From the IMG/VR virus record IMGVR_UViG_3300042866_001263: 64,000 nucleotides of DNA; one strand, written 5' to 3'. This document shows, piece by piece, positions 1-64,000 of the stretch. The notes below the pieces were generated by a model. The model was not told where the DNA came from. It did not search any database and was given only the letters and a program-made list of their open reading frames with translations. Numbering within the stretch: position 1 is the stretch's first letter; each line of letters starts with the position of its first letter. Source of the stretch: a virus (taxonomy: Duplodnaviria > Caudoviricetes). The position numbers were made by a program, and so were the translations under genes.

Positions 1-114
1 TAGAGAAACTCTAATCGAGCAAGCAAAGCGTGAGATCATCGAGGCAGTTATGCCTAAAGGTGTCAAAGAAATTCAAGAAAAACTACCTATCAAACTACCT
101 ATCAAATTGTTCTG

Positions 115-318
115 ATGTATATTGCTAAGAGAGAAGGGTTTGCTGGAACCTGGGATTACTTCCAAGACAACGTAAATGACAGTCCCAAATGGACAAAGGA
201 TAAAGAGAAGGCACGTTTGTTTGCAACTCAAGACCAAGCGATGAAACATGCTAACCAGAGTGGTCTATATACTATAATTCTGGAAGTGGTAGATGGCACA
301 AGCACCAGCGAAGGATAA
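115..318 (+). CDS. hypothetical protein
   Basis: 67-aa ORF whose ATG overlaps the stop of the preceding partial ORF. Confidence 0.55.
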   Translation: MYIAKREGFAGTWDYFQDNVNDSPKWTKDKEKARLFATQDQAMKHANQSGLYTIILEVVDGTSTSEG

Positions 319-415
319 GCGTAAGGAAGAGAAAGATAACATATTTGTTGATATGTTATACAATCTTGTAGTATATCTTCCAGTAGTTATATTCTCTTGG
401 GTTGTGGATAAATTT

Positions 416-1282
416 TCAGATTGAGAACTTTGCAGATAGTTTTTTAGCAATCTTTTTGGCAGGGGCAAATAGAGGTTTAAATCTCTTTTGCCCTTCTTTT
501 GTAAATTTTTCTGAGATCACATCATCAATAATGATCTTGTTATCAATCTCATAGAGAGCATTGATTTCAACTTGATCACGAATATACTGCTCTACATTCT
601 CTACTTGATCTACAAGTTTTGTTCCAGTATCAGAGTATTCAAACACATCTATGTGTCCACTCTCTGCCATCACATAATGTAGAACTGGTTTAACATGTTT
701 GATCTTGAGTTTGAATTTGCTTTTGGTTGCTTCTTTTATAAGTGGCTCAGCAGCGTTCTTGAGGGTATTGAAGACCGTTGTAGCAGCCATGGTAGCAGCA
801 GTCGTTACAACTGCCACAGAACCCGCTGTGGCGATTAGGGATGGGTCTGGTAGATCGATCTTCAACCCAGCAACTGTAAATGCAGGAGTTATAGGTTCTG
901 TTGGAACCTCTATTTGGGGAGTTGTAGGTTGCGGTATTACCTGTTGAATAGAGGGGGGTAGATCTACTGGTTTAGGATCTGGAAGTCCTCTAGATTTTTC
1001 CTCCTTCTGCTCTTGTTCTTTTTGTTTATCTGCTCTTGCAGCAGCATCAAACTCTTCCTGTGTAGGAACATTGATGACTGGATACTTGATTGATGTATCT
1101 GGAGCTTGAAATACAGGTAATGCCAAACCACGAACAACTGGAACCTCTGTTGACCTAACAACTGGAGGATCTATTGTTGGGATAATAGATGGACCACCAA
1201 TGCCAATTTTTGGTATTCCATTGGCATTGTTTGATATATTGGCAATTCCGTTGGCATTACTTATTGGCGGTATGAGATCCAT
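416..1282 (-). CDS. conserved cyanophage hypothetical protein, Pro-rich, one hydrophobic segment
   Basis: 288-aa ORF, last gene of a 4-gene overlapping minus-strand cluster. Confidence 0.75.
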   Translation of the reverse strand: MDLIPPISNANGIANISNNANGIPKIGIGGPSIIPTIDPPVVRSTEVPVVRGLALPVFQAPDTSIKYPVINVPTQEEFDAAARADKQKEQEQKEEKSRGLPDPKPVDLPPSIQQVIPQPTTPQIEVPTEPITPAFTVAGLKIDLPDPSLIATAGSVAVVTTAATMAATTVFNTLKNAAEPLIKEATKSKFKLKIKHVKPVLHYVMAESGHIDVFEYSDTGTKLVDQVENVEQYIRDQVEINALYEIDNKIIIDDVISEKFTKEGQKRFKPLFAPAKKIAKKLSAKFSI

Positions 1283-1826
1283 TTGGATACCTCACAACTA
1301 CGTCGGCACATATCTTATAGTATGGACTGTCTGGATGAAATGTAACACCAGATTTGATTGCTTCGCCACACTTCAATAGTCTGACTAATTCAAAATCAAG
1401 TCTTGCCTTATCTGTTTCTGCTTTTTGTCTATCTATTTCTACCTTTGCTCTTGACTTACAAAGCTCCATTAGCATTCCATCTAAAGGTACGTTGATACCA
1501 GCAGAGATGCCCCAGTTATGATTTCTGGAAGGAAATGTCTCTGGATCATCACTAGCATTTCCACTTTGCAATACGAATGGAGATAGAGAAAATGTTGCCC
1601 CTTGACAACTCACTCCACCTCCATAAGTATTCAATGCGTATGGACCCTGTAAGACTTGAACTGCCTGATTGGTAACGTTTCCTGTAGCACTCGCACTCGG
1701 ACCAGCAATGTTAGTATTAGATGGAGCAGGAGTACTCTGAGCAAACGCACTACCAGACAATACTACTGCGTAAATACAGAGATTGATGTAGTAGTTGATT
1801 GTGTTTCTGTGCTGCGATCTATCCAT
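1257..1826 (-). CDS. hypothetical exported protein (signal peptide, Cys pairs, C-terminal coiled coil)
   Basis: AVVLSGSAFA|Q signal-peptidase-I-like site; true start may be downstream of 1826. Confidence 0.7.
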   Translation of the reverse strand: MDRSQHRNTINYYINLCIYAVVLSGSAFAQSTPAPSNTNIAGPSASATGNVTNQAVQVLQGPYALNTYGGGVSCQGATFSLSPFVLQSGNASDDPETFPSRNHNWGISAGINVPLDGMLMELCKSRAKVEIDRQKAETDKARLDFELVRLLKCGEAIKSGVTFHPDSPYYKICADVVVRYPNGSHTANK

Positions 1827-2122
1827 GTTTCTTTAGCCATTCCAGGTCCGAGGTAAGTTTCACTGAACTGGAATGGAGCACCTTGGTTCATGATACTATA
1901 GTTTGCTCCTTGTTGAGGAGTGCCAGGAATGTTAATATTAGTTCCAGTCACAGTATATGATGTGCCAGTTGTATATTCAACTTGACGAATTGTTTCTATT
2001 ACTTTTGTTGTTGATTCTGTGGTCGCATTGATTGTGCCCCTAGTGAAATTAGGCACAACACTTTCTGCTAGGGCAGGTGAAGAAAACCCTAGCAGGAATA
2101 AACCTGCTAGGATATATCTCAT
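1763..2122 (-). CDS. hypothetical exported protein
   Basis: MRYILAGLFLLGFSSPALA|E signal peptide; Thr-rich mature part. Confidence 0.75.
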   Translation of the reverse strand: MRYILAGLFLLGFSSPALAESVVPNFTRGTINATTESTTKVIETIRQVEYTTGTSYTVTGTNINIPGTPQQGANYSIMNQGAPFQFSETYLGPGMAKETWIDRSTETQSTTTSISVFTQ

Positions 2123-2580
2123 TTGAATACGCTCAGTTCAATACTACGTTGTGCAGTTGCGGTAGTTCCAGCACCACCAGCAGTTACAGTAGGAACACCA
2201 GTAGGTGATAATGTACCAGCAAGAGAACCCTTGTCCCCTGCTAACTGAGTAACACTATCTCCATAAAGGTTGGGAGAAGCAATAACTCCACCGTTAACGG
2301 ACTGAGTAGTGACTGGTGTATCTGCAGCATTGAAGCTTTCTGAGAAACTAAATGCTTGACCTGCTGTATTGATATCATAAGTTCCAGCACCATTTACTCC
2401 ACCAAAGGAGGTTGCTTGAACGTTTGTACCAGAAGCAGAATATGAAGCTCCAATTCGAGTTGATTGTACCGCAGCACCCTGAACGTTTAGTTGAACAGAG
2501 TCAGTAATTCTAGATGTAATTTCAGCAGCACTTACAGGAGTAACAAAGAATAACGAAAAGAGTAAAAGTGATCTTTTCAT
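2119..2580 (-). CDS. hypothetical exported protein
   Basis: MKRSLLLFSLFFVTPVSA|A signal peptide; Ser/Thr/Gly-rich mature part. Confidence 0.75.
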   Translation of the reverse strand: MKRSLLLFSLFFVTPVSAAEITSRITDSVQLNVQGAAVQSTRIGASYSASGTNVQATSFGGVNGAGTYDINTAGQAFSFSESFNAADTPVTTQSVNGGVIASPNLYGDSVTQLAGDKGSLAGTLSPTGVPTVTAGGAGTTATAQRSIELSVFK

Positions 2581-2602
2581 TGTTCTGTATTATTTGAGAC
2601 CA

Positions 2603-2613
2603 TATTTATTTAT
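2603..2613 (-). promoter_or_regulatory. T4-type late promoter (TAAATA) for the minus-strand cluster
   Basis: Reverse complement reads ATAAATAAATA about 25 nt upstream of the ATG at 2580. Confidence 0.55.
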
Positions 2614-2626
2614 CCCGACAAGGAGC

Positions 2627-2655
2627 TTGACATTCCTTTACATTTCCTATATACT
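2627..2655 (+). promoter_or_regulatory. sigma70-type promoter with overlapping HLR1 (RpaB)-like direct repeat
   Basis: TTGACA(2627)-17 nt-TATACT(2650); TTGACATT-CC-TTTACATT at 2627-2644. Confidence 0.7.
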
Positions 2656-2681
2656 ATTGTTGTAAATCGTTACAAAACGAA

Positions 2682-2876
2682 ATGACTGTTACTACCAATG
2701 ATCGTGGGCAACAGAATATGTGGGCGCAAGAACCTACTATGTACTACGAAAACTACGGGATGGATACTCCCAACCAAGTAAAGGAGAAATATAATGGACG
2801 CTGGGCTATGGTCGGCATTGTTGCTGGTGCTCTTTCTTATGCTCTCACAGGTAAACTCTTCTTCGGCATCTTCTGA
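2682..2876 (+). CDS. hli: high-light-inducible protein (HLIP)
   Basis: EKYNGRWAMVG chlorophyll-binding motif followed by a TM helix. Confidence 0.9.
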   Translation: MTVTTNDRGQQNMWAQEPTMYYENYGMDTPNQVKEKYNGRWAMVGIVAGALSYALTGKLFFGIF

Positions 2877-2962
2877 TGACTGAAGGTTTTTGGACCCTGA
2901 CAACAGTTGCCTTTCTTGTGCTTCTGTGCTATTCTATTGAGAAAGTTACCGAAACTTACTAA
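2876..2962 (+). CDS. 28-aa single-TM peptide
   Basis: [28 protein letters not shown]; start and stop overlap the hli stop and petF start. Confidence 0.55.
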
Positions 2963-3255
2963 TGACTGTTTACAACGTTACGCTTCAAACCCCTGATGGA
3001 TCCGAAACGACTATCCAATGTCCTGAAGATCAATATATTCTCGACGCTGCTGAAGAAGCTGGCGTTGATCTACCTTCCAGTTGCCGTGCTGGTGCTTGCT
3101 CTGCTTGTGCTGGCAAACTGATCAGTGGTAGTGTAGACAATTCAGAGCAATCATATCTTGATGATGACCAAATGGAAGATGGTTGGGTGCTCACTTGTGT
3201 GGCATATCCTACTAGCGACTGTGTGATCTTGACCGAACAAGAAGAAAACCTGTGA
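2962..3255 (+). CDS. petF: plant-type [2Fe-2S] ferredoxin
   Basis: [13 protein letters not shown]...VLTC motif. Confidence 0.97.
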
Positions 3256-3461
3256 TGACAACTGGTGATATGTTAGGGCAACTCAGTATTGCCCTTCAAG
3301 AATTGGTAGAGAGTGGTGCTTGGACTAACGGACAAGATCTGGAAGTCAAGATTGCTGGCACACTCAAGAGTGACAAATTTATTGTTATCAAACCTATCAA
3401 AGAAAAACTTATTTGTAACCTTAATCCTGAACTGAAACAACAACATGACCCGAGTACCTGA
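3252..3461 (+). CDS. hypothetical protein
   Basis: 69-aa ORF coupled to petF by GTGATG overlap. Confidence 0.65.
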
Positions 3462-3969
3462 AGTATCTTTTAGAGACCGTCGCCCTTGCTACAATGGTGA
3501 CTATGATTGGTATAACCTTACTACATCTGAAATCTTTGATCAAAAACGTGTGGTTGTGTTTGCTCTGCCTGGAGCATTCACTCCTACCTGTAGCACTTTT
3601 CAACTGCCTGGTTATGATCTAGCATTCAACGAATTCAAGGCACTTGGTATTGATGAAGTGTGGTGTCTGTCTGTGAATGATGCCTTCGTAATGAACGCAT
3701 GGTTCAAATCACAGGACATTCAAAATGTCAAACCTATTCCTGATGGTAGTGGAGACTTTACCTATTCTATGGGTATGTCAGTTGCCAAGTGTAATCTTGG
3801 ATTTGGTTATCGTTCATGGCGTTATGCTATGATTGTGAATGATGGTGAAATTGAAATGATGTTCGAAGAACCTGGAAAAGTCGGAAATTGTCCGATTGAC
3901 CCTTACTCTGTGAGCAGTCCAGAGAATGTACTTGAATACCTCAAAAACACTTATACGAAGGAGAACTAA
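3445..3969 (+). CDS. peroxiredoxin (Prx5/type II-like)
   Basis: VVVFALPGAFTPTCS peroxidatic motif, SVNDAFVMNAW, RSWRYAMIV. Confidence 0.93.
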   Translation: MTRVPEVSFRDRRPCYNGDYDWYNLTTSEIFDQKRVVVFALPGAFTPTCSTFQLPGYDLAFNEFKALGIDEVWCLSVNDAFVMNAWFKSQDIQNVKPIPDGSGDFTYSMGMSVAKCNLGFGYRSWRYAMIVNDGEIEMMFEEPGKVGNCPIDPYSVSSPENVLEYLKNTYTKEN

Positions 3970-3970
3970 A

Positions 3971-4090
3971 ATGAAATTTGGATTTACCCCCGAGGCAGAG
4001 ATCCTCAATGCTCGTCTGGCTATGCTTGGTTTTGTAATTGCTGTTGGCACTTACTTCACCACTGGGCAGCTAATCCCTGGAGTGTGGTGA
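3971..4090 (+). CDS. hli: high-light-inducible protein (HLIP), 39 aa
   Basis: Manual translation MKFGFTPEAEILNARLAMLGFVIAVGTYFTTGQLIPGVW. Confidence 0.9.
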   Translation: MKFGFTPEAEILNARLAMLGFVIAVGTYFTTGQLIPGVW

Positions 4091-4100
4091 TAAATAAATC

Positions 4101-4159
4101 AAATATCGTCGCCGCTGGGGCGTCCTCTGCCAACTCACAGAGGATGCCCCATTTTTTTT
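4101..4159 (+). terminator. 13-bp hairpin plus U-tract (terminator; possible small RNA/PhotoRC-II-like element)
   Basis: GGGGCGTCCTCTG(4117-4129)/CAGAGGATGCCCC(4138-4150) then T8; TAAATA at 4091. Confidence 0.7.
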
Positions 4160-4184
4160 AGGTAAAAATACCTGACTTTGGGGC

Positions 4185-4219
4185 TTGACAGGTCTGAGGG
4201 GCAGGGGTTATAATAAATA
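4185..4219 (+). promoter_or_regulatory. psbA promoter: sigma70 -35/-10 with overlapping late TAAATA box
   Basis: TTGACA 4185, TATAAT 4209 (18-nt spacer), AATAAATA 4212-4219. Confidence 0.75.
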
Positions 4220-4296
4220 GGTAAACAAATGTTACGGATCTCTCATAATTCGTTACAAATGTTTTCTTACATGTAAACCTTACTGTCTTACTAACT

Positions 4297-5376
4297 ATGA
4301 CTGCTACTCTCGCTCAACAGCGACAAAGCAATACGTGGGAACAGTTCTGCGAGTGGGTCACCAGTACCGATAACCGCCTTTATGTTGGTTGGTTCGGAAC
4401 CCTGATGATCCCTACTCTTCTCGCTGCTACTATCTGTTTCATCGTTGCGTTTATCGCTGCTCCTCCTGTCGATATCGACGGTATCCGTGAACCTGTTGCT
4501 GGTTCTCTAATGTACGGTAATAACATCATCTCTGGTGCTGTTATTCCTTCCAGCAACGCTATCGGACTTCACTTCTATCCTATCTGGGAAGCTGCCTCTC
4601 TTGATGAGTGGCTATATAATGGCGGACCATTCCAACTGGTGGTCTTCCACTTTCTGATTGGCATTTATGCTTACATGGGTCGTGAATGGGAATTGTCTTA
4701 CCGACTGGGTATGCGTCCTTGGATTTGTGTTGCCTACTCTGCACCCGTTGCTGCTGCTAGCGCAGTGTTTCTGGTCTATCCCTTCGGTCAGGGATCCTTC
4801 TCTGATGCGATGCCTCTGGGGATTTCGGGAACTTTCAACTACATGCTTGTTTTCCAGGCAGAACACAACATTCTTATGCATCCTTTCCACATGCTGGGAG
4901 TTGCTGGTGTCTTCGGTGGTTCTCTTTTCTCTGCTATGCACGGATCTCTGGTCACCTCTAGTCTCGTTCGTGAAACCACAGAAAACGAATCCCAGAACTA
5001 CGGATACAAGTTTGGACAAGAAGAAGAGACCTACAATATCGTAGCTGCTCATGGTTATTTTGGTCGCCTGATCTTCCAATACGCTTCGTTCAATAACTCT
5101 CGTTCACTGCACTTCTTCCTTGCTGCATGGCCTGTAGTTGGCATCTGGTTCACTGCTCTTGGTGTTAGCACCATGGCATTCAACCTCAACGGTTTCAACT
5201 TCAACCAGTCCCTGCTTGATAGTCAGGGTCGTGTGCTCAACACTTGGGCAGATGTTCTGAACCGTGCTGGACTTGGTATGGAAGTGATGCATGAGCGCAA
5301 CGCTCACAACTTTCCTCTCGACCTTGCTGCTGCTGAGAACACGCCTGTTGCTCTCACTGCACCTGCAATCGGTTGA
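4297..5376 (+). CDS. psbA: photosystem II D1 protein
   Basis: Full-length D1 ([16 protein letters not shown]); uninterrupted. Confidence 0.99.
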
Positions 5377-5397
5377 TCTAAAAAAACAAATCATCAG

Positions 5398-5419
5398 GGG
5401 GTCTTCGGACCCCTTTTTT
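5398..5419 (+). terminator. rho-independent terminator
   Basis: GGGGTC-TTCG-GACCCC-T6. Confidence 0.85.
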
Positions 5420-5433
5420 AATCAGGAGGTATA

Positions 5434-6495
5434 ATGGTTTCATCTACGCTTTCACAACCTATTTCGCAGAGAGGATGGTTCGATGTCTTGGATGACTGGC
5501 TTAAACGAGATCGCTTTGTATTTGTGGGCTGGTCTGGACTTCTTCTTTTTCCCACTGCTTATCTGGCCCTTGGTGGCTGGCTTACTGGCACAACGTTTGT
5601 TACCAGTTGGTACACCCACGGGTTGGCGTCTTCTTACCTTGAGGGTGCTAATTTCCTCACGGCAGCTGTGTCTACGCCTGCAGACGCTATGGGTCATTCT
5701 CTTCTTCTACTTTGGGGTCCTGAAGCTCAAGGAGATATTGTCAGGTGGTTCCAACTTGGGGGACTATGGCCTTTCGTGGCACTCCACGGGGCTTTCGCTC
5801 TAATTGGTTTTATGCTTCGTCAGTTTGAGATCGCCCGTCTTGTAGGCATCCGTCCTTATAATGCAATCGCATTCTCTGGTCCTATTGCAGTATTTGTTTC
5901 TGTATTCTTGATGTATCCTCTGGGACAATCCAGTTGGTTCTTCGCTCCTTCCTTTGGAGTGGCAGCGATCTTCAGGTTCCTTCTGTTCCTTCAGGGTTTC
6001 CACAACTGGACCCTTAATCCCTTCCATATGATGGGGGTTGCTGGTATTCTGGGTGGTGCGCTGCTCTGTGCCATTCATGGAGCAACTGTAGAGAATACTT
6101 TATTTGAAGATAGTGAACAAGCAAATACATTCAAAGCATTTGAACCTACACAAGAGGAAGAGACTTACTCGATGGTTACTGCAAACCGCTTCTGGTCACA
6201 GATTTTTGGTATCGCTTTTAGTAATAAGCGTTGGTTGCATTTCTTCATGCTTTTCGTTCCCGTTATGGGTCTTTGGACCTCTTCTATTGGTATTATTGGT
6301 CTGGCTCTCAATCTTCGTGCTTACGATTTCGTAAGTCAAGAGATCCGAGCAGCAGAAGATCCTGAGTTCGAAACCTTCTACACCAAGAACATTCTGTTGA
6401 ATGAAGGTCTCCGTGCTTGGATGGCGCCAGTAGATCAACCACACGAACAGTTTGTATTTCCTGAAGAAGTGTTGCCCCGAGGTAATGCTCTATGA
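5434..6495 (+). CDS. psbD: photosystem II D2 protein
   Basis: Full-length D2 ending [10 protein letters not shown]; AGGAGG RBS. Confidence 0.99.
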
Positions 6496-6503
6496 TATAA
6501 TGG

Positions 6504-6526
6504 GGGTCGAAAGACCCTCTTTTTTT
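6504..6526 (+). terminator. rho-independent terminator overlapping a downstream promoter
   Basis: GGGTC-GAAA-GACCC then T-tract; TATAAT at 6496 immediately upstream. Confidence 0.75.
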
Positions 6527-6646
6527 ATGTCTCACAATACTGAATACGAAAAGATGCCCGTGTGGGTAATCTGGGCAGGTGTAGGTATGATGGTATTTAC
6601 AATACTTTGCTTTGTCCTATTAACTGTTGGAATGATCTATGATTGA
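6527..6646 (+). CDS. 39-aa single-TM protein
   Basis: MSHNTEYEKMPVWVIWAGVGMMVFTILCFVLLTVGMIYD; start trimmed from track ORF 6452. Confidence 0.6.
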   Translation: MSHNTEYEKMPVWVIWAGVGMMVFTILCFVLLTVGMIYD

Positions 6647-6684
6647 GAGGGTACACAACTTAAAAATTTATTGGAATTGAAAAA

Positions 6685-7728
6685 ATGAGAGTTGGATTGA
6701 TTGGACTAGGACGAATGGGTGAAGGAATGTCTCGTCGTATGATGAAGGCAGGAATTGAAGTCTGGGGTTATCGAAGAAACTATGAAAAAGCACAAGAAGC
6801 ATTTGAAAACGGATATGTTAATGGTATTGCAGATACTATACAAAGCCTTGTTCAAGTAGTAAAACATGTTCAGAGTGGAGTATCTGACAAATATGGTCCA
6901 GGAATTTTTCAAATGGTTGTGCCAGCAGAAAATGTAGAGGAGACGATTAATGAGTTACTACGATATTGTGGTGAAGGAGATATTATTATTGATCATGGCA
7001 ATAGCAATTTTAAGGACAGTCGGAAGAGAGCAGAACGTCTGGCAAAAATGGGTATCCAATATATTGATTGTGGCACTAGCGGCGGTGTTTATGGTCTGGA
7101 TCGTGGATACTGTCTTATGGTTGGAGGTGGAGATACTGCAGTCGCCACTTGTAAAAGCATTTTTAATGCCCTCTCCCCAGGAATTACCGCTGCCCCCAGG
7201 ACTCAATTTGACACACTCGTAACTCCTGCTGAATATGGATGGTTGCATTGTGGTGGTCCAGGCGCAGGACACTTTGTAAAGATGGTGCATAATGGTATTG
7301 AGTATGGTATGATGCAGGCATACGCAGAAGGATTTAACATTATTAATAATGCAAATGCAGGTGCAAAGTATGTCAGCGAAGGAGATGCAGAGGTCGCCCC
7401 TATGGCAGATCCAGAAAGTTACTGCTATGATATTAACGTTGCTGAGGTTGCTGAGCTATGGCGTCGTGGTAGCGTTGTTGGTAGTTGGTTACTTGACCTT
7501 ACCGCTGATGTTCTACGGAATGATGGTCAACTTAAACGCTTCTCTGGTGGGGTATCCGACAGTGGTGAGGGTCGTTGGACTGTTTCTGCCGCTGTGGACC
7601 TTGGTGTACCCGCTCCTGTCATTACTACTGCCCTTTACGAAAGATTTAATAGTCGCAATCTGGGTACTTTCGCAGCCAAAGTTTTAAACGGAATGCGTTA
7701 TATGTTTGGTGGGCATCATGTTAGGTAA
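6685..7728 (+). CDS. gnd: 6-phosphogluconate dehydrogenase (short, decarboxylating)
   Basis: GLIGLGRMG Rossmann motif, DCGTSGG, GHFVKMVHNGIEYG. Confidence 0.97.
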   Translation: MRVGLIGLGRMGEGMSRRMMKAGIEVWGYRRNYEKAQEAFENGYVNGIADTIQSLVQVVKHVQSGVSDKYGPGIFQMVVPAENVEETINELLRYCGEGDIIIDHGNSNFKDSRKRAERLAKMGIQYIDCGTSGGVYGLDRGYCLMVGGGDTAVATCKSIFNALSPGITAAPRTQFDTLVTPAEYGWLHCGGPGAGHFVKMVHNGIEYGMMQAYAEGFNIINNANAGAKYVSEGDAEVAPMADPESYCYDINVAEVAELWRRGSVVGSWLLDLTADVLRNDGQLKRFSGGVSDSGEGRWTVSAAVDLGVPAPVITTALYERFNSRNLGTFAAKVLNGMRYMFGGHHVR

Positions 7729-7734
7729 TCTAAC

Positions 7735-7787
7735 TTGACAAGTCAAATTAAACCTGATAAACTGGGGGTCAAAAGACCCTCTTTTTT
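7735..7787 (+). promoter_or_regulatory. sigma70 promoter fused to the gnd terminator hairpin
   Basis: TTGACA 7735-17 nt-TAAACT 7758; GGGTC-AAAA-GACCC plus T-tract. Confidence 0.7.
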
Positions 7788-8039
7788 ATGGAAATTATTG
7801 CTTACACTACACCAGGATGTTTCTACTGTGATCAACTAAAAGAACTTTTTAAGCGAGCAGATGTAGAATATCAGACGGTGGTAATTCAATCGGAACAAGA
7901 ACGAGAACAGTTTAGAAAAGACTTTCCTAGGGCTGGAGGATACCCATATGTCTTAGCTGATGGTAAACATGTTGGAGGTTTAGTTGAAACTGCAAAATTA
8001 TTTTTGGAAAAGGGTTTAGTATCATCAAATAAAAAATGA
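7788..8039 (+). CDS. glutaredoxin-like protein
   Basis: YTTPGCFYC, YPYVLADGKHVGG. Confidence 0.9.
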   Translation: MEIIAYTTPGCFYCDQLKELFKRADVEYQTVVIQSEQEREQFRKDFPRAGGYPYVLADGKHVGGLVETAKLFLEKGLVSSNKK

Positions 8040-8203
8040 AAGATTTGAAAATAAATAGAGGTATCGAACTCATGCTTAGGGGGGAGAGACCGAAGGTAAA
8101 AGAAAACCAAGACAAAGGTTTTTCAATCAGTAAATTTTTTTCTCTCCTAAAAAGAAAAGTCTACTTCAACTTGGAACTTAGGTGGAGCAAAGAAGATCAG
8201 TAG
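8036..8203 (+). CDS. hypothetical protein (55 aa)
   Basis: Manual translation MKDLKINRGIELMLRG...; ATGA overlap with the grx stop. Confidence 0.55.
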   Translation: MKDLKINRGIELMLRGERPKVKENQDKGFSISKFFSLLKRKVYFNLELRWSKEDQ

Positions 8204-8217
8204 TTCGGAGTTGAACA

Positions 8218-8445
8218 ATGGCACAGGCAACAATCGTTTACTTTTCAGCAACAGTTTCATTTATCTTTCTGTGTGTTGGAATTATTGCTGGATGGACGGC
8301 AAACGAGAAGCTACATGAGTTCATGTATCGTGGAGAAGTAGAAGAAAGACTTCATCCAGAAATGTATGATGAAGATGGACAATGGATCAACGAGGAACTA
8401 TTATCAGTTCGTTTCGTAGATGAGGACGAATACGACGACGAATAA
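8218..8445 (+). CDS. hypothetical membrane protein
   Basis: N-terminal TM, acidic tail HPEMYDEDG. Confidence 0.7.
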   Translation: MAQATIVYFSATVSFIFLCVGIIAGWTANEKLHEFMYRGEVEERLHPEMYDEDGQWINEELLSVRFVDEDEYDDE

Positions 8446-8470
8446 ATACACTTACGATATGATTTAAATC

Positions 8471-8902
8471 ATGCAATTATTACTCAATGAAGTGCTACAA
8501 AAAGTAAGCAACGCAAAAACAAAACCCGAAAAAGTTAAACTTCTTCAGGAATATAATACCCCAGCACTCAGACAAATTCTGATTGCTAATTTTGATGAGA
8601 GTATTGTATCCATGCTGCCCGAAGGCGAACCTCCATACACCCCCAACGAGGCGCCAGAGGAGACGGAACACACCCGTCTAGTGCATGAGTACCGTAAACT
8701 CTATCTCTTCTTCAAGGGCGGCGCAAACATCTCACAGAGCCGTCGTGAAACTCTTTTTGTTCAACTGCTTGAGGGTTTACAGAAAGGTGAAGCTGAAGTT
8801 CTATGTCTCATGAAAGACAAGAAGATTGGTAAGCGTTGGAAGATCACCAAGCAGTGTGTAGAAGAAGCTTTCCCACAAATTCAGTGGGGGAATAGAAGTT
8901 GA
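8471..8902 (+). CDS. conserved T4-like cyanophage hypothetical protein
   Basis: 143-aa ORF after TAAATA at 8443. Confidence 0.8.
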   Translation: MQLLLNEVLQKVSNAKTKPEKVKLLQEYNTPALRQILIANFDESIVSMLPEGEPPYTPNEAPEETEHTRLVHEYRKLYLFFKGGANISQSRRETLFVQLLEGLQKGEAEVLCLMKDKKIGKRWKITKQCVEEAFPQIQWGNRS

Positions 8903-9150
8903 ATATTAAAATCATTCATCAAAATTGTGATCCAACTTTGGCAGAGGATGTAACTTTGCCATACACTGCATACATTGTAAAATATTATGTTGATGAACAA
9001 TATAATTACGATATCGTAATCTGTAATAAGAAAATAGATATCTTTGATTATTATTGGGATAAGTATAGAGAAGGACTTATTGAATTTAAACAAACACAAG
9101 GAAGAGTAAATCCTAAATTGTGGTCTCCAAGTAACAACAAGAAAAAATGA
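8899..9150 (+). CDS. hypothetical protein
   Basis: Coupled ORF; TTG start overlaps the upstream stop. Confidence 0.65.
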   Translation: MNIKIIHQNCDPTLAEDVTLPYTAYIVKYYVDEQYNYDIVICNKKIDIFDYYWDKYREGLIEFKQTQGRVNPKLWSPSNNKKK

Positions 9151-9413
9151 ACTCAGATCCACACGGCAATTGGTGCGTTTACTATTGTAAAAAAACTGAC
9201 ACTACTGCATGGAGCGTAATGAAATTACGACGTAGTGATGGTGTCATCGTATCAGCAAAAACTTATAATGATGCTTTTAAATTTGTCAAATATCAAGATG
9301 CATTTGATTTTGTTAGACAACTAATTACAGAAGAACCAGAACCAAAATATGATGCAACTGTAAAGAGAATTTGTCTTGCCAGAGAAGATGCTTTTTATCT
9401 TTCAGAAAATTAA
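9147..9413 (+). CDS. hypothetical protein
   Basis: Coupled ORF with ATGA overlap. Confidence 0.65.
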   Translation: MNSDPHGNWCVYYCKKTDTTAWSVMKLRRSDGVIVSAKTYNDAFKFVKYQDAFDFVRQLITEEPEPKYDATVKRICLAREDAFYLSEN

Positions 9414-9415
9414 AC

Positions 9416-9447
9416 TGTATTCAAATTTACAAAGTTTGTATTATAAT
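9416..9447 (+). promoter_or_regulatory. NtcA box (TGTA-N8-TACA) overlapping the -35 region of a sigma70 promoter
   Basis: TGTATTCAAATTTACA 9416-9431; TATAAT 9442-9447. Confidence 0.7.
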
Positions 9448-9455
9448 TAGATATA

Positions 9456-9678
9456 CGTTCATTCGCTATTTCCAAATAGCGAACGGAAGTAAGACAACTC
9501 GGAACGGGTCGTTCATCTATGGAGACACTCATTCTCACATGCTTACAAGCACACTTGATTGCTGGGAGAGTTAATAAACAAGACATTCCCAGGCAAGCAA
9601 AGAATGATTTGATATGGGAGATCAAACAGATATCTCCAAAGGAGTGTAAGATAGACGCAAAGGTTGACTGAAGGAACG
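9456..9678 (+). ncRNA. tandem glutamine-riboswitch-like aptamers (glnA / Downstream-peptide family)
   Basis: Two CGTTC...GAACG P1 helices (9456-9506, 9510-9678), GGAAGTAAG and GACTGAAGGAACG core motifs, P2 hairpins. Confidence 0.75.
9519..9671 (+). CDS. 50-aa ORF nested inside the second aptamer
   Basis: METLILTCLQAHLIAGRVNKQDIPRQAKNDLIWEIKQISPKECKIDAKVD. Confidence 0.55.
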   Translation: METLILTCLQAHLIAGRVNKQDIPRQAKNDLIWEIKQISPKECKIDAKVD

Positions 9679-9711
9679 CTCTTTAACCTAAACAACTAAG
9701 GAGAACCTCCC

Positions 9712-9861
9712 ATGTCACAAGCAACATATCGTGGTGTTCAATATGACACCGAAACAAAAAGAGAACAACTAGCAGCAAACTGGCTTCCAGTTATCCAAAA
9801 ACAAATTGAAAAACAGAATAAATTAAAAGAGGCACAACTTGCCATGGCGATGAAAATGTGA
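9712..9861 (+). CDS. DUF4278-like (YRG motif) peptide, 49 aa
   Basis: MSQATYRGVQYDT...; AAGGAG RBS at 9698-9703. Confidence 0.75.
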   Translation: MSQATYRGVQYDTETKREQLAANWLPVIQKQIEKQNKLKEAQLAMAMKM

Positions 9862-9873
9862 TATAATATATTT

Positions 9874-9915
9874 CCGTGTGAAGGAAGTGATGGGGAGGCG
9901 AAAGTCTCCCCTTTT
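9874..9915 (+). ncRNA. candidate ~42-nt sRNA ending in a terminator
   Basis: TTGCCA(9839)-17-TATAAT(9862); hairpin GGGGAGGC-GAAA-GTCTCCCC-TTTT 9892-9915. Confidence 0.45.
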
Positions 9916-9928
9916 ATTTTGATAAAAA

Positions 9929-10474
9929 ATGAATTTTATACATCATCTAAAAGAAGCCTATCCAAAATCATCTTGCGAAAAGATGATAGAAATATTTGAC
10001 CAGAACAGTCCTTTCGCTGTAAGAGGAACTGCTGGAAAAGAATACCTTGATGACTTAGAATTAACTTTAGAAATTACAGATGCAGATTGCTATTCTGGAC
10101 TGGGAACAGCAGTTTATAAAGCAGTTGATGAATATAAAATTGTGTATCCATTAATCAATACTCACATCTCAAACTGGAAAGTAAATCCATATTGTCAGCT
10201 GATGAGATATGAACCTAACAATTATTATAGTAGGATACATTGTGAGAATGATGGAACCCCAGAATTCTCGACAAGAGTTTTTGCTTGGATGATCTATTTG
10301 AATGACATCCGAGAGGGAGGAGGAACACATTTCGTTTATCAAAATTTTACAGCACAACCAGTAGCAGGAGATCTTTATATTTGGCCTGCTCACTGGACGC
10401 ACTTTCATCATGGAGTTAATGCTCCATATGAAAAAAAGTATATTATAACTGGTTGGGTTGATTATGTGTTATAA
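9929..10474 (+). CDS. 2OG-Fe(II) oxygenase
   Basis: HxE...RVFAWMIYLND...GGGTHF...HFHHG...KYIITGW. Confidence 0.9.
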   Translation: MNFIHHLKEAYPKSSCEKMIEIFDQNSPFAVRGTAGKEYLDDLELTLEITDADCYSGLGTAVYKAVDEYKIVYPLINTHISNWKVNPYCQLMRYEPNNYYSRIHCENDGTPEFSTRVFAWMIYLNDIREGGGTHFVYQNFTAQPVAGDLYIWPAHWTHFHHGVNAPYEKKYIITGWVDYVL

Positions 10475-10497
10475 TTAGTAGTGTATGTCATGCTACC

Positions 10498-10659
10498 ATG
10501 GACAAGGAAAGATTAAAACTTATAGTTAGAAACTTGAAACTCCTGGTGGAATCGTTAGAATCAGAGATACATTCTGATGTGGATGCTTACAAAGCAGGTC
10601 CTAGGTCAGACAAAATCTATTCTCACGAGGACAACGACGATGATGGTTACCCCGATTAA
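10498..10659 (+). CDS. hypothetical protein (53 aa)
   Basis: MDKERLKLIVRNLKLLVESLESE...DDDGYPD, downstream of TATAAT. Confidence 0.6.
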   Translation: MDKERLKLIVRNLKLLVESLESEIHSDVDAYKAGPRSDKIYSHEDNDDDGYPD

Positions 10660-10870
10660 TTCTGATTGGAGATACAAGGATGATAACTTCCAGAAAAGAA
10701 GTTTTGTTTTGAGTGGATTTGTCAGAATGAAAATATCTTTGACTAAAGATGTATATGAATTTTGTGACTATATTATCAGTCAAGGATACCAATTTGATCT
10801 GGGTTCCTTGAACGTGGTAGATCAACAAATTAGAGAAGAGTTTAAAAAGTATATGGAGGCTTTTAAATGA
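10640..10870 (+). CDS. hypothetical protein
   Basis: Track ORF 10577-10870 with start trimmed to the ATG at 10640. Confidence 0.6.
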   Translation: MMVTPINSDWRYKDDNFQKRSFVLSGFVRMKISLTKDVYEFCDYIISQGYQFDLGSLNVVDQQIREEFKKYMEAFK

Positions 10871-11142
10871 GACTGAAGGACACCATTAAGGCAGCAAAGA
10901 AAGCAATAAAGCTTGCGGAAAATAACCCGATGCTGTATACTGATGAGGAGATCGTTTATATGAAGAGAGCACTTCGTCAGGCAAGAATGGATCTCCAACG
11001 CAAACGTGAAAGACTAGGTAAGGGATTTAAGAATGAATCAACAACATGGACAAGTCAAGTTAGTGTCAGTAACGCCACAGGCGGAACAGACGATGGGGTA
11101 CGTGGCGAGGGTGAGCAATCCCCAGAACCAGGAGAACCCTAA
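10867..11142 (+). CDS. hypothetical basic protein
   Basis: Coupled start; C-terminus overlaps thyX. Confidence 0.6.
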   Translation: MRLKDTIKAAKKAIKLAENNPMLYTDEEIVYMKRALRQARMDLQRKRERLGKGFKNESTTWTSQVSVSNATGGTDDGVRGEGEQSPEPGEP

Positions 11143-11683
11143 CGTCGCTGGTCTGCTCAAGTACTGTATCAAACATAATCATTGGTCGGTATTTGAGCAG
11201 GCACATATGTCGCTTGAGGTTGAAACTAACCGTGGTATCGCAGCTCAGATCCTGCGTCACCGTTCATTTACATTTCAGGAATTTTCGCAGCGATATGCTG
11301 ATACGAACCTGATTACAGAGAACATCCCTCTGCCAGAACTTCGCCGCCAGGATACCAAGAACCGTCAGAATTCTACTGATGATCTTGGTGACTATGTGAA
11401 ACTCAAGTTTCAGGCAGAGATCGCTGAACTCTTTACTCATTCCAACAATCTCTACAAGCGAATGCTTGAAGCAGGTGTGGCAAAGGAATGTGCAAGGTTT
11501 GTGCTTCCTCTGGCAACTCCAACTCGCATTTATATGACAGGATCTGTTCGTTCTTGGATCCACTACATAGATCTTAGGAGTGCTCATGGCACCCAGAAAG
11601 AACATATGGATATTGCTAACGCTTGTAAGCAAGTCTTTATTGAACAATTCCCTATTTGTGCTGAAGCTTTGGAGTGGATTTGA
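11033..11683 (+). CDS. thyX: flavin-dependent thymidylate synthase
   Basis: QILRHRSFTFQEFSQRYA ThyX signature. Confidence 0.97.
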   Translation: MNQQHGQVKLVSVTPQAEQTMGYVARVSNPQNQENPNVAGLLKYCIKHNHWSVFEQAHMSLEVETNRGIAAQILRHRSFTFQEFSQRYADTNLITENIPLPELRRQDTKNRQNSTDDLGDYVKLKFQAEIAELFTHSNNLYKRMLEAGVAKECARFVLPLATPTRIYMTGSVRSWIHYIDLRSAHGTQKEHMDIANACKQVFIEQFPICAEALEWI

Positions 11684-11946
11684 TGGCTACGTATCCTGTA
11701 GTAAATAAACAAACTGGTGAACAGAAAGAAGTTGTCCTCAGTATTCATGACTGGGACCAGTGGAAGAAAGATAATCCCGATTGGGAGAGAGATTGGAGTG
11801 ATCCATCTACTCTTCCTGGATCTGGAGAGGTTGGTGATTGGCGAGACAAGATGAGAAAATCTCATCCTGGTTTCCATGATATCATCAAGAATAAAATTGG
11901 GGCACACGATCCTCGCAACCGAACCATTCACGACAAATATAACTGA
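11683..11946 (+). CDS. conserved cyanophage hypothetical protein
   Basis: MATYPVVNKQTGEQKEV... between thyX and phoH. Confidence 0.75.
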   Translation: MATYPVVNKQTGEQKEVVLSIHDWDQWKKDNPDWERDWSDPSTLPGSGEVGDWRDKMRKSHPGFHDIIKNKIGAHDPRNRTIHDKYN

Positions 11947-11947
11947 T

Positions 11948-12703
11948 ATGCCAGTACGTAAGAAGACAGCTCACAAAGCACCTGGACAAGGTATGAGCTC
12001 AAAGCAAAAGAAACGTCGTAAACCAATTGATGAAGCATACATGCTTCCAGTTGAAGCACTTACTCACAATCAACAACTCTTTTTTGATGAGTGGGATAAG
12101 GGACAGATGCTCTATGCCTATGGTGTGGCAGGTACAGGTAAAACTTTCATTGCTCTGTACAAAGCACTCAAAGATGTGCTGAATGAGTACACACCATATG
12201 AAAAGATTTATATTGTTCGTTCTCTTGTAGCCACACGAGAGATTGGTTTTCTTCCTGGAGACCATGAAGATAAATCTTCTCTCTATCAGATCCCATACAA
12301 GAACATGGTTCAGTCTATGTTCGAGATGCCTGATGACAATTCATACGATATGTTGTATGACAATCTGAAACAACAGGAAACTATCTCGTTCTGGAGTACA
12401 AGTTTCATTCGTGGCACCACCCTTGATAATTCGATTGTAATTATTGATGAGTGCCAGAACTTGAATTTTCACGAACTTGATAGTATAATTACTCGTGTAG
12501 GACAGGATACAAAAATCGTTTTCTGTGGCGATGCTTCACAAACCGATCTTGTAAAGGTTAACGAACGTTCTGGTATTCTAGATTTCCAACGCATTCTTCA
12601 AAGGATGCCTGAGTTTTCACTTATTGAATTTGGTATTGAAGATATCGTCCGTTCTGGTCTAGTCAAGTCTTATATTATTAACAAAATCAATCTTGGTCTA
12701 TGA
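11948..12703 (+). CDS. phoH: PhoH-family ATPase
   Basis: GVAGTGKT Walker A, IRGTTL, IIDECQN, GDASQTDL; start trimmed to MPVRKK. Confidence 0.95.
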   Translation: MPVRKKTAHKAPGQGMSSKQKKRRKPIDEAYMLPVEALTHNQQLFFDEWDKGQMLYAYGVAGTGKTFIALYKALKDVLNEYTPYEKIYIVRSLVATREIGFLPGDHEDKSSLYQIPYKNMVQSMFEMPDDNSYDMLYDNLKQQETISFWSTSFIRGTTLDNSIVIIDECQNLNFHELDSIITRVGQDTKIVFCGDASQTDLVKVNERSGILDFQRILQRMPEFSLIEFGIEDIVRSGLVKSYIINKINLGL

Positions 12704-13395
12704 AATTATTTAATCATGTTGGTGCTCTGACGCCAATTGAACTGGATGCTGTGATGGTAGACGGTAAGCGTTTATATCCAACACCCGATGGACAATTTCC
12801 GTCAGTCACTACCGTGATTGGTAATAACAAGGAAAAGATGGCAGGTATTAGTCGTTGGAGACAACGAGTGGGCGAGGAGAAAGCTAACAGTATTTCTGCT
12901 CGCTCCACTAATCGAGGAACAAAGTATCACTCTATTGTTGAAGACTATTTCAATAACATTCTGGACCTCAAAAAATACCAAAAGTTTCCTCTACCAGTGT
13001 TGATGTTTCAACACAGTCGTGATGTTCTTGATCGGATAAATAACATATACCTTCAGGAAGCCGCCCTGTACTCTAAACATCTTGAGTTAGCAGGTCGTGT
13101 AGATTGTATCGCTGAGTTTGATGGTGAGTTATCTATTATTGATTTCAAAACTGCTGCAGAACCAAAGCGAGAACAATACCTTTACGATTACTTTGTTCAG
13201 GAAACAGCATACGCTTGTATGTTTCAGGAACTTTATGGTTTGCGAGTAAAACAACTCGTGACAATCGTTGCTTGTGAAAATGGAGAAACTCAAGTCAAGG
13301 TGCTTCCACCTAAGAAAGAATATTTCATCAAACTGATGAGTTACATTTCAGAATACCAGGAACGATATGGACAAAAAACAATTATTAGAGGATAA
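12700..13395 (+). CDS. PD-(D/E)XK exonuclease (Cas4-like fold, T4-like core gene)
   Basis: PSVTTV, RGTKYH, AGRVDCIAEFDGELSIIDFKT. Confidence 0.85.
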   Translation: MKLFNHVGALTPIELDAVMVDGKRLYPTPDGQFPSVTTVIGNNKEKMAGISRWRQRVGEEKANSISARSTNRGTKYHSIVEDYFNNILDLKKYQKFPLPVLMFQHSRDVLDRINNIYLQEAALYSKHLELAGRVDCIAEFDGELSIIDFKTAAEPKREQYLYDYFVQETAYACMFQELYGLRVKQLVTIVACENGETQVKVLPPKKEYFIKLMSYISEYQERYGQKTIIRG

Positions 13396-13621
13396 ATTTA
13401 TGACATCTGCGAAATTCTCGCAGGAAGTGGAAAAGATTGCTCTAAACAATCCAGATATGAATTATATTGATTCGGTTATCCACTATTGCGAGACAAATGA
13501 AATTGAAATAGATAGTGTAGGTAAGTTGATTAGCAAACCTCTAAAGGAAAAGATCCGCCATGAGGCACAACAACTCAACTTCATCAAGAAAACAAGTCGT
13601 GCCAAGTTGATGTTAGTATGA
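13367..13621 (+). CDS. gp33: late transcription coactivator gp33
   Basis: YIDSVIHYCETNEIE...LISKPLKEKI. Confidence 0.85.
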   Translation: MDKKQLLEDKFMTSAKFSQEVEKIALNNPDMNYIDSVIHYCETNEIEIDSVGKLISKPLKEKIRHEAQQLNFIKKTSRAKLMLV

Positions 13622-13959
13622 GCTTCTTTCAATCAGAATTAGTCCGTGGTGACATTCAAGAGATGGTGGAACTGCAACAGTTCTGCTTTCGTTCTGCAAT
13701 GAACTTTGTTCTTCTTGATCATGAAAGGAAAGTAGAATACTTTGATGCTCTCGAAAGACTAGTAGAGAAGCAGAAAGTATTTTATTATCGTATCAAACTT
13801 AGCGATGATCCTGAAGCTAAATCTGTTTGTGAAACGATGAAGCAAGGTGTTATCATGTTAGGTGCGACACCTGGAACACCAATTGAAGATATGTTTAATG
13901 AACTTTTGGAGAGAGTTCGCTTCATGAAAGACAAATTGAAAAGTGGCACAGGGGATTGA
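13618..13959 (+). CDS. conserved cyanophage protein (DUF1825-like)
   Basis: MSFFQSELVRGDIQEM...; located between gp33 and gp32. Confidence 0.7.
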   Translation: MSFFQSELVRGDIQEMVELQQFCFRSAMNFVLLDHERKVEYFDALERLVEKQKVFYYRIKLSDDPEAKSVCETMKQGVIMLGATPGTPIEDMFNELLERVRFMKDKLKSGTGD

Positions 13960-14040
13960 CACCCGACCCTGTGCCCTGCTATTATGAGTAAGTGATTGGG
14001 CGTCACACAAACCAAATCCAAACAAATCCGAGGTAATCCT

Positions 14041-14949
14041 ATGTCCTTTGCTGATCTTAAGCGCAAATCCCAGAACAACTTTGAGTTCCTCCAGAAGGAA
14101 CTTGAGAAGTCTGCCAGTGGTAAAAACGTTGATGAACGTTTCTGGAAACCAGAAGTTGATGCTGCTGGTAATGGTTATGCCGTGATCCGTTTTCTGCCTG
14201 CTCCTGAAGGGGAGACTGTGCCGTGGGCGAAAGTCTATTCCCACGCCTTCCAAGGTCCTGGTGGATGGTATATTGAAAACTCCCTGACTACTCTTAACGA
14301 GAAAGATCCCGTTGGTGAAGTCAACCGTCGTCTGTGGAACAGCGGTGGTGATGATGATAAAGAGACTGCCCGTAAGCAAAAGCGTAAGCTCTCTTACTAC
14401 AGCAACGTCTATGTTGTGAAGGATCCTAAGAACCCTGACAACGAGGGTAAGGTGTTCCTCTATAAGTATGGCAAGAAGATCCATGATAAGATCCTGACTG
14501 CTATGCAACCTGAGTTCCAAGATGAAACCCCTGTAAATGTGTTTGATCTTTGGGAAGGTGCTAACTTCAAACTGAAGATCAAGAAGGTTGCTGGTTACTG
14601 GAACTACGATAGTTCTGAGTTCGATAGTGTCTCTGCTCTCTCTGCAGATGATACTGCACTTGAGAAGATCTGGAAGAGTGAATACTCGCTCGCAGCTTTC
14701 ACTGCTGCTGATAACTTCAAGACCTACGAAGAACTAGAAGCACGACTGAACCTTGTGCTTGGTGTTACTTCCCGTCCTGCTCGTCCTTCCTACAGTGAAG
14801 ATGAGGAAGACTTCGAACCAGTTGCTGAAGCACCTGCATCTTCATTCCGATCTCGTGTTACTGCTGTTCCTACTCCTGTGAAGGAAGAAGCAGTCGTGGA
14901 TGATGACGATGCTCTCAGTTACTTCGCTCGCCTTGCTGAAGAAGACTGA
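14041..14949 (+). CDS. gp32: single-stranded DNA-binding protein gp32
   Basis: MSFADLKRKS, GNGYAVIRFLP, acidic tail DDALSYFARLAEED. Confidence 0.96.
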   Translation: MSFADLKRKSQNNFEFLQKELEKSASGKNVDERFWKPEVDAAGNGYAVIRFLPAPEGETVPWAKVYSHAFQGPGGWYIENSLTTLNEKDPVGEVNRRLWNSGGDDDKETARKQKRKLSYYSNVYVVKDPKNPDNEGKVFLYKYGKKIHDKILTAMQPEFQDETPVNVFDLWEGANFKLKIKKVAGYWNYDSSEFDSVSALSADDTALEKIWKSEYSLAAFTAADNFKTYEELEARLNLVLGVTSRPARPSYSEDEEDFEPVAEAPASSFRSRVTAVPTPVKEEAVVDDDDALSYFARLAEED

Positions 14950-14974
14950 TTTCAAAATAGAAACCTGATTTTCG

Positions 14975-15007
14975 TTGGCGGGAAAAAAATTTTCCGCCAA
15001 TTTTTTT
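14975..15007. terminator. bidirectional terminator-like hairpin between convergent genes
   Basis: TTGGCGGGAAAA...TTTTCCGCCAA plus T-tract. Confidence 0.65.
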
Positions 15008-15018
15008 GTCTAAAAAGT

Positions 15019-15648
15019 TCAACCAGTTTTCTTTAGCTGCTGAGTAACATAGTTACCAGACTTCTTGTAGAGATTTTGCTTTCTGAAATCATCTACAAAT
15101 GACTGTAGATATCTTGGTTTTAGAAGATATACCTTTCTTTTTTTCTCATTCTCTGCTGTGTAATGCTCAATGATTGTAACTGGTCTACACAATTCGTTTC
15201 CAGATTTAGTTACAATTTGACCATTTACGTTTAGTTTATGTGTTTTGTTGTAGAATGCTTGATCTACATGCAATCCATCAGGATATGGACCATATTCATA
15301 AGTTTCGTAGTGATGAATGGTGCCATATGGGTCGCTGAATTCTTTTTCTACTACCTTGGACAATTCATAATTAGTCATTGGCCAGTCGTACTGAGCATTG
15401 ACCATGTTGTTTGTTAGTAAGATAACCCAATCATAGAATGGATTGCCATATAGTTTGTCTGCTAATGTATCTGGTCTTTCACCATCGTTGATTGTATATT
15501 TTGTGAAGAATACAACGTAAGAGAATACTTCATCATTAACTTTGTATCTACGAAAGAAGTTCTTAGCAGTAATGAAGTCTGCTTCAGAGAAAGGATAACT
15601 GATTGGTTTCTCATCGTATGAGATATTGGGAACGATTGAAAAAAACAT
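15019..15648 (-). CDS. gp53: baseplate wedge protein gp53
   Basis: ERPDTLADKLYGNPFYDWVILLTNN...DWP. Confidence 0.88.
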   Translation of the reverse strand: MFFSIVPNISYDEKPISYPFSEADFITAKNFFRRYKVNDEVFSYVVFFTKYTINDGERPDTLADKLYGNPFYDWVILLTNNMVNAQYDWPMTNYELSKVVEKEFSDPYGTIHHYETYEYGPYPDGLHVDQAFYNKTHKLNVNGQIVTKSGNELCRPVTIIEHYTAENEKKRKVYLLKPRYLQSFVDDFRKQNLYKKSGNYVTQQLKKTG

Positions 15649-15649
15649 T

Positions 15650-16741
15650 TTAGTATCCTGCGTCTACGTCTTCTCTGAAGATGAGTTTTGTTTCTTGGAA
15701 GTTTAAACTCATTTGATAAGCAACCATGCGACCATCTCTTGTTGTGGAATATGCTCCATCTGGAGTATAATTTACATCAACCTGAGTAAGGGCACACATT
15801 TTATACTGTGGTACATTCTTATTTAAGTCCGAACCTCTCATGAATGTAACTTTTACTAAGTCGGGGACTTTAATAAATCCAGATTGATAACCTATACTAT
15901 CAAATGATTCTTTCAAAGCTTCTGCTCCAGAATTAGCATAGGGAAGCATTGCTTTTTTAAATGTTGTAATAATTTCCTCTATTTGATTAGCTTCGCCTTC
16001 ACTTCTTGGAACTAATTTATACGATAGTGTAAAATTTCTCAGATCCAATCCAGTAAATAATAACTCTGTATTTGGATTGAGAATTACTCCACGAGTACTT
16101 GAAAAAATATCATCTAAAGAAACACTTTCGCCAGTAATTTTGCCAATTGCTGCTGATATTAATTGAGCTCCAGCGATTGTTGTAAATCTATCCAAACCTT
16201 CATTTGCAGTTTCTCCAAAACTTTTGAGTTTTGCCATCATACCTTCACCACCAACAGTTCTCAAAATTCCAGCACCAATATTACTGAAGTTTTTACCAGT
16301 CCAGTTTGCCTTGAAACCAGTTGATATATCTTCTGGCATGTATAGAATAACTGATCCTAAACCAGTTGAATTATATTGCTCAACGGAAGAGTTATACTTT
16401 GCTAAAGATTCTAATCCAAAAGCAGAAGTGCTGCCATCATTTTTAAAAGGAGGATTGTATTCAAAAAATTCAAAAACTACATAATCAGTTTCTGCGCCTA
16501 TTCCTGGTTCACTTGGATAACGTAATGTTGTTTTACTAGCTGTTGATGCGTTTATGCCAGATGCTTTTGGACCAGATATAGTAATTTTTTCTTGATCTTT
16601 TTTTGAATTGGCATTACTTTCAGCATTTGCTACGCCAGCTGGTTTGGAAATACCGCCAGGATTAGTTCCAATTGTTTCGCTTTTTGTTTTAGATCCCCCA
16701 GTTCCTGGGGGATTTGGATTTGCTCCTGGTGTGCCAGCCAT
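15650..16741 (-). CDS. gp48: baseplate tail-tube cap gp48
   Basis: LRYP...DYVVFEFF, NPNTELLF, YKMCALTQVDVNYTPDG. Confidence 0.82.
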   Translation of the reverse strand: MAGTPGANPNPPGTGGSKTKSETIGTNPGGISKPAGVANAESNANSKKDQEKITISGPKASGINASTASKTTLRYPSEPGIGAETDYVVFEFFEYNPPFKNDGSTSAFGLESLAKYNSSVEQYNSTGLGSVILYMPEDISTGFKANWTGKNFSNIGAGILRTVGGEGMMAKLKSFGETANEGLDRFTTIAGAQLISAAIGKITGESVSLDDIFSSTRGVILNPNTELLFTGLDLRNFTLSYKLVPRSEGEANQIEEIITTFKKAMLPYANSGAEALKESFDSIGYQSGFIKVPDLVKVTFMRGSDLNKNVPQYKMCALTQVDVNYTPDGAYSTTRDGRMVAYQMSLNFQETKLIFREDVDAGY

Positions 16742-17427
16742 TACTTGCTCATCTCTCTACTTTGTTTTGTTCCGTATCCTTTGATAACTACGTGACCAGT
16801 AAGTTTGTCATAGTATTTGTCAAGCGTTTCCCTCCATACTTCTTCTTTGTTGATTGGAAACTTGATGCCATTCACATCTTTGACAAAATCTTCTGTTGGC
16901 AGAAGAATGGCAGTATCCCATTCAGCAGAGGCAAGATCAATATACAGTCCCTGGACATGATTGTGTATGTATTTATGGAAACATACCTTGGGTATGTCAA
17001 TTTTACCTTCCATTAACTTCTTCACACAAAGTATTCTTTTTTTAATGGGAAGGTAGTGTAAGTTAGCACCCCAGAATTCTTCTTTTGAAGATTTGATTAC
17101 ATAAACAAGAGGAAATCGATCATAATAAGGCAACCATTTCATTTTTGCCTTGTACTCATACATGTAAAGGTGACCTTCGACGACATACTTTCTCAACTCG
17201 TTCTGGTCTTGCTGCTTGGCAATTCCTCCCTTGTCACCTTTCTCATCTAATACATACTTATCAAAATTTTTCTTGTATTTTCCTGCTTCTGATTTGACAG
17301 CAGAAAGATACCAACTATAACTTTTCTTTTCTCCACCAGTTGCTGTTGTTACTCTTTCAAAGAGTGTTTTGTATCCTGGTTCTTTATTAACTTTGTTTTT
17401 TTGAATTTCTGAGAATCCTTGTGCCAT
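16741..17427 (-). CDS. gp2: DNA end protector gp2
   Basis: LPYYDRFPLVYVI...GANLHYLP. Confidence 0.82.
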   Translation of the reverse strand: MAQGFSEIQKNKVNKEPGYKTLFERVTTATGGEKKSYSWYLSAVKSEAGKYKKNFDKYVLDEKGDKGGIAKQQDQNELRKYVVEGHLYMYEYKAKMKWLPYYDRFPLVYVIKSSKEEFWGANLHYLPIKKRILCVKKLMEGKIDIPKVCFHKYIHNHVQGLYIDLASAEWDTAILLPTEDFVKDVNGIKFPINKEEVWRETLDKYYDKLTGHVVIKGYGTKQSREMSK

Positions 17428-17429
17428 TG

Positions 17430-17861
17430 TTATACTCCTAAATGGTCTTCGGTGAGTATCAAGAAGTTCATCTGCCTGTCTTCACAATACTCACGAGCAG
17501 CGGACCATTTAGCTTGGTTCTTTGCGAATGTTAAAACTGCATTACGATAGGCAGTAGTACGTTTATTTTTTTCATTCGGGGGTTGTGTTTGTCTTTTGGG
17601 TTTGATCTCGATAATATATTTGCTTATCGCTCCAGTTTTTTCACGAACTTTAATATAAAAATCTGGATAGTATCGTCTCACTTTTCCATCGGGAGCACGA
17701 TATGGGATGATTACCTCTTCGCTTCCCCACTCCATTATCGAGGGGTTGTTATCACAGAACACCATGAACTTTCGTTCCCATAGCGACCTATAGATAACAC
17801 GAGTTGGATTTCCACGATACTTACTAGGATTTACAGGTTTGTATAACCCAGAGTATGCCAT
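17430..17861 (-). CDS. gp4: head completion nuclease gp4
   Basis: MAYSGLYKP.NPSKY.G, YRSLWERKFM, YYPDF, EIKP; start trimmed. Confidence 0.9.
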   Translation of the reverse strand: MAYSGLYKPVNPSKYRGNPTRVIYRSLWERKFMVFCDNNPSIMEWGSEEVIIPYRAPDGKVRRYYPDFYIKVREKTGAISKYIIEIKPKRQTQPPNEKNKRTTAYRNAVLTFAKNQAKWSAAREYCEDRQMNFLILTEDHLGV

Positions 17862-17892
17862 AAATATAGTTGTACCAACATAGGTATTTAGC

Positions 17893-18630
17893 GTGTCAGT
17901 AAATAACTTCATCAATACTATTGCTAAGTATGGCGGAATGTCATACAGTAATAACTTTGAGGTTAAGTTCATTAATCCAAAAGTTACTTTTAATGAGTTA
18001 GATACAATCGTCTCATTATTTTGTGATGAGGCACAATTGCCCAATAGTAATACTGCCCAGGGATCCGTTAATGGATTGTATGTTGGCAGTGGCACTGTCC
18101 AGTATCCACATACACGAGTGTATACTGAGATACAACTTGGATTTATGTTGGATGCTAATCTATCAGCACTAAAATTTTTAAATAAGTGGTTGGATTTTAT
18201 TTTTAGTGGCGATGGTAAGTTAGGAACTGTTCAAGAATGGCAGGATCAGCAAAATAATAAATCTTTAGCGCAATTACAATCTTTAGCAACGACAAGTATA
18301 CGACCAGAAAATAGAGCAGTGCGTCTCAAGTATAGAAATGAATATGCTTGTACTATGTTGATCAGTAAAACGGAGCAAGGACCATACGCAGCAAATCAAA
18401 GAGCTCCAATTACATATGTTCTAGAAAATGCGTATCCATATGCTATTGACGCCATACCACTATCATATGGCAACTCTCAGATAACAAAGGTATCAGCTCA
18501 ATTCTCATATTCAAGACATTATACTGTTCCAAATAATATTACATCTGTTGCTGGAACTCTTGGTGGAATGTACAATCCAACGCAGAGAAGACAAGTTGAA
18601 CAGAGGGTTGTTCCTGGAAAACAAAATTGA
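17893..18630 (+). CDS. tail tube-fold baseplate protein (gp54/gp19-like)
   Basis: FCDEAQLP, AYPYAIDAIPLSYG; position divergent from gp4. Confidence 0.7.
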   Translation: MSVNNFINTIAKYGGMSYSNNFEVKFINPKVTFNELDTIVSLFCDEAQLPNSNTAQGSVNGLYVGSGTVQYPHTRVYTEIQLGFMLDANLSALKFLNKWLDFIFSGDGKLGTVQEWQDQQNNKSLAQLQSLATTSIRPENRAVRLKYRNEYACTMLISKTEQGPYAANQRAPITYVLENAYPYAIDAIPLSYGNSQITKVSAQFSYSRHYTVPNNITSVAGTLGGMYNPTQRRQVEQRVVPGKQN

Positions 18631-18722
18631 TTTTTCAATTACATGAAATTGGAAAAAAATTTTCCGCCAAAAAATCGTTAAAAAAGACGAACTAAATATA
18701 CATATGATCTGGTCTAAACATA

Positions 18723-19439
18723 ATGGCATTACCACAAGTTGTTCTTCCAACGTATGAGTTGGAAATCCCTTCATCTGGCAAAAAAATCAAATATCGCCCA
18801 TTTGTAGTAAAAGAAGAGAAACTACTTTTGCTGGCACTAGAGACAAATGATGAAAAGCAAGTAGAAGATGCTTTGAAGACTTTATTGAAAGGATGTATCC
18901 AAACAAAAGGCGTCAAAATCGAAGAATTAGCATCATTTGATCTGGAATACATTTTTCTTCAAATTCGTGCTGTTTCTGTTGGTGAAGTCGTTGAGATGAA
19001 TATCACTTGTAGAGATGATGAAGAAACAGTGGTGAAATATAATCTCAATTTGCTTGAAGTAAAGGTAACAAAACCAGAAGGACATTCTAATAAAATTGAA
19101 TTGACTGATAAAATGGGTGTAATTATGAAATACCCAGCATTTGATGATTTTGTGAAAAATTCTATTTTAGGTACTTCAGTAACTGCTGATGGTGTAATTG
19201 AAAATATCGCTTCTTGTATTGATCAGATTTATGATGGTGAAGAAGTCTATGATAGTTCAACGACAAGCAAAAAGGAATTTGTAGATTTTGTTGAAGGCTT
19301 CACAAATCAACAATTTGAGAAAGTTCAGCAGTTTTTCAACGATACTCCAAGACTAGAACATACGTTTTCTATCAAAAATCCCACAACTGGAGTTGTGTCA
19401 GAATACACTATTTCGGGACTAACAAATTTTTTCGGATAG
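18723..19439 (+). CDS. gp26: baseplate hub assembly protein gp26
   Basis: LPTYELEIPSSGKKIKYRPFVVKEEK, FLQIRAVSVGE. Confidence 0.88.
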   Translation: MALPQVVLPTYELEIPSSGKKIKYRPFVVKEEKLLLLALETNDEKQVEDALKTLLKGCIQTKGVKIEELASFDLEYIFLQIRAVSVGEVVEMNITCRDDEETVVKYNLNLLEVKVTKPEGHSNKIELTDKMGVIMKYPAFDDFVKNSILGTSVTADGVIENIASCIDQIYDGEEVYDSSTTSKKEFVDFVEGFTNQQFEKVQQFFNDTPRLEHTFSIKNPTTGVVSEYTISGLTNFFG

Positions 19440-19489
19440 CACTCTTCCATAATAGTTTGGAAGGGTATTATAAAACCAACTTTGCCTTG

Positions 19490-19615
19490 ATGCAGCACCA
19501 TAAATATAGCTTGATCGAGATTGAAAATATGATGCCTTGGGAGAGACAAGTTTATACTACTCTTTTAATGCAATACTTGGAACAAGTTAGACAAGAACAA
19601 GAACGAGCAGCGTAA
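19490..19615 (+). CDS. gp51-like hub assembly chaperone; probably the -1 frame extension of gp26
   Basis: MQHHKYSLIEIENMMPWERQVY...; frame is open from before the gp26 stop. Confidence 0.65.
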   Translation: MQHHKYSLIEIENMMPWERQVYTTLLMQYLEQVRQEQERAA

Positions 19616-19620
19616 AGCTA

Positions 19621-22395
19621 ATGGCACACGGTTTTCTTACACCACAATCAGTATCTGGAGACAGATTTTGGCAAAATCCAAGGGATCTTTATAATTTATA
19701 TAAAAGAATAAAAGAACTTCTTCCAAAAAAGCAAGGTGGACCAGAAGAAAAAGGTGGATCTTTAGCAACAACACAAAAAGGTGGAATTGTTGATGAAGGA
19801 TTAAAGGCAGTAAGAGTTACTGATATCGGTAGTTCAAATCAACCACCAGCACTAAAAATGCTAAACCAGTCTGCTGTTGCTGGTTTTCTAAAATCTGGAA
19901 TTCCATCATTATCACCTGGAGGTCCAGGTGGTGTATCACCAACAAAAGGTGGAACTTTTACAAATATTCCTGGCATTTCTGCTGCTCCAAAAAAATTAGA
20001 TAGTGAAGCGTTTTTTAAAGCAGCACAAACTGGAGTAGATCCACAAACTGGGAGATACTTAACTTCAGAAGAGAGAAAAGAATATTTAAAGAAATCAAAA
20101 GCACAAATGAATGCTACTGCGAGTGTAGCATCTGCTGGAGCTTCAGGTATTTCAAGTGCTTCACTAGTAACGAAAGGTGATGCGGCAGTTGTAGGATCTG
20201 TAGAAAATCTCACAAATGTAGTTGGTTCTCTAGTTGACGCTGTAAAAGCACAGACAGCAGCAGATAAGCAAATTGCTCAAAATGCAAAAGCATCGGCAGA
20301 AAAGATAGCGAATAGATCTTTAGCAAGAGATGAAGAAAAGGCGTTAGAAGCAGGATCTGATAATTCTGGTTTTATCACACCAACTGGTGGTTTGGGATCA
20401 CTTACTGGCGGCAATCGTGGCGGTGGAGGCGGTGGATTAGGACTAGGAACTGCTCTGGGTGCCGCTGGAAAGATTATTGGTAAAGCTGCTCCTGGTGTTG
20501 GCGCCAGGGGCGTTGCTAGGGCATTACCTAGGGCAGGAGCAGCAGTTGCTGGTAAAGGTGGCGCCAAGGCATTAATGAAAATGGGAGGAAAAACAGCAGC
20601 AAGAATGATCCCAGGTGCTCAAACAGCAATCGGTCTCGGTTTAGCGGGTGAAGCACTAAGTAGGGGAGATATCTTAGGTGCTGCTTTATCAGCAGGATCT
20701 GCTATTCCAGGACCAATTGGATGGGGATTTCTAGCAGCTGATGTTGCTAGAGATTTAACTGGTGGTCAAGGAAAAGGATATGCTAGTGGTGGATTGGTAA
20801 CTGGTGGTAATAGAAGCGTTATTGATGATGTGCCAATTCGTGCCGATGAAGGTGAAGTGGTGATGAGTAATGCCGCTGGTAATACTTGGGGAAGAAGCAC
20901 GTTGTTGGCAATGAATGCCATGGGTGGAGGATCGAATAAACCAACTGGAGGTAGAGGGTATGCTGAAGGTGGTTTAGTTGGTGGAGATAAAGCAAAATCC
21001 AAACAAATGTTTAGATTGTTTGGTGAAGGAATGATTGATGCTCAAAAAGCAAATAGTAGAGATTTTGCGAGAATTCAATCTCAAGGATTGAGGCAATATT
21101 ATGAAAATGAGGGTGGTTTCGAAAAAATGGGAAAAGGTCTTGCTGATGTTTGGGGAAAAATTAAAGGTTTTATGGGTGGATTATTCAGTGCTTTAACTGG
21201 TGGAAGTGCGGCTGCAGCAACAGGAAATCCAGCAGATTATCTTACTGGAGGTGGAGATTTTAGTGGATCTAGCGGACAAGCTCAGGCAATGAATTATTTC
21301 ATGAGCCAAGGTTTAACGAAAGATCAGGCAGCTGGAATTGTTGGTAACTTGATGCAGGAATCAACTGCTGCTATTGATCCAAAGGCAAAAAATGCTTCTG
21401 GACATCGTGGAATTGCTCAGTGGGATGCTAATAGATGGGGCAATTTTGAAAAATGGGCTAAGACAAATAAATTGGATGTTAATAGCAGAGAAGCACAACT
21501 CCAATGGATCATGGAAGAGATGCGAACTGGTTCTGGTGGTTTGAGTTTAAAAACTCTTAAAGGAGCAAAGACTTCTAGAGAAGCTGCTGATCTATTCTTG
21601 ACTAGATTTGAAAGATCTGGAGAAAAAGCAGGATCGGCAGGATATGAAAATAGAATGAACAATGCTGCTAAACTTGCTGCTATTAAAGATTTTGGTAGTA
21701 CTATGGGAGCTGGTGGCGGATCAAAATTAGAAAAAGATATTCTTGCTTTTAGACAAGCTAGAACTAAATTTAAGGTTAGTGGAAATAGAGTTGCTACAGA
21801 TGCGTCTTTTAATCTAGCAATTAGAGAACTTAGAGGAGCTTCTGGTGGATCTAGCATCAATCCACTGGCTGATGATAAAAGTTATCAGGATGTTCACAGA
21901 GGAGAAGCGCATAAAAAAGGATATGGATTTGACGTTCCTATTGCTAACAGAGAACAAGCTGAATTTGTAATTAATTTTTGGAGAGCAAGAGGATATGAAA
22001 CTATTCATGGTAGAGGAGAAGATCCAAGTGGAGGACATGATCACCATGTTCATGTTCAGGCTCCAAAGTCTAAAGCGAAAGAATTTTTAGAAGCAACTAA
22101 ACCAAAACCAAAACCAAAACCAGCACAAGGATCTCCAACAGCAGCACAAACAGGGGCAAGGACAAAAGCAGATTTGATGGGCAGTGCCCGTCAACCAACT
22201 CCTGCTGGACAACAGTTGTCACAAGCATCTACAGAGGATGCTATGACACAAAGAAGAAGAACCAAAGCAGATACAGTAGGAAACACAACAATTATTAATA
22301 ATAATGGTGGCGGTGGCGCTCAAGTAGCATCGGCAGGACCATCGGGTGGATCCAGTTCTATGGGACTGGCTGCTCTAGCACTAAGAGTATCGTAA
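19621..22395 (+). CDS. tape-measure/hub-like virion protein with phage-tail-lysozyme and LAS-type peptidase domains
   Basis: AAGIVGNLMQES..GIAQW...FERS; H-x6-D and HxH motifs near the C-terminus. Confidence 0.75.
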   Translation: MAHGFLTPQSVSGDRFWQNPRDLYNLYKRIKELLPKKQGGPEEKGGSLATTQKGGIVDEGLKAVRVTDIGSSNQPPALKMLNQSAVAGFLKSGIPSLSPGGPGGVSPTKGGTFTNIPGISAAPKKLDSEAFFKAAQTGVDPQTGRYLTSEERKEYLKKSKAQMNATASVASAGASGISSASLVTKGDAAVVGSVENLTNVVGSLVDAVKAQTAADKQIAQNAKASAEKIANRSLARDEEKALEAGSDNSGFITPTGGLGSLTGGNRGGGGGGLGLGTALGAAGKIIGKAAPGVGARGVARALPRAGAAVAGKGGAKALMKMGGKTAARMIPGAQTAIGLGLAGEALSRGDILGAALSAGSAIPGPIGWGFLAADVARDLTGGQGKGYASGGLVTGGNRSVIDDVPIRADEGEVVMSNAAGNTWGRSTLLAMNAMGGGSNKPTGGRGYAEGGLVGGDKAKSKQMFRLFGEGMIDAQKANSRDFARIQSQGLRQYYENEGGFEKMGKGLADVWGKIKGFMGGLFSALTGGSAAAATGNPADYLTGGGDFSGSSGQAQAMNYFMSQGLTKDQAAGIVGNLMQESTAAIDPKAKNASGHRGIAQWDANRWGNFEKWAKTNKLDVNSREAQLQWIMEEMRTGSGGLSLKTLKGAKTSREAADLFLTRFERSGEKAGSAGYENRMNNAAKLAAIKDFGSTMGAGGGSKLEKDILAFRQARTKFKVSGNRVATDASFNLAIRELRGASGGSSINPLADDKSYQDVHRGEAHKKGYGFDVPIANREQAEFVINFWRARGYETIHGRGEDPSGGHDHHVHVQAPKSKAKEFLEATKPKPKPKPAQGSPTAAQTGARTKADLMGSARQPTPAGQQLSQASTEDAMTQRRRTKADTVGNTTIINNNGGGGAQVASAGPSGGSSSMGLAALALRVS

Positions 22396-22399
22396 TATC

Positions 22400-23824
22400 A
22401 TGGCAGAATTTCAATCTACGACAGATTTTAAAATATCATCCATCAGCATAACATCTGCTGACGGAAAGAAGTCCTTTGACATTAAAAATCTCGTTCAGGT
22501 TTTTAATTATGTTGAAAGCACAAATTTTGCTTTTCTGATGGGAACGATGGCGGTTGTTGATAGTGGTGGTCTTATCAACTCTATGCCCATACAAGGTGGT
22601 GAAATAGTAAAGATAAAGATACAAACCAATACCAATCAGTCTGGTGAAGAATATTCATTGCGTGTATGGAAGATTGGAAATAGATATGTAAAAAATCAAG
22701 ATCAATCTTATACACTAGGATTAATTTCCGAAGAGGCATTAAACAATGAATGTGTAAGAGTTGAGGTCCCATTAAATGGAAAACCAGATGAAATTATCGC
22801 AAAACTCTTGAAAGAATACTTAAAGACAGGAAAGCAATTTAATACAGAACCATGTTTATTTGAAACAAAGTTAATCGCTTCTAGAAAAAGAGTTTTTGAT
22901 ATCGCAGCAATGTTGATGCCAAAATCTGTGCCATCATCACAAAAGAGCGTTTCCACTCCAACTTCATCTAAAAAAAGTTCTACGGCAACCGAAGGTCAGG
23001 AACAAACTGTGGGTGGAAGTGCTGGATTTTTCTTCTGGGAAAATAAGAGAGGATTTAATTTTTATTCTGTTGATACTCTTTGTTCTGATACTCCATCTGC
23101 CGAGTATAATGTTCAAACATGGGGTCCATATGTAGAAAAAATACTAAATCGAGATGATGGAGCAGATGATAGATTTACAATTAGTGAAATTACTTTTAAT
23201 TCGGAAGTGGATCTAATATCTGGATTGAGATTTGGTAAGTATTCTACTAAAATGTGCTTTTTTAACCATTCTACTGGTCAATATGATGAGTACGTTTACA
23301 ATATGAAGAATGCTTTTGATGATATGAAGCATTTGGGTAGTCAGGAAGAACCATCAACAGTAAGATTATCTGCTAATAAAACACTAGCAGATTATCCAAC
23401 TAAAATCATGTCCATGCTGTTGGATCATGAAACTTGGTACAACGAAGATAAACCAGCATCTCCCTACGAAAAGGATGGAGCAACAAATCCATCTCAATAT
23501 TCTGATAGACATTTAGAATATGCTGCTCAATCAAAAGCTAGATATGAGACATTATCAAATCAAAGTGTTACAATTGTTATACCAGGAAATTCTCAAATCT
23601 GTGCTGGTGATAAAATAGATATTCGTATCACAAATAAACAACCAAGCAAATTTGCTAAAGATGATCCATTTGATCCAGAATATAGTGGTGTATATCTAAT
23701 CATGGAAGTAACACATTCATATGATACTCTAGTTGGATCAAATGGTAGATTTACAACAACTCTTCGTCTTTCTAGAGATACTCATGGTGCAAAAGATCGC
23801 ATCTCTTATCACGGCACTAAATAA
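22400..23824 (+). CDS. baseplate hub protein (gp27-like)
   Basis: GFFFWENKRG.NF.S.D, IVIPGNSQICAGD, YSGVYLIMEVTH. Confidence 0.7.
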   Translation: MAEFQSTTDFKISSISITSADGKKSFDIKNLVQVFNYVESTNFAFLMGTMAVVDSGGLINSMPIQGGEIVKIKIQTNTNQSGEEYSLRVWKIGNRYVKNQDQSYTLGLISEEALNNECVRVEVPLNGKPDEIIAKLLKEYLKTGKQFNTEPCLFETKLIASRKRVFDIAAMLMPKSVPSSQKSVSTPTSSKKSSTATEGQEQTVGGSAGFFFWENKRGFNFYSVDTLCSDTPSAEYNVQTWGPYVEKILNRDDGADDRFTISEITFNSEVDLISGLRFGKYSTKMCFFNHSTGQYDEYVYNMKNAFDDMKHLGSQEEPSTVRLSANKTLADYPTKIMSMLLDHETWYNEDKPASPYEKDGATNPSQYSDRHLEYAAQSKARYETLSNQSVTIVIPGNSQICAGDKIDIRITNKQPSKFAKDDPFDPEYSGVYLIMEVTHSYDTLVGSNGRFTTTLRLSRDTHGAKDRISYHGTK

Positions 23825-23844
23825 TGTAACAGGAGGAAACTAAA

Positions 23845-24057
23845 ATGGAAAACATTGACGTACATATTCAACAAGATAAGAAAATTCTTGATGATCCACA
23901 GACATCCCCACAAGCTCGCAGGCATACACAAGAAGAACTTACCGCTCTAGAAGCATACAAAGAGCGTCATCCAAATGATGATCGTGATCCAACATCACTA
24001 GAACTTTTCTGTGATAGCAATCCAGGTGCTTTAGAATGTAGAGTATATGATGATTGA
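23845..24057 (+). CDS. cp12: CP12 Calvin-cycle inhibitor
   Basis: C-terminal LELFCDSNPGALECRVYDD. Confidence 0.9.
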   Translation: MENIDVHIQQDKKILDDPQTSPQARRHTQEELTALEAYKERHPNDDRDPTSLELFCDSNPGALECRVYDD

Positions 24058-26915
24058 GTAATATGGATCAATTATTATCTCAACTCATCCCAACACAGAG
24101 GATTGGCAACGATGGGTTTAATTGGTGGGTAGGTCAAGTAGAAGGAACTGCCGCTGATGAACCAAACAACAAAGGGGGAACTCGCTACAAGGTAAGAATT
24201 GTTGGTGAGCATCCCCAGAGTAAAGAGTTGCTTGATACTAAAGATCTGCCATGGGCAAATGTCATGATGCCCGTGACAGTTCCTTTCATGCCAGGAAATG
24301 AAGGTGGAGCAAATTCACAGTTAAAACCTGGATGCTGGGTTGTTGGATTTTACTTAGATCCAGAAAAACAAAAACCATTGATTATTGGATCAATTGGTCA
24401 AACTCCTGGTGCTACAACAATCGTTAAAAATGCTAGACCAGATGATCTACCATTTACAACCGCTATTCCATCAACTGTAAATCCAGCAACTGATGGACAA
24501 CCAGCTCCAGAAAATCCACAAGGCGGACAATCAGAAGAAACAAACAAAAGCACTGGTGGAATGCCAGATGGCACAACAGGAAAAGATGGAAAACCAAGAG
24601 TTCCTGTCAGTACAAGAAAAGAAGATGGTATAAACAGAGAAAATTGGTGTCAGACAGTAGCAGAGAAGTGCTCTAAAGAAGACATGAAAACAAAAGCAAC
24701 TAGCATATTAAGCGAGTTGTTTAATGAAATCAAAAACAATGGTGGAAACTTAGGATCTTATCTGGTCAATAAATCAACAGGAGCAGTTTATAGTAGTGTC
24801 AATATTGTAAGAAGATATGTCAATAAGTTTTTGACAGTAATTCGTCATTTCATCGCTAAGGTTAAAGGATTTATTATTGACAAATTAAAGGCAGCAGTCA
24901 ACGATTTAATTAAGGCGTTAATCTATCCATCAGAGGAAGGAAATGTCCTAACACCAGTAACTCAATGGTTCAATAATCTCCTCAAAGATCTCGGTTGTAG
25001 AATGGCAGATCTTGGAGATCGTTTGGCTGAGTGGTTGACAAACGTTCTAATGGATCTTGTTAATCAAATCTACAGATCTGTTGCTTGTCAGATTGATACT
25101 CTTGTAAATGGCATTCTTTCAAAGATTAACTCATTAATGAATGAACTTCTAGATGCTGTCTTGGGACCTCTACAAGAGGTTTTACAAGCAATTTCTGGAC
25201 CTCTGGATATTATTGGTGGAGCAATTAGTTTCGTTCTAAATCTTCTTGGTATTTCTTGTTCTGGTCCCGATCAAACATGCGCTAAATATAAGAGTGTTTG
25301 TGTTGATGGTAGTAAGAAGGAAGGAGAAAACGACGAAGACTTCTTGGATAACTTATTATCAAGTATTGACAACTTATTCCCAGCAACTGGTGCAGATTAT
25401 ACACAATATACATGTGCTGAGGCATATTCTGGTGGTCCTTTAGCAATCACGACGATTGGATTTACTGGTGGTGTTCCCATACCAACTGGCAGTGGATCAA
25501 CAACGGAAGCACTCAAGATTATCTACACAATTGATGATATTGATGTAGAAGAAGGAGACGAAGCTACATTTACAGTATCCAGATCTGGATATACCGAAGT
25601 TGCCTCTTCTGTAAATTATAAAACTCTAAAGAAAGGAACTGCTACACCAGGCGTAGATTATTATTCCGACGAGGGAATTCTCGGATTTGCTCCAAATGAA
25701 ACACAAAAGCAAATCAAAGTTAAAACATTCTACAATGTTCAATCAGAGGGAGATGAAGATTTCTTCGTATTTCTCTCATTAAATACTCCAACTCCATCTG
25801 GCGGAGTAAAAACAAATTTCTCTAAAAATATTGGAAGATGTCGTATTGTAGAGAGAAATATTTTAGAACCAGGAAATCCATATACTCCAAAGGATGTAAA
25901 TCCTTTTGGGACACTACCAAATGTATTTCCGCCAGATCAAGTTGATGTATTGGATGATGGTCCTGGTACTAAAGATCCTTCCCAATCAAATAGTGAACTG
26001 ACGCCATCGTACAGAGTTACTTCTGATAGAAGCACTGTAAGGGAAGGTGAATTTGTCATCTATACTATCAGCACAACGAATGTGAAAAATGGTACGATTG
26101 GTTATTATACGTTATCTGGCAATGGAATAACACCAGCAGATATTATTGGCAACAAACTTACAGGAAGTTTTGTTGTAAACAATAATGCCGCTTTTGTGAC
26201 AGTTGGAATTGAAGAAGATAATACACCAGAGGATACAGAAACATTAACATTTACAATCAACGGCACAGGAGCTGCTGTAAGTGTTCTGATTGTTCCTGAT
26301 GATGGAGAAGGAGCAAATCTTGATGATTACGATATATCAATTGGCGACAGTTTGGATACTGTCTTCTCTGGATTTAAGCCACCAACTGTAATTCCATCTA
26401 AGATTATAACAGATGGTAATGGTGGAATTATTGAGATACCTATTGACAATCCTGGTTCTCCATGGGCAGAACCACCATATGTGTTTGTTGGTGGATCTGG
26501 AATTGGAGCCACTGCTACAGCACTATTAGATCAAGATGGTTTCCTCACAGAAATACGTGTAAAATCTAGTGGATATGGTTACAAGAAAAATCTAGCAACT
26601 GATAATGATGTTCGTTGTATTATTGATGCCTTTACTGTTATTAGACCAGGAATTGGATATACTGAAATTCCAGATCTTTACATTAATGGGGAACTTGGAG
26701 TTGCTGAAGCATTGATTGACGATAATGGTTTCGTAATTGGAGCAAGAATTTTAGATAGACAAAGAACATTTGACGAATTCCCTGAGATTATTGTTGTAGG
26801 TGGCGGTGGATATGGAGCAAAACTTCTTCCATCTCTTGCTTGCCTAGATACAGAAGCACTATCTACTATTGGTTCTACTAAGATTGGAACTGGACGTTAC
26901 GTTGATTGCCCATGA
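24054..26915 (+). CDS. gp5: gp5-like baseplate hub/spike protein, N-terminal part, with Calx-beta-like domains
   Basis: FNWWVGQVE, RYKVRIVG.H, LPWA.VMMP OB-fold; EGDEATFTV repeats. Confidence 0.8.
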   Translation: MSNMDQLLSQLIPTQRIGNDGFNWWVGQVEGTAADEPNNKGGTRYKVRIVGEHPQSKELLDTKDLPWANVMMPVTVPFMPGNEGGANSQLKPGCWVVGFYLDPEKQKPLIIGSIGQTPGATTIVKNARPDDLPFTTAIPSTVNPATDGQPAPENPQGGQSEETNKSTGGMPDGTTGKDGKPRVPVSTRKEDGINRENWCQTVAEKCSKEDMKTKATSILSELFNEIKNNGGNLGSYLVNKSTGAVYSSVNIVRRYVNKFLTVIRHFIAKVKGFIIDKLKAAVNDLIKALIYPSEEGNVLTPVTQWFNNLLKDLGCRMADLGDRLAEWLTNVLMDLVNQIYRSVACQIDTLVNGILSKINSLMNELLDAVLGPLQEVLQAISGPLDIIGGAISFVLNLLGISCSGPDQTCAKYKSVCVDGSKKEGENDEDFLDNLLSSIDNLFPATGADYTQYTCAEAYSGGPLAITTIGFTGGVPIPTGSGSTTEALKIIYTIDDIDVEEGDEATFTVSRSGYTEVASSVNYKTLKKGTATPGVDYYSDEGILGFAPNETQKQIKVKTFYNVQSEGDEDFFVFLSLNTPTPSGGVKTNFSKNIGRCRIVERNILEPGNPYTPKDVNPFGTLPNVFPPDQVDVLDDGPGTKDPSQSNSELTPSYRVTSDRSTVREGEFVIYTISTTNVKNGTIGYYTLSGNGITPADIIGNKLTGSFVVNNNAAFVTVGIEEDNTPEDTETLTFTINGTGAAVSVLIVPDDGEGANLDDYDISIGDSLDTVFSGFKPPTVIPSKIITDGNGGIIEIPIDNPGSPWAEPPYVFVGGSGIGATATALLDQDGFLTEIRVKSSGYGYKKNLATDNDVRCIIDAFTVIRPGIGYTEIPDLYINGELGVAEALIDDNGFVIGARILDRQRTFDEFPEIIVVGGGGYGAKLLPSLACLDTEALSTIGSTKIGTGRYVDCP

Positions 26916-27952
26916 CAAAATATTCTTATGCTGCCAGTAAAAGAGTATATGATACCTTATACGCAAATGGTCCAGCAAAACCAACCACACCAGACGAAAC
27001 TCAACAGCTAGATAAAGCACCAAGATACAATACTTGGTACAAAGGTGCTTTAACTAGGTCAGAGATCTATGAAAGAATGTTTCCTGATGGTCAGACTTGT
27101 GCTCTACGCATTGATGGACCTAGTGATGGATTTATCACATTTGATAATACTGGAAGCATTAAAATCGTAACTGGAATACATGATCCAGAGATTGGCGCTG
27201 GCAGTGGAAAATTAGCAATTAGAACCCATGGTCAGCAGCAACAGCATCTTGAAAGAACAGATATTGAATACAGCGCAGGAACAGATGGTGAAGGTCAGGC
27301 GCTGAATATCATTGCTTATGGTGATGTTGTTGAAAGTGCTACTGGAAGTGAGAGGCATATTTACGCACAAAAAATTATTATATCCGCTGCTGAAGAATTA
27401 ATTATAGCAGGACAGACAGTAAAAATTCAAGCTAACAATGGTGCTGGTACTATTGAATTATATGCTGGAAGTGTAGAAAAAACAACTACCAATGATAAGG
27501 AAGTTGTGACAGGTCAAAAGATGACCTTTGGAGCATCCGAGACTACTAATCTACAATTTGATCCTCGTGCTTCTGTCAATTGGATATCACCTGGGCATGT
27601 AAATTGGAAGATACTTGGGGATTATCAGCAGTGGGTTGGTGGGGCGTCTCAACAAGTTATTGCTGGTGGAAAACCAGTTCCTCCACTAATTAAAGATAGA
27701 TCCGAAACATATCAGGTTAGCACCCTTCTTGGTGGTATTAGATTTACTGCTGCTACAGAAGATATCACATTTGCTGCAACAACTGGTGGATTTTATGGTT
27801 ATAGCGTTACTGGTATTGATCTTGCATCTACTACTGGAGATATTCTAATCAGTTCTGGTGCTGGAAGTATTGATATTATCTCTGGAGCTAATGTTAACAT
27901 CACTGCTACTGCAAATGTTGCTATTCAAGGTGCTTTAATTCTTCTCAACTAA
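26912..27952 (+). CDS. gp5 C-terminal-like beta-helix protein
   Basis: ATGA-coupled to the previous ORF; repetitive beta-strand C-terminus. Confidence 0.65.
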   Translation: MTKYSYAASKRVYDTLYANGPAKPTTPDETQQLDKAPRYNTWYKGALTRSEIYERMFPDGQTCALRIDGPSDGFITFDNTGSIKIVTGIHDPEIGAGSGKLAIRTHGQQQQHLERTDIEYSAGTDGEGQALNIIAYGDVVESATGSERHIYAQKIIISAAEELIIAGQTVKIQANNGAGTIELYAGSVEKTTTNDKEVVTGQKMTFGASETTNLQFDPRASVNWISPGHVNWKILGDYQQWVGGASQQVIAGGKPVPPLIKDRSETYQVSTLLGGIRFTAATEDITFAATTGGFYGYSVTGIDLASTTGDILISSGAGSIDIISGANVNITATANVAIQGALILLN

Positions 27953-27977
27953 ATATACCAGTAGTGAAGGGGTTTTT

Positions 27978-28304
27978 ATGCTATCTACCCAATATCGTCT
28001 TCGCTTAGAAGCGATCTGTGACAAGATTATAGCACAAGAAGGAGTGAGTTTGGAAGATATGATATGGGCAGAAAAGTTAGCAAAATCCAATAGATCAGCA
28101 GCAACAATTCTCCGTCAAGCAAGAAGAAAAGCAGAAAATCCTGACATGGTTGAGGGAGATATGGATGACTTCTTAAACCAACTTGATATTGGTGGGATTG
28201 GTCACGAAGCAAAAGGTATTGCTCGTTTCAATTCTGTAGATGAAATTGTTGATTTCTTCACAGATGACAGAGACAAACCCGAAGACTGGCGCCAAAGGGA
28301 TTGA
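27978..28304 (+). CDS. conserved hypothetical protein
   Basis: 108-aa ORF after TAAATA at 27950. Confidence 0.75.
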   Translation: MLSTQYRLRLEAICDKIIAQEGVSLEDMIWAEKLAKSNRSAATILRQARRKAENPDMVEGDMDDFLNQLDIGGIGHEAKGIARFNSVDEIVDFFTDDRDKPEDWRQRD

Positions 28305-28355
28305 CAGAACCTCAGAAAACGAGTAGGATAACTCTGTTCACGGTTCGGGTAAGTA

Positions 28356-28559
28356 ATGGCTTTAGGAAAACAAGTTCAAGAGAGCCTTAAAGAGGCAGAA
28401 GCTTCTTTACGTAATGCTCTCGCTTTTGCTGCTAGGCAAGAACGACCAGTAGTATGCAGTCAAATCGCTAAGTTGATTAACGAGATTGACCATATCGGAT
28501 CATTTGATGGTATAATGGATAAGTTAGAGGAGATGACTAATGACAAAGAAAAATTTTAA
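28356..28559 (+). CDS. hypothetical protein
   Basis: Downstream of TTGACA(28301)-17-TAGGAT. Confidence 0.7.
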   Translation: MALGKQVQESLKEAEASLRNALAFAARQERPVVCSQIAKLINEIDHIGSFDGIMDKLEEMTNDKEKF

Positions 28560-28680
28560 GCGCATCGACAGCAAAGGTCATGAGGAAATTTGGGAATGGG
28601 ATGAGACGCCTGAGCTCAAAGCATTCATCAAGTCCCAGACCACTTCAAAAATTGTCACACCCCCTGTGCGCCCTACATAG
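28540..28680 (+). CDS. hypothetical protein (46 aa)
   Basis: Manual translation MTKKNFKRIDSKGHEEIWEWDETPEL... Confidence 0.5.
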   Translation: MTKKNFKRIDSKGHEEIWEWDETPELKAFIKSQTTSKIVTPPVRPT

Positions 28681-28716
28681 TATGTGCTATAATTACTAGG
28701 TAATCGAGACGAGACG

Positions 28717-28845
28717 ATGACTACGCTTCCAAACTGGCAACACCACTCCAATAAAGAGCAGAAGCGTAGTCTGAAACCTCAGGCATTACGCCAAGCAAAG
28801 AAACGCAAGCAGGCATTAAAAGCGAAACTATTAGTGCGAATATGA
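28717..28845 (+). CDS. small basic protein (42 aa)
   Basis: MTTLPNWQHHSNKEQKRSLKPQALRQAKKRKQALKAKLLVRI, after the early promoter element. Confidence 0.6.
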   Translation: MTTLPNWQHHSNKEQKRSLKPQALRQAKKRKQALKAKLLVRI

Positions 28846-28871
28846 TACCCTTATAGATGATATCCCTTTGC

Positions 28872-28943
28872 GGGAGTGTCGCCTATGGGTTAAGGCCATC
28901 GCCTTATAAGCGGTAGAACTGGGTTCAAGTCCCAGCATTCCCA
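28872..28943 (+). tRNA. tRNA-Ile(TAT)
   Basis: Cloverleaf; anticodon TAT at 28905-28907. Confidence 0.85.
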
Positions 28944-28995
28944 TTAGTTAGAGCAGTCGTATAAATAGTATTGATCTAACTAACTAATTAAAAAA

Positions 28996-29373
28996 ATGAT
29001 TGGTAAGTGTGTAACCTGCGAAAAAGAGTTCAAGTATATGCCGTCACAATCGACAGGTAAATACTGCTCTCGCAAATGTCAGCAAGACAACCAAGATCGT
29101 AAATATATTACAGAATGGTTGAACGGCACAAAATCTGGTATAATAAGGGGTAACTCACTCTCTGGTTATGTTAGAAGGCATTTGCTAGAAGAAGCAGAAT
29201 ACAAGTGCTCTCAGTGTAGTTGGTCTGGTGTTAATCCAGTTTCTGGTAATACAACATTAGAAATTGACCACATCGATGGCAATAGAAAAAATGCCAGTAA
29301 AGACAATCTTAGAGTATTATGTCCTAACTGTCATTCGCTAACGCCCACTTATCGAGCATTAAACATCAAGTAG
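28996..29373 (+). mobile_element. free-standing HNH (homing) endonuclease gene inside the tRNA cluster
   Basis: CxxC...LEIDHIDG.R.N...NLRVLCPNCH; own TATAAATA at 28960. Confidence 0.88.
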
Positions 29374-29445
29374 CTCCTTTAGCAATCTGGCGAATGCACC
29401 GAACTCATAATTCGGCTAAGGTGGGTTCGATCCCCTCAAGGAGCA
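29373..29445 (+). tRNA. tRNA-Met(CAT), elongator-type (Ile2 not excluded)
   Basis: GCTCCTT/AAGGAGC acceptor stem; CTCATAA loop. Confidence 0.85.
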
Positions 29446-29450
29446 CCTAC

Positions 29451-29523
29451 GCCCGTGTAGTCCAGCGGAAGAGACAGAGGACTTAAAATCCTTCCAGGGT
29501 CGGTTCGAATCCGACCACGGGCA
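29451..29523 (+). tRNA. tRNA-Leu(TAA) with short variable loop
   Basis: GCCCGTG/CACGGGC acceptor stem; CTTAAAA loop. Confidence 0.85.
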
Positions 29524-29567
29524 TTCCTGTGTAAATAGTAACAGGAAATTTTGAGAGATCAAATGTA

Positions 29568-29849
29568 ATGACAACAATTAAGTACACCATCACTCGAAAG
29601 CATGTCTTTGTTGACAACGAACCAGTGTTGATGTATTATATTGAAAATATGCCATTCGCATTTGATCTTTTAGATCAAGATGAAAAACATGACAAATGGA
29701 TTTTGGCTGAAGCAGCACTAAATCAAGAATATACTATGGAAGATATCTTCCGTTATTCTGACTATCTTATCGCTGAAGAATGCCACCCAGTTTTGTTTGA
29801 ATTGCCCTTAGTTAATCCTGAAGTTTTGCCAGATGAACCAGTTTCTTGA
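29568..29849 (+). CDS. hypothetical protein
   Basis: 93-aa ORF after TAAATA at 29532. Confidence 0.7.
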   Translation: MTTIKYTITRKHVFVDNEPVLMYYIENMPFAFDLLDQDEKHDKWILAEAALNQEYTMEDIFRYSDYLIAEECHPVLFELPLVNPEVLPDEPVS

Positions 29850-30357
29850 ATACCTTGAAGGCACCTTTGCTAACAAACATCAAGCACAGTCTCATCCTAC
29901 TCGTTATGCTCACATTCGTGTAAGTCATCGTCGTATTGGTGAGAAACGGTTTTATGGTGAACAGGCATATAACTATCTTCTAAATAACCCATATCGTCAG
30001 TTTGTAATTGACGTTGAGGTTGAGAAGGGGCAATTTCGTCTCAAAAATTATGAGATTGAAGATCCTAAACGTTTTGCGGAATGTAAAGATCTCGAACTCA
30101 TTACGGACGACATCTTGACATATCGCCAGGGTTGCGATATAATTATTACACAGACTGGACCAGAAATGTTCCAGGGTGGTACATCTACTTGTGAGTGTTG
30201 GGTTGATTGGCAAGGCATAAAAACCTATGTTCAAAATGAAGTCACACTCACAAAAGATGAATACCATGTAGTTGATAAAGGACTACATGCTGAAACCCAC
30301 GAAAAGATTTGGGGTTCCGATTGGGGAGCGTTCAAATTTGTTAGAATGCCCTTGTAG
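29833..30357 (+). CDS. cpeT: T-type phycobiliprotein lyase (CpcT/CpeT family)
   Basis: LEGTFANKHQAQSHP..YAHI, EQAY, PYRQ, GCD, WGS..GAFKF. Confidence 0.85.
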   Translation: MNQFLEYLEGTFANKHQAQSHPTRYAHIRVSHRRIGEKRFYGEQAYNYLLNNPYRQFVIDVEVEKGQFRLKNYEIEDPKRFAECKDLELITDDILTYRQGCDIIITQTGPEMFQGGTSTCECWVDWQGIKTYVQNEVTLTKDEYHVVDKGLHAETHEKIWGSDWGAFKFVRMPL

Positions 30358-30419
30358 CTCAGTGGTAGAGCAGCGGTTTTGTAAACCGCTGGTCGTCTGT
30401 TCGAATCAGATCGGGGGCT
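30348..30419 (+). tRNA. tRNA-Thr(TGT)
   Basis: Cloverleaf; anticodon at 30380-30382. Confidence 0.9.
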
Positions 30420-30587
30420 CTTGAAAGGACTGGAAATATTCGGTTCTTTCTCGAAATCCTAAGTTTTCTTAGGTCGGGGATTTGATCACCCCCGCTCGTA
30501 GGAACCAAAACCTCTCCTTGGTCTTAGTATTCTGTGTCCAAGTGAAGTAAAGAGGGGGGCTTAAGGTGATGCTCCCCCCTCCTACCA
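30420..30587 (+). ncRNA. structured non-tRNA RNA between tRNA-Thr and tRNA-Ala
   Basis: Five or six helices identified by eye; ends in CCA. Confidence 0.5.
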
Positions 30588-30590
30588 TTA

Positions 30591-30663
30591 GGGGAATTAG
30601 CTCAGTTGGTAGAGCACCTGCTTTGCAAGCAGGCTGTCAGGAGTTCGAGTCTCCTATTCTCCA
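30591..30663 (+). tRNA. tRNA-Ala(TGC)
   Basis: GGGGAATTAGCTCAG...; anticodon at 30624-30626. Confidence 0.95.
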
Positions 30664-30682
30664 TGAGTTTACTATAACTCTT

Positions 30683-30838
30683 ATGTCTCTCATTTCAAAA
30701 CCTGACCGAGATCTCGCCATCGAGGCGCTAGATTTTTACCTTTTCAATAAACAGTATGACATCAGTGAAACAAAAAGAATGGAAATCAACGCCCTTCTTA
30801 ATTGGCTCAAACTGGAAAATTTCAAACATGAAAATTAA
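30683..30838 (+). CDS. hypothetical protein (51 aa)
   Basis: MSLISKPDRDLAIEAL...; start trimmed from the track ORF. Confidence 0.6.
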   Translation: MSLISKPDRDLAIEALDFYLFNKQYDISETKRMEINALLNWLKLENFKHEN

Positions 30839-30998
30839 TCTCTGGTATTGCGTTGAAATGAAGCAATGGCGCTGGTCTCTTACAGATGATCATCGTCCGA
30901 TTGTTCGCCAAGAAAGCGGACAACGACCACATCTACGTGATGCTATGAATGACATAGCAAATACTGTAGAATATATGATGGACAGTCAACAGTCCTGA
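30828..30998 (+). CDS. hypothetical protein (56 aa)
   Basis: MKINLWYCVEMKQWRW...; start trimmed. Confidence 0.6.
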   Translation: MKINLWYCVEMKQWRWSLTDDHRPIVRQESGQRPHLRDAMNDIANTVEYMMDSQQS

Positions 30999-31006
30999 TT
31001 TTTCAT

Positions 31007-31078
31007 TCCCCTATAGCTCAACGGCAGAGCAGAGAGCTGTTAACTCTAAGGTTCCTCGTTCGAATCGAGGTGGGGGAG
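31007..31078 (+). tRNA. tRNA-Asn(GTT)
   Basis: Cloverleaf; anticodon at 31039-31041. Confidence 0.9.
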
Positions 31079-31081
31079 TTT

Positions 31082-31163
31082 GGGTAGGTGTCCGAGTGGT
31101 TAATGGAAACGGACTGTAAATCCGTCGGCTCCGCCTTCGGGGGTTCGAATCCCTCCCTGCCCA
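31082..31163 (+). tRNA. tRNA-Tyr(GTA)
   Basis: Long variable arm; anticodon at 31116-31118. Confidence 0.92.
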
Positions 31164-31350
31164 TATAAATATACACACAATGGTGAACATCATGTCTAAC
31201 TTCAGCAAGCAAATTGAGATTAAGATTAGCGATTGCCGCCAGGATATCGCCAAATCCCTCCTGCTTGCTAATATGTAACAATCGATACATAAGCAAGATT
31301 TATCAGGGGGGCAGTTGACAAAACCGCCCCCCTATTTTATTGTAGATACA

Positions 31351-31385
31351 TCGGTGGGGGATCCACCACGGTGGGGGATCCACCA
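31351..31385. repeat. tandem 17/18-bp palindromic repeat
   Basis: CGGTGGGGGATCCACCA followed by CGGTGGGGGATCCCACCA. Confidence 0.85.
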
Positions 31386-31408
31386 GCACCTTGAAAATTT
31401 AATCTCAT

Positions 31409-31481
31409 GGGTCTGTAACTCAGTTGGTAGAGTAGCGGGCTTTTAACCTGTAAGTCGTCGGTTCGAGCCCGACCAGACCCA
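31409..31481 (+). tRNA. tRNA-Lys(TTT)
   Basis: Cloverleaf; anticodon at 31442-31444. Confidence 0.92.
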
Positions 31482-31484
31482 TTT

Positions 31485-31556
31485 GACCCTATAGTGAAGC
31501 GGTTATCACGCCACCCTGTCACGGTGGTATCACGAGTTCAAATCTCGTTAGGGTCG
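31485..31556 (+). tRNA. tRNA-Asp(GTC)
   Basis: Cloverleaf; anticodon at 31518-31520. Confidence 0.92.
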
Positions 31557-31604
31557 TTGCTACGCTGCCTGTGGAGTGCCCCTCTTTGGCGGTTGTAGCA
31601 TCAA

Positions 31605-31676
31605 GTTCCTATCGACTAGCGGTTAGGTCACCACCCTTTCAAGGTGGCAGCACGGGTTCGAATCCCGTTAGGAATA
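31605..31676 (+). tRNA. tRNA-Glu(TTC)
   Basis: Cloverleaf; anticodon at 31638-31640. Confidence 0.92.
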
Positions 31677-31680
31677 CTAT

Positions 31681-31752
31681 GGAACCGTAGCTCAGCGGTA
31701 GAGCACTCGGCTGATAACCGAGCGGTCACAAGTTCAAATCTTGTCGGTTCCA
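31681..31752 (+). tRNA. tRNA-Ile(GAT)
   Basis: Cloverleaf; anticodon at 31713-31715. Confidence 0.92.
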
Positions 31753-31756
31753 CCTT

Positions 31757-31843
31757 GGAAGATTGGCTGAGAGGTCTAAAGCAACGGTTTGCTAAACCGT
31801 CGAAGGATTAATCCTTCCGTTGGTTCGAATCCAACATCTTCCG
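31757..31843 (+). tRNA. tRNA-Ser(GCT)
   Basis: Long variable arm; anticodon at 31791-31793. Confidence 0.92.
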
Positions 31844-31845
31844 TA

Positions 31846-31926
31846 GGACTCCAGCAATGTGCTTGCTAGGATATAAAAGACTGACGCCTCCCTCTGCAGA
31901 AAGAGTAACCATCAGGTCAGCGTCCA
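31846..31926 (+). ncRNA. structured ~80-nt spacer RNA between tRNA-Ser and tRNA-Gln
   Basis: GGAC/GTCC closing helix, two internal arms, ends GTCCA. Confidence 0.45.
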
Positions 31927-31931
31927 TGTAA

Positions 31932-32003
31932 TCTGAGGTCGCCAAGTGGTAAGGCAGCGGGTTTTGGTCCCGCTATTCGTGGGTTCGAATCCTACTCTCA
32001 GAA
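31932..32003 (+). tRNA. tRNA-Gln(TTG)
   Basis: Cloverleaf; anticodon at 31964-31966. Confidence 0.9.
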
Positions 32004-32006
32004 CCT

Positions 32007-32080
32007 ACTCTCTTAGCTCAGTGGATTAGAGCACTTGACTACGGATCAAGGTGTCGTAGGTTCAAATCCTACAGAGAGTG
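32007..32080 (+). tRNA. tRNA-Arg(ACG)
   Basis: Cloverleaf; anticodon at 32041-32043. Confidence 0.9.
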
Positions 32081-32209
32081 TTGTTCTAATAAAAACTATG
32101 AATAAAATAAAAGGTGACTGTACTTGGTCTGAACAATTTGGATATATTTGGTTGTGTGTAAGTGAAATTATCAAAATGCAGATCCAGGGAGACAACTACC
32201 AACCTTCCG

Positions 32210-32217
32210 TATAAATA
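32210..32217 (+). promoter_or_regulatory. T4-type late promoter
   Basis: Perfect TATAAATA 40 nt before the giant ORF. Confidence 0.8.
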
Positions 32218-32256
32218 ACTTGAAGGAATAAGTCACGCCGCAGGGTCTGTATAATC

Positions 32257-35200
32257 ATGCCATTAACACGTCTGGATAACCTTATCAGTTCAAAAACTGG
32301 TAAGTATCTTTATGTTTCTCCCGATGATTTTAACGCAACAGATGCGTTATCAAACAGAGGTAATTCGCCAATCACTCCATTCAAGAGTATCCAACGTGCC
32401 TTCCTAGAAATCGCCAGATATTCATACCTTCCTGGCAAGGATAATGATCGTTTTGACCAGTTCAGCATCATGCTGATGCCTGGTATTCACTATATCGATA
32501 ACCGCCCAGGTCTTGTAGATACCAATGGTATCGATACATTTGGATTTGATCAGGCATTGAATGCTTGGACTGATAATAGCATCCTTGATATTTCAAATCC
32601 AGATAACGTACTATACAAGTTCAACAATACTGAGGGTGGTGCTATCATCCCTCGTGGTTCATCACTTGTTGGTTATGACCTTCGTAGAACAACGATTAGA
32701 CCTCTCTACGTTCCAGATCCTGCATCTGTAATCGTTCCTCGTTCTGCAATCTTTAACGTAACTGGTGGTTGCTACTTCTGGCAGTTTACCATTAAAGATG
32801 GTCAGACAACTTCAGAATCTCCACTTTATAATCCTTCTGAAGGAACTGGTGAAGTCTATTACGATCCAACAGACTTTACTAGAAAGACAGCACCTAATTT
32901 CTCTCACCACAAACTAACAGTATTTGAATATGCAGATGCTGAAGAGCTATCACTGTTCTATAGAAAGATTGGTAAAGCATTCTCTGCATATCAACCAACA
33001 ATTGATGATCCAGGTGAATTTGGATTTAACATTCAAGAGAACAGAATTGTAGGTCCTCTTTCTGACAGTCGTGTTATTGAATCTCTGAAGTTTGTAGATT
33101 CCACAACAGATCCTAGTATTCCTGCTTCAACTACTGAGGTTCAAGTAACAACAAAAGTTGATCACGGTTATTTCTCTGGTCAGTTTGTTTCAGTTTCAAA
33201 CACTCAAATTGATGATGTCCTAGAAGGATTTTTCCCAATCAAAGAGATTGATGCGAATGATCCTCGTAAGTTTATTTACGAAGTACCAGTTGTTGTTGGT
33301 GCTATTGGAACCAATATCGTATCTGGTCAAACAATTAGCGTAGATACTACACCAGCACTTGGACAAAACGCACAAACTCTTGCTGAGGTTGATAGCGTTG
33401 AATCTGCATCTCCATATGTCTTCAACGTTTCAATTCGTTCTACTTGGGGTATTTGTGGTATCTGGGCAAATGGTCTGAAAGCCACTGGTTTCAGATCAAT
33501 GGTTATTGCTCAGTACACTGGTGTTTCTCTACAGAAAGACGATAGAGCATTCATCCGTTACGATGAGTATTCAAACACTTGGAACCAAGCATCTCTAGCA
33601 GATGCGTTTGCTACCGTTCCTTATCACGCAAAGGGTGATAGCTATTGGAAAGATGAGTGGAGAAACTTCCACGTTCGTGCTTCTGAAGATGCATTCATTC
33701 AGAACGTTTCGATCTTCGCTGTTGGTTTCGCTGATCACTTCCTAATGGAAAGTGGTGGTGACATGTCGATCACCAACTCTAACTCCAACTTCGGTAATAC
33801 TTCTCTACATGCTATTGGTTTCAAAGGTTTCTCCTTTAACCAAGATAAGGCAGGATATATTACCGATATCATCCCACCAAAGAAATCACTAGAAAGCACT
33901 GCAACTACAAAGAAAGTTGCTTACTATACTGTTGATATCCAGGGAACAATTCAGAATTCAAACAACTATACTAAGTTGTTCTTAGGTAGTGATGATATCA
34001 TCACTCCAACTGAGCGTCCTGCTGCAACAATTGACGGTTTTAGAATTGGTGCTAAGACTGGAGATAAACTGTATGTTAAACTAGGATCACTAACTCCTGG
34101 TGGTAACGAAGTATTTGAAGTAGAACTTCAACCAACTGGTTTCCTTAAGTATATTGCAAAAGGATCTATCTTAAATCCATCTGGATTTGCAATCAATAAT
34201 ATTACAGCTGATGCTGCTAATCTAATTGAAAGCAACCGCACGATGATCCAAGAAGAAGTTTTTGGATACATTCTTGAGAAGTACCCTGCACTTCAGAACA
34301 TTCCTTATGTTAACCCAGGTCTCAATCCTGCTGCTGGTCGTTACTTTGATGCTCGCAATCTAATTCTTGCAAACCGTCAAGAGATTGTTGATACAGCATT
34401 CAACCAAATGGTTGAAACATTTGGTATTGGTAATATCCAAGGTGTTGCTGATGGTAAGTGTAAGCGTGACATTGGATTTATTGTTGATGCTATCGCAGAA
34501 GACCTTAGAGACGGTGGTAACCTCAATACGATTGAAGCTGCCAAGTTCTATTTCAATGGTGATGGATCACCACTACAGAATGGTCTAGTTGGTGAAGAAA
34601 ACTATGCTGTGTTTGCTTTCAATAGAGCAAGAGATCTTTGCAAGAAAGCAATTGCTAACCTATTGACGGTTAAAGCAAATATTCACGATCCAGATACTAA
34701 TAGTGTATTCAACAAGCCTGGTAACCCATATGGTTATCTCTTCGGTTCCTATGGTTCCGATGGTGGACTGAATAGTGCTGGTGTAACTGTAGACGATTCC
34801 AACAAGCAGGATCCAGCGGGTCGTTATAAGGATGCCCGTAATCGTATTCTCGCTAACAGAGAGTTCATCCTCGATGCTGCACTTGCTGAAGTTGCTGTTT
34901 ATCACCCAGATTTCTACATTCCTGGAGATACTCAAAGCAACGTACAATCTCGCTTTGCTGACTCTTATCGTCTAATCCGTCGTAACAGTAAGGAAATTAC
35001 TGATAGAGCACTTGCTAAGATCGCTGTAGACTATCCTGATTTCTACTTCCCTGGTGACGCACAGACGACTGCCGATTCTCGCTTCTATGATAGCTACCGT
35101 CTAATTCAGCAGAACAAGACTGAGATTATCAATACAGCATGGACCAACATGGTCACCCTGTATCCTGGTGTTGCTTCCACTGAAACAAAGTGTAAGAGAG

Positions 35201-38200
35201 ACCTTGGATACTTTGTTGATGCGATTTCACTTGACCTCTTCATTCGTGGTAACGAGTATTCATACAAATTTGCTGCTGAATATTTTACGAATGCTACAAC
35301 TCCAATCAGCAACGGTCTAGTTGGCGAAGTTACTGAGAGCATCTATGCATTCAATCAGGCAAAGACCCTGATGAAATCTGCTATCACCAACCAACTCACA
35401 GTTAAGGATCTTACAATCACTGCTGATCCTGCAACTGGTAGCAATACAAACGCAAACTCTTGTGCTAACGTTCGCTCTGCTATCGATACTTTATCTGGCA
35501 TCGTCACCACAATCATTAATGATGGTAACTTAAACTCGATGCCACAAACTATCAACAAGGGTTCTGCCCCTGCTGGTATGGCAAAGTGTGGTCGTGACGT
35601 TGGATACTTCATCGATGCAATCGCTGTTGACGTATTCACTGGTGGTAACAAGCACACAAGAACTTTCATTCAGCAATATTTTAACGGCAACACTCCTATT
35701 AGCAATGGTCTAGTTGGTGAAACTGCACAAAGCAACGCAGCATTCAATGAAGCTGCTGAGTTCATGCGTAGAGCAGTTACAAACCAACTCTACTACAAGG
35801 ATCTCACACTTACTGCTGATCCTGCTACTGGCAGCAATACAAACGTAAACTCTTGTGCTAACGTTCAATCAGCAATCACTACTCTTACTGCTATTGCAAC
35901 AACTGCAGTTACTGCTGGTAACCTAAACGCCCTTCCTGCAGAAAATGCTGGTACGTTCCTAACTGGAGAAGTTAAGTGCCGCAGAGATATCGGACATATC
36001 GTTGATGCAGTAGCACAAGACCTCTGGTTTGGTGGTAACGAATACACTATTGCTGCTACTAAGGAATACTTCACCAACGCAACAACCCTACTCACAAATG
36101 GTGTTGCTGGTGAGACTGGACCTTCTATCACAGCATTTAAGAGAGCTGCTGATCTAATGAACCGTGCTGTTAATAACCAGTACTACAATAGAGATCTTAC
36201 ACTCACACTTGATACCACAGAAGATCCAGCATTTGTTGCTGACATTCATGCTGATGCTTATAACCTTGTTCTTGATAACAAGCAGTTCATTGCTAAGGAA
36301 GCATACCTACGCATGAAGTCAGCATATCCTTCTTATGTTCCACAGACTGGAAACACTGAGCAAGATTGTCTTGATGACGTTTATGATGTTCTAGATGCAG
36401 TAATGTGGAACGTCAAGTTTGGTGGTAACTCCAAGACTTATGACGCAGCAAATGTCTATGTAACCAATACACTCAACGGACAACCAATTCAGACATTTAT
36501 TGATGCTGAGCGTGATGAAGCTGCTAAGGTCTTCACAGAAGTTAAAAAGGTTGCAATTCAAGTTCTAAGAAACGAAACTGTTTCTGTATCTGCTGGTAAT
36601 ACATTCACTCAGAAGAAAGATCTTACAATTGTCAATGATTGGGATGCTGATGAACTACTACCTAAGTGTGGATCTGCAGTTGGTGCTGTAGATACTCTAC
36701 TTGGTATCATCATTCAGGCAATTGGTAATGATGGTGGAGTTGGTAACCTAACTGGCATTACTAGAGTTGCTCCATCACAACCAACAACCTATGCTCTAGG
36801 TAACTGTTCTGATGTTCTATCAACGATTGATACTCTTATTGGTATAGTTTGTGACGCCCTGCAAGCTGGCAACCTCAACACTCTTCCATCTCTAAGCAAC
36901 GGTGAGTGGGATTGTGCCAACGTTCGCTCTACAATTGAAAACCTATTTGATATTGTTACTGATGCAGTTGGCACTGGATCTCTTGCAGGTCTACCACAAG
37001 TAAACGCTGGAGATTTCATTGCTAATGCTAAGCAATCTAAGTGCTATCGTGACGTATCCTACATCGTTGATGCTGTTGTTAATGACCTCAGACTTGGTGG
37101 TAACGTTAACTCCATCCAAGCTGGTGAAGCATACTATGTTGGCAACAACCTAACCTATATCGATGGGGAAAAGACTGAAACTATTGATGCTTGGAACTAC
37201 GTTGGCGATCTTGCGATTGCAGCGATGCGTAACTTTGACATGCTTGCCGTCAATTGTGTTACATCTACTGGTTCTGCTCTTGTCAATGTATCGGATACTC
37301 GTGGTATTGTAATTGGAATGAGAGTTGTTGAGTATGCAAATACTCCAACTCCTTATGTAAATGGACTTCTACAAGCTGGTGCTGTTCCAATATACACCAA
37401 CATTCCAAAGGATACATTCGTAAAGAGAATTGTAAGCAATACGACAATTGAACTTGGTGTTGCAAATTCCAGATTTACCACTGGTAATACTGTAAACGCT
37501 CTACAATCAAGCACAAGCACAAAACTATACTTCACCTATGAGAAGGGTGCTTGGGCAAATATTCTTCCACAGAGAGTAACTGTAGGACCAGAGAACATCA
37601 ATCCTGATGTCATCCAAGACACAACTGCATTCACTCCAAGTGCTCCAACTCAAAGAGAATGTGCAAGCACTGCTAATGCAATCATTACCTTAATTGGTAA
37701 CATTACAACGATCATTAATAGTGGTCTTGGAACTGTTGCACTACAAGAGCAAACAGTTAATACTGCTCTCTTTGCTTCTCGTGCTACTGTCTTTACAATT
37801 GATACAACTGGTTATGGTTCAACCAACGCACACAACTTTGAGACAGGAACTCCAGTAAGACTTGTTCCACGTCCACGTTTTGATATTACTACTGGTAAGT
37901 ATGTTGAAGTTGACAAGAGACTTGTAAGACTTCCAAAAGGTTTCGAACCAAATAGAACATATTATGTAATTGCTCCTGGCAGAAGAACACAACCAGCAGA
38001 TTATAGCACCACAACTTACTTCGATGGAAGTGATCAAACCAAGTTGATGCTTGCTACATCTAAGGAAAATGCAGCTGCTGGTATCTACATCTATGCTTCT
38101 GAGACTGAAAGTATTGATCAAAATGTAGAAATTGACCTCTACCAGTTTGTATTAGATGACAAGTATGATCTTCACAACTATAGATGTAATTTAACCAATA

Positions 38201-41200
38201 CAGTTAATGCTGGTATTGAGACAGATGTTTCACACATCTTTGATAGACCATCTGCTGCTACAACACCACAAAGAGTATTCTTTAGAGAAATTGAAGGTGG
38301 ACAACTTCCATTAGTTTCTCAGACATATCAGAGTGATCCAACTGTAGCAGTAACAAATCCTCAGAGTTCTGATGTTGGAAGAATTAATCCTCAAGTAGAA
38401 TTCTTTGCTCGTTATCAGAATGACAGAGTATTTACAATTCACAAAACTCATGCTGATGCAATTAATAATGTAAATCCAATTCAGTTCTTTGCTGGACAAG
38501 CTGGTATCAGATTTGATGTCTATGCTAACAAGCGTAGATCTCCTATGAGATTTGACCCATCATTTACTGATGCTAAGTCAAGCACTGGTAAGTGGTATAT
38601 CCAGTGTAAGGATGTTGTTACTGGTGGAACTCCTAACGATATTGCTAAGAATATCTTTACCAGAATTAACGAAGATGATTACTCTGATAGACCAAGAACC
38701 ACAGATATGTGGTATGAGCGTCTTGATGACACTAGAGGTGCTAATGATAGAACCTATAAAGTTCGTTACGTCATTCCTAAGTATCTTGAGAATGCAAGAG
38801 ATCCTATCAATGGATTTGTTCTCAAGACAAGAACTGACGACACCCGTAAGTTAGTTCCGCAGAAAATTCTATTGAAACCAGTTTCTGGTTCTGTATACGG
38901 TGCTAGGTTTGAAAACCCAGTTCAAGCTGGTGAGTATATTGGATATACAGCAGAACAGTTTGAAACTAATGATCTGAATACTGAAGCTGCTTATGATCCA
39001 TTTAAGAAAGATCTAACAAATCAGGGTATTGATTACCGTGCATTTGCTAAGTTCAGTTCTGGAATTCAAGCAACAATTCAGAGTGGTCGTTATGTATCAG
39101 ATGTTCTAGATCCAAATATCAAGTATCTTGAACTTACTGTATACGATCACACTGTAGATTCTCTAAACTTCCCTGGATTAAGAAACGAAATCTTTACCAC
39201 TGTGAAGATTACTGCTCCTCAGGGTGGCGACTTCGTAACAAATAAGACACAAAGTATTCTTGCTAATAAAGTATTCTTCACTGGTGCTTCATCTGGATTT
39301 GCCTTTATTCATGCTTACTATAGCGTTGGTGGTGATCATTACTTGATCATCAAGGGCATTGGTGGAGGAAAACTAGAATATAGTGAGTATGCGGACGTAA
39401 GATTTACTCAGGGTTCTGTCTTCGCTGATATGCTAGAAGATCAGGACATGGGTAAATCCCTACCACTTAAGACCCTTATTCGTAAGGGATATCCTGAATA
39501 CTACTGGAGACAGAATGGATCTAATGTTTATACCATTACTCCTGGTGATAAGATCCAAGATGATGCTGGTATTGAATACTATGTTGCTGGCGTAGAAGAT
39601 GCAGGTATCATCGAAGATACATTCTATATCTTTGCTACTGAAACTCTACAGCGTCGTATTGCTGGTCAGCAAGATGGTATCTACTACCTAACCTGCTTAC
39701 GTGGTAACATTTCACCATTCCCAACTGGTGCTGGCGTAACTAACAACTTCAAGAACTTTAAGTTCTCGCAGCCAGTTAGCAGACTATATCCTCTAAACTA
39801 CAGAAACGATCCTCTCTGGTTCCAGAAGAACGGAACAACTAACGAAGAGAAGGATTACTATGCTGCTCTTATCGATCCACCAGCAACATCATCTGCTGCT
39901 GATAACTATACTCATGGTTTAGTTACAGTTAACGATTATAAGAACTCTGTAACTAGAGAAACAATTGGTGACCTTATTCAGCAGTCTGCATTTGCTGGTA
40001 ACACATATAGTGGAACAGTTGTAAAATACGGCAAGACCTTAAATGCTTCTATTCAAGCACAAGAAGGTAATGCAACTTCTGGATCTGAAGATCGTATCAT
40101 TCCAATCTCTGGTAGCAGCACAGTAGTCTCTGATCAGAGATACTATGTTGAACTCCGTAGACCATCTATTGCTCGTGCTGGTAACCATACGTTTGAATAC
40201 CTAGGTTTCGGTCCTGGTAACTACTCCACTGGTCTCCCAGCTCGTCAGGAAGTCGTCTTAACTCCAGATCAGGACTTCTATGCCCAAGCTAAGAAACAGG
40301 ACGCTGGTATCGTCTTCTACACGGGTATTAACTCTCAGGGTGATCTCTACATTGGTAACAGAAGAATTAATGCTATCACTGGTGAAGAGACATTTATTGA
40401 TAAAGCAAGTCTAACCGATGATGGTGATGAGAATGACGTAATTGGAGGTCTCGTCACTACATTTGACACTCCTGTAACATTTAATGAGAACTTCACTGTT
40501 GTTGGTGGAGATGGAACACTTGTAACTAATTTTGAATCACCTGTTGTTATCTCTGTACAGGATAATGATTTGATCCAAGAGCGTGATGCATTAATCATTC
40601 GTTCTAATGTTTCTCCTGTTGATCCTGTTCCTCCTCAACCACAGCAAGATGCAGGACTTGATAGAACTTCATTCAGACCAGTTAGCAAGGGCGACATTAA
40701 ACTTGGTAAGAATAGAATTCAATCTGCGATATTTGCATTCAATTCCAGAGGAAATGGTCAGGAATATCTAATCCAAACTCATAGTGTTCTTGGTGTTGCT
40801 TCTAATATCACACCAAATCAATCACCTCTAATATCTGCTGGTGGAACAAGAGTTAATGCTGCTCAATTTGTGACTTACGGTGGTGTATTACCAACAACTG
40901 GTGATATACTATTGAAGGGATCTGAAGTTGGTAAGTCTGGATCTCTTGGATGGATCTTTGCAAACTACTATCAAGTAATTGCAAATAATTCTGTTGATAA
41001 TGTTATTTTTGATGGCAGTAATGTAGTTAAAGTTACGTTCAGATCTTCTGTAACTGGTTTAACTATTCCATGTCAAGATATTGGTATTACTTCTGCTTCT
41101 CAGATCAGATTTAAGAATTATCCAGATGCAAATCTAAATCTAACTTGGGTTATCTACTCTCCAAATGGAGATGCTTTCTCTCCATCAAAACCATATGTTT

Positions 41201-44200
41201 ACTTCCAGATTCTTGCTCAGAGACCAGCTCTTGTGCAGTCTTGGGCGGGTTTAATTGCTCAGGCAACTAGTGCTGGAACACCTCTTCCAATAATTGAGTT
41301 CTCTAACGCTAATTGGAAAGAAGTTGGTGTTATTGGTGCTGAAGCTATCAGAACAGAAACTGAGACAATTGGTAATTACAAGTTAGGTATTAACACAGTT
41401 GCTCGTTCTCCACATAGCGCACATACAAATGCATTTGTTGATGCTGCTACAACAGATCCTCGTGCAAACCTTGATGTCGTTGGTAATTCCTACATCAGCG
41501 GTAAGAAGACTACAAATTATCTACAGCATACTAATTTTGCTGACCGTGATAAGAATGCTATTGCTGATGCATTCGTAGTTGGTGGTGATAGTCTATCTCC
41601 AACTGATTATAGCACCTTAAGAGTTGATACAAGAACCGTTGCAATTACTGAAGCATCAAGAGGTAATAATCTAGGTAGAATTGGTATTAATACCGATGAA
41701 ACTGTAGCAGATAAACAACTCAATAGAGCACTTGTTGTTGTTGGTGATTCAAGATTTACCGAAGACGCTAGATTTGAGCGTGATGTTGAGATCTATACTG
41801 ATAGTGGAACTGATACTGCTGAAGTCAGAACTGGTATTACAACTGGATCGTTTAACTTCTTAAATGGTTCTACTTCAACTCAATTTACTGGTCAACTATC
41901 GGTCACTGGTGGAGTTCTTAGCAAGGCAAATTCTAAGGGTCTCAGATTTGCTAATAATGTTTCGTATATCGAAATTGGTGATGCATATACAGATGACCAG
42001 TTTATCTTTATTGGCAACAACACAGATCATTCGAATATCTTCCTTGGAGATATTACAGATTCTGCTGGTGCTATTTCTAAAGTTCAAATTGGTGGAGCAT
42101 ACGGTAACAACTCTTCTAACTCATATACAACCTTTGGAACAAGAAGAGTTAACTTTGCTGGAGATGTAGTATTTGGTGCTAACAAACTTCAGGGTGGTAA
42201 TAGACTCAATCCAGAGATGGTTGTTTCTGTTGGAACTGAAGCTGGTATTGTTCAATTCTTTACTGGCAACACTCAAACTCTTGATTTTGCAACTAATGCA
42301 TCTGAGATCAATATTGGTGGTCAGGGTGGACAAACTAAAGTTAGAAATAACCTAGTTGTAGATGCCGCCGCCCGCTTCAATTCAAATGTAACTCTTTGTG
42401 GAGGTTTTGCTTCCTTCTCCTTCGTTGGAAATAGAGCACAACTAGGATCTACATCGTTCAGTCATTCTTCTGGAATTCTTGGACAAAATACATATAACTC
42501 TAATATCGACATCATTAATGTATTTGTTGTTGGCGTTGTTAATCAGAATGCACCAACTCCAGCAGAACTAACTGCTGGTTTCAACAGAATTGATACTGCT
42601 GGTGCTGGAGTGTGGGGTGGAAATTCTGGTGTTTCTAACTTCCAAGCAGCAATTCCTGGAGCTGGACCTGAAGGTGCTACATTACCAGCACTAACTGGAT
42701 CAGAATACTACATTCCTATGAAGTATAAGCCAACCCCATACTTCAAGGCTGGCGATTACATGGTTATCGATACTCCAATTACTGGTTCTACACATCCAGA
42801 AATTGTTAGAATTACTGAAGATGGACTACAGGGCGCAGAAGAAGCACCATACTATCTCAAGGTTCGTCGTCAACCACTTGGTACATTTACTGCTATCAAG
42901 ACAAATCACCCAGATACAACAAACGTTTGGAAAGTAAACGTTGCATTTGATGCAACTTGGATTACTCAGGGTATTGATGCATCTGGAACACAGGAGAATG
43001 TGTATCTGGCGGAATTTGGTGGACAGCTAACGACAAATGATTATGTAATTATTGATAGAAATGATAGCAATAATGATGGTGTAGCAGATCAGGGCGAAGT
43101 ATTTAAGATTGCTTCTCTCTTGGCTCAGGTCGCTAAGAAGTTCAGCATCAAGAATGGTTGTGATACACAAGCAGAAGAAACTGTATTTGAAGTCGATAGT
43201 GTTACTGGTAGTGTTTCTCTTGGTGATCCTGGTAATATCAATACATCAACATTCATCTATGGAAATCTTACTTTAACTGGTCAATGTGGTGGTGCTGGAA
43301 CAGCAGACAACACTAAACTAACATTAAAGAATGAATTGTACACGACAGCACAAATTGATGTTTGCACAGGAGATACTGTTTTAGGAAGCACTTATGCTAC
43401 CGTATTTGCAATTGGATCTCTTGCGGGAACAACCGCTGCTGCCCATAGCACAACAACACCAGTTTATGTTTATCGTAGAGATCCATTTACTATTCAGGTT
43501 GGTGGTCCACTTACAACAACTTATGCTAACCAAGCAACTGGTGCAATTCTAGCATCAACATCAAATATTCCTGTTGTAAGTATCAGCGGATTCTCCAAGG
43601 GAGATCTGGTTGCAATTGTTGATGGAACCACATTAACAACAACTAAGATGGAAATTATCAGAATTACTGATAATCCATTTATATCAAGTACTGGAGATAC
43701 TGCAGGAATTCATTTCCTACCAACTTCTTCAAATGGTACATATCCATCTGGTGGTAGAGCACAGGAAACGACAACAGCACAAGCATGGCAACCTGGAGCA
43801 GTAGTTGTTAAAATCCAAAAAGATTTCAGAACAACAACTCTTTCCGAAGCAATTCCTGCTACTGGTAGAGTATCTGTTGAATCTCCAAATACTAATCCAA
43901 ATAAGATTAGAATCAAGTTAGTAAACGGAGACCTCATTCCAGAGAAACTAGATTATGAGCATATCATCAGAATTGATAATGAATTCTTCTATCCAGACAG
44001 CATTAATGGCGCAAATGACCCAATATTTGGTGTAAGACTTCCTAAGTCTGTCAGATTGGATGGAGAGAACAATTTTGATAGATTCTTCGGTGGTGGAAAT
44101 CTAACAACTCATGGTGATCTAAACATTACTAGTGGTAATTTGAGAATGTTTGGTGGCGATGGAACTACCATCGTATTCAACGTTGCTAATGATGATGGAC

Positions 44201-45003
44201 ACTCTGGAGATGGAGCAATTATTGACGAATATACTGGCAAGACTGGTATGTATCTCAACGGATTTGCTAATATCTTTGGTGATCTGTTGGTTTATAACCA
44301 ACAATGTCAAGAAAATGGATCATGTAATAATGATCTAAACTTCAGAGTCAGAAGACTTGATGGTTCTGTTGAGATGGGATCTAGTCTATATGTCAAGGGC
44401 GAGGTAAGAGATACTGCATCTCCATCAACCAAGATTTTACATATTGATAATCTTGGATCCGCTGGTAGTGCAGCATCTGGTCCAAAAGACTTCATCATGT
44501 ATCAAGATGGATCCGTTGATGCATTTGGTATTACTCAATACTTTACTGCTAATGGTGGTAGAAGATGGACCTATGTTTCTCAATCACCAACTGGTATTGG
44601 ACAAACAGTAGGAAATGCACTACAACCAAATAATAACTACTTGTTGAATCTATCAACTGGTGGTAACATGGTTCTTTACTTACCATCTAACGCTGTAACT
44701 GGAGATATTATTAGATTCGTTGAATTGACTGGTAATCTTAGCTACAATACAAATCTTGTAATCAGAGCTCTATCACCAACTACAGACCCAGTTGCAATTC
44801 AAGGTGACACAGTTGGATCGAGATTGGTTTCTGGTACTGGAACAACATTACTTTCAGCGCCTTATAACGGTGGTGAACTAATTGTTCAAACAAGAAACGC
44901 AGCATTCGGTCTTCTATATGTTGGTAATACTGATGCTCCAAATGATCCAAATGCTACAGAAATTCCTTCCAATCTTCGTGGTTGGTGGTTAGTCGAACTA
45001 TAA
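32257..45003 (+). CDS. giant virion structural/tail-fibre-associated protein (4248 aa)
   Basis: MPLTRLDNLISS...N-terminus typical of cyanomyovirus giant structural proteins; late promoter; internal repeats; C-terminal GWWLVEL. Confidence 0.85.
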   Translation: MPLTRLDNLISSKTGKYLYVSPDDFNATDALSNRGNSPITPFKSIQRAFLEIARYSYLPGKDNDRFDQFSIMLMPGIHYIDNRPGLVDTNGIDTFGFDQALNAWTDNSILDISNPDNVLYKFNNTEGGAIIPRGSSLVGYDLRRTTIRPLYVPDPASVIVPRSAIFNVTGGCYFWQFTIKDGQTTSESPLYNPSEGTGEVYYDPTDFTRKTAPNFSHHKLTVFEYADAEELSLFYRKIGKAFSAYQPTIDDPGEFGFNIQENRIVGPLSDSRVIESLKFVDSTTDPSIPASTTEVQVTTKVDHGYFSGQFVSVSNTQIDDVLEGFFPIKEIDANDPRKFIYEVPVVVGAIGTNIVSGQTISVDTTPALGQNAQTLAEVDSVESASPYVFNVSIRSTWGICGIWANGLKATGFRSMVIAQYTGVSLQKDDRAFIRYDEYSNTWNQASLADAFATVPYHAKGDSYWKDEWRNFHVRASEDAFIQNVSIFAVGFADHFLMESGGDMSITNSNSNFGNTSLHAIGFKGFSFNQDKAGYITDIIPPKKSLESTATTKKVAYYTVDIQGTIQNSNNYTKLFLGSDDIITPTERPAATIDGFRIGAKTGDKLYVKLGSLTPGGNEVFEVELQPTGFLKYIAKGSILNPSGFAINNITADAANLIESNRTMIQEEVFGYILEKYPALQNIPYVNPGLNPAAGRYFDARNLILANRQEIVDTAFNQMVETFGIGNIQGVADGKCKRDIGFIVDAIAEDLRDGGNLNTIEAAKFYFNGDGSPLQNGLVGEENYAVFAFNRARDLCKKAIANLLTVKANIHDPDTNSVFNKPGNPYGYLFGSYGSDGGLNSAGVTVDDSNKQDPAGRYKDARNRILANREFILDAALAEVAVYHPDFYIPGDTQSNVQSRFADSYRLIRRNSKEITDRALAKIAVDYPDFYFPGDAQTTADSRFYDSYRLIQQNKTEIINTAWTNMVTLYPGVASTETKCKRDLGYFVDAISLDLFIRGNEYSYKFAAEYFTNATTPISNGLVGEVTESIYAFNQAKTLMKSAITNQLTVKDLTITADPATGSNTNANSCANVRSAIDTLSGIVTTIINDGNLNSMPQTINKGSAPAGMAKCGRDVGYFIDAIAVDVFTGGNKHTRTFIQQYFNGNTPISNGLVGETAQSNAAFNEAAEFMRRAVTNQLYYKDLTLTADPATGSNTNVNSCANVQSAITTLTAIATTAVTAGNLNALPAENAGTFLTGEVKCRRDIGHIVDAVAQDLWFGGNEYTIAATKEYFTNATTLLTNGVAGETGPSITAFKRAADLMNRAVNNQYYNRDLTLTLDTTEDPAFVADIHADAYNLVLDNKQFIAKEAYLRMKSAYPSYVPQTGNTEQDCLDDVYDVLDAVMWNVKFGGNSKTYDAANVYVTNTLNGQPIQTFIDAERDEAAKVFTEVKKVAIQVLRNETVSVSAGNTFTQKKDLTIVNDWDADELLPKCGSAVGAVDTLLGIIIQAIGNDGGVGNLTGITRVAPSQPTTYALGNCSDVLSTIDTLIGIVCDALQAGNLNTLPSLSNGEWDCANVRSTIENLFDIVTDAVGTGSLAGLPQVNAGDFIANAKQSKCYRDVSYIVDAVVNDLRLGGNVNSIQAGEAYYVGNNLTYIDGEKTETIDAWNYVGDLAIAAMRNFDMLAVNCVTSTGSALVNVSDTRGIVIGMRVVEYANTPTPYVNGLLQAGAVPIYTNIPKDTFVKRIVSNTTIELGVANSRFTTGNTVNALQSSTSTKLYFTYEKGAWANILPQRVTVGPENINPDVIQDTTAFTPSAPTQRECASTANAIITLIGNITTIINSGLGTVALQEQTVNTALFASRATVFTIDTTGYGSTNAHNFETGTPVRLVPRPRFDITTGKYVEVDKRLVRLPKGFEPNRTYYVIAPGRRTQPADYSTTTYFDGSDQTKLMLATSKENAAAGIYIYASETESIDQNVEIDLYQFVLDDKYDLHNYRCNLTNTVNAGIETDVSHIFDRPSAATTPQRVFFREIEGGQLPLVSQTYQSDPTVAVTNPQSSDVGRINPQVEFFARYQNDRVFTIHKTHADAINNVNPIQFFAGQAGIRFDVYANKRRSPMRFDPSFTDAKSSTGKWYIQCKDVVTGGTPNDIAKNIFTRINEDDYSDRPRTTDMWYERLDDTRGANDRTYKVRYVIPKYLENARDPINGFVLKTRTDDTRKLVPQKILLKPVSGSVYGARFENPVQAGEYIGYTAEQFETNDLNTEAAYDPFKKDLTNQGIDYRAFAKFSSGIQATIQSGRYVSDVLDPNIKYLELTVYDHTVDSLNFPGLRNEIFTTVKITAPQGGDFVTNKTQSILANKVFFTGASSGFAFIHAYYSVGGDHYLIIKGIGGGKLEYSEYADVRFTQGSVFADMLEDQDMGKSLPLKTLIRKGYPEYYWRQNGSNVYTITPGDKIQDDAGIEYYVAGVEDAGIIEDTFYIFATETLQRRIAGQQDGIYYLTCLRGNISPFPTGAGVTNNFKNFKFSQPVSRLYPLNYRNDPLWFQKNGTTNEEKDYYAALIDPPATSSAADNYTHGLVTVNDYKNSVTRETIGDLIQQSAFAGNTYSGTVVKYGKTLNASIQAQEGNATSGSEDRIIPISGSSTVVSDQRYYVELRRPSIARAGNHTFEYLGFGPGNYSTGLPARQEVVLTPDQDFYAQAKKQDAGIVFYTGINSQGDLYIGNRRINAITGEETFIDKASLTDDGDENDVIGGLVTTFDTPVTFNENFTVVGGDGTLVTNFESPVVISVQDNDLIQERDALIIRSNVSPVDPVPPQPQQDAGLDRTSFRPVSKGDIKLGKNRIQSAIFAFNSRGNGQEYLIQTHSVLGVASNITPNQSPLISAGGTRVNAAQFVTYGGVLPTTGDILLKGSEVGKSGSLGWIFANYYQVIANNSVDNVIFDGSNVVKVTFRSSVTGLTIPCQDIGITSASQIRFKNYPDANLNLTWVIYSPNGDAFSPSKPYVYFQILAQRPALVQSWAGLIAQATSAGTPLPIIEFSNANWKEVGVIGAEAIRTETETIGNYKLGINTVARSPHSAHTNAFVDAATTDPRANLDVVGNSYISGKKTTNYLQHTNFADRDKNAIADAFVVGGDSLSPTDYSTLRVDTRTVAITEASRGNNLGRIGINTDETVADKQLNRALVVVGDSRFTEDARFERDVEIYTDSGTDTAEVRTGITTGSFNFLNGSTSTQFTGQLSVTGGVLSKANSKGLRFANNVSYIEIGDAYTDDQFIFIGNNTDHSNIFLGDITDSAGAISKVQIGGAYGNNSSNSYTTFGTRRVNFAGDVVFGANKLQGGNRLNPEMVVSVGTEAGIVQFFTGNTQTLDFATNASEINIGGQGGQTKVRNNLVVDAAARFNSNVTLCGGFASFSFVGNRAQLGSTSFSHSSGILGQNTYNSNIDIINVFVVGVVNQNAPTPAELTAGFNRIDTAGAGVWGGNSGVSNFQAAIPGAGPEGATLPALTGSEYYIPMKYKPTPYFKAGDYMVIDTPITGSTHPEIVRITEDGLQGAEEAPYYLKVRRQPLGTFTAIKTNHPDTTNVWKVNVAFDATWITQGIDASGTQENVYLAEFGGQLTTNDYVIIDRNDSNNDGVADQGEVFKIASLLAQVAKKFSIKNGCDTQAEETVFEVDSVTGSVSLGDPGNINTSTFIYGNLTLTGQCGGAGTADNTKLTLKNELYTTAQIDVCTGDTVLGSTYATVFAIGSLAGTTAAAHSTTTPVYVYRRDPFTIQVGGPLTTTYANQATGAILASTSNIPVVSISGFSKGDLVAIVDGTTLTTTKMEIIRITDNPFISSTGDTAGIHFLPTSSNGTYPSGGRAQETTTAQAWQPGAVVVKIQKDFRTTTLSEAIPATGRVSVESPNTNPNKIRIKLVNGDLIPEKLDYEHIIRIDNEFFYPDSINGANDPIFGVRLPKSVRLDGENNFDRFFGGGNLTTHGDLNITSGNLRMFGGDGTTIVFNVANDDGHSGDGAIIDEYTGKTGMYLNGFANIFGDLLVYNQQCQENGSCNNDLNFRVRRLDGSVEMGSSLYVKGEVRDTASPSTKILHIDNLGSAGSAASGPKDFIMYQDGSVDAFGITQYFTANGGRRWTYVSQSPTGIGQTVGNALQPNNNYLLNLSTGGNMVLYLPSNAVTGDIIRFVELTGNLSYNTNLVIRALSPTTDPVAIQGDTVGSRLVSGTGTTLLSAPYNGGELIVQTRNAAFGLLYVGNTDAPNDPNATEIPSNLRGWWLVEL

Positions 45004-45013
45004 TTTAAATCCT

Positions 45014-46576
45014 ATGGCACAAAGATACGGTCAATTAAAGACCATGAAAACCGCCAAAATTGGCACAATTATGCCATGGGCGGGTGATGGTAACGATGGT
45101 AATCTAGCATCGAATATTCCTCGTGGGTGGGAACTATGTGATGGAGCTGTGTGGCCTGCAAGTAGATATCCACTTTTTACTTCTATAATTGGCAATAGTT
45201 ATGGAGGAACTGAAGTTGCAGGGACATTTCCACATTATACTGGAACCGTCAAAGTTCCAAATCTAGTTGGAAGACTTATGATAGATTTGGAACCATCGAT
45301 GCTATTTGATTCTAGATATTATGCTGGACAACAAGATGCTTACACTCAACTGGTTGACTCTGCTGGACAATCTTTAGTTGTTGAAGATGGATTATCAAAA
45401 TCAATACCAACCTTAATATCCGCTGATACAAATATTGTATTTACTATACCATCTGATATCGTTTTTGTTGGAAAAATAACTGGTGGAACTGGCGAAACTA
45501 ATATTACAATAACACCTCCAACTTTTACCACAACAGTTTATACTATTGGAAGAAAATTGAGTATTGGACATACCCCATCTCACAATCACCCTGGTGATTA
45601 TACTTCAGCAACTGGTGGTGGTCCTGGTCCCGAATTGTTCGAACCATCTACATTCACAGTTGGTGGAAGTCAATCTGGAGCTGCTGGTTGTCCAAGTATT
45701 AGTTGGCTTAGAGCAGAACGTCCAGCAGATCATGCTAGGTGGTGTAGTGGAACTGGTTTCGTAACATATTATGATGATACAACCTTAATTCAAACTAGCG
45801 AATTTAGTGAATTTATAAGTACAGCACAAAATGATTATTCTCAAATTCCACCTTCTACCACAGCGGATTATGTTTATGAGGGATTGAGTCCTTTTACTGA
45901 TACTTTTACAGCTAAAGCAAAAACAACTCATGCTATGAAAGCATGGACTGGATATTTTCCAAGACCTATAGAAATGTTTGGTACTAGAAATTACTTTGGA
46001 TATAATACAGGTACTGGAGGAGCTCCATATATTGGACCAACTGCAATCTCTGATGATCCAGAAAATAGACCAGCCTTCTCTACAAGTGTGCAATTAGTTT
46101 CTCAAGCAACTAAATTTGTTGTGAGTGGTGATATTGGTACTGATGAAACAAAGATTAGACCATTCATGTTAGTAAAAACTTCTGATCTCTCTGGAACATA
46201 TTTGGAACCAGGAACGCAAGTCGTCGGTATTACTAGATTGGGAACATCAAATTATACCTATGAAGTAGAGTTGAGTAAAAATATAGGAGGAAGTGGTAGT
46301 CAAACGAGAGAAGTAACTTTTAGAGATGGAACATATCCAACCACTTTGAGTAATACTCCTTCTACTCAAGATCCTTCTTTAGCAACGTTAAGACCACATG
46401 ATCATGGAACATTTGAATTGAGTATGGGAGATGGATTGAAGGGACCAACAACGCATCCAGTAAATGATGTCAGTAAAGGTGATCTTCTTGCCGAAACCTT
46501 AACTGGTGCTCTAAATATTACAGCAAATATTGCTAATCCATCACAAAATATTGTGTATATTATTAGGGTTTTCTAA
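45014..46576 (+). CDS. tail-collar-domain fibre protein
   Basis: IGTIMPW...PRGWELCDG...PNL.GR; C-terminal P..NIVYIIRVF. Confidence 0.8.
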   Translation: MAQRYGQLKTMKTAKIGTIMPWAGDGNDGNLASNIPRGWELCDGAVWPASRYPLFTSIIGNSYGGTEVAGTFPHYTGTVKVPNLVGRLMIDLEPSMLFDSRYYAGQQDAYTQLVDSAGQSLVVEDGLSKSIPTLISADTNIVFTIPSDIVFVGKITGGTGETNITITPPTFTTTVYTIGRKLSIGHTPSHNHPGDYTSATGGGPGPELFEPSTFTVGGSQSGAAGCPSISWLRAERPADHARWCSGTGFVTYYDDTTLIQTSEFSEFISTAQNDYSQIPPSTTADYVYEGLSPFTDTFTAKAKTTHAMKAWTGYFPRPIEMFGTRNYFGYNTGTGGAPYIGPTAISDDPENRPAFSTSVQLVSQATKFVVSGDIGTDETKIRPFMLVKTSDLSGTYLEPGTQVVGITRLGTSNYTYEVELSKNIGGSGSQTREVTFRDGTYPTTLSNTPSTQDPSLATLRPHDHGTFELSMGDGLKGPTTHPVNDVSKGDLLAETLTGALNITANIANPSQNIVYIIRVF

Positions 46577-48606
46577 TGCCAGTACATTACACACGAGAAA
46601 GAACTAAGTATGGAACGCTAACTGGTAGCATCATTGTTTGGCCAGTTGAAGTAGCGTCTCCAAATAATCCAAATAATATAGATAATGCAAAAGTACTTCC
46701 TGCTGGATATCTAAGATGTGATGGATCAAAGTATAAAGCTGCAGATTATCCATTACTTGCAGAAGTTTGTGGTACTGGACCAACATGTAAGTTTGCAAAA
46801 CTAGATCAAAATGGAGATCCTGTAATTACAATTGGTACTGATGAATTTGTTGTGCCAGATTTAGGATCAAAATTTCCAAGACCAGTTTCTGGTGGTGATG
46901 CTGGAGTTTTTAACAATATAATTGAGCAGACAAAAAACAACACATTCATTAAAAGATCTGGAATGGGTGTTGATATTTCTTCTAATGTTGGATCTGTTGC
47001 TACTGTCACATATAGCGGAAGTTTTATTGTCCCTGCACAAACGATTCCATTAAAAGGTAAACCCAAATGGACTTGGGGAACTAATTCTAGAACGGATCCA
47101 GAAGCGGTTGAAAATGCTCAGATTCATCCTCACATGCACTTTAGTAATACTACTAGAGTTAGATTATTAAACAAGGGTGGAGCTACTGGTGGTGTTGTTC
47201 CTCTACCAGAAAATATTATAAGTGTTAATGATCCATCGCTAAATCCTAGTTACAACGGTACAGCATTTGTTGGATATGGTAGTGGTACTGGAGAATCAGG
47301 AGGATTCGCTAGTCCTGGTTATGGATCTGGTTATGTTGCTTTTGGTGGAGCTGGAGCATTTTCAGAAGTTAGAAGATATTCTGTTGATTTAACTAACACA
47401 AATGGAAATACTCTAATAACAATTACTTCTATTGTTGGTAATGATGCAAATGGTGGAGAAAGACCAAATAACCCAGGTGAAGGCATATATGTTATTTGGC
47501 CAGATGGAACAAAAAGTTCTGGTCCACTTCTACCAGCAAGACAAGAATCTGGATTGGGATTGAGTAGCTATGATTCTCAGTATGCTAACTGGAGAGACCA
47601 GAGTTTAACAATACCAGAGCAGTATAGAACTGGAACTTTTAGAATTACACTAGAACAAATTGTTAGAGCAAGAGGAACTGATGCGAATGGAAATATAACT
47701 TTAAACCCAACTGATCCTGCAGGAGATGAACAAGGAACCGTAACTCAGGCTCTTAATGTACCAAACGCATACGACATGGCTGGTGTTGTTAGAATTGGTT
47801 TATCTGGTGGATTTACAAATGATCCAACATTAAGTGGAAATCTAAATGACACTCCAGCTGGAATTAATTACTTTAAATCTGCCAGTACAATCAATATAAA
47901 TTCTTGGTTGAATGCCACAAAAGCAAGAGATCCAAATAATAATTCTCCTGGTAGTGGACAACCTGCTTGCTGGGCTATGGCATCTGGAAACCTTGCTGGA
48001 TCAGAGGTTCAAGATACAAATCCAGCTGTTGTTGCAACAGAAGTTATTCAACGATACAACTTCTGTAATACTGGTTGTTCTTTTGATGATTTGCGATGCT
48101 ATTGCTTATTGAAAGATGGAGTTACTTATGATCTGACTCAGAATTGGTTTGGTATTGAAGGAACACGATACAACGATTATACTTCTTTTGCTGGTAGTTG
48201 TGGCGCTTTTGGATTTGGTGTATGTGATCGCTGCCCTTGGCCTAATACTGGAACAGCGAAAGAAACTTTTAGATATCCAGCAGCAGAATTTCCAGTTGAC
48301 TGGAAAGGTCTTCCTTTAGATGATGTTTTACCAATTAATTCCTATATTACATCATCTGAAGTTTATCCACAAGCAACTAATGTTTATTCTGAAGTTCAGG
48401 AAGTTGATTTGGATGGAGATCCAACAATACATGATCATAAAATTGAAGTTACTAGAGGAACTCCAGTTTTCTCCATCGTCACTAATGCTACTTTGATTGA
48501 ACCAGACAATCTAAATACTACGTTACAGCTAACTCCATCTACTATAGCATCTATAGATGTAGCTACGTCACCATTTATTGTTGTTGAATATTTAATAAAA
48601 ACTTAG
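46576..48606 (+). CDS. tail-collar-domain fibre protein
   Basis: GSIIVWP...PAGYLRCDG...VVPDLGSKF; C-terminal PFIVVEYLIK. Confidence 0.8.
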   Translation: MPVHYTRERTKYGTLTGSIIVWPVEVASPNNPNNIDNAKVLPAGYLRCDGSKYKAADYPLLAEVCGTGPTCKFAKLDQNGDPVITIGTDEFVVPDLGSKFPRPVSGGDAGVFNNIIEQTKNNTFIKRSGMGVDISSNVGSVATVTYSGSFIVPAQTIPLKGKPKWTWGTNSRTDPEAVENAQIHPHMHFSNTTRVRLLNKGGATGGVVPLPENIISVNDPSLNPSYNGTAFVGYGSGTGESGGFASPGYGSGYVAFGGAGAFSEVRRYSVDLTNTNGNTLITITSIVGNDANGGERPNNPGEGIYVIWPDGTKSSGPLLPARQESGLGLSSYDSQYANWRDQSLTIPEQYRTGTFRITLEQIVRARGTDANGNITLNPTDPAGDEQGTVTQALNVPNAYDMAGVVRIGLSGGFTNDPTLSGNLNDTPAGINYFKSASTININSWLNATKARDPNNNSPGSGQPACWAMASGNLAGSEVQDTNPAVVATEVIQRYNFCNTGCSFDDLRCYCLLKDGVTYDLTQNWFGIEGTRYNDYTSFAGSCGAFGFGVCDRCPWPNTGTAKETFRYPAAEFPVDWKGLPLDDVLPINSYITSSEVYPQATNVYSEVQEVDLDGDPTIHDHKIEVTRGTPVFSIVTNATLIEPDNLNTTLQLTPSTIASIDVATSPFIVVEYLIKT

Positions 48607-48613
48607 TATAACC

Positions 48614-51600
48614 ATGCCAGCACAGAATCCGATCTATAGAAATAAGAGAAAACATTATTATCAGGAAGTCGGTCCTGATATGGTTTCTGTTGGTAGTATT
48701 ATTAATGTTCTTAAAACTAAACCAAACAAAAAATCTTTTGACTCGCAATTTATACCATCTCAGACTCCTTTAAATGGTGCTACTTATTATTCCACTCAAA
48801 CTGGAAATGCACAACCAGAAAATAATCCAGATTATCAGTATTATGGTTATCTTTATTGTGATGGTTCTGAATATAAAATAAGTGATTATCCTCTACTATA
48901 TTCTGTGATTGGAAATGACTACGGTGGAACACCAAGGACAGATGTAACTAGGGATAATGTTTTTGAGTTTTGGCCTGATCCAACGATGGGAACTTTTAGA
49001 GTTCCTGATCTTCTCGCCAAAAAATTAGTTGGATATGGTCCAGTTTATGGTTCTGGTACTCCAACAATTGGAAATATTGAGATGGCAGTACGAGCTACTG
49101 GTGGATCTTGGTATTTTTCTAAGGATACACAAAAAGGTTATTTTGATCTTGGTAACATAAGAACAACTGGATATACTAATGTTATTGGAACAATTCCAGG
49201 TAGTGTCATAGGACAGCAACAAGTTAAAGTCCTTCTTGGAGATTCCGATCTAGATGGTGTACCACAGCATAATCACTACTTACTACACTCAGAAGCACCA
49301 GGGATTCAAGGATTCCCATCTGGAGGAAATGAGGATCCATATCTATCAAGTTATAGAAATAGAAATGGAAGACTTGCTGGATTTTCTCCACCAAATGGTT
49401 TGAAATTAACTCACTCACATGCTTTGAGTAAGAGAAGAATTCCAGGAAATAACGTTTCCAGTTATGACATATACAATTGGCAGGGTGGAGATACTGGTCC
49501 TGGTAGTATTAAGACAAACGGAAATTATTATGGATCTGGTCCTTCTGGAAGATTTATTGATGTGACTGATACAGCTCAACCTTTGTCAAAAACATTTGTT
49601 GAGAGCTCTGTGATTGGTGGAAGAACAGTCACTATTGGTGGAACACCAATTTATGAAACTTTTAATTACATATATGCTAATCCAGGAACACAAACTTTCT
49701 CAATTCCCGCTGGAGTTACTGCGTTGGAAATTGAAGCATATGGTGCAGGCGGATCTGGTGGAGTTTGGACAACAACTGGTGCTAATGGTGGAGATACTGT
49801 TGTAACTTTAGGTAATAGTTCTAATTTGGTTGTTACTGCTGGTGGTGGTAGAGGTGGTGGTGCAGTTCCAGAAAACGTAATTCCTGGTAGTGCTCCTTAT
49901 TTGGAGTCTGGTGGTGCTGGAGGAAACGGTGGAGCACTTACTTATTCTGGAACATATGCTAGCGCAATAACTGTCATTAATAGCAAGCAAACCACAGAAG
50001 CTGTTGGTGGGCAAGGTGCTTCTGGAAAATTCTGGAATGGCATCTATACTGGACCTCCAACAGCACCATTTACACAAACAAATACTCCATGGGAAGGTCA
50101 ACCAGGATCTTCTGGACTTTATGGTTCTGGTAGTCTAGGAAGATTTCTTGCTGTTGCATCTCAATTGGATAGAGAAGTTGCAACTGTAGCATATCCAAAT
50201 ACAGGTTCTTTCCAAATGGCAAGTGCTGATGCAGCAAAATATAAAGTTATAGCTGCATATATTGATATGTATGGTGCCACTGGAGTTAACTGCGATAACT
50301 ACGGTGGATCATATACAACTGGAGTTGGACAATACAGCACAAATGCTGGTGGTTGTGTAACTGGCAGAGGAAATCCTGGAAAGTTTTTTAGATTATCTGT
50401 AAGACCAGATGGTAATAGTGTAATTGGTGGATCTTTTACTGCTTATCCTGGACAAGGTGGTAGAAGTAGTAGGGGAACTGCCACATCAACTTATGATGCA
50501 ACTGGAAGTGGTGGTCCTGGTGGTGCTGGATACTTACAAAATGGTGGCGGCGGTGGTGCATCAACAATTCTCTTTACTGCTACTGGTCAATTAGTTGCAG
50601 GCGCTGGAGGCGGCGGTGGCGGCGGTGGCGCTGGCGAAGGAGCTTGTGGAGACGATGCAACTGGTAATGCTATTAATGATGGTGTTCAAGGAGTAAACGA
50701 ATCACTATTTACTGGTGCTGGTGGAGCTGGAGGAAACTACGGTTGTACTGGAGGTGGCGGCGGTGGCGGCGGTGGCGGCGTTGGAACGTCCGCTCAAACT
50801 GGAAACGCTCAAGGTGGTGGAGATGGTGCTGGATCTGCTGGTGGTCCTGGTGGCGGCGGTGGTGGAGCTGGTGGTCACGGTGGTGGATATGGCGGTGCCA
50901 GAGGATTGAGTAGCTACAGAACAAATTATTTTGATCTTGTCTCTAGTGGTAATTCTATCTACTCTGATGGTAGAGTTGTAGCTACTGTTCGTGAAAATAG
51001 AAGTTTCTGGTCTTCAGCAGCTGGTGGTGGGGGAGCTGGTGCTTATACTAGATTTGAAATTCCATCATCAGTTTTAACAGCATCTGCTGCTTCTTCTGTT
51101 ACCATTACTGTTGGAACTGGTGCTACTGGAGTTACATCAAGTCTTAACAGACTTGTAACTGATGGTGTTTCTACTTGGAATGAAGTAGCAAATGCTACAA
51201 CATCAGATCAAGCATCAAATGGATATGTAAAACTAGTTACGAAAAAATTACTGGGTGAAAGTGGTGGAAATAGTGATTTAACAGTTGGTGATGTTGTTAT
51301 AAAGGCATCTAGTGGAATAGAAATTTATAGTAGTGGAACTGGAATTGGAACAGCTGGTGGATTTAAATTACCTACCACACAAGCACCAGTTGTTCAAATT
51401 CTTGCTCAGGGACAACAAACTGGTTCTGGAGCAACTGCTTCTTGTACAGTTTCTGGATCGGTGATTACTGGCGTTGCTCTTGGAAATGGCGGAAGTGGAT
51501 ATGTTTCTGCCCCTACGGTTAGATTTTTGGGTGGAGCTGGCGCTGGAACCAAAGCAACAACGGTCATAAACTCTAGTGGCGTTGTAACAGGTATTAGTCT

Positions 51601-52312
51601 TGTTGCTGGTAGTTCTACAGCATATACTAGATATGTTAAGTTTGGTGGTCCAGAACTCGAAAGATTTATTATTGTTACTGGTGTAGATACAACCACAGTT
51701 AAAGAGTTTGGAGTTAAGTGTGCCAGAGGAAATAATATTAACGGTGGAGAAAGACCAGATGATAGCGGTGATGAATTGCTTCTGTATTACAATACAGATT
51801 CAACTCTAAATTTCCCAGAGACCACCAATTTTATTGGAATATTAGTTCCCAGACCTTCTGATACAGATATTGCTAATAATTATGATGGAACTGGTTCTGG
51901 AGATACTGCAACTCTGTGGTATACTTATACTTTAAATCTACCAGAAGATGCTAGAGCTCCTGGAACCAGATTTAAGATAGTTCAAAAAAGAATAACACCA
52001 AACGTATCTAATGATAATGGTGGTAATAATGATCATTATGGAATTTGTGAATTCCTTTATTATTATGACTTTGCAACGGAACAAAGATTTATATCAACTC
52101 CAGGTGAAATCTCAAGTGAAAATCGTGAACTAGTTTATATTATTGAGGGATCACAAAATTCTCCATATACTGCTGGTATTGAAGTAAATGATATGACGTT
52201 TACTCTTACTGCTGGTACACCACTAAATCCAACACCAGCATTAGATCCAGTTAGAAGCATACCATTATTGGAACCATATGCCTTGACTAAATACTTGATA
52301 AAGGCATTCTAA
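48614..52312 (+). CDS. tail-collar-domain fibre protein with Gly-rich adhesin-like region
   Basis: GYLYCDG...FRVPDL; poly-Gly tracts; C-terminal PYALTKYLIKAF. Confidence 0.8.
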   Translation: MPAQNPIYRNKRKHYYQEVGPDMVSVGSIINVLKTKPNKKSFDSQFIPSQTPLNGATYYSTQTGNAQPENNPDYQYYGYLYCDGSEYKISDYPLLYSVIGNDYGGTPRTDVTRDNVFEFWPDPTMGTFRVPDLLAKKLVGYGPVYGSGTPTIGNIEMAVRATGGSWYFSKDTQKGYFDLGNIRTTGYTNVIGTIPGSVIGQQQVKVLLGDSDLDGVPQHNHYLLHSEAPGIQGFPSGGNEDPYLSSYRNRNGRLAGFSPPNGLKLTHSHALSKRRIPGNNVSSYDIYNWQGGDTGPGSIKTNGNYYGSGPSGRFIDVTDTAQPLSKTFVESSVIGGRTVTIGGTPIYETFNYIYANPGTQTFSIPAGVTALEIEAYGAGGSGGVWTTTGANGGDTVVTLGNSSNLVVTAGGGRGGGAVPENVIPGSAPYLESGGAGGNGGALTYSGTYASAITVINSKQTTEAVGGQGASGKFWNGIYTGPPTAPFTQTNTPWEGQPGSSGLYGSGSLGRFLAVASQLDREVATVAYPNTGSFQMASADAAKYKVIAAYIDMYGATGVNCDNYGGSYTTGVGQYSTNAGGCVTGRGNPGKFFRLSVRPDGNSVIGGSFTAYPGQGGRSSRGTATSTYDATGSGGPGGAGYLQNGGGGGASTILFTATGQLVAGAGGGGGGGGAGEGACGDDATGNAINDGVQGVNESLFTGAGGAGGNYGCTGGGGGGGGGGVGTSAQTGNAQGGGDGAGSAGGPGGGGGGAGGHGGGYGGARGLSSYRTNYFDLVSSGNSIYSDGRVVATVRENRSFWSSAAGGGGAGAYTRFEIPSSVLTASAASSVTITVGTGATGVTSSLNRLVTDGVSTWNEVANATTSDQASNGYVKLVTKKLLGESGGNSDLTVGDVVIKASSGIEIYSSGTGIGTAGGFKLPTTQAPVVQILAQGQQTGSGATASCTVSGSVITGVALGNGGSGYVSAPTVRFLGGAGAGTKATTVINSSGVVTGISLVAGSSTAYTRYVKFGGPELERFIIVTGVDTTTVKEFGVKCARGNNINGGERPDDSGDELLLYYNTDSTLNFPETTNFIGILVPRPSDTDIANNYDGTGSGDTATLWYTYTLNLPEDARAPGTRFKIVQKRITPNVSNDNGGNNDHYGICEFLYYYDFATEQRFISTPGEISSENRELVYIIEGSQNSPYTAGIEVNDMTFTLTAGTPLNPTPALDPVRSIPLLEPYALTKYLIKAF

Positions 52313-52321
52313 CCTAAAATC

Positions 52322-53197
52322 ATGAGTATCGTAACAGAATCTTATGTTCCTAAACTAATTTTGCAATTGAATTCAATTCAAAAAATTGTAAATTATAAGG
52401 GAATCGAAAGAGAAATAACTCACACTTATTGGACGGAACATATTGGTCCGTTACTATATCCTAATTGGGATACCGATAAGGACAAATTAATCCAGCTAAA
52501 TTACTACGATACTGGAGCCTTTCATGCTAAAAGAAGAAAGTTCGTAAAGAATTTTACTACTAACGAGTATGAATGGAAAGATTATGAAATGGAATCCCCT
52601 GACATAGCAGAAGGGAAAACAATTTTTGAGAAATTGAAAGAAGCTTTCTATCTGATGGATAGCATCGAGAAGGAAAGTTTTCAAAAAGATTTATCAGACG
52701 CATATTATGAAACAAGAAATATTAGTTGGTTTGGAATTCGTCTAGTTAGAAACTTTTTACTTGAAGATTCGGATTGGACTATGTTACCAGACAGTCCAGT
52801 TTCAGAAGAAGATAAACCTCTTTGGATTAAATATAGACAGGCGTTACGAAATATTCCACAGATCGAAGAATTTAATGAACCTATTGACGTTCGTTTCCCC
52901 ATGTCCCCATTTGATTGGATGATATTTTATAAAGATAATTCTCCTGATAAATCAGAATATCTTGAGTCTACAGATCATTACATTAAATTATCTGGTTATT
53001 ACATTAATAACTTCAGGGAAAGAATTGTTAAATATCTAATGCTCAGACAATCTGTTGCCAATCCATTAAACTATAAGGCATACAGAGAATATCTGACAGC
53101 TCCTAACAAAAATAGTCCATGGTCAGAAGATCAGTCAGAAGAAGCAGTTGATAATTTATTGATGCAAATAGCAGAAATGGAGGAAAATAACTCATGA
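52322..53197 (+). CDS. tail fibre assembly chaperone-like protein
   Basis: RNFLLEDSDWTMLPDSP...W..YRQALRNIPQ. Confidence 0.75.
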   Translation: MSIVTESYVPKLILQLNSIQKIVNYKGIEREITHTYWTEHIGPLLYPNWDTDKDKLIQLNYYDTGAFHAKRRKFVKNFTTNEYEWKDYEMESPDIAEGKTIFEKLKEAFYLMDSIEKESFQKDLSDAYYETRNISWFGIRLVRNFLLEDSDWTMLPDSPVSEEDKPLWIKYRQALRNIPQIEEFNEPIDVRFPMSPFDWMIFYKDNSPDKSEYLESTDHYIKLSGYYINNFRERIVKYLMLRQSVANPLNYKAYREYLTAPNKNSPWSEDQSEEAVDNLLMQIAEMEENNS

Positions 53198-53538
53198 TTG
53201 AAGTTTTCAATTCTTTAGATATACTGGATATTCTTTACGATAGTTCCGAAAAAAATAATTGTGTCTATGTATACTTTACAAACACAAAACTAGATCTATG
53301 TGAAGATAGCGAATTGAAAAAAAGAGTTTATGAATATTACGAAGAATTTTTACCAGAAGATCTAACCTTGATCATCAAAACTGGTAAAGATAATATCATT
53401 AAATTTTCTACGTCAGATTCTGCTATAATTAATGCTAAATCTTGGTTCCCAACAAGAGAACAGTTGGGAGATCTTTCGGATGAATATTATTTCCACTGTC
53501 GTGTTGTAGATGCGGATAGCGTAATTTATGAAAATTAA
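53194..53538 (+). CDS. hypothetical protein
   Basis: Coupled ORF. Confidence 0.65.
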   Translation: MIEVFNSLDILDILYDSSEKNNCVYVYFTNTKLDLCEDSELKKRVYEYYEEFLPEDLTLIIKTGKDNIIKFSTSDSAIINAKSWFPTREQLGDLSDEYYFHCRVVDADSVIYEN

Positions 53539-53782
53539 AATTTATACATCCCCTGGATGTTCTTATTGTGCTCATTTAAAAACTTTGCTTAAAAGAGCAA
53601 ACCTTGAGTGGGATGAATGTGTCGTAGGACAAGATATTCCTGTCGATCAATTTATGGCAGAATATCCACAGGTAAAAGGAGCTCCCTTTACTGTAATTGA
53701 TGGCAGACAATATCAAACTGTTGCCGATGTTGCAGTAATGTTATTAAAAGAAGGATTAGTAATAGCACCCAAAAAAGATTAA
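53528..53782 (+). CDS. glutaredoxin-like protein (second paralog)
   Basis: YTSPGCSYC, APFTVIDG. Confidence 0.85.
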   Translation: MKIKIYTSPGCSYCAHLKTLLKRANLEWDECVVGQDIPVDQFMAEYPQVKGAPFTVIDGRQYQTVADVAVMLLKEGLVIAPKKD

Positions 53783-53798
53783 ATTATAATTTATTATT

Positions 53799-54116
53799 AT
53801 GGAAACAAAAATTATTAAGTTGATTACTGGAGAAGAAGTAATCTGTAAAGTTAGTCATTCGTATGACACAGATAATAATATCATAGGATTTAAGTTTCAT
53901 TTTCCCTATAAGATTATTGTTATTCCAAATGCAGATGAAAATGGACAAACAAAATTTGATGTGAATTATCTTGCATGGATGGGAGCATCAGCAGATACTG
54001 AATTTGATGTATCTTTCTCTTCTGTAGTATCAATTGGATCACCGTTACCAGAAGTTGAAGATCTTTACATGGAAAGATACTCAGAGTATTTGAATGATTT
54101 GAAAGAAAAAGAATGA
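53799..54116 (+). CDS. hypothetical protein (Sm-like KLITGEEVI start)
   Basis: 105-aa ORF. Confidence 0.65.
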   Translation: METKIIKLITGEEVICKVSHSYDTDNNIIGFKFHFPYKIIVIPNADENGQTKFDVNYLAWMGASADTEFDVSFSSVVSIGSPLPEVEDLYMERYSEYLNDLKEKE

Positions 54117-54691
54117 ATTCTACAAATCCATTAACTATATGGGCAAAAGCATCGTTGCCAGCTGGAACAATTGATAAAATTAGTGCATACATCGATACAC
54201 TAGAATCCAATTGGGAAGAAGGAAAGGTTAAAAATCACGAAGAGAATATAGAATCATTTAAGAATGATGTGAGAGACTGCAGAGTATCTGTGTTGAATGA
54301 TGATTATGTCAATAATTTTATTTTTTCAGAATTAATCAAGGCAAATAAATCTCTCTGGAGATTTTCTATTCATAGCATGGTTCCAATTCAGTATATTGTT
54401 TATGAAACTAATCAACACTATACCTGGCATACAGATTGGATGCAATTTGAAAATGGCAGCATCAGAAAATTATCGATGACTTTGATGTTAAATCAAGTTG
54501 GAACTGATTATGAAGGTGGATCCTTTGAATTTCAATCTTTACATGGAGATAAACCAGTAACTGAAACTATGGAATTGAATAAAGGAGATATGCTTGTCTT
54601 TCCATCATTAATTAGCCATAGAGTTTTGCCAGTTACTTCTGGTATTCGTAAAGTTTTAGTTGGATGGGCGTGTGGTCCGATGTGGACTTGA
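54113..54691 (+). CDS. 2OG-Fe(II) oxygenase (PKHD-type)
   Basis: WHTD, RKLSMTLML, YEGGSF, FPS...HRVLPV..G.RK.LVGW. Confidence 0.92.
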   Translation: MNSTNPLTIWAKASLPAGTIDKISAYIDTLESNWEEGKVKNHEENIESFKNDVRDCRVSVLNDDYVNNFIFSELIKANKSLWRFSIHSMVPIQYIVYETNQHYTWHTDWMQFENGSIRKLSMTLMLNQVGTDYEGGSFEFQSLHGDKPVTETMELNKGDMLVFPSLISHRVLPVTSGIRKVLVGWACGPMWT

Positions 54692-54739
54692 CAACTGTTT
54701 GTAGATAACCTAAACTGCTAGAAACAATCCAGTTTTATA

Positions 54740-54988
54740 ATGCAAGTCCCCACACAACCTGAGTTGATCCACCTGCAACTCCAAGCGATGTTGCGTGATC
54801 ACAATATTCCAGATACAGAAGTAAAGTATCTTGGTGATCGTGAATATACAACTGAATATCAAGCTCATCCAGAGTATCATGGTCAAATCATGCCATGGTA
54901 TTTGATTGCTAACGAACATGAGGTGCCTGTGTGTGACATCGCATCTGTCGATCGAGTGGACGATGAGGAAACTGTCACAGGGGGTTGA
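54740..54988 (+). CDS. hypothetical protein
   Basis: 82-aa ORF. Confidence 0.65.
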   Translation: MQVPTQPELIHLQLQAMLRDHNIPDTEVKYLGDREYTTEYQAHPEYHGQIMPWYLIANEHEVPVCDIASVDRVDDEETVTGG

Positions 54989-55030
54989 CAGACCCAAAAA
55001 TCTCTGTTATATTACTCTCATGCCTCAACG

Positions 55031-56149
55031 ATGTTGAGCATACCGCACAATTACTTCCAAAAAATTATGTTTAAGAAAGTTGTAGTCGATCAATCGCAAG
55101 ATTTCAACCTCTCGTATCTTGAGATTGACCCAGAAGATGGACCTTCGTATCCTCTTCTAGAATATGTAGATTTTGCTGTTCGTCAGGTTGGTGAGATCAC
55201 CCCCACAGAAGCAAACTATCCTCGTAAGTCTGAGGTAATCCAAAACAAACTTGATGGTCTTGTTGCCTCTACTTCTGGTTACCGTTGGCTCTCTCGTGCT
55301 TGGCCTATTAGTGTCTTTATCTCTGAAGATAAAGAAGAGCAATTCGATCACCGCCACCTTCTTCTTGCTTTGAAGGAGAATGATTGGCGTACTGCACCCG
55401 TGGCTCGTTATCGTCGTAAGGTTACTGGTGACGCTTTGCTTGATAGTCTTTCTGACAGTTCAGTTATGACTTTGAGCGGTATTTTTGTGAATGCTACTGA
55501 CGGTGGCAACCCTCAAAACTGTTCTAGTGCAGATTTTCTGATTCTCTCTCGTGTTATGGAGGATGAAGGTATCCCCCGCACCAAGAAAAATCTAGAAAAG
55601 TTGTTTTCTGTGTCTGGTATCTATGAGCACTTCCCTTTAAAGGGGCATAAATCTACTATCGGCACCATTCGTAACAAAATCCTCAGCAACGAGAAACCTT
55701 CTCAGCGAGTGTTTAACACTTCGAAGGTTGAGATCAAAGATTGGTACGAGAAAAACGAGTTGTTTGGTGAGAACAACTACTCTAGTGTTGATGGTGCCCG
55801 TACTCGCCATAAAGTTCTTGATAACAGTTTCACATATCGTTATGCTAACGATATTCTGAAGTGGGCATTTGAAGCTGTTTTGGCGGGTGAAACTGTCCGT
55901 GTTAGTTGCGCTAGTAAAGCAACTTGTGAACATGAGATTGAGGCTGAGCGTCAAGAAATTGTCGATGCTATTAACGACATTTTGAATAGCACTATCAACT
56001 GGTATATCTCCAAAGTTGAGGGTATGCTTAATGTTGGTTCTCTCTTTAGCTTCAAACTTCCTAAGGTCGATGTTAATTCTCTTCCTTTGGAACTCTACTG
56101 GATCCCCCAGATTGAAGGTGAAGAAGAAGCGATCAGGGTTTCTTTCTGA
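55031..56149 (+). CDS. hypothetical protein, possible ParB/Srx-like N-terminal domain
   Basis: 372-aa ORF after TTGACA-17-TATATT; PISV...FDHRHLLLAL resembles the ParB DGxHR motif; start may be at 55067. Confidence 0.6.
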   Translation: MLSIPHNYFQKIMFKKVVVDQSQDFNLSYLEIDPEDGPSYPLLEYVDFAVRQVGEITPTEANYPRKSEVIQNKLDGLVASTSGYRWLSRAWPISVFISEDKEEQFDHRHLLLALKENDWRTAPVARYRRKVTGDALLDSLSDSSVMTLSGIFVNATDGGNPQNCSSADFLILSRVMEDEGIPRTKKNLEKLFSVSGIYEHFPLKGHKSTIGTIRNKILSNEKPSQRVFNTSKVEIKDWYEKNELFGENNYSSVDGARTRHKVLDNSFTYRYANDILKWAFEAVLAGETVRVSCASKATCEHEIEAERQEIVDAINDILNSTINWYISKVEGMLNVGSLFSFKLPKVDVNSLPLELYWIPQIEGEEEAIRVSF

Positions 56150-56228
56150 TCCACTTCAAAAACTGTCACAAGGGGGCTCTGTGCCCCCTTTTTCATGCCC
56201 TATACTTATTTCATCAACAGCGAACCGC

Positions 56229-57473
56229 ATGACCCTGACCCTCCGCCCCCACCAGCAGCGTATGCTCGATGCCCTGCTGACTGCTGGTATCGGTCGTGTC
56301 ACCTGCCCTACGGGCGGCGGCAAGACCCTCGTGATGATCCTTGACTGTCTGCGTCGCCTTCAGGCAGCACAGACCCCTCAGACCGTTGTAGTGTGCGCTC
56401 CTCGCATCCTGCTGGCAGTTCAACTGTATGAAGAGTTCTGGTCTGAACTGAACGGCAAAGTTGATGCTACTGTGCTTCACGTTCACAGCGGTGAGGTTGA
56501 TTGCCACCACACCACCAAAGTTCGTGAGATTGTTATTCACGATAGCATCTGCAAAGCTGCCAATTCTCACCAGATTATCTTTACCACTTACAACTCTCTG
56601 CGTCGTATCAACGAGGCAGGTATTGATGTTGACCTGATCTATTATGATGAGGCACACAACTCTGTGCGTCGTGACTTTTACATGGAAGTTGCTGCTGCTA
56701 GTCTGACTGCTCGTAACGCATACTACTTTACTGCTACCCCCAAGTATCGTGGTGGCAACATCAGTATGCACAATACCGATGTGTATGGTAAGGAACTGAT
56801 CAACATTCCTGCTCCTGAACTGGTAGCTAACGGTAGTATCATTCCTCCTACCATCAAGTCTCACCTTGTCGATATTGAGCGTAACAAGTCTCTGCTTGCT
56901 GCAGAGAATGACCGTGAGGTGTTGCTTGACATCGTATCGCAACTCGATGAGGATAGTGCCCAGAAGATCCTGGTTGCTGCTCCTAACACTCGTGTGCTGT
57001 GGCGTTTGCTCTCTAACACCAACGTGATGGCAGAGTTTGCTGCTCGTGGTTATGATGTGCTCCACATCACCAGCAAGCACGGTGCTTACATCAACAAGCA
57101 GAAAGTTGGTCGTCAAGAATTCTTTGACACTCTTGACCTCTGGGGTAAAGATCCCAGCCGTAAGTTCATCATGTTCCACTACAGCATCCTGTCTGAGGGT
57201 ATCAACGTTCCTGGTCTGACCCATTGTATTCTGCTGCGTAACCTGCCTGTGATCGAGATGGCGCAAACCATCGGTCGTGTGATCCGTCTTGACAAGCAGG
57301 ATGCCGCTGATATTCAGTCTGGTAAGATCCCTGCTGGTCAGCTCAGTCTGTATCGCAAATCTACTGGTTTCGTTACTGTTCCTGTGTTTAGTAACTACGG
57401 TCAGCAGACTGAGAAGCGACTGCAGCGTGTTGTGGATGCCATCTTTGTCAAAGGTATTGCCCCTACTGAATGA
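56229..57473 (+). CDS. SF2 DEAD/DEAH-like helicase (type III restriction Res-like)
   Basis: LRPHQ, PTGGGKT, DEAH, TATP, LSEGINVPG, QTIGRVIR; start trimmed. Confidence 0.9.
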   Translation: MTLTLRPHQQRMLDALLTAGIGRVTCPTGGGKTLVMILDCLRRLQAAQTPQTVVVCAPRILLAVQLYEEFWSELNGKVDATVLHVHSGEVDCHHTTKVREIVIHDSICKAANSHQIIFTTYNSLRRINEAGIDVDLIYYDEAHNSVRRDFYMEVAAASLTARNAYYFTATPKYRGGNISMHNTDVYGKELINIPAPELVANGSIIPPTIKSHLVDIERNKSLLAAENDREVLLDIVSQLDEDSAQKILVAAPNTRVLWRLLSNTNVMAEFAARGYDVLHITSKHGAYINKQKVGRQEFFDTLDLWGKDPSRKFIMFHYSILSEGINVPGLTHCILLRNLPVIEMAQTIGRVIRLDKQDAADIQSGKIPAGQLSLYRKSTGFVTVPVFSNYGQQTEKRLQRVVDAIFVKGIAPTE

Positions 57474-57483
57474 TTGTGCTAAA

Positions 57484-57789
57484 ATGAAACTCCAAACCCC
57501 CTACGAATTTACTATGACTGTTGAAGGACGCCCCAACATCGATGAAGATTGGGAAGCACGTTACCGTGAGCAGCGTAAGGATCGTCTGACTGACGCTGTG
57601 CATGACTATCTGGATGATGCTAGCACATCTATCCTTGAATTCTATAACGATTTGCGTGACATCATCGTGGAAATGAACACTTATCATAAAACCTTCGCTG
57701 AGAAAGCTGAGGGTGCCCTGCTGCTGGTCCATGGCAAACCCAGGGACGAAAAAGAACAAAATGACATTCCTGGTGAACCTTCCTACTGA
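57484..57789 (+). CDS. hypothetical protein
   Basis: MKLQTPYEF... start trimmed from track ORF 57289. Confidence 0.6.
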   Translation: MKLQTPYEFTMTVEGRPNIDEDWEARYREQRKDRLTDAVHDYLDDASTSILEFYNDLRDIIVEMNTYHKTFAEKAEGALLLVHGKPRDEKEQNDIPGEPSY

Positions 57790-57930
57790 TGGACGATAAA
57801 ACTAAACTGATCCTTGCTAAGATGCAAATAAATAACCTCGTTGAACTGCTGAAAGGTAACGAATACGAGAAGTTTTTGTATTCTAAGCTGATTGGTATTG
57901 ATGTAGAACTGTCACGACAACTGAGCCATT

Positions 57931-58140
57931 ATGACTGAAGATGATTTGAAACAAGTGGTTGAGAATTTGCTAGAAATTCAAACTAACAACCAGTATAATT
58001 TTCAGGCACTCCAACTACAGGTTGATGAGTTGCAACGTCAATTAGATGACTTGAATGATCTAAAACAATTGTTTAGGTTGCCTAAACTAGAAAATCAAAA
58101 TAGAGAACCATTCGAAGTCATCGACGCACCAGACGCATGA
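57931..58140 (+). CDS. hypothetical coiled-coil protein
   Basis: 69-aa ORF. Confidence 0.6.
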   Translation: MTEDDLKQVVENLLEIQTNNQYNFQALQLQVDELQRQLDDLNDLKQLFRLPKLENQNREPFEVIDAPDA

Positions 58141-58406
58141 AATTCGAATACGGTATGCTGGTAGAGTACCGTGGGACACACGGTTGGATCAGCTTTATTG
58201 ATGATGGATACATCACAGTCTGTTTTCTTGACATTCCTGATAAAACCAAGCATAATGGTAGGTATCAGGCAAATTTACTAGTTTTTCGTGAGCATTGGAA
58301 TGAAGTACGCTGTTGTGTGGATCAAACAAAAGAAGAACAAGAAGGCGAAACAACAAGCTATTTTCTACAATCTAGAGGATGCGATCTTGTGGGAGCAGCA
58401 TGTTAA
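58137..58406 (+). CDS. hypothetical protein
   Basis: Coupled ORF; overlaps a further small ORF at 58300-58458. Confidence 0.55.
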   Translation: MKFEYGMLVEYRGTHGWISFIDDGYITVCFLDIPDKTKHNGRYQANLLVFREHWNEVRCCVDQTKEEQEGETTSYFLQSRGCDLVGAAC

Positions 58407-58528
58407 CATGACAGAACATGCTAAAACTGAAATTCACCCAGTTTTTGGGGACAGTTGAATAAGTGTCACAGAGGTCTTGACCAGACCTCTTTTTTTATGG
58501 CATAATAACAAGGTAATCAATCAAACAC

Positions 58529-59104
58529 ATGTCTTACTTAGAGCGTCATCTGCTTCCCCTCATTCTCTCCATCAACCCCACAAAGGTAGAGAGTTATATC
58601 GATGCCTGCCTTGGGTGGGAACCTGAGAATAGCGTTCAGAGCATCCGAATTCAGTTTGGTAATAAGATTGAAGAGTTTTGGAACCAAGTTATCAGCGATG
58701 CAAAGAACGCTGAAAATTTGATTGCAGAGAACAACATGATCATGGTTGGTAAAGATGAGCGCCAACTTGATCATCTGTTTAAGTATAGAGTCGGTGAGAA
58801 CGTATACAAACTCTACCTTGAGAGCAAGTGCAATCTCAACTTTGACAGTGAGAAGGACAAAGCATCTAACGCTAAGATCAAAGCAGTTTTGGCGACCATG
58901 GAGGACGCTACTGGAGCATATTTCTGCCCTGTGGTGGATGCTGTGCCACATAAGTGGCAGGTAAAATATACCAACAAAGGCATGAAGATCATTGGTGTCT
59001 CTGATATGATGAAGATGATTGACTGCCCATTTACCATTGAAGAATACTTCACGTTTATGCGTGAAGTTGTTGGTCCTATTCTTGCGGAAAAGCGTTATGG
59101 TTAA
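58529..59104 (+). CDS. putative PD-(D/E)XK restriction-endonuclease-like protein
   Basis: QLDHLF...YLESKCN (D..ExK); overlaps the MTase start by 8 bp. Confidence 0.5.
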   Translation: MSYLERHLLPLILSINPTKVESYIDACLGWEPENSVQSIRIQFGNKIEEFWNQVISDAKNAENLIAENNMIMVGKDERQLDHLFKYRVGENVYKLYLESKCNLNFDSEKDKASNAKIKAVLATMEDATGAYFCPVVDAVPHKWQVKYTNKGMKIIGVSDMMKMIDCPFTIEEYFTFMREVVGPILAEKRYG

Positions 59105-59942
59105 ACCTATTGTTAAGTATCAAGGTGGCAAATCCCGTGAGATCAAAACGATCACGGGTTTGCTGCCTTCTTTTACTGGAAAGATTATTGAACCATTTTG
59201 TGGTGGTGCTGCTGTAGCATTTCACTATCAGAGACAGTCTATTCTGAGTGATGTCAACCGAGATATTATCAATCTCTATCAGGTTGTGGCATCGGATCAG
59301 TATCAGGAACTTCAAGAAAAAGTTGATATCATCAAAACTCTAGAGCATGATGATCTTGAGATAGAGTTTTATTCAGCTAGAGAAGCAATCAATCAACCGT
59401 GGGATTGTGTAGATCCTCTGCGGAGAGCACTCTCGTACATTGTCGTGCGGCAGTTGTGTTTCTCTGGTATGGAAAGGTATAATGCAAATGGGGAGTTCAA
59501 TGTACCATTTGGACATTACAAATCATTCTCTTGTAATCTCTCGAAGGATCACCATGACTTTCTTTTGAAATGTAAGATCTCTCATGCTTCATTTGAGCAC
59601 TGCTTTGAAGATGCCAATGAGAATGACTTTATTTTCATTGATCCACCTTACCTAGATCGTCTTGGTTATACTACTGGAGATGGTGGTTCAAGTCTACATG
59701 AGAAGCTCTTGAGTTGTCTCAAGACAACATCTGCTAAGTGGTTGATAATTCACTCTGATCATGAGTTCTATCGTGACAGTTATAAAGACTATAATATCAT
59801 GACCAAAGACTTCGTATACTCCCAACGATTTGGGAAGAACAAAAATCATTCTAATGCCAAAGTTCAGCACCTTTACATCACAAACTATCCAGTTGAGGAA
59901 CTGGCACACCCCACCGTGACCCAGCACCTGGACGCTGTATGA
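59097..59942 (+). CDS. DNA N6-adenine methyltransferase (Dam/D12 class)
   Basis: KYQGGKSR, EPFCGGAAV, FNVPFG, FIDPPY; start trimmed to MVKP. Confidence 0.92.
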   Translation: MVKPIVKYQGGKSREIKTITGLLPSFTGKIIEPFCGGAAVAFHYQRQSILSDVNRDIINLYQVVASDQYQELQEKVDIIKTLEHDDLEIEFYSAREAINQPWDCVDPLRRALSYIVVRQLCFSGMERYNANGEFNVPFGHYKSFSCNLSKDHHDFLLKCKISHASFEHCFEDANENDFIFIDPPYLDRLGYTTGDGGSSLHEKLLSCLKTTSAKWLIIHSDHEFYRDSYKDYNIMTKDFVYSQRFGKNKNHSNAKVQHLYITNYPVEELAHPTVTQHLDAV

Positions 59943-59968
59943 TTACAAGGTAATCGAGAGACACACCC

Positions 59969-60190
59969 ATGCAACTTGTCCAAGGCGCCATGCAGGTTGA
60001 TTTTTACCCTGCTGCTGGTATGACCGATAAGTTTGTTCAAGTTACCTCGTTTGATGGTGCGGAGATGAGCGAGCGTTTGATCAGCAAGCGTGATATGGAG
60101 CGCCAAGCAGATGAGCGTATCAATCAGTATGGTTATCAAGTGACCAAGTTTAACACTTCTCCCCGTATCAAAATGATGGTGTGCTGCTGA
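59969..60190 (+). CDS. hypothetical protein
   Basis: First gene after an early promoter element. Confidence 0.65.
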   Translation: MQLVQGAMQVDFYPAAGMTDKFVQVTSFDGAEMSERLISKRDMERQADERINQYGYQVTKFNTSPRIKMMVCC

Positions 60191-60369
60191 TGTTTAGCAT
60201 TTTTCTCGCTACTGTCACCGCTCTTCAAGATCCTTATGTTGCTCCAGAAAATATCCGTCGCCATTGTGCTGCTGTTGTTGGCATCCCTTATGCTTCTGAC
60301 AACTTCTCAGAAAAAGAATGGCAACAATTCGTCGGGTGTGTCCGTGAGCATATGAAGAAAGATGCTTGA
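60190..60369 (+). CDS. hypothetical protein
   Basis: MFSIFLATVTALQDPY...; TGATG coupling. Confidence 0.55.
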   Translation: MFSIFLATVTALQDPYVAPENIRRHCAAVVGIPYASDNFSEKEWQQFVGCVREHMKKDA

Positions 60370-60643
60370 ATTTCCGCACACACCTCCGCAAGGATACTCT
60401 TATGAAACTGTAGAACATAAACGTAACGTGGTTGCCATATGGATTTGCAATCATGGTCAATTTAGCTATACTGATGAAACTCCAAAGTCTATCTGGGGTT
60501 TTTATGATACAAAGAAACGGTGCTATTATGCACCAGTAAATTCTAAAACAGTTGGCAAAGTGGTTGACATTCAAGATACCACACCCTATAGTGCCATGCA
60601 GATCCTGAAGCCCCTTCGCCCTAGCGTCCTGTCGTTCGTCTGA
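60362..60643 (+). CDS. conserved cyanophage hypothetical protein
   Basis: FPHTPPQGYSY...IWGFYD...TTPYSAMQ. Confidence 0.7.
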   Translation: MLEFPHTPPQGYSYETVEHKRNVVAIWICNHGQFSYTDETPKSIWGFYDTKKRCYYAPVNSKTVGKVVDIQDTTPYSAMQILKPLRPSVLSFV

Positions 60644-60680
60644 GGCGCCTAGGAGCGCCTGTAACCCCCCTCTGACCCCT

Positions 60681-60875
60681 ATGACCTATCCTTGCCCCTC
60701 TGTGGTCACCAACGTGACCCTGGACACCCAGCAGATCAAGTTTCTGATCGATCTGCTCTGGGGACACGATCCCCGTGACAGTCGCAAGACAGCAAAGCAT
60801 CATGGCGTGGATGATGTGGCAGTTCAGTGCCAGTTGTGGAACTGTCTACAGAGCGCCTTGAGCGAGCTGGATTGA
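60681..60875 (+). CDS. hypothetical protein
   Basis: 64-aa ORF. Confidence 0.5.
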   Translation: MTYPCPSVVTNVTLDTQQIKFLIDLLWGHDPRDSRKTAKHHGVDDVAVQCQLWNCLQSALSELD

Positions 60876-61049
60876 CCCTATAATTACAAGGTAATCAACG
60901 GAGCACCACCCCATGTGGGATGAAATCCAAGACATGCCTGGCGAGATCTTCGATATCTCTGACGAAGACCGTGAAGAGATGGCGAAAGTATTTGCCATGT
61001 CTGAAGAAGAGTATGATGTTTATTGGAACTCCTGACTTACTAACTGATC

Positions 61050-61256
61050 ATGACACTTCCTTCTTACAACGCCATGCAATTTCAATCTAAAGAAGAGCAC
61101 CTTGCTGCTCTCTATGATGCTTGCCTGTTGATTGTCAACACTTACAATGGTTCTGATGTTCTTGATGGTGTAGACATGGGACTTTATACTCCCTTTCAAT
61201 TCATGAAGTCTGCCCGTAACGTTGTCAACCAGATTGCTGAAGGTCACATCAAATGA
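61050..61256 (+). CDS. hypothetical protein
   Basis: MTLPSYNAMQF..KEEHLAALYDACLLIVNTY. Confidence 0.65.
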   Translation: MTLPSYNAMQFQSKEEHLAALYDACLLIVNTYNGSDVLDGVDMGLYTPFQFMKSARNVVNQIAEGHIK

Positions 61257-61404
61257 AAATCTCTTACATCTTTCTTATTGCTATCAGCATTCTGATGTAT
61301 AATGTTGCTCTCGCTAAGAGAGATCAGAACATGTTTGAAGCATACGATAAAGCTTGTGCTGAACTACCCAAAGGACACCCTGATTGTATTTTTGCTAAGA
61401 CCAA

Positions 61405-61710
61405 ATGATTATTGCTGGTTTGATGTGTGGTATTGCCACATTTTATGGAGTAGGAGATGGTTTCCATGGACAAAAAACCGCTAATGGTGAACGGTTTGAT
61501 GCTTATCGTTGGACTGCAGCTCATCCTTATCTACCTATGGGTAGTAAAATCAGGGTGACCAACCAAGATAATGGCAAGCAGGTCATTGTTCGTATCAACG
61601 ACCGTGGGCCATATTCTCACGCAGATTTAGATTTATCTTACTCTGCTTTCTCTCACATTCAATCTGCCCGTAAGGGTAACGCTACCGTTTGTTATCGAGT
61701 TATTGGTTAA
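61405..61710 (+). CDS. RlpA-like double-psi beta-barrel lytic transglycosylase
   Basis: ATFYG...TANGERFD...TAAHPYLPMGSKIRVTN...VRINDRGPY. Confidence 0.9.
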   Translation: MIIAGLMCGIATFYGVGDGFHGQKTANGERFDAYRWTAAHPYLPMGSKIRVTNQDNGKQVIVRINDRGPYSHADLDLSYSAFSHIQSARKGNATVCYRVIG

Positions 61711-61878
61711 TTATGGAAGAAGTTTTGCTTGACCGTTACATCCTGGATCAGATCGATGCATATGATCTAGACCTTTCTGAGCATGACTGGGACAGCGATG
61801 TGCCAGTTGAAGAGCTGTCACAGGAGGCATTGGAACTGCTCTGATCTGCCCTATACTGATTACATCAGCGAGAGACAC

Positions 61879-62322
61879 ATGACCACCACCTTCGCCCAGT
61901 TCGTTTCTGAGCAGACTGCCCGCAACACTCTTCAGATCAACGTTCTGAAGCACTGCTACATGCTCTGTGATGCTCTGGTTCAAAACTACCACGATTGTGC
62001 TATTCGTGGACACAAGCGTTATGTTGAGCAGGGTGAGAATGTTGAGTATCACACTGCCTGCATCGAGAAACTGAAGCAAGGCACTTCGCCCATCAATTAT
62101 GTGATCGAGAGCGGTAAAAAATACCACAAGATCATCATGATTGATGGTGGTAGCTCCCGCTCTGTCCATGCTTTCGTGGACAAAAAGACTGGTGAAGTGT
62201 ATAAATCCGCTTCCTGGAAGGCACCTGCTAAAGGTGTGCGCTACGATCTGCGCTTGATTGCTGATCGTGAGTGGTTGCTGGAGAATGCTGACTGGTCTGG
62301 CGGTTATCTCTACGCTCGCTGA
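61879..62322 (+). CDS. conserved phage hypothetical protein
   Basis: KKYHKI...SVHAFVDKKTGEVYKSASWKAPAKGVRY; start trimmed. Confidence 0.75.
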   Translation: MTTTFAQFVSEQTARNTLQINVLKHCYMLCDALVQNYHDCAIRGHKRYVEQGENVEYHTACIEKLKQGTSPINYVIESGKKYHKIIMIDGGSSRSVHAFVDKKTGEVYKSASWKAPAKGVRYDLRLIADREWLLENADWSGGYLYAR

Positions 62323-62376
62323 TGCTTGACATCCGCTCTCAGTCCTGCTAAATTACCTACAGAGTTCGTTTCTGCC

Positions 62377-62604
62377 ATGCATTACATCGTTACCAACGAC
62401 AACGCCTACGCTATCGATCATCCCAAAGATGCCATTTATGGTGCTCCTGTGCTCGAAGATGGCACTATTGATTGGGAAGGATCATATGATATTGCGTGGG
62501 ACAATCTTGAAGATGAAGAGCGTGAGTATGTAGCTCACATTGCCTATCACCTTCAAGAGATCGCTAAACTATCTGAAGAGCACCTGGAGGTCTTTATCAA
62601 ATGA
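62377..62604 (+). CDS. hypothetical protein
   Basis: Start after TTGACA(62326)-17-TAAATT promoter. Confidence 0.6.
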   Translation: MHYIVTNDNAYAIDHPKDAIYGAPVLEDGTIDWEGSYDIAWDNLEDEEREYVAHIAYHLQEIAKLSEEHLEVFIK

Positions 62605-62855
62605 AATACAATCCACTGGTTGAATACATCCAGACGCTGGTAGAACCATTCCCCAATCGCTATACGATGGGTGAGTATAGTATCAGTGTGGTTCCTCGTC
62701 AAGATCTGACCTATGAGGAAACCGCCAAGTACTGGCGTGTATTCAGTAAATTTCCTAATGAGTTCGCCGCCGCCCTTGCCAGGTCGCTCCCTCATGATGT
62801 AGAATTCAAGTCTTACGATCACCTCCAGAACAAACTTACTCTTTTCAAAAAATGA
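62601..62855 (+). CDS. hypothetical protein
   Basis: ATGA-coupled ORF. Confidence 0.65.
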   Translation: MKYNPLVEYIQTLVEPFPNRYTMGEYSISVVPRQDLTYEETAKYWRVFSKFPNEFAAALARSLPHDVEFKSYDHLQNKLTLFKK

Positions 62856-63076
62856 ACAACGAAGACTGCCTGCGGATTTCCCAGTATCGTGATGACATCT
62901 ACGAGTGGGCATGTGTTCGCTTTAAGCAACTGATTACTGAAGATCGGGTTGATGATGCGTTGGCATTTGCTGACGAGTTCTTTGAATGGTTGGATCCTGA
63001 ACAACTAGATAACGAAGTTACGTTATTCTATGACGCTGATGAACTCGGACAACTCTATCAATCCATTAGATCCTGA
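62852..63076 (+). CDS. hypothetical protein
   Basis: ATGA-coupled ORF. Confidence 0.65.
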   Translation: MNNEDCLRISQYRDDIYEWACVRFKQLITEDRVDDALAFADEFFEWLDPEQLDNEVTLFYDADELGQLYQSIRS

Positions 63077-63334
63077 TCTCAGGTCTCTCATACTGGATTA
63101 TATTACAGCATACAACAACGACAATTTCGCTCTAGCTGAGAGCATCCTACACAACATCAGACAAAAGAGGGAAGCAGATGGAAGTGACGCTTGAATTGGG
63201 ACCAGACATACAACTAGAATATGAGAGCTGGTTAGCAGTCAAAGAAAGTCTAGGCATCGAGCGTAGCATCAACAACTTCCTGTACTACACTTACAACTTC
63301 GGTACATTCGCAAATCCCAAGAACCCTGACGAAA

Positions 63335-63661
63335 ATGAACTTTCCTAAATTCAAGACACCCGAAGACGAAACACTGTATTACAATATCTTTGAAGATAAT
63401 CTTACCACATACAAGTTTATGTTGGATAAGGTGAGGGAAGAACTGTATGGCAAGGGGAATGGTAACTACTCTAATCTCCCTGGATCGTGCTTTGAAGTTC
63501 TGAATGATATCACACGATCTCTGATTTATCAGACATCTGATGCCTTCAAGGATGAAAAACCAGAATACAAAGATGAAATTGATGAGGTGTTCATTCCTCA
63601 TCGTGATCTGAAAACAGCGATCAAAGAAGCACTAGTAGAAGTAGAAACTATTAATGCTTGA
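63335..63661 (+). CDS. hypothetical protein
   Basis: 108-aa ORF. Confidence 0.65.
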   Translation: MNFPKFKTPEDETLYYNIFEDNLTTYKFMLDKVREELYGKGNGNYSNLPGSCFEVLNDITRSLIYQTSDAFKDEKPEYKDEIDEVFIPHRDLKTAIKEALVEVETINA

Positions 63662-63744
63662 GTTTCTAATTATTTCAGCAGCTGTGGGTTGGGCACTATT
63701 TGCATTATACTCACCTGTGTTCAACCACCTCGACACTATTGAAC

Positions 63745-64000
63745 ATGACAATCTCCGTAATCGAAAACACTGATGGCACCTTCACGATCGACTGGGACAA
63801 AGAAGACCCCAAAGAAAGCATCCTTAACGACTGGACAGAAGAAGACTTCATCGAGTGTGTCCGCTCGCACTGCGAAAAAGTTATCGCAGAATCTGACGAC
63901 CCTGACAACGAAGAAGTCTCCATCGAAGACATCATCGAAAACGCCATCAACCAGCGCCAAGAAGTCGCCACAGAAGGCGAGCAAGGTAGCGAAAACACCA
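63745..64000 (+). CDS. hypothetical acidic protein (runs off the window)
   Basis: MTISVIENTDGTFTIDWDKEDPKES...; open to the window end. Confidence 0.6.
   Translation, partial: MTISVIENTDGTFTIDWDKEDPKESILNDWTEEDFIECVRSHCEKVIAESDDPDNEEVSIEDIIENAINQRQEVATEGEQGSENT

Follow-up and report, generated by a model that had tools for sequence, protein, structure and literature searches.

Riboswitches are usually described as compact aptamers in untranslated leaders. In a 64,000-nucleotide stretch of cyanophage DNA (hereafter the window, meaning that whole stretch), we found a glutamine-riboswitch unit in which a protein-coding gene appears to be part of the aptamer helices and in which two aptamer cores have a stem in common. 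Covariation among related phages indicates that the P2 arm of the second core (core 2) closes around a real gene, ORF A, and that a helix formed between the cores replaces P3, which is locally absent from both. Because this one helix is common to both, the cores are read here as one coupled fold and not as two independent tandem units. Taken together, the architecture and the inferred control by glutamine and NtcA make it probable that a freshwater T4-like cyanophage (Kyanoviridae) carries here a cassette of small genes that responds to nitrogen. A first-pass annotation, made from the sequence alone, had read a cassette with a single YRG peptide as its product. The gene for that peptide (ORF B) is present, but a second gene, ORF A, enclosed by the second aptamer, had been missed, as had the coupling of the cores. 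Because the second aptamer encloses ORF A, which is predicted to be translated, and because the cores are coupled, the unit would have two protein outputs and not one.

Read in order, region 9200-10100 of the window contains an upstream stop codon, an NtcA box, TATAAT, the aptamer, a 50-codon ORF, AAGGAG, a 49-aa ORF, and a terminator. We use the helix names of type I glutamine aptamers: P1 for CGUUC:GAACG, P2 for the hairpin that follows CGUUCA, and P3 for the third helix. The features are as follows.

9411-9413, + strand: stop codon of the upstream 88-aa gene, from the sequence
9416-9431, + strand: NtcA-type box TGTA-N8-TACA, an exact match (core GTA-N8-TAC at 9417-9430)
9442-9447, + strand: -10 hexamer TATAAT, from a promoter scan, with a predicted start at ~9454
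9454-9510, + strand: core 1, matching RF01739 at 34.4 bits (E = 1.3e-5), with CGUUC 9456-9460, a compact P2 hairpin 9462-9483, junction CGGAAGUAAGA 9484-9494, P3 5' strand CAACU 9495-9499, and GAACG 9502-9506
9510-9520, + strand: 5' half of core 2, with CGUUC 9510-9514, A 9515, and P2 5' strand UCUAU 9516-9520
9519-9671, + strand: ORF A, 50 codons, nested in the P2 arm of core 2, with its last codons and UGA (9669-9671) inside the aptamer 3' core
9651-9678, + strand: 3' half of core 2, AUAGA-CGCAAA-GGUUGACU-GAAGGAACG, with P2 3' strand AUAGA 9651-9655, CGCAAA 9656-9661, P3 3' strand GGUUG 9662-9666, ACU, GAAG, and then GAACG 9674-9678
9679-9703, + strand: putative expression platform, in which CUCUUU 9679-9684 can pair with AAGGAG 9698-9703 (MFE hairpin)
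9698-9703, + strand: ribosome-binding site AAGGAG, 8 nt before ATG 9712
9712-9861, + strand: ORF B, 49 aa, from the ORF list, with an N-terminal YRG module (TYRG at residues 5-8) and a helix module (NWL...AQLAMAM)
9892-9921, + strand: intrinsic terminator from a terminator scan, with its hairpin at 9892-9911
9929-10474: downstream gene, a 2OG-Fe(II) oxygenase

The NtcA palindrome, the -10 box, the strong ribosome-binding site, the 49-aa YRG peptide, and the terminator had all been proposed in the first-pass annotation, and each was recovered. The terminator consists of a GC-rich hairpin (8-bp stem with 6 G-C pairs and a 4-nt loop) followed by a T run.

The match of core 1 to RF01739 lies 0.6 bits short of the gathering score of 35 in a 701-nt search, and a scan of the whole window at the gathering threshold returned tRNAs alone and no RF01739. 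Homologous cores from six isolated phages scored 28.9-35.6 bits against the same model, with two exceeding 35. In the Rfam alignment, core 1 starts at 9454. Both P1 strands characteristic of RF01739 occur twice in the window (CGUUC at 9456 and 9510, GAACG at 9502 and 9674), and all four are invariant in 167 units. According to PMC6698751, glutamine makes contacts with the CGUUC:GAACG helix and stabilizes it, the loop of P2 tolerates replacement, and an aptamer assembled from two pieces still binds the ligand. The Downstream-peptide riboswitch class, which the first-pass annotation had named, found no support here: RF01704 (Glutamine-II, Downstream-peptide) did not match the window even with the threshold relaxed to E = 10, and its best score among the relatives was 28.8 bits against a gathering score of 33.

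Two glutamine-aptamer units had been proposed. The first is core 1; the second is present as two halves but not as a contiguous unit, the halves lying ~130 nt apart and enclosing the 50-codon ORF A. No Rfam model detected core 2, including when 9500-9720 was searched alone. In S-CREM1 and P-TIM68, two compact aptamer units stand back to back, and the compact forms align with the two core 2 halves of the window. In the window, DSL-LC02, DSL-LC03, S-SRM01, and P-SSM7, the first unit is compact and 140-170 nt separate the second CGUUCA from the block ACGCAAA-NNNN-GACU-GAAGGAACG that follows. When this block was used as a pattern to scan IMG/VR, at least 120 loci were returned, and the matches listed comprise ~110 unique related phage units, 79 of them with core 2 split. 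Among these matches, the distance from CGUUCA to the block is either 15-21 nt or 142-199 nt, with the two classes cleanly separated. The layout of the window (core 1 compact, core 2 split) is the one found in 56 of the 110 unique units among the matches listed; both cores are compact in 17, only core 1 is split in 14, and both are split in 23. Where core 1 has a long P2 arm, it is split likewise: all 37 such unique units hold an ORF of similar design (61-73 aa) in the arm, and the stem is kept.

Pairing of P2 across the ORF was found at positions 1-5 in 79/79, 79/79, 79/79, 77/79, and 78/79 of the unique split units among the matches listed. Three or four pair types occur at each of positions 3-5 (for example UCUAU/AUAGA, UCCUUA/UAAGGA, UCCCA/UGGGA, and UCCUCA/UGAGGA), and the contiguous stem averages 6.7 pairs, compared with 4.1 (sd 0.2) after partners have been permuted between loci. 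Core 2 therefore has, with compensatory changes, the covarying hairpin after CGUUCA that characterizes RF01739. The first base of the ORF A AUG lies inside the P2 stem in 76 of the 79 split units (among the matches listed), and in the window UCUAU 9516-9520 contains the A and U of the start codon. At the other end, the last codons and the stop codon of ORF A are also the P3 strand and junction of the aptamer.

Because the loci were fetched by the 3' block, conservation of that block among them is circular, and further loci were therefore fetched by the core 1 block alone. Among the 50 new loci obtained in this way, CGUUCA comes directly after core 1 in 49, and the 3' block of core 2 is found in 45, with core 2 split in 19 of these and compact in 26; the non-coding RAAGGAACG is intact in all 45. 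These observations bear on the proposal that core 2 is a relic: a gene insertion would have destroyed the aptamer, leaving its motifs to persist only as coding sequence and core 1 as the sole glutamine sensor, and ORF A and ORF B would simply be ordinary genes, one after the other. Such a history would fit the failure of the Rfam models to detect core 2, and conservation of the C-terminal DAKxD of ORF A could have protein reasons. We nevertheless regard it as very improbable, given that P2 covaries across 140-200 nt, that the RAAGGAACG after the stop codon is kept in independently fetched loci, that core 1 covaries with the P3 strand lying within ORF A (see below), and that the UGA, which is inside the aptamer consensus, is also present (as T-G-A) in 30 of the 31 compact units among the matches listed.

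The gene enclosed by core 2 has several properties of a protein-coding sequence. Its frame is open in 75/78 split loci (among the matches listed), beginning at an ATG that lies 9-11 nt past the first base of CGUUCA and ending at the TGA in the block, and its products vary between 49 and 66 aa by whole codons. In 22 unique 50-codon versions, pairwise differences at the three codon positions numbered 2667/1429/4288, and the other two frames were closed in 22/22. An alignment of 79 versions (16-94% identity to that of the window) has C8, C43, D46, A47, and D50 invariant. A profile search found 967 homologous clusters, none with a Pfam domain, and Pfam gave scattered chance matches only on the 79 members. 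AlphaFold2 predicts helices at residues 2-20 and 25-38 and a tail (mean pLDDT 84.7); a Foldseek search of the PDB with this model returned nothing informative (best E = 3.6), and a search for look-alikes in the ESM Atlas gave no usable match. No member of the family turned up in 400 further genomes from the phylum to which a Prochlorococcus anchor genome belongs. The open frames, the codon-position bias, the invariant residues, the homologous clusters, and the predicted structure together indicate that ORF A is a coding gene.

We give almost no weight to the converse possibility, in which ORF A is untranslated and its 130 nt are a structured RNA spacer that is open by accident. No Shine-Dalgarno sequence is found within 5-9 nt of the ORF A AUG, as that view would have it, and the 173-nt ORF A segment folds no better than its shuffles (z = -1.1), which tells neither way. 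Against it stand the frame, open in 75/78 loci at identities of 16-94% and changing length by whole codons, the bias toward the third codon position with the other frames closed, the two invariant cysteines, and the confident prediction of two helices.

Neither core has a P3 of its own. The RF01739 consensus has the junction ACGGAAGUA and a local P3 hairpin before GAAGGAACG; core 1 has CGGAAGUA, with no local P3 and no GAAG, and core 2 has GAAGGAACG but only CGCAAA, with no AAGUA. A P3-like helix is predicted to form between the cores instead, in the window by CAACU 9495-9499 and GGUUG 9662-9666. At its first position, where the base preceding CGGAACG of core 1 faces the base following CGCAAA of core 2, a Watson-Crick pair is present in 106 of 108 unique units (U-A 78, A-U 23, G-C 5, and in addition 2 U-G), compared with a permuted mean of 63 and maximum of 79. 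The next four positions are C-G in 108, A.C in 72 or A-U in 30, G-C in 76, G-U in 21, or A-U in 5, and C-G in 102. Pairing is lost when the register is shifted by one or two bases.

The two cores may be arranged in either of two ways. In a nested, knot-free reading, an outer type I core may pair CGUUC 9456 with GAACG 9674, and an inner permuted core may pair GAACG 9502 with CGUUC 9510, with P3 in common; in a series reading, P3 may form between two units. Natural covariation is silent on this choice because all four P1 strands are invariant, and apparent variants of the P1 strands proved to be artifacts of a loose pattern. Nested or in series, ORF A (9519-9671) contains the 3' strands of both P2 and P3.

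This overlap suggests how translation and ligand sensing might be wired together. A 30S subunit on AUG 9519 would need strands of both P1 helices and of P2 to be single-stranded, and ribosomes elongating on ORF A would unwind P2 and the common P3. Since the ribosomes would have to unwind these helices, translation of ORF A and the folded sensor would be mutually exclusive. Glutamine, by stabilizing the CGUUC:GAACG helices, would bury the ORF A start, and the folded, glutamine-bound state would allow translation of ORF B, by analogy with the ON-switch leaders of gifB and MED4. Type I and glutamine-II riboswitches of hosts are ON switches, and the mechanism of their expression platforms is unsettled (PMC6212724, PMC6698751). 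A bolder reading, which we consider less likely than not, is a translation-gated toggle: ribosomes on ORF A would block folding of the sensor, the glutamine-locked sensor would block ORF A, the mRNA would flip between ORF A and the YRG peptide, and NtcA would be a second nitrogen input.

The sequence between the ORF A stop codon and ORF B permits a different outcome. The CUCUUU:AAGGAG hairpin has a predicted energy of -7.8 kcal/mol (z = -1.2, not significant). A search for covariation between the Shine-Dalgarno sequence and its putative complement found the CUCUUU leader limited to a freshwater and estuarine clade, with different marine leaders and no clear compensatory pattern. In the MFE structure of the whole leader, 9612-9621 and the start of ORF B form a 10-bp helix, which we set aside because most relatives differ in sequence there. 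The ORF A stop codon is 8 nt before the anti-Shine-Dalgarno sequence and 41 nt before the ORF B AUG, and a ribosome terminating at UGA 9669-9671 would cover CUCUUU 9679-9684 and could thereby free the ORF B Shine-Dalgarno sequence, so that ORF B could be switched on rather than off by ORF A translation. ORF A and ORF B would then be made together, and glutamine would turn both off, as burial of the ORF A AUG in P2 in nearly all split units should make the folded state block ORF A. We consider such translational coupling unlikely. S-CREM1 and other phages with compact aptamers also have the CUCUUU leader, that is, the same platform without ORF A, so ORF B expression is not generally dependent on ORF A translation; in addition, host glutamine riboswitches that precede DUF4278 genes are ON switches.

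ORF B had been described as a YRG-motif peptide and linked to DUF4278. On its own, the product encoded in the window falls short of that family, scoring 14.4 bits against DUF4278 (PF14105; cut-off 25.3, E = 0.05) over residues 3-15 only and having one YRG motif rather than two, but 96 of 102 positional homologues match DUF4278 at E <= 0.01 (among the matches listed). Residues 1-19 of ORF B match phrog_5049, and residues 23-45 match phrog_545. Given the sub-threshold score and the matches of its homologues, we interpret ORF B as a divergent single-YRG fusion of phrog_5049 and phrog_545. The second module is a separate ORF in DSL-LC02 and DSL-LC03 and precedes YRG modules in two IMG/VR loci. The C-terminal Arg-rich region by which IF7 and IF17 bind glutamine synthetase (GS) is absent from ORF B, as the first-pass annotation had also remarked; the C-terminal half is the phrog_545 helix, and ORF B and IF17 have only the YRG module in common. 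In IF17, DUF4278 makes up the N-terminal moiety, which is reported to be dispensable for GS inactivation (PMC6316151), and for this reason GS as a target of ORF B is unsupported and is conjecture.

Upstream of the aptamer, the NtcA box begins 3 nt past the stop codon of the preceding gene, and TATAAT is 11 nt past the box. One such box is weak evidence, as the whole window has 17 GTA-N8-TAC boxes compared with 10.9 expected; the significance of this one comes from its conservation in relatives. Among the matches listed, 83 of 110 unique upstream regions have a GTA-N8-TAC that begins 30-75 nt upstream of core 1 (shuffle control: mean 2.2, maximum 8), and 90 of 110 have one at 14-80 nt. The TGTA and TACA flanks are kept in the relatives' boxes and the N8 is variable, and TAwATA follows the box by 13 nt in relatives, compared with 11 nt in the window; a conserved palindrome followed at a set spacing by a -10 box is the arrangement of an NtcA-regulated promoter.

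In a minority of units, that of the window among them, the aptamer comes directly after this promoter. Most relatives have an extra ~20-nt palindrome with TATAAT, and a second promoter-like element, TTGACT-17-TATAAT, which would place the NtcA box at about -51 rather than -30; in 20 relatives, a second perfect NtcA box lies over a -10-like element. From TATAAT 9442-9447 and the predicted start at ~9454, the box in the window is centered at about -30.5. In NtcA-repressed promoters, the box is centered at -30.5 (gifA), -7.5 (gifB), and -28.5 (Anabaena gifA) (PMC6316151), so by its predicted position the box in the window corresponds to that of the repressed gifA promoter. NtcA near -30.5 would, as at gifA, shut the promoter at high 2-oxoglutarate, and the net effect would be that glutamine selects which of two small phage proteins is made, with the unit transcribed chiefly when the host is nitrogen replete. 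The gate proposed in the first-pass annotation ("low 2-OG AND high glutamine") would hold here by analogy only. Repression also strains the toggle model: if NtcA represses at low glutamine, then ORF A, the product expected under that condition, would seldom be transcribed.

The alternative, which keeps the same architecture, is that NtcA activates. The cassette would then be on in nitrogen stress or late infection (high 2-oxoglutarate), and the riboswitch would pick ORF A (glutamine low) or ORF B (glutamine recovering). Cyanophage genomes have many NtcA boxes, which were taken as nitrogen-stress promoters that exploit the host response (Sullivan et al. 2010, PMC3037559). In most relatives the box is upstream of TTGACT-17-TATAAT and exceeds the activator position of -41.5 by roughly one turn of the helix, and activation would provide a condition under which ORF A is transcribed. 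In the window, however, the gap between box and TATAAT is just 11 nt, and the 22-nt activator spacing would put the start inside the aptamer; sites at -30.5 and -28.5 are those reported to repress at gifA; and the second perfect box of the 20 relatives noted above is over a -10-like element. On balance we consider activation somewhat unlikely, and we retain repression as the working reading of the promoter in the window.

The reading of the unit as a host-style cassette is supported: the phage unit mirrors the host arrangement of NtcA site, glutamine riboswitch, and DUF4278 gene, in the order seen in the gifB and PMM1846 leaders. In Synechocystis sp. PCC 6803, gifB and gifA have an NtcA box in the core promoter, and gifB has a type I riboswitch, located within the 5' UTR, which is an ON switch, and a product with DUF4278 (PMC6212724, PMC6316151). 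The host leader has a single compact aptamer with no gene inside, whereas the phage leader has two cores with a common helix and two small-protein outputs; and IF17 has a C-terminal GS-binding part, which the phage peptide lacks. In Prochlorococcus MED4, PMM1846/Yfr6 likewise has a short "IF17-like" YRG/DUF4278 peptide behind a glutamine sensor and an NtcA consensus in its promoter, and an NtcA site is reported for the DUF4278 gene (Klähn et al.). The 5' part of glutamine-II matches CGUUCA-hairpin-ACGCA of core 2, but glutamine-II is an H-type pseudoknot with a P2 of its own and no reported nested ORF, and RF01704 does not match the window.

Glutamine riboswitches in T4-like cyanophages, tandem glnA RNAs, cyanophage NtcA boxes, and the host unit of NtcA, riboswitch, and DUF4278 are all already known. 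Tandem glnA RNAs were noted by Weinberg (2010), and S-CREM1 has, at the homologous position, a 99-nt "glnA" riboswitch feature followed by a peptide that closely resembles ORF B; published accounts of tandem and cyanophage glnA RNAs differ from ours in treating the units as compact. The closest parallel to the split core is the two-piece glutamine-II aptamer (Huang et al. 2019), an interrupted aptamer that assembles on its ligand and in which the hairpin loop after CGUUCA can be replaced. That RNA was cut in vitro, in a linker, whereas the phage interruption is natural, is in the hairpin loop, and is a gene predicted to be translated. In the searchable literature, we found no description of genes nested in P2 arms or of a helix common to two cores, and none of a conserved NtcA box at a phage glutamine-riboswitch cassette.

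The mgtA and mgtCBR leaders of Salmonella also have ORFs (mgtL, mgtM, and mgtP) in a ligand-sensing leader, and translation of these ORFs alters the RNA structure that forms, as is proposed here for ORF A. The mgtL, mgtM, and mgtP products are short sensor peptides with sequences that are not known to matter beyond their effect on ribosome pausing; in contrast, ORF A belongs to a family of 50-66 aa conserved as protein in ~970 clusters. If the toggle is true, the phage leaders would represent a new class of riboswitch expression platform, with a protein-coding gene as a structural part of the aptamer. The layout is kept in hundreds of cyanophage sequences, standard Rfam scans overlook half of the layout, and the system is directly testable for the wiring of translation and ligand sensing in one RNA. 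It defines two abundant families of small phage proteins whose expression is predicted to be nitrogen dependent. Cyanophages would carry both host nitrogen-sensing layers, 2-oxoglutarate via NtcA and glutamine via RNA, which bears on nutrient tuning of infection in lakes and oceans.

No deposited phage is closely related to the region (60-80% identity), which aligns with Kyanoviridae myoviruses that infect Synechococcus and Prochlorococcus. Two RNA libraries contain just 4-6% of the window's words; their contigs cover ~9505-9734 and, being 85-95% alike to the window, come from relatives and are uninformative on transcription, strand, and ends. A search of sequencing runs found the window's DNA in lake-water metagenomes. 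Cellular records with the aptamer block number six only, all of them MAG or single-cell contigs, and one is the same contig that IMG/VR lists as viral.

Small ORFs nested in the riboswitch were found in both cores. Among the IMG/VR loci, the P2 arm of core 1, the first riboswitch core, encloses ORFs of 61–73 aa (for example, in the related phage loci L020, L024, and L013); some of these ORFs run into the core, where they terminate with GRK followed by UAA, whereas the stop of others falls 2–14 nt short of it, and in one subgroup (MTKALLLLAWVPLLS...) the N-terminus resembles a signal peptide. Because the ORF nested in core 2 of L092 is homologous to the core-1 ORF of L013, nested ORFs have switched between the two cores. 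The core 2 aptamer of phage S-SRM01 carries GACGGAAGG in place of GACUGAAGG, and its nested ORF therefore runs on to the UAA in CUCUUUAAC, giving a product of 55 aa that matches the record annotation. Lake metagenome contigs (DNA run X6) link position 9482 to 9655 and 9529 to 9651, omitting ORF A, the gene nested in core 2 of the window; these contigs most likely stem from co-occurring relatives whose cores are compact, or from the two similar cores matching each other.

The modules of the YRG-type peptides are shuffled among phages. The helix module of ORF B, the YRG peptide gene of the window, has the pattern NWL..I..QI.K...L..AQ. In DSL-LC03 (L001) and DSL-LC02 (L002) this module forms a small ORF of its own downstream of the YRG gene, and in L065 and L082 it lies ahead of two YRG motifs, on their N-terminal side. 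The 3′ end of ORF B also contains a promoter-like element:

Within 9839–9915: near-consensus promoter, TTGCCA-17-TATAAT with TG upstream, 11 of 12 consensus matches

Transcription from this promoter would stop at the terminator of the cassette and so give an RNA of ~40 nt.

Further NtcA-type boxes were present in the window, where 17 GTA-N8-TAC boxes were observed in total versus 10.9 expected. One lies downstream of the cassette:

10483–10496: second GTA-N8-TAC box, GTATGTCATGCTAC, located after the 2OG-Fe(II) oxygenase gene, whose stop is at 10474, and before the following ATG at 10498

Among the IMG/VR matches listed, 20 relatives have an additional perfect palindrome of the NtcA type, GTATGCTAACATAC, which overlies a −10-like TAACAT ~19 nt upstream of core 1 (for example, L008, L026, L034, L098, L112, and L123); at this position other relatives have differing palindromes of 14–16 nt that enclose TATAAT. 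These palindromes could serve as an operator or as a 5′ hairpin. The window has no such additional element upstream of core 1.

Elsewhere in the window, Rfam identified a tRNA gene cluster:

28872–32080, + strand: at least 14 tRNA genes

Follow-up and report, generated by a model that had tools for sequence, protein, structure and literature searches.

Here, we describe a short transcription unit of a T4-like cyanophage (Kyanoviridae; IMG/VR record IMGVR_UViG_3300042866_001263) in which a small gene lies within the second of two consecutive glutamine riboswitch-type aptamers, with another small gene downstream. The window, i.e., the whole stretch of DNA that was analysed, is 64,000 nucleotides long, and its closest cultured relatives near the site are the freshwater/estuarine Synechococcus phages DSL-LC03, DSL-LC02, S-SRM01 and S-CREM1. 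The features of the unit are as follows (positions are those of the window).

9416–9431, + strand: NtcA-like TGTA-N8-TACA box, putative, read from the sequence directly 5' of the -10 hexamer
9420–9447, + strand: predicted sigma-70-like promoter, TTCAAA-16-TATAAT
9454–9510, + strand: aptamer 1, glutamine riboswitch type 1 (glnA RNA, Rfam RF01739)
9510–9678, + strand: aptamer 2, interrupted in its P2 loop by a 130-nt insert; each half matches second aptamers that have no insert
9516–9520, + strand: 5' strand of the P2 base helix, TCTAT, which holds the A and T of the start codon and pairs with 9651–9655
9519–9671, + strand: nested gene for a 50-aa protein with two Cys, apparently a divergent phrog_504 member, with a coding signature
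9525–9530, + strand: 5' strand of the second P2 helix, ACACTC, pairing with GAGTGT at 9642–9647
9642–9647, + strand: 3' strand of the second P2 helix, GAGTGT, codons Glu42-Cys43
9651–9655, + strand: 3' strand of the P2 base helix, ATAGA, inside codons Ile45-Asp46
9656–9673, + strand: aptamer-2 core CGCAAAGGTTGACTGAAG, read by the ORF as Ala-Lys-Val-Asp-stop
9679–9685, + strand: candidate anti-Shine-Dalgarno stretch CTCTTTA, adjoining P1 and complementary to AAGGAG by inspection
9698–9703, + strand: Shine-Dalgarno sequence AAGGAG of the YRG gene, read from the sequence
9712–9861, + strand: YRG gene, 49 aa, whose ORF opens with the YRG motif; a putative DUF4278/IF17-like N-terminus is fused to a helical tail
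9892–9919, + strand: predicted intrinsic terminator closing the unit

The predicted transcript would start at approximately 9453–9455, right at aptamer 1, and the TATAAT-like hexamer is retained in four phage orthologues. At the other end of the tandem, CTCTTTA (9679–9685) is conserved in orthologues and able to pair with AAGGAG (9698–9703), thus it is a candidate anti-Shine-Dalgarno element by analogy with the gifB model (PMC6212724); a local GGAG/CTCC hairpin was also flagged at the Shine-Dalgarno sequence of the YRG gene. The YRG protein matches phrog_545 and phrog_5049, and its match to Pfam DUF4278 (E 0.05) falls below the cut-off. Of 81 loci, 79 have a YRG ORF downstream of the nested one. 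Short contigs of relatives (136–159 nt, about 12–14% different), covering most of the nested ORF and the aptamer core, were found in two freshwater metatranscriptomes; they do not bear on whether the present phage itself is transcribed or translated.

In aptamer 1, P1 is formed by CGTTC (9456–9460) with GAACG (9502–9506) and P2 is a short hairpin; the aptamer lacks GAAG before GGAACG and scores 34.4 bits against RF01739 (gathering score 35; E 1.2e-5). A 3-nt linker separates it from the CGTTCA TCTAT of aptamer 2, and about 130 bases further 3' follows ATAGA CGCAAAGGTTGACTGAAGGAACG, which ends at 9678, so that P1 of aptamer 2 consists of CGTTC (9510–9514) with GAACG (9674–9678). The Rfam scan of the window did not call aptamer 2, because of the insert in its P2. 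The flanks of the insert, CGTTCA (9510–9515) and CGCAAA..GACTGAAGGAACG (9656–9678), are nevertheless those of the S-CREM1 second aptamer at all conserved positions outside P2. The S-CREM1 element is insert-free with a short P2 hairpin, scores 33.5 bits against RF01739 (threshold 35) and is annotated as part of a glnA riboswitch. Thus, the element in the window is best read as the same second aptamer with a P2-loop insert that is filled by the ORF. Its P2 begins straight after CGUUCA and ends just before the CG(G/C)AA junction, and the conserved 3' core GAAGGAACG is present at 9670–9678, invariant apart from rare TAA/TGA variants. The consensus junction ACGGAAGUA is absent from aptamer 2, which reads ACGCAAAG there, with CGCAAA in place of the consensus CGGAAGUA. 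Since all insert-free second aptamers deviate in the same way, we take this to be a feature of the subtype and not a sign of decay. The identification of aptamer 2 thus comes from comparison with insert-free orthologues and from covariation, and not from Rfam. As both aptamers score slightly below the Rfam cut-off, glutamine binding by each of them alone is putative.

The initial annotation had described a 50-codon ORF that exactly fills the aptamer insert and contains two Cys, and its reading of the layout holds: the ORF has 50 codons, fills the insert and carries Cys at residues 8 and 43. Its ATG (9519–9521) is in the 5' strand of P2, and its TGA (9669–9671) lies within GACTGAAG (9666–9673), which belongs to the aptamer core. 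The pairing of TCTA (9516–9519) with TAGA (9652–9655) is likewise right, the helix being in fact one pair longer (5 bp, TCTAT 9516–9520 with ATAGA 9651–9655), and the coordinates given for the ACACTC/GAGTGT helix agree with the sequence as read. The nested ORF has no Shine-Dalgarno sequence of its own. The stretch from -20 to the ATG is aptamer sequence throughout (3' strand of aptamer-1 P1, the 3-nt linker and 5' strand of aptamer-2 P1), and with P2 of aptamer 2 the whole initiation region is made up of aptamer sequence only. This placement is constant among relatives. The ATG lies 9–12 nt past the start of CGTTCA in 112 of 112 distinct units re-extracted from contig loci, even though the N-termini of the nested proteins vary by up to 12 residues, and for 109 of these 112 units the stop codon is inside the aptamer core.

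It had been proposed that the ORF would lose its standing if homologous inserts did not preserve frame or amino-acid sequence; both are kept. Viral contigs were scanned three times with protein seeds, and the homologous DNAs from these scans, pooled with those of the window and of three phage records, gave 100 distinct sequences. The ORF is intact in 99 of them, the exception (locus L174) being an internal stop, and the median pairwise Nei-Gojobori (NG86) dN/dS is 0.19. The lengths are 47, 49, 50, 51, 55, 59 or 60 codons, with all indels in frame. Mean column entropy at codon positions 1, 2 and 3 (codons 6–41 of the 50-codon class) was 0.40, 0.15 and 0.91, respectively, and pooled pN/pS was 0.27 in frame as compared to 0.87 and 1.96 in the shifted frames. 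In the initial set of 46 distinct 169-nt units, the other two + frames are interrupted by about 3.8 stops per sequence. Two antisense ORFs (9543–9695 and 9410–9625) were also considered and rejected, as the minus-strand frames are not consistently open in homologues. A protein search with the nested ORF returned 151 clusters at E <= 0.01, almost all of them exactly 50 residues long. AlphaFold2, run with a 29-row alignment, predicted a helical hairpin (helices 2–20 and 25–38) with a short tail, at a mean pLDDT of 85.8. No Pfam domain was found in the nested protein or in its 151 matching clusters. A fold search with the model against the PDB gave nothing at E <= 0.001, a two-helix hairpin being too generic, and a look-up of the protein in the ESM Atlas gave no usable match. 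A predicted complex between the nested and YRG proteins scored 0.02, which counts neither for nor against binding. As frame and amino-acid sequence are kept in homologues, these comparisons show that the ORF at 9519–9671 is a genuine protein-coding gene.

Does the aptamer still close around this gene? Since MAFFT misaligns the 5' strand of P2 across subfamilies, the analysis of the P2 base was anchored at the CGUUCA and CG(C/G)AA junctions, in 119 distinct units. Positions 1–5 of the helix are paired in 100, 100, 100, 97 and 92% of the units, respectively, by U-A, C-G, A-U and G-U pairs, while the sequence itself changes: the variants include UCUAU/AUAGA, UCCC/GGGA, UCUCAU/AUGGGA, UCCUC/GAGGA, UCCUU/AAGGA, UUCUU/GAGAA and GCUA/UAGC. 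None of 2000 partner shuffles (0/2000) reached the observed pairing, and slid partners were far lower. The residue before Asp, which the 3' strand encodes, is I, W, E, R or K in step with the sequence of the helix. In the second P2 helix about 90% of cells are paired, in comparison to 21–63% with a slid partner, and a few C-G to U-A switches are seen at one pair, but amino-acid conservation is a confounder. P1 of aptamer 2 is invariant in 65 units and in 34 diverse units. Across homologues the ORF reads the core as Asp-Ala-Lys-Ala/Val-Asp-stop, and in a set of 46 distinct sequences almost no third codon position within this 3' core varies, in contrast to the remainder of the gene. In 60 native units folded with ViennaRNA, the pair probability was 0.79 for P1 and 0.70 for the P2 base with the insert present. 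Because P1 is invariant, the P2 base covaries and the synonymous sites of the core are frozen, aptamer 2 is, judged by the sequences compared, still selected to close around the nested gene. Taken together, it is very probable in our view that this is a real gene inside an aptamer under selection.

The same layout is widespread. We scanned viral contigs for tandem-aptamer junctions and read the class of the second aptamer among the 119 matches listed: 52 had a short second aptamer, 47 a long one (167–224 nt), 2 were incomplete, and in 18 no 3' half of an aptamer followed within 300 nt; most of these 18 look like random hits in sequence of another kind. Among the matches listed, each of the 47 long second aptamers holds an intact ORF whose ATG is 9–12 nt past the first base of CGTTCA, always in the 5' strand of P2. 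The classic isolates with a nested ORF are P-SSM2 (PCMG_00321, "predicted protein"), P-SSM5, Syn19, S-SSM7, S-H38 and ACG-2014i/j; the P-SSM2 and Syn19 sequences, read directly, have the identical nesting layout. In phage records the phrog_504 genes are annotated as plain hypothetical proteins and the riboswitch is not mentioned. In the published glnA.sto alignment of Weinberg 2010, P-SSM2 and similar ocean scaffolds are aligned over aptamer 1 only; the nested gene of P-SSM2 and the second half of the aptamer fall outside the alignment, as 3' flank (PMC2864571). Full-text searches of the literature turned up no account of such nesting in a glutamine aptamer, an earlier mention in Ames & Breaker 2011 being possible.

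A second ORF was also seen inside P2 of aptamer 1. It has 66–72 codons, occurs in about 43 of 169 related loci and corresponds in Syn19 to Syn19_186 ("T4-LIKE GC: 936"). Its ATG is in or beside the 5' strand of P2 (UCCUAU/AUAGGA; UCUCAC/GUGAGA), and it encodes exactly two Cys, 36–37 residues apart. No homology was detectable between the ORFs of the two aptamers (hhalign probability 0.6%). Codon periodicity of the aptamer-1 ORF was weak in a quick test, and its AlphaFold2 model (pLDDT 57.9) was uninformative. The recurrence of this ORF makes the theme broader than a single ORF in aptamer 2.

The nested protein appears to belong to a recognizable phage family. The window ORF matches PHROG phrog_504 weakly (E 0.0051, 17.5 bits, 43 of 50 residues), while marine nested ORFs in the same position match it at E 1e-18 to 3e-5; two of its members, Syn19_187 and SSSM7_289, carry the note "T4-LIKE GC: 430" in the phage records. 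Judged by these profile matches, the window protein appears to be a divergent member of phrog_504 ("T4-LIKE GC: 430") from a freshwater branch. Identity between marine and freshwater nested proteins goes down to about 35% with the arrangement retained, and each of the 119 distinct nested ORFs compared (119/119) has exactly two Cys, 31–40 residues apart. Among 1.8 billion representatives, a profile search identified 58 relatives, almost all of which have 46–60 residues. None of the 58 is part of a larger protein, save for two long repetitive sequences judged spurious. Some relatives stand free of the riboswitch. One (L175) is joined to its upstream gene by a TAATG overlap, another (L304) has an HNH endonuclease gene on one side and, on the other, an unannotated gene of 189 residues followed by a DNA methylase gene, and a third (L307) is found within a row of small phage genes; no aptamer halves were present at these three loci. 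Since free-standing homologues exist, the protein does not need the riboswitch and has a function of its own.

What, then, does the overlap mean for regulation? In the gifB/DUF4278 case, binding of glutamine to the type-1 riboswitch activates translation, probably because a stretch adjoining P1 then releases the ribosome-binding site (PMC6212724). In the window, the ATG is in the 5' strand of P2 and the stop codon is in the core, and therefore translation of the nested ORF and folding of aptamer 2 should exclude each other on any one RNA. The initial annotation had made the same point and had added that ribosome transit could reset or gate the switch, or that the switch could toggle between two peptides. 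Its structural premise stands, and the mutual exclusion follows physically from the placement of start and stop codons in 119 distinct units; gating or reciprocal control of the downstream YRG gene is a further step, which we infer. Initiation at the nested ATG would be limited to the time until the 3' half of aptamer 2, about 130 nt further on, is synthesised, or to RNAs with open aptamers, e.g., at low glutamine, and for as long as the nested ORF is translated aptamer 2 would be unable to form. A ribosome terminating at the TGA (9669–9671) would cover the 3' strand of P1 and the anti-Shine-Dalgarno-like stretch, and aptamer 2 would thus be reset with each passage. Folding stabilised by glutamine would, conversely, shut the nested gene and open the downstream YRG gene, as in gifB. 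We lean, by a modest degree, towards this whole reading, in which one sensor has opposite outputs for two small proteins and ribosome transit serves as the reset. Several points weigh on the other side. Aptamer 2 departs from the consensus and scores slightly under the Rfam cut-off even in its insert-free form, and mid-insert there is no RNA fold that is conserved. The position of the ATG could be inherited from a single ancestral insertion. A ribosome terminating on the anti-Shine-Dalgarno-like stretch might switch the YRG gene on and not oppose it. Finally, free-standing homologues, together with one locus (L013) where the nested ORF is retained and both the 3' strand of P1 and the YRG gene are deleted, show that the protein works without a complete switch.

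The last point bears on the main rival explanation, namely that a small gene settled in a permissive P2 loop behind a strong promoter, and that the overlap carries no regulatory meaning beyond unavoidable interference. Since the protein is independent of the riboswitch, this account keeps some of the probability, and we hold it to be unlikely but a serious contender. Glutamine aptamers differ from one another in the length and sequence of their P2 loops, and about half of the tandem switches counted above are insert-free. The relatives at the free-standing loci lie amid ordinary phage genes, a dissimilar ORF occupies P2 of aptamer 1 (in Syn19, for instance), as if P2 were a general landing site, and at L013 the nested ORF has outlived the aptamer half and its partner gene. 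A gene of this kind, however, could start anywhere with its own ribosome-binding site; instead, its ATG is always in the P2 base helix, without a Shine-Dalgarno sequence, and its stop codon sits in the core. Moreover, the arrangement is kept from marine to freshwater phages despite the divergence of the nested proteins.

According to a second alternative only aptamer 1 works, and aptamer 2 is a decayed duplicate flanking the first downstream gene. The missing Rfam call, the deviating J2/3 and the unaligned P-SSM2 stretch past aptamer 1, implicitly treated as 3' flank in glnA.sto (Weinberg 2010), would all fit such a relic. However, the two halves are invariant or covary with each other in 119 distinct units, hardly any third codon position in the 3' core varies, and insert-free second aptamers share the same core. 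Compensatory pairs across a gene of 130–190 nt would not be expected of a relic, and we regard this explanation as quite improbable.

It is hardly credible, finally, that the insert is an untranslated structured expansion of P2 whose open frame is a by-product of RNA constraints: native inserts are somewhat more stable than versions with resampled synonymous codons (mean z -1.6) and a Shine-Dalgarno sequence is lacking, but three-base periodicity and low dN/dS are confined to the ORF frame, indels are whole codons, homologues exist outside riboswitches, and RNAalifold, which gave scattered helices within the insert for the first set of 46 sequences, found mid-insert positions to be devoid of conserved helices in two wider alignments, which showed only P1 with a local hairpin of 2–3 bp and, in the last set, a short hairpin in the 3' core.

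The reading that we favour, a ribosome-sensitive aptamer with a gene inside it, may be set against systems already described. The closest is the tandem glnA RNA (RF01739) before gifB/DUF4278 (Weinberg 2010, PMC2864571; Klahn 2018, PMC6212724), with which the window shares P1 as CGUUC/GAACG, a P2 directly after CGUUCA, the GAAGGAACG 3' core, the tandem layout and a candidate anti-Shine-Dalgarno stretch beside P1; the YRG gene downstream is a putative DUF4278-like gene. It differs in that P2 of aptamer 2 holds a complete protein gene and not a short hairpin, J2/3 is CGCAAA and the Rfam model is unable to span the insert. The nested protein itself is apparently of the same family and is in the same nested position as P-SSM2 PCMG_00321, Syn19_187 and SSSM7_289 (phrog_504), although, unlike those marine cyanomyovirus proteins, it belongs to the divergent freshwater branch (E 0.005). 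Thus, the tandem glnA-type riboswitch and the phrog_504 hypothetical protein are each known, and what is new is that one is nested inside the other.

In the Mg2+-sensing mgtA leader of Salmonella, which contains mgtL, and in classical leader peptides, the position of the ribosome on a short ORF sets the structure of the RNA. Peptides of the trpL, ermCL or mgtL type are dispensable, are not known to be conserved as proteins and count only through the progress of the ribosome; their ORFs are usually shorter than 30 codons and enriched in sensing codons. The nested ORF resembles them as a short ORF within a ligand-responsive leader RNA. It is distinct in being inside the aptamer and not in the expression platform, and in encoding a product under purifying selection. 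The dN/dS value of about 0.19, the confident fold prediction and the free-standing homologues all argue against its identity as a leader peptide or uORF. The failure to match leader-peptide features lowers the chance that the ORF is a leader peptide, and not the chance that its translation affects RNA folding. Group I and group II introns encode homing endonucleases and maturases in ORFs of their peripheral loops, and there too a structured RNA has to close with a gene in one of its loops. In our case, however, the RNA that houses the gene senses a ligand and is no ribozyme, and the ORF overlaps the conserved core at both ends. An intron-encoded ORF was rejected as an identity: the Rfam scan returned no intron family, and neither a Pfam domain nor a nuclease or maturase signal was seen. 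Dual-function RNAs such as RNAIII/hld, SgrS/SgrT and SR1/SR1P combine a regulatory RNA with a small protein, mostly in separate segments. Our locus is similar in joining a structured regulatory role and a small-protein product in one transcript, but its coding region is enclosed by the sensing domain. A cyanobacterial dual-function RNA, Yfr6, is mentioned in PMC2864571.

In its fullest form, the favoured reading amounts to a ribosome-gated, two-output riboswitch in which glutamine selects which of two small proteins a short phage transcript yields. With the aptamers unfolded, the two-Cys protein would be made from the ATG in P2; with the aptamers locked by glutamine, this ATG would be hidden and the IF17-like YRG protein would be made; and every passage of a ribosome would wipe the state of aptamer 2. 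We put this form forward tentatively, as a doubtful but attractive extension. If it is true, the nested protein would act on the same host target (the control of glutamine synthetase) in the opposite sense, and, if the aptamer-1 P2 ORF is taken into account, the gene inside an aptamer would be a designed module of the cyanophage nitrogen take-over.

Riboswitch aptamers are treated as non-coding, an assumption built into models and search tools, and split aptamers with long coding inserts are thus currently overlooked. Here, a gene under purifying selection lies inside a ligand-sensing domain, and nucleotides are common to both at each end. Two selective regimes act on the same bases, giving codon periodicity in the middle of the gene and frozen synonymous sites with compensatory pairs at its ends. 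The locus is a natural system for competition between ribosome and ligand over one RNA, and P-SSM2, Syn19, S-SSM7, DSL-LC02/03 and S-SRM01 offer cultured phage-host pairs suited to testing it. It suggests that cyanophages may tune the nitrogen control of their hosts by two small proteins from one sensor.

We compared the ORF nested in P2 of the second glutamine riboswitch aptamer with its counterparts in related viral loci. At L308:3001-3144 its stop codon is TAG and lies within the P2 3' strand (a GCUA/UAGC helix), not in the core, and aptamer 1 of this locus is fully canonical (CGGAAGTAGG...GAAGGAACG). A natural deletion variant is found at L013:1501-1653, where the nested ORF is retained with a TAA stop; the 3' strand of aptamer-2 P1 and the entire YRG gene are absent from this locus, and the sequence passes directly into the terminator region. 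Only one nested ORF, L174:1501-1668, is interrupted internally: its codon 21 is a TAA stop, which may reflect a pseudogene or an error in assembly. Free-standing relatives of the nested protein, without aptamer halves, were found at three loci:

L175:122-265, overlapping the upstream gene by TAATG
L304:3001-3147, adjoining HNH endonuclease, RNR and DNA methylase genes
L307:2603-2761

P2 of aptamer 1 also houses an ORF, of 66-72 aa, in about 43 of the 169 related loci and in the marine cyanophage Syn19 (Syn19_186). Examples are:

L017:1245-1448
L055:1246-1449
L092:1253-1450
L302:259-459 (Syn19)

The ATG of this ORF is situated within or beside the P2 5' strand (UCCUAU/AUAGGA; UCUCAC/GUGAGA), and codon periodicity is weak. 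The N-terminus of its product is hydrophobic, and the protein contains exactly two Cys, spaced 36-37 residues apart. No homology between the aptamer-1 and aptamer-2 ORFs was detectable, and no PHROG match was found for the former.

Besides the tandem aptamers and the downstream YRG gene, the following features were recorded in the window:

9416-9431, NtcA-like TGTA-N8-TACA box, ending 10 nt upstream of the -10 hexamer TATAAT (9442-9447)
9839-9867, TTGCCA-17-TATAAT, a strong promoter-like site with TG and 11 of 12 matches
9929-10474, next gene, whose product belongs to the 2OG-Fe(II) oxygenase family (PF13640, E 1.9e-9)
28872-32080, 14 clustered tRNA genes, + strand

L021 likewise has a GTA-N8-TAC box, and no such box was obvious in L013 or the marine cyanophage P-SSM2. 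The promoter-like site falls within the 3' end of the YRG ORF, shortly upstream of a terminator hairpin (9892-9911). The YRG protein itself is modular (window 9712-9861; L002:831-1051; L001:859-1100): in the window and in Synechococcus phage S-CREM1 it consists of a YRG N-terminus fused to an NWL...AQL helix, and in the Synechococcus phages DSL-LC02, DSL-LC03 and S-SRM01 the helix is encoded by a small ORF of its own and the YRG part has a second YRG repeat.

The deficits of the two aptamers (9456-9506 versus 9510-9678) are complementary. Aptamer 1 contains CGGAAGTA but has just C ahead of GGAACG, while aptamer 2 contains GAAGGAACG but carries CGCAAA in place of CGGAAGTA; the same pattern is seen in insert-free tandems. 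At 9502-9514, GAACG-GGT-CGTTC has the potential to fold into a strand-swap hairpin joining both P1 helices.

Follow-up and report, generated by a model that had tools for sequence, protein, structure and literature searches.

Bacterial small RNAs usually target mRNAs through short seeds. The phage- or prophage-encoded RNAs AgvB and AsxR of enterohaemorrhagic Escherichia coli are anti-sRNA sponges, and the 3′ external transcribed spacer of E. coli glyW-cysT-leuZ is an sRNA sponge that binds RyhB and RybB. In T4-type phages, PeSL (promoter-early stem-loop) cassettes occur in multiple copies as recombination motifs and have no conserved seed that is transcribed. SprY of Staphylococcus aureus is also a phage-brought sponge RNA (review PMC12197685), and a 2025 review of phage small RNAs contains no occurrence of "tRNA" or "anticodon." The cyanobacterial RNA Yfr1 carries the conserved motif ACUCCUCACAC, which is unpaired in Yfr1 (PMC2190773), and Yfr2 sequesters Yfr1/Yfr10 via its own 5′ motif (PMC6778093). 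Members of the Yfr2 family (RF01701, Cyano-1; PMC6778093, PMC2662882) have a long helix, a bulge, and a conserved 12-nt loop (PMC2662882).

We analyzed a 64,000-nucleotide stretch of DNA of a Caudoviricetes virus, a lake cyanophage (IMGVR_UViG_3300042866_001263), hereafter the window. A sequence-only reading, which gave the Yfr1 motif correctly, had proposed that a promoter made up of TTGCCA (9839-9844), a 17-nt spacer, and TATAAT (9862-9867) starts a tiny RNA directed at Yfr1, and the promoter letters are as claimed. We judge the chances to be about even that the phage RNA acts on tRNA-Val(CAC), as the product of a single-copy ~44-nt trans-acting RNA gene at 9839-9920. This tRNA, and not Yfr1, is the probable target because the core of the unit exactly mirrors its anticodon arm. 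The features of the locus are as follows.

9712-9861, + strand: upstream 49-aa ORF with a YRG motif, the output gene of a glutamine-riboswitch cassette.
9839-9844, + strand: −35 hexamer TTGCCA, within the L-A codons of the conserved C terminus of the upstream ORF.
9859-9867, + strand: extended −10, TGaTATAAT, with TG at 9859-9860.
9872-9875, + strand: TTCC, initially transcribed bases or predicted start region, complementary to positions 39-42 of tRNA-Val(CAC).
9876-9888, + strand: invariant 13-nt core (seed) GTGTGAAGGAAGT, the exact antisense of the tRNA-Val(CAC) arm.
9889-9891, + strand: variable spacer, GAT in the window and 0-25 nt in other units.
9892-9920, + strand: intrinsic terminator with an 8-bp GC-rich stem and a GAAA loop, followed by TTTTATTTT.
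9929-10474, + strand: 2OG-Fe(II) oxygenase gene (Pfam PF13640, 1.9e-9), outside the unit.

The predicted RNA resembles Yfr2 in being short, with an unpaired, conserved 5′ GUGUG and a terminator, and in base-pairing through its conserved 5′ end with another non-coding RNA, a pairing that is predicted on the phage side. Unlike Yfr2, it has neither the long bulged helix nor the 12-nt loop, and it would measure ~44 nt, compared with ~80 nt reported for Synechocystis Yfr2a; host Yfr2 is perfect for Yfr1, whereas the phage seed, with two extra A residues, is perfect for tRNA-Val(CAC). Like AgvB, AsxR, and SprY, it would be a short phage-brought RNA that pairs with a host non-coding RNA and takes it out of action, but those sponges target regulatory sRNAs, while the perfect partner of the phage core is a tRNA anticodon arm. 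T-box leaders (RF00230) also pair with the anticodon of a specific tRNA. However, they use a 3-nt codon plus one base in a ~200-nt structured cis leader that also binds the acceptor end, in contrast with a trans RNA of 44 nt that offers 13 to 17 nt of simple antisense complementarity, and no T-box match was found in 9300-10100 at E ≤ 10. The release of a small RNA by tRNA processing, as with the glyW-cysT-leuZ spacer, would apply to the tRNA-linked copies of the unit, although that spacer is neither carried by a phage nor antisense to any tRNA. With PeSL cassettes, the unit shares the form of a small intergenic module of host-type promoter and stem-loop at variable sites of T4-like genomes, but it is single copy, and its defining feature is a transcribed core of 13 nt that does not vary.

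The putative promoter at 9839-9867 is the best promoter-like site within 8.5-11.5 kb, with 11/12 positions matching. Sites that match the sigma-70 consensus at 11 or more of 12 positions number 12 in the window against 2.8 expected, with 11 of the 12 on the + strand, and three sigma-70-type sites with TGn were observed against 0.23 expected. Since these sites exceed expectation, sigma-70-like promoters are a real class in this phage. The −35 hexamer is partly a consequence of coding, as homologous ORFs without the unit have TTGCCA, TTGCAA, or TTGTAA at the same spot; the conserved peptide end that holds these codons is AQLAMAMK. The TGA stop codon (9859-9861) of the 49-aa ORF forms the first three bases of TGaTATAAT. 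This ORF, for which no Pfam match was found at E ≤ 0.01, would give a transcript that reads through the seed to the same terminator, which also ends the upstream riboswitch operon. In relatives that lack the unit, the hairpin directly follows the stop codon of the ORF.

The hairpin GGGGAGGC-GAAA-GTCTCCCC occupies 9892-9911 and precedes TTTTATTTT. The unit is predicted to fold at −19.3 kcal/mol (z = −3.6) into a free 5′ end and a single 8-bp terminator hairpin. A mini-ORF of 10 codons, from the ATG at 9890 to the TGA at 9920-9922, overlaps the hairpin; it is unconserved, because hairpin sequences differ among units. Two other structures were considered and discarded. ACTTCC-GTGTGAA-GGAAGT could be read as a 6-bp hairpin that presents GUGUGAA, possibly resembling the anticodon loop of tRNA-His or mimicking a UGU substrate. 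This was rejected on account of the variation in the four bases ahead of the core (TTCC, TTAC, ATCC, or GTCC), which leaves the stem unconserved. A degenerate glutamine aptamer, suggested by the resemblance of GGAAGU..GGCGAAAGUC to part of that aptamer, gave no model match.

The anatomy proposed by the sequence-only reading, an unpaired 5′ GUGUGAAGGAAGU followed by a terminator hairpin, is strongly supported by comparison. We collected 149 distinct copies of the unit across cyanomyovirus contigs and isolates, the latter including Syn9, Syn19, S-SM2, S-RIM8, S-SKS1, and S-CREM1, and the exact 16-mer was present in at least 119 IMG/VR contigs. The family is distributed among cyanomyoviruses that infect Synechococcus-type hosts. 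Conservation of the motif in related phages was borne out, since the 13-nt core is invariant in the units, both As included. In relaxed scans everything after TTCCGTG was fixed, as was AAGT after GTGTGAAGG, and the four bases before the core varied; in 87 contexts anchored on TGATATAAT, they read TTCC (35), TTAC (21), ATCC (20), or GTCC (5). Because of this variation, TTCC is not part of the invariant core. The spacer-plus-hairpin sequences took 125 distinct forms among the 149 units, with a T-run after every one, and therefore the units share the structure but not the sequence. The median unit length was 44 nt, and the first 10 nt were unpaired in 102/149 predicted folds. When 2.5 Mb of cyanophage DNA was scanned for units composed of an extended −10, a short leader, and a terminator, 100 of 103 carried the core; none of the three others recurs.

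The core always starts at about the expected 5′ end of the RNA, and the units reach that end by three routes. A sigma-70-type promoter can lie 6-10 nt upstream of the core, as does the extended −10 promoter of the window, at 8 nt; an extended −10 of the form TGnTAnnnT precedes the core in 113/149 units. Alternatively, a T4-type late promoter, (C/A)TAAATA, is found 7-9 nt upstream (7/149 units), as in Syn9, Syn19, and S-RIM8, or the core abuts the 3′ end of a phage tRNA gene (13/149 units), mostly tRNA-Thr(UGU) according to anticodon loops read by eye. The core is present once in the window and once per genome in Syn9, S-CREM1, DSL-LC02, S-SM2, Syn19, S-SKS1, and S-RIM8; in Syn9 it occupies 119424-119436 of NC_008296. 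The genomic position of the unit varies and the core is kept: the unit is recurrently placed inside phage tRNA clusters and also lies behind g23 and other ORFs, with unrelated downstream genes. Contigs from four lake metagenome runs showed no variant within 9876-9888, with variants flanking both sides, and the sole −10 variant in the lake metagenomes was T9864G, which yields TAGAAT, as in contigs L037, L038, and L055. One-mismatch matches to the core in S-PM2 and Prochlorococcus phages were located in coding DNA, without promoter or terminator. The predicted defined 5′ end and a structure-conserved terminator were thus both found, suggesting that the unit is a stand-alone small RNA gene. It is absent from Rfam 15 and from the literature searched on the motif and on cyanophage small RNAs, and this family of ~44-base RNA genes is widespread and apparently undescribed so far.

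The 13-nt core is the perfect antisense of positions 26-38 of host tRNA-Val(CAC), which comprise A26 and the anticodon stem's 5′ strand together with the complete anticodon loop. In the window, the complementarity reaches position 42 of the tRNA, for a total of 17 nt. The 13-mer target of the core was found once per genome in 189/301 Cyanobiaceae genomes, against ~0 for a reversed-pattern control. Every one of the host sites inspected (30/30) fell in one and the same tRNA gene, identified by ARAGORN as tRNA-Val(cac) in 4/4 loci tested, and the inspected host genomes contain no exact match other than this arm; matches with up to 2 mismatches were at the level of the reversed-pattern control. 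The host arm is invariant where present, except in one divergent genome, G053. The phage string that matches the G053 arm, GTGTGAAGCAAG, was confined to five related contigs, where it forms a 5′ leader and lacks a terminator.

Small, Prochlorococcus-size Cyanobiaceae genomes have only a tRNA-Val(GAC) arm. The unit was found in 8/11 Synechococcus phage isolates, being absent from 3/11, compared with 0/8 Prochlorococcus phages (Fisher p = 0.003, for a small set of isolates that are not phylogenetically independent). As far as these genomes indicate, its host range fits the presence of the tRNA-Val(CAC) arm. Scans behind TATAAT for seeds directed against tRNA-Val(GAC) or tRNA-Val(UAC) yielded largely chance matches and no convincing family. 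There is no tRNA-Val among the 14 tRNAs of the window or in the part of the S-CREM1 cluster that was read. GUG accounts for 12% of Val codons in 38 window ORFs, compared with 49-58% in host-locus ORFs.

If tRNA-Val(CAC) is the target, an RNA consisting of 5′-(UUCC)GUGUGAAGGAAGU, a short spacer, and the terminator hairpin would be made early from its own host-type promoter and would also form the 3′ terminus of the upstream mRNA. With its free 5′ end, the RNA would dock on the exposed anticodon loop and then invade the anticodon stem, and the GUG-specific valine tRNA would thereby be sequestered, blocked, or marked for cleavage. With GUG ~4 times commoner in GC-rich host loci than in phage ORFs, host translation would be slowed more than that of the phage. 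That a dedicated ~44-nt "anti-tRNA" RNA disables tRNA-Val(CAC) or marks it for cleavage, thus favoring GUG-poor phage messages, is a tentative proposal to which we give somewhat less than an even chance. Several considerations weigh against the tRNA as a target. Titration would need very high RNA levels because tRNAs are abundant, GUG may still be readable by tRNA-Val(UAC) through wobble, and the copies behind late promoters fit early host shut-off poorly; the 3/11 Synechococcus phage isolates that lack the unit also count against it. The identity to the tRNA could also be a legacy of gene-fragment capture, with no selection for pairing.

Nearest-neighbor pairing energies with the tRNA arm were −20.9 kcal/mol for the seed and −28.5 kcal/mol for the 17-mer. 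The arm is base-paired, modified, and part of a tertiary fold in the tRNA, which also speaks against it as a target. As originally described, the phage segment can pair with all 11 nt of ACUCCUCACAC if two A residues bulge out, and pairing of the phage seed with Yfr1 (RF01116) involves 9-11 bp and one or two bulges, at −12.2 to −13.1 kcal/mol. This is not exceptional, as 160 of 127,974 window 13-mers pair at least as well with the single-stranded region of Yfr1. When the opening of secondary structure was charged in a co-fold, the net gain was −12.2 to −16.7 kcal/mol for the tRNA versus −11.6 kcal/mol for accessible Yfr1, in models that leave out tRNA tertiary structure and modifications; energy alone does not separate the two partners because these gains are close. 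Pairing of Yfr2 with Yfr1 was estimated at −16.0 kcal/mol in high-light Prochlorococcus and −32.3 kcal/mol in the Synechococcus/Cyanobium type, in whose genomes the Yfr2 homologues carry GGGGUGUGAGGAGUG, a perfect 15-nt anti-Yfr1 sequence. A cmscan of 9300-10100 at E ≤ 10 returned no match to an Rfam Yfr family or to Cyano-1 (RF01701), a model that finds the host copies at 35-70 bits. The host near-match GTGTGCAGGAGGT had been suspected of marking the 5′ end of Yfr2 but is located in unrelated coding genes.

The titration of Yfr1/Yfr10 or mimicry of Yfr2 favored by the sequence-only reading, in which pairing of the RNA with the single-stranded ACUCCUCACAC would relieve their targets or rewire them, now appears weak, and we regard it as improbable. 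The motif is real and unpaired in Yfr1, Yfr2 uses its 5′ motif in the same manner, the phage seed starts with GUGUG at the RNA 5′ end as Yfr2 does, and high-light Prochlorococcus Yfr2 reads GUGUGUAGGAGAGG; moreover, the duplex of −13.1 kcal/mol ranks in the top 0.125% of window 13-mers, with a net co-fold gain close to that of the tRNA. However, two bulges are needed, yet both bulged As are invariant in the 149 units and are exactly what perfect complementarity to tRNA-Val(CAC) needs, and a mimic selected for Yfr1 binding would be expected to converge on the host Yfr2 sequence, which is perfect in the Synechococcus type. As many as 160 other 13-mers pair as well, no covariance-model match was obtained, and none of the 8 Prochlorococcus phages has the unit, though Prochlorococcus has Yfr1, Yfr10, and Yfr2. 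The partial fit is explicable as a by-product, given that removing two U residues from the tRNA-Val(CAC) arm leaves a sequence resembling the Yfr1 motif. It may also be that the unit encodes a real phage small RNA with other partners, namely host or phage mRNAs recognized through 7-10-nt seed matches, the Shine-Dalgarno-like AAGGAAGU, or a protein, and that its identity to the tRNA reflects ancestry, such as an inverted tRNA-Val gene fragment. We consider this unlikely but not negligible. Short seeds on mRNAs are the usual mode of bacterial small RNAs, AAGGAAGUG is one base off the consensus Shine-Dalgarno sequence, an ATG follows the core immediately in a few contigs (L093, L130, and L154), making the core a 5′ leader there, and the units move between genomic sites like morons. 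A relic, however, is unlikely to keep an exact match to the host arm across 13-17 nt when the 149 units have diverged and is not expected to track the host range of tRNA-Val(CAC), and host near matches are no commoner than the reversed-pattern control.

The two remaining possibilities do without an RNA gene. That the locus is only the terminator of the riboswitch operon with a by-product promoter, or a leader or attenuator for the oxygenase, as the sequence-only reading had offered in second place, we find hardly credible. This would account for the position of the hairpin directly behind the small ORF in relatives, the −35 in conserved codons, the TGA that is a stop codon, and the 10-codon ORF overlapping the hairpin, and the oxygenase must depend on read-through because it has no recognizable promoter of its own. 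Nevertheless, the mini-ORF is not conserved, and the promoter-core-terminator unit recurs behind g23, other ORFs, and late promoters and in tRNA clusters. The closest relatives have the unit with no oxygenase gene behind it; in contigs L012, L037, L038, L042, and L055, the unit is followed by a TATAAT promoter and the MDKERLK gene, corresponding to window ORF 10498, and oxygenase homologues elsewhere have unrelated upstream DNA. On this comparison, the oxygenase gene is an insertion specific to this phage lineage, behind the terminator. Across the units, downstream genes vary, with no conserved linkage to any one of them, and usually have their own early or late promoter. An element acting at the DNA level, either an operator bound by a DNA-binding protein at the transcription start or a PeSL-like recombination cassette that shuffles genes, is very improbable in our view. 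The unit does occupy differing genomic sites with changing adjoining gene content, the oxygenase insertion being one example, the hairpin loop of terminator/promoter cassettes in relatives contains TTGACA, and metagenome depth rises over 9832-9887, as if several genotypes shared the unit. Against such an element, a unit present once per genome lacks a partner within that genome, its orientation never changes with respect to promoter and terminator, and the core is not palindromic. The core is also kept in promoterless copies directly behind tRNA genes, which points to an RNA product.

Action on tRNA-Val(CAC), if true, would represent a new viral route to reprogram translation, with a small antisense RNA against one host tRNA in place of a nuclease, an enzyme that modifies, or additional tRNAs from the phage. 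This would amount to an RNA-only, codon-selective host shut-off that complements the A/U-decoding tRNA set of the phage, and it would tie together three factors of recognized importance in marine phage ecology: host shut-off, the tRNA clusters that the phages carry, and the difference in codon usage that sets AT-rich cyanophages apart from GC-rich Synechococcus. The unit family is abundant in marine and lake viromes, and its presence in cultured, genetically tractable systems, such as Syn9 on Synechococcus WH8102/WH8109, makes the proposal directly testable. Even without a tRNA as its target, the unit would appear to encode a widespread, sharply defined cyanophage small RNA.

The window is part of the genome of a T4-like cyanomyovirus from lake water, and the metagenomes that contain the locus are of lake and freshwater origin only. 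The named phages nearest to it, DSL-LC03, DSL-LC02, S-SRM01 and S-CREM1, are Synechococcus phages of fresh and brackish water. The sequence-only reading had described a TTGCCA-17-TATAAT promoter, a segment at 9876-9888 and a terminator hairpin, all of which are present:

Features of the unit, as read from the sequence
9839-9844, + strand: -35 hexamer, TTGCCA
Between TTGCCA and the TATAAT of the extended -10, + strand: 17-nt spacer
9859-9867, + strand: extended -10 element, TGaTATAAT
Between TGaTATAAT and the seed, + strand: ATATTTCC
9876-9888, + strand: seed, GTGTGAAGGAAGT
Between seed and hairpin, + strand: GAT
9892-9911, + strand: hairpin, GGGGAGGC-GAAA-GTCTCCCC
Directly 3′ of the hairpin, + strand: TTTTATTTT

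The fold of the hairpin RNA has an energy of -19.3 kcal/mol (z = -3.6), with the first 10 nt unpaired. The window contains 12 sigma-70 consensus sites matching at ≥11/12 positions, versus 2.8 expected, indicating that host-type promoters are a real class in this phage. Eleven of the 12 sites lie on the coding strand, and three, including that of the unit, have a TGn extension. Ten further near-consensus promoters (≥11/12) on the + strand, at 2627, 4185, 13956, 17294, 19668, 29611, 30115, 54985, 58228 and 60564, are far above chance and are candidate early promoters of the phage.

The unit belongs to a large family. The 16-mer TTCCGTGTGAAGGAAG was found in at least 119 viral contigs; among the distinct contexts listed, about half have a strong promoter 4 to 6 nt upstream and a terminator downstream, approximately 17 lie directly 3′ of a tRNA gene, and 9 are unrelated tRNA-Val genes on the opposite strand. 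In promoter-anchored scans, all element-like matches continued with ...TGAAGGAAGT. The four bases preceding GTGTG varied (TTCC 35, TTAC 21, ATCC 20, GTCC 5) and the remainder was fixed, and the invariant part is thus the 13-mer GTGTGAAGGAAGT, whose onset 6 to 10 nt past the -10 hexamer coincides with the expected transcription start. A small UUCC/GGAA hairpin, suspected at first, was rejected as it is not conserved. Pooling the loci yielded 149 distinct units with 125 distinct spacer-plus-hairpin sequences and a median length of 44 nt, counted from the core through the T-run. The first 10 nt were unpaired in 102 of the 149 minimum-energy folds, supporting the proposed anatomy of a tiny RNA with an unpaired 5′ end and a terminator hairpin. 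The motif GTGTGA(A)GGA(A)GT is likewise conserved in related phages: the 13-mer is invariant, with both A residues kept, in the 149 units, a sample in which the search patterns bias positions -4 to +9 and not +10 to +13. Conversely, 100 of 103 units defined by an extended -10, a 12- to 42-nt leader and a terminator in 2.5 Mb of cyanophage DNA contained the core.

Two sets of variants were observed. A sub-lineage (contigs L479, L288 and L297, and phage RN05-S, L441) has a seed ending in C (GTGTGAAGGAAGC) and a longer spacer; in L479 the seed reads GTGTAAAGGAAGC, the complement of a UAC rather than a CAC anticodon, which may reflect either retargeting or mutation of the copy. In five other contigs (L574, L576, L578, L579 and L581), a promoter is followed by GTGTGAAGCAAGT as the 5′ leader of an ORF (MSKFKKPTKKEIK...), without a terminator; one host genome, G053, has a variant tRNA-Val(CAC) arm to which this string is nearly complementary.

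Three routes lead to the same 5′ end. Most units have a sigma-70-type promoter. A T4-type late promoter, (C/A)TAAATA, takes its place 7 to 9 nt 5′ of the core in Syn9 (core at NC_008296 119424-119436, between gp134 and gp135), in Syn19 and S-RIM8, and in several contigs. Elsewhere the core directly follows a phage tRNA gene without a promoter, mostly tRNA-Thr(UGU), with anticodon loops judged by eye; in DSL-LC02 and S-SKS1 the unit lies within a tRNA cluster, with a tRNA next downstream. The commonest site is immediately 3′ of g23, which encodes the major capsid protein and whose stop codon, too, forms TGATATAAT. Every unit-bearing isolate has exactly one copy. Such routes, placement and copy number are the pattern expected of a gene for a discrete RNA starting with GUGUG. 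A DNA site or mere terminator would be hard to reconcile with three routes to one 5′ end and a single copy per isolate. We consider it very probable that the unit is a real small RNA gene.

In the window, the unit lies at the end of a glutamine-riboswitch cassette:

Features of the cassette, as read from the window
9420-9447: promoter of the riboswitch cassette
9454-9510: glnA-type aptamer, 34.4 bits versus a gathering score of 35
9712-9861, + strand: 49-aa ORF with a YRG motif, whose stop codon is the TGA of TGaTATAAT

In S-CREM1, DSL-LC03, DSL-LC02, S-SRM01 and approximately 55 IMG/VR contigs, a homologous small ORF is followed within 3 to 12 nt by a GC hairpin and T-run. One subclade, comprising the window, L012, L037, L038, L042 and L055, has some 30 extra bases between stop codon and hairpin, with the pattern TGA-TA[T/G]AAT-ATA-[C/T]TTCC-GTGTGAAGGAAGT; this segment is conserved, whereas the hairpin sequences differ. 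In the subclade relatives the next gene is MDKERLK... (window ORF 10498), with its own TATAAT upstream. The 2OG-Fe(II) oxygenase gene (PF13640) is peculiar to the window's lineage and absent from the closest relatives (L012, L037, L055). These carry the unit all the same, which disposes of the alternative that it serves as a leader for the oxygenase. No recognizable promoter or Shine-Dalgarno sequence of the oxygenase gene's own was found in the window, and without a promoter it would need read-through of the small RNA's terminator. The insertion (9921-10497) took the place of the promoter that follows the terminator in relatives.

A second glutamine-riboswitch aptamer (9511-9681) is apparently split into a 5′ half, CGTTCATCTAT, and a 3′ half, ATAGACGCAAAGGTTGACTGAAGGAACGC, separated by approximately 130 nt with a conserved 50-aa ORF (9519-9671, METLILTCLQAHLIAGRV...KECKIDAKVD; no Pfam match) where the aptamer's hairpin would be. 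DSL-LC03, DSL-LC02 and S-SRM01 share the split; the second aptamer of S-CREM1 is compact and normal. Many relatives (L015, L041, L047, L067, L075 and others) have downstream of the small ORF a combined terminator/promoter cassette, in which TTGACA forms the hairpin loop and the T-run is followed by TGnTATGAT, resembling the promoter-early stem-loop modules of T4-type phages.

We placed contigs, DNA only, of four lake metagenome runs from different studies on the window at ≥85% identity. Between 9693 and 10015 they showed 27 substitution sites and several indels, including T9864G (TATAAT to TAGAAT) and changes just 5′ and 3′ of the seed, and no variant at 9876-9888. Loose contig ends joined the same core to other hairpins and to another upstream context. 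These data support conservation, not expression. Over the promoter and seed (9832-9887), the summed depth of contigs in two of the runs, X13 and X15, was 3 to 5 times that of the flanks, and contigs joined the unit to a different upstream sequence. The unit seems common to several co-occurring phage genotypes.

The Yfr1 sequence (PMC2190773) led us to Prochlorococcus genomes, and their family, Cyanobiaceae, was then searched with the 13-mer. An exact match occurred once per genome in 189 of 301 genomes, nearly all larger than ~1.9 Mb, with a reversed-pattern control near zero. All 30 inspected sites were the reverse strand of GGGCGAUUAGCACAGCGGUAGCGC-A-CUUCC-UUCACAC-GGAAG-G..., called by ARAGORN as tRNA-Val with anticodon CAC at the four loci tested. 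The seed is thus perfectly complementary, in antisense orientation, to A26, to the 5′ strand of the anticodon stem and to all of the anticodon loop; the TTCC that precedes it in the window extends the complementarity to tRNA position 42 (17 nt in total). Allowing two mismatches brought host matches down to control level. Of the recurrent near matches, just one could be assigned to an RNA gene, tRNA-Val(GAC); the stretch around another, GTGAGCAGGAAGT, had no Rfam match. The CAC arm is invariant wherever present, apart from the divergent genome G053; with a context-anchored pattern, the small genomes searched had the GAC-type arm only and no exact match. Of 11 Synechococcus phage isolates examined, 8 carry the unit (Syn9, S-CREM1, DSL-LC02, S-SM2, Syn19, S-SKS1, S-RIM8, and RN05-S with C at the last seed base); of 8 Prochlorococcus phages none does, their one-mismatch matches being in coding DNA (Fisher p = 0.003, uncorrected for relatedness).

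The sequence-only reading had proposed that the phage RNA titrates Yfr1/Yfr10-type regulators. We compared predicted pairing energies for both targets:

Predicted pairing energies (kcal/mol)
Seed with tRNA arm, 13-mer: -20.9
Seed with tRNA arm, 17-mer: -28.5
Seed with Yfr1 of MED4: -13.1
Seed with Yfr1 of five Synechococcus-type genomes: -12.2
High-light Prochlorococcus Yfr2 with Yfr1: -16.0
Synechococcus-type Yfr2 (GGGGUGUGAGGAGUG) with Yfr1, perfect complement: -32.3

When the cost of opening the tRNA's own helices was charged, the net gain was -12 to -17 kcal/mol, against -11.6 for open Yfr1, and the gain with the tRNA would shrink still more with its tertiary fold and modifications taken into account. 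With such close values, energetics do not decide between the two. The case for the tRNA rests instead on exactness, uniqueness and distribution. As many as 160 13-mers of the window equal the seed in pairing with Yfr1, whereas none but the site itself and those overlapping it do so with the tRNA arm. A better sponge sequence was at hand in the Yfr2-type complement, yet the two additional A, which match the tRNA, are retained in all units. Yfr1, Yfr10 and Yfr2 all occur in Prochlorococcus, yet none of its 8 phages examined has the unit. The ultraconserved Yfr1 motif ACUCCUCACAC is the tRNA-Val(CAC) arm ACUUCCUUCACAC minus two U (host loci L453-L457 versus L388-L417), which accounts for the partial fit of the seed. 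A Yfr1 sponge is unlikely, whereas we give roughly even chances to an action of the small RNA on host tRNA-Val(CAC). Against the latter stand the abundance of tRNAs, possible wobble reading of GUG by tRNA-Val(UAC), the copies behind late promoters, and the three Synechococcus phages without the unit.

Rfam 15 holds no family for the unit, and its motif string was not found in a relevant context in the literature searched. For cyanophages, the papers searched on their small RNAs, and a 2025 review that covers such RNAs in phages generally, listed nothing beyond CfrI and Rfam-predicted motifs; neither 'tRNA' nor 'anticodon' was found in a string search of that review.

The RNA is probably made from its own promoter and, in the window, would also form the 3′ tail of the riboswitch-operon mRNA; in many phages it would end the g23 mRNA, which is very abundant. 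If the tRNA is the target, the free 5′ end of the RNA would nucleate on the exposed 7-nt anticodon loop and then extend into the stem; the tRNA could thereby be sequestered, hindered in decoding or aminoacylation, or exposed to nucleases. In 38 window ORFs, 12% of Val codons are GUG (8.3 per 1000 codons), compared with 49-58% (31-36 per 1000) in a crude set of ORFs on host loci, and the 14 tRNAs of the window all read A/U-rich codon families and include no tRNA-Val. Translation of host messages would therefore suffer more from loss of the GUG-specific tRNA than would that of phage messages.

Follow-up and report, generated by a model that had tools for sequence, protein, structure and literature searches.

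What lies between tRNA-Thr and tRNA-Ala in the tRNA array of this phage, where a spacer of 170 nt (30421-30590) separates two genes that are adjacent in most marine cyanomyoviruses? The stretch of DNA analyzed, called the window here, is 64,000 nt long and comes from a T4-like cyanomyovirus; its 27-34 kb region is approximately 80% identical to Synechococcus phages S-CAM4 and ACG-2014, and near-identical DNA is present in lake and freshwater metagenomes. ARAGORN and Rfam place 14 tRNA genes on the plus strand of the window. In other cyanophages, the slot between tRNA-Thr and tRNA-Ala can hold tRNA-Asp (S-RSM4) or an odd tRNA-like gene (S-PM2 and S-RIM32), and in the records of S-PM2 and S-RIM32, the spacers and the neighboring odd tRNA-like genes are unannotated or lie under spurious ORFs. 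The initial annotation of the window read the spacer as one structured RNA of about 165 nt, closed by a GGTTCT/GGAACC helix and possibly toggling between a CCTCT/AGAGG helix and an 8-bp helix of G and C runs. The genes and sites around the spacer are the following.

29833-30357: cpeT-like ORF, the stop of which overlaps the first bases of tRNA-Thr
30115-30143, plus strand: promoter-like site TTGACA-17-TATAAT (12/12, a consensus match only), within the cpeT-like ORF and about 205 nt upstream of tRNA-Thr
30348-30420, plus strand: tRNA-Thr(UGU), called by ARAGORN, Rfam tRNA score of 67 bits, without an encoded CCA; the first module (core) begins directly 3' of it
30588-30590, plus strand: 3-nt spacer UUA between the second module (module A) and tRNA-Ala
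30591-30663, plus strand: tRNA-Ala(UGC), called by ARAGORN, Rfam tRNA score of 71.6 bits, without an encoded CCA

The spacer contains no credible ORF, as the initial annotation had stated; the ORF list holds only minus-strand ORFs of 39 and 49 amino acids and a GTG ORF that runs through tRNA-Ala. Rfam 15 gave no family match in the spacer at the gathering score, and at an E value of ≤10, the stretch returned just three chance-level matches on the minus strand (mir-1249, PreQ1, and sR43); a match to a described family, which would have told against the initial annotation, was thus not seen. The Rfam tRNA model had no match in 30400-30610 at an E value of ≤10, ARAGORN called no tRNA between 30420 and 30591 and no tmRNA in the window, and tmRNA was also absent from both Rfam searches (gathering score and E value of ≤10). 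In ten related loci, Rfam recognized tRNA, wcaG, and abiF only, and neither the window nor these ten loci had a match at the gathering score to Y RNA/YrlA, ROOL, GOLLD, a small ribozyme, or a riboswitch. CRISPR-repeat mimicry, a CsrA-type GGA sponge, a put-type antitermination RNA, and a K-turn were considered by eye and rejected for want of any defining feature. A survey of cyanophage noncoding RNAs lists CfrI, PhotoRC-II, wcaG, manA, glnA, and abiF and nothing like the core or module A (PMC9964418), and a full-text literature search did not find either of them described. The core and module A are a new pair of RNA families, of a kind (non-tRNA RNAs in phage tRNA operons) that is already known.

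The first of the two, the core, is a series of three hairpins.

30421-30497, plus strand: core module, 77 nt, three hairpins, with a minimum free energy (MFE) fold identical to the comparative fold
30423-30434 with 30439-30450, plus strand: hairpin HP1, 12 bp, with the apex AAUA inside a conserved UGGAAAU
Between HP1 and HP2, plus strand: joiner CGAAAU
30458-30463 with 30468-30473, plus strand: hairpin HP2, CCTAAG-TTTT-CTTAGG, followed by U30474
30475-30479 with 30490-30494, plus strand: hairpin HP3, CGGGG/CCCCG, with the loop AUUUGAUCAC and a near-invariant UUGAUCA
After HP3, plus strand: core 3' tail CUC

The core alone folds at a z score of -2.97. Across 39 aligned, distinct cores, pairing holds in 94.8% of the cells compared to 36 to 64% for slid partners, 8 pairs have changed on both sides, and 0 of 500 shuffles was as good. 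Most of this covariation is borne by HP1, which is paired in 90.6% of the cells and is rich in G-U pairs, one of them being UG in 35 of the 39 sequences. Since so many of its pairs are G-U, HP1 can fold only on the plus strand, which is also the strand of the tRNAs, and selection therefore acts on an RNA. Variation is nearly absent from the base of HP2 and throughout HP3, and because most positions of these two helices never change, they rest on energy and context and not on covariation. The same three hairpins are found 3' of tRNA-Thr in the cultured phage S-PM2, where the first 80 nt of the spacer are 75% identical to the window and HP1 carries two compensatory changes (A-U to U-A and C-G to U-A).

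The loop and joiner sequences of the core are nearly invariant across divergent phages, and the conserved single-stranded parts (the GGAAAU apex of HP1, the AAAU joiner, and the UUGAUCA loop) look like recognition sites. Homologs were retrieved by patterns made from conserved parts, and the conservation of those parts is thus partly built in, a bias that was controlled only in part. When the HP3 loop was left free in the patterns, L155 was the one family member found to differ in this loop, along with three variants that carry other palindromes, and two viral scans of this type yielded 136 new loci and 0 family members. A resemblance of GAUCACCCCC in HP3 to the 3' end of 16S rRNA is not kept in S-PM2 and most homologs and was dismissed as coincidence.

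The second element, module A, folds into a three-way junction.

30498-30587, plus strand: module A, 90-nt three-way junction, consensus fold of 18 distinct sequences
30498-30503 with 30580-30585, plus strand: closing stem P1, GUAGGA/UCCUAC, 7 bp in most homologs
30505-30511, plus strand: invariant junction strand CCAAAAC
30512-30521 with 30538-30554, plus strand: P2/P3 arm, loop UCUUAGUAUUCUGUGU, which includes CCTCT/AGAGG and CTTGG/CCAAG
30554-30560 with 30571-30577, plus strand: P4, 7 bp, loop UUAAGGUGAU
30586-30587, plus strand: free 3' tail CA

Among the 18 distinct sequences, 97.9% of the cells are paired (35 to 44% for slid partners), 10 pairs have changed on both sides, and again 0 of 500 shuffles was as good. 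P1, the P2/P3 arm, and P4 coexist, with 97 to 100% of the cells paired (98.7 to 99.2% for P1), and the consensus fold is also the single-sequence MFE fold in the window and in L012. Positions 1 to 5 of P1 never vary, and there the stem rests on energy and context instead of covariation. The initial annotation was thus right that structured non-tRNA RNA sits inside a phage tRNA operon, and the hairpins that it noted are real and conserved, with compensatory changes in the homologs of both modules and the sought covariation present in 8 pairs of the core and 10 of module A. That the core and module A are real conserved RNA modules is very probable. Pairing of the P3 loop (AUUC) with a bulge (GAAU) as a pseudoknot and kissing between the L3 and L4 loops were rejected, both being lost in variant forms of P3. 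The P4 loop sequence AAGGUGAU, considered as a Shine-Dalgarno sequence, is not kept in S-PM2 and most homologs and was likewise put down to coincidence.

Module A is tRNA-like in topology only: its arm order is that of a D-armless cloverleaf, and the hallmarks of the tRNA family (RF00005) are lacking, the P4 loop UUAAGGUGAU, like the HP3 loop of the core (AUUUGAUCAC), not being a UUCRANY T loop. The acceptor-like stem P1 is conserved as GUAGG.../...CCUAC with 6 to 7 bp, its 3' strand is preceded by one or two nt, and it is followed by a free CA and then by 2 to 4 variable nt. The CCA end noted earlier is real insofar as ...CCUACCA is conserved. However, the first C of this CCA pairs with G1, leaving only CA free, and the end thus does not look like the usual discriminator and CCA. 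Where a downstream tRNA was called (99 loci), ...CCUACCA lies 2 to 4 nt from the next tRNA or odd tRNA-like gene in 85 cases, and this gap is the spacing found between the tRNA genes of these arrays.

All of the complements on which the single-RNA model had been built are present in the sequence, namely, CCTAAG-TTTT-CTTAGG, CGGGG/CCCCG, CTTGG/CCAAG (30517-21 with 30538-42), CCTCT/AGAGG, the helix of the G run and C run, and the final CTACCA (30582-30587). The GGTTCT/GGAACC closing helix is paired in 75.8% of the cells, with its two middle pairs broken in 6 of the 11 homologs that have both the core and module A, and it takes up bases of HP1 (90.6%) and P1 (98.7 to 99.2%), both of which are better supported. 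The whole-spacer fold (-56.9 kcal/mol; z = -2.36) forms HP1 (30423-30434 with 30439-30450) and P1 (GUAGGA with UCCUAC) and does not use GGTTCT/GGAACC. The 8-bp helix of GAGGGGGG with CCCCCCTC is paired in 72.7% of the cells in the same 11 loci, which is no better than slid or shuffled controls, and P4 in its 7-bp family register coexists with P2. The proposed two-state switch thus gains no support from the comparison, and the apparent competition is explained by the G run of the window, which can slip by one register.

The distribution of the modules among phages separates them further. The core pattern (18 nt across the HP2/HP3 junction) is present in at least 119 IMG/VR contigs as well as in S-PM2, and among the matches listed, there are 66 distinct cores, nearly all located 1 to 3 nt past a same-strand tRNA, most often tRNA-Asn(GUU). 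The nrdA/nrdB/gp61 region of one such contig (L013) identifies it as a T4-like cyanomyovirus. The module A pattern is found in 110 IMG/VR contigs. In some contigs, the core alone, at 78 to 80 nt, fills the gap from tRNA-Asn to tRNA-Thr, and elsewhere, it is followed by a pseudoknot-like module, by longer modules, or by module A. The canonical core precedes module A in 35 of 111 loci; the other upstream neighbors of module A are HP1 alone (L366), a plain hairpin (L344), the pseudoknot-like module, and other modules. The exact module A variant of the window recurs in more than 10 contigs with other flanks, and a contig from a freshwater RNA library is identical to 30498-30587 and diverges on both sides. 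This contig and the others from the four metatranscriptome runs, which mainly contain the flanking tRNAs and derive from many organisms, cannot show ends, strand, or expression, and the parts that they leave uncovered carry no weight. Because the modules occur apart and with foreign flanks, the boundary between them can be set at 30497/30498 and the end of module A at A30587. Separate or otherwise combined in related phages, they are two units and not the single RNA of about 165 nt first proposed, and their occurrence apart and beside other modules means that they shuffle independently.

A blastn search of the spacer against 50,697 phage genomes had S-PM2 as its sole match, and a pattern scan of one genome from each of 185,579 prokaryote species gave 27 matches, all but one of them due to chance. 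The exception is a 413-bp contig (L146; NZ_FBWL01000046.1) labeled Clostridium sp. C105KSO13, with an S-PM2-type core that scores 71.6 bits with our covariance model of the core (R1); it is most likely cyanophage DNA contaminating the Clostridium assembly. In 151 cyanobacterial genomes, R1 and the covariance model of module A (R2) had one weak match each, and both were rejected, that of R2 as apparent coding DNA with no tRNA nearby. As far as searched, the family of the core and module A appears to be restricted to phages, and its carriers are T4-like cyanophages, mostly uncultured and from freshwater, plus the marine S-PM2. One locus with a variant of the core (L177) is not recognizably cyanophage by blastn, and the HP2/HP3 motif may therefore reach beyond cyanophages.

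Several other elements were seen in these arrays. The pseudoknot-like module (GCGGAGAGUGUCUUCCGC GAGUGGUGGGCACUCACUACUC) lies 3' of the core in L013, L022, L037, and many others, often between the core and the next tRNA or ahead of module A, and the loop of its first hairpin (AGUGUC) is complementary to that of its second (GGCACU). The odd tRNA-like gene (CCUCUGGUAGUCUAUUGGUAAGGAC...GGUUCGAUUCC...), located at L001:1679-1751 in S-PM2 and L002:1121-1193 in S-RIM32 and after module A in most IMG/VR loci, is conserved, with normal D and T arms and an aberrant anticodon arm. ARAGORN calls it tRNA-???, Leu(CAA), or His(AUG), depending on the phage; it is absent from both GenBank annotations (S-PM2 and S-RIM32), and in L003, the Rfam tRNA model had no match over it. 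In S-PM2, the 47-amino-acid "putative ATPase" S-PM2d250 (L001:1798-1941) overlaps tRNA-Ala and a tRNA-Met and is flagged as probably misannotated in the S-PM2d transcriptome paper (PMC10976474).

Within the window, a second non-tRNA structured unit with a GGAC/GUCC closing stem and two inner arms occupies 31845-31931, between tRNA-Ser and tRNA-Gln; 14-mers from it are common to 12 fetched viral loci, and it probably belongs to the same repertoire as a further conserved module. A 47-nt hairpin (GCUACGCUGCC...GGCGGUUGUAGC) takes up the space from tRNA-Asp to tRNA-Glu (31558-31604) and has a few 14-mers in common with 11 related loci. In 31290-31400, a terminator-like G-rich hairpin (GGGGGGC...GCCCCCC) followed by a U-rich run overlaps a promoter-like site (31315-31343), and after this hairpin come two tandem GGTGGGGGATCCACC hairpins just 5' of tRNA-Lys.

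The best overall explanation, to which we assign a probability of about 0.6, is that the core and module A are separate members of a repertoire of structured RNA modules carried within cyanophage tRNA arrays. The modules would be cotranscribed with the tRNAs, probably from the promoter-like site at 30115-30143, which is a candidate sigma-70-type promoter for a transcript of tRNA-Thr, the modules, and tRNA-Ala. Transcriptome sequencing of S-PM2d noted "very small ORFs ... located within a tRNA operon," probable misannotations, and reads over these ORFs indicate that the operon is transcribed during infection (PMC10976474). The spacer RNA is placed where tRNA-processing enzymes could release it, as with species 1 and 2 of T4. 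RNase Z or RNase E would cut behind the CCA-less tRNA-Thr, RNase P could cut at G30498 through tRNA mimicry by the stacked P1/P4 helices, and RNase P cleavage at G30591, the 5' end of tRNA-Ala, would define where the module A precursor ends on its 3' side. The products would be discrete, small, stable RNAs of about 77 and 90 nt. Module A fails every tRNA sequence test, and its recognition by RNase P is thus an argument from shape only. On balance, we consider that the core and module A are probably released by tRNA processing.

As for their role, near-invariant single-stranded motifs together with cassette-like turnover suggest specific partners and a type of selection that is typical of host interaction loci, which leads us to favor, with low confidence, a function in trans. 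The modules may act by binding a host or phage protein, and, from their shuffling and by analogy, they could tentatively be viewed as decoys or mimics, with module A as a non-decoding tRNA mimic. If so, phage tRNA arrays would be tied to the current work on tRNA-targeting defense systems. A more far-reaching and rather doubtful version is that the tRNA arrays are expression platforms for a shuffling toolkit of effector RNAs, in which module A is a tRNA mimic and the core is self-associating. Module A would then be matured by RNase P and the 3'-end machinery and would titrate or redirect a host factor that reads tRNA acceptor ends, such as a tRNA-targeting defense nuclease or a nucleotidyltransferase, and the core would form a dimer or a larger RNA-only assembly through the palindromic loop of HP3. 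Such a toolkit, if it exists, would be a new class of phage counterdefense or host takeover RNAs delivered by tRNA processing.

The rival that survives best, albeit an unlikely one, is that the hairpins only aid the maturation or stability of the tRNA precursor in cis and are without function once cut off; they might provide an entry or stop site for RNase E or RNase Z, block exonucleases, or insulate the folding of neighboring tRNAs. It would fit with the position of HP1-type hairpins, always 1 to 3 nt past the 3' end of a tRNA, and with the loci in which HP1 alone (L366) or a plain hairpin (L344) is enough to separate a tRNA from module A. The AU-rich single-stranded joiner between stable hairpins would also suit cyanobacterial RNase E, which reportedly prefers AU-rich single-stranded sites of this type. 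However, most tRNAs in the same arrays are 1 to 5 nt apart without any such element, and the window has only one copy. Moreover, loops and a joiner that are near-invariant across divergent phages exceed what a structural spacer needs, and the three-way junction of module A is complex, with junction strands that are conserved.

That the core serves to build an RNA-only assembly, through kissing-loop dimers or homo-oligomers of the HP3 UGAUCA loop, or that a self-cleaving ribozyme cuts the array, is improbable. The HP3 loop holds GAUC in nearly all members (ACUUGAUCA in 41 and AUUUGAUCA in 22, plus minor GAUC variants), and in the divergent cores, this tetramer is replaced by GGCC (L168:7875-7941) or AGCU (L150:3330-3392 and L177:10402-10472), all three tetramers being self-complementary. 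The phage RNAs ROOL and GOLLD build homo-oligomeric cages by kissing loops (bioRxiv 10.1101/2024.12.08.627333), and the manA motif, which is present in cyanophages, forms cages according to a 2026 preprint (10.64898/2026.07.01.735769). On the other hand, there are only three variant loops, for which palindromes would arise by chance at a few percent by a rough estimate, and the 5-nt UAGCU loop is ill-suited to kissing. A conserved pseudoknot was not found, and no known ribozyme family was matched in Rfam. The palindromic loops are at most suggestive of pairing between loops or of a partner that is a dimer.

It is very improbable that the spacer is made up of decayed tRNA genes, another nonfunctional relic, or a site that acts at the DNA level. 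Both modules are about the size of a tRNA and lie within a tRNA array, module A retains the arm order of a cloverleaf, and tRNA-Asp or the odd tRNA-like gene takes the Thr-Ala slot in S-RSM4, S-PM2, and S-RIM32. Against this, purifying selection is indicated by compensatory changes and by loops that are nearly invariant in more than 100 contigs, the modules have no residual tRNA signal at an E value of ≤10, and the G-U pairs rule out double-stranded DNA or a reading of the minus strand. Least tenable of all is the single, switching RNA of about 165 nt: its complements exist in the window and 4 of the 6 closing pairs can form in most homologs with both modules, but its halves lie apart in most loci, its closing helix competes with the better-conserved HP1 and P1 and is missing from the whole-spacer MFE fold, and its 8-bp register, particular to the window, does not outscore the controls.

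Several known systems are comparable to the core and module A. D-armless mitochondrial-type tRNAs and the tRNA-like part of tmRNA have their elements in the same order as module A, with a closing stem of 7 bp, a single strand where the D arm would be, a long arm, a further arm stacked beside the 3' strand, and a short tail at the 3' end. Module A differs from them in having no 7-nt anticodon loop and no T-loop consensus, and its 3' end does not look like a discriminator plus CCA. ROOL and GOLLD resemble the modules as structured phage RNAs that are "often near tRNA islands" (bioRxiv 10.1101/2024.12.08.627333), and self-complementary loops may be a theme that they have in common with the core. 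They are Rfam families of about 580 to 800 nt, unmatched here, whereas the core and module A have 77 and 90 nt. The abiF motif (RF03085), a hairpin of 37 nt with a different sequence and no match in the window, sits immediately next to tRNAs in cyanophage arrays of this kind (L003:35-71 and L032:8093-8129) and has also been reported from cyanophage S-CREM1 (PMC9964418). Its position in related arrays indicates that other kinds of small non-tRNA RNA use the same platform.

The Escherichia coli 3'ETS-leuZ sRNA sponge, the MHV68 TMER hairpins, and the MALAT1 mascRNA are all freed from their precursors by RNase P, RNase Z, or RNase E. They are thus like the predicted fate of the modules in that tRNA processing is the delivery system for other RNAs, although the organisms differ and the sequences are unrelated to those of the window modules, whose release we infer.

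The closest counterpart is T4 itself, the tRNA cluster of which has been known since the 1970s to yield stable non-tRNA RNAs. These RNAs, species 1 and 2, are released along with the tRNAs, and to our knowledge they have never been explained. In the T4 annotation, they (rnaC and rnaD) are small non-tRNA RNA genes that lie on the tRNA strand and abut tRNAs, and the spacer modules are also non-tRNA RNAs inside the tRNA cluster of a T4-like phage and on the tRNA strand. The likeness does not extend to sequence or structure. Neither R1 nor R2 has a match in the T4 rnaC/rnaD locus (L122), and the 3' part of rnaC is a canonical T arm (GGGTTCGAATCCC) with an acceptor strand, in contrast to the window modules, which have no such T loop. 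The cyanophage modules are also shorter than rnaC and rnaD, and they shuffle. At least the core and module A now have alignments, consensus folds, and covariance models that define them well enough to be described as new RNA families, and the presence of the core in the cultured phage S-PM2 (host, Synechococcus WH7803) makes direct experiments possible. The arrays of these abundant aquatic cyanophages hold a much richer version of the T4-type non-tRNA RNAs, in the form of conserved, structured modules with cassette-like swapping between genomes.
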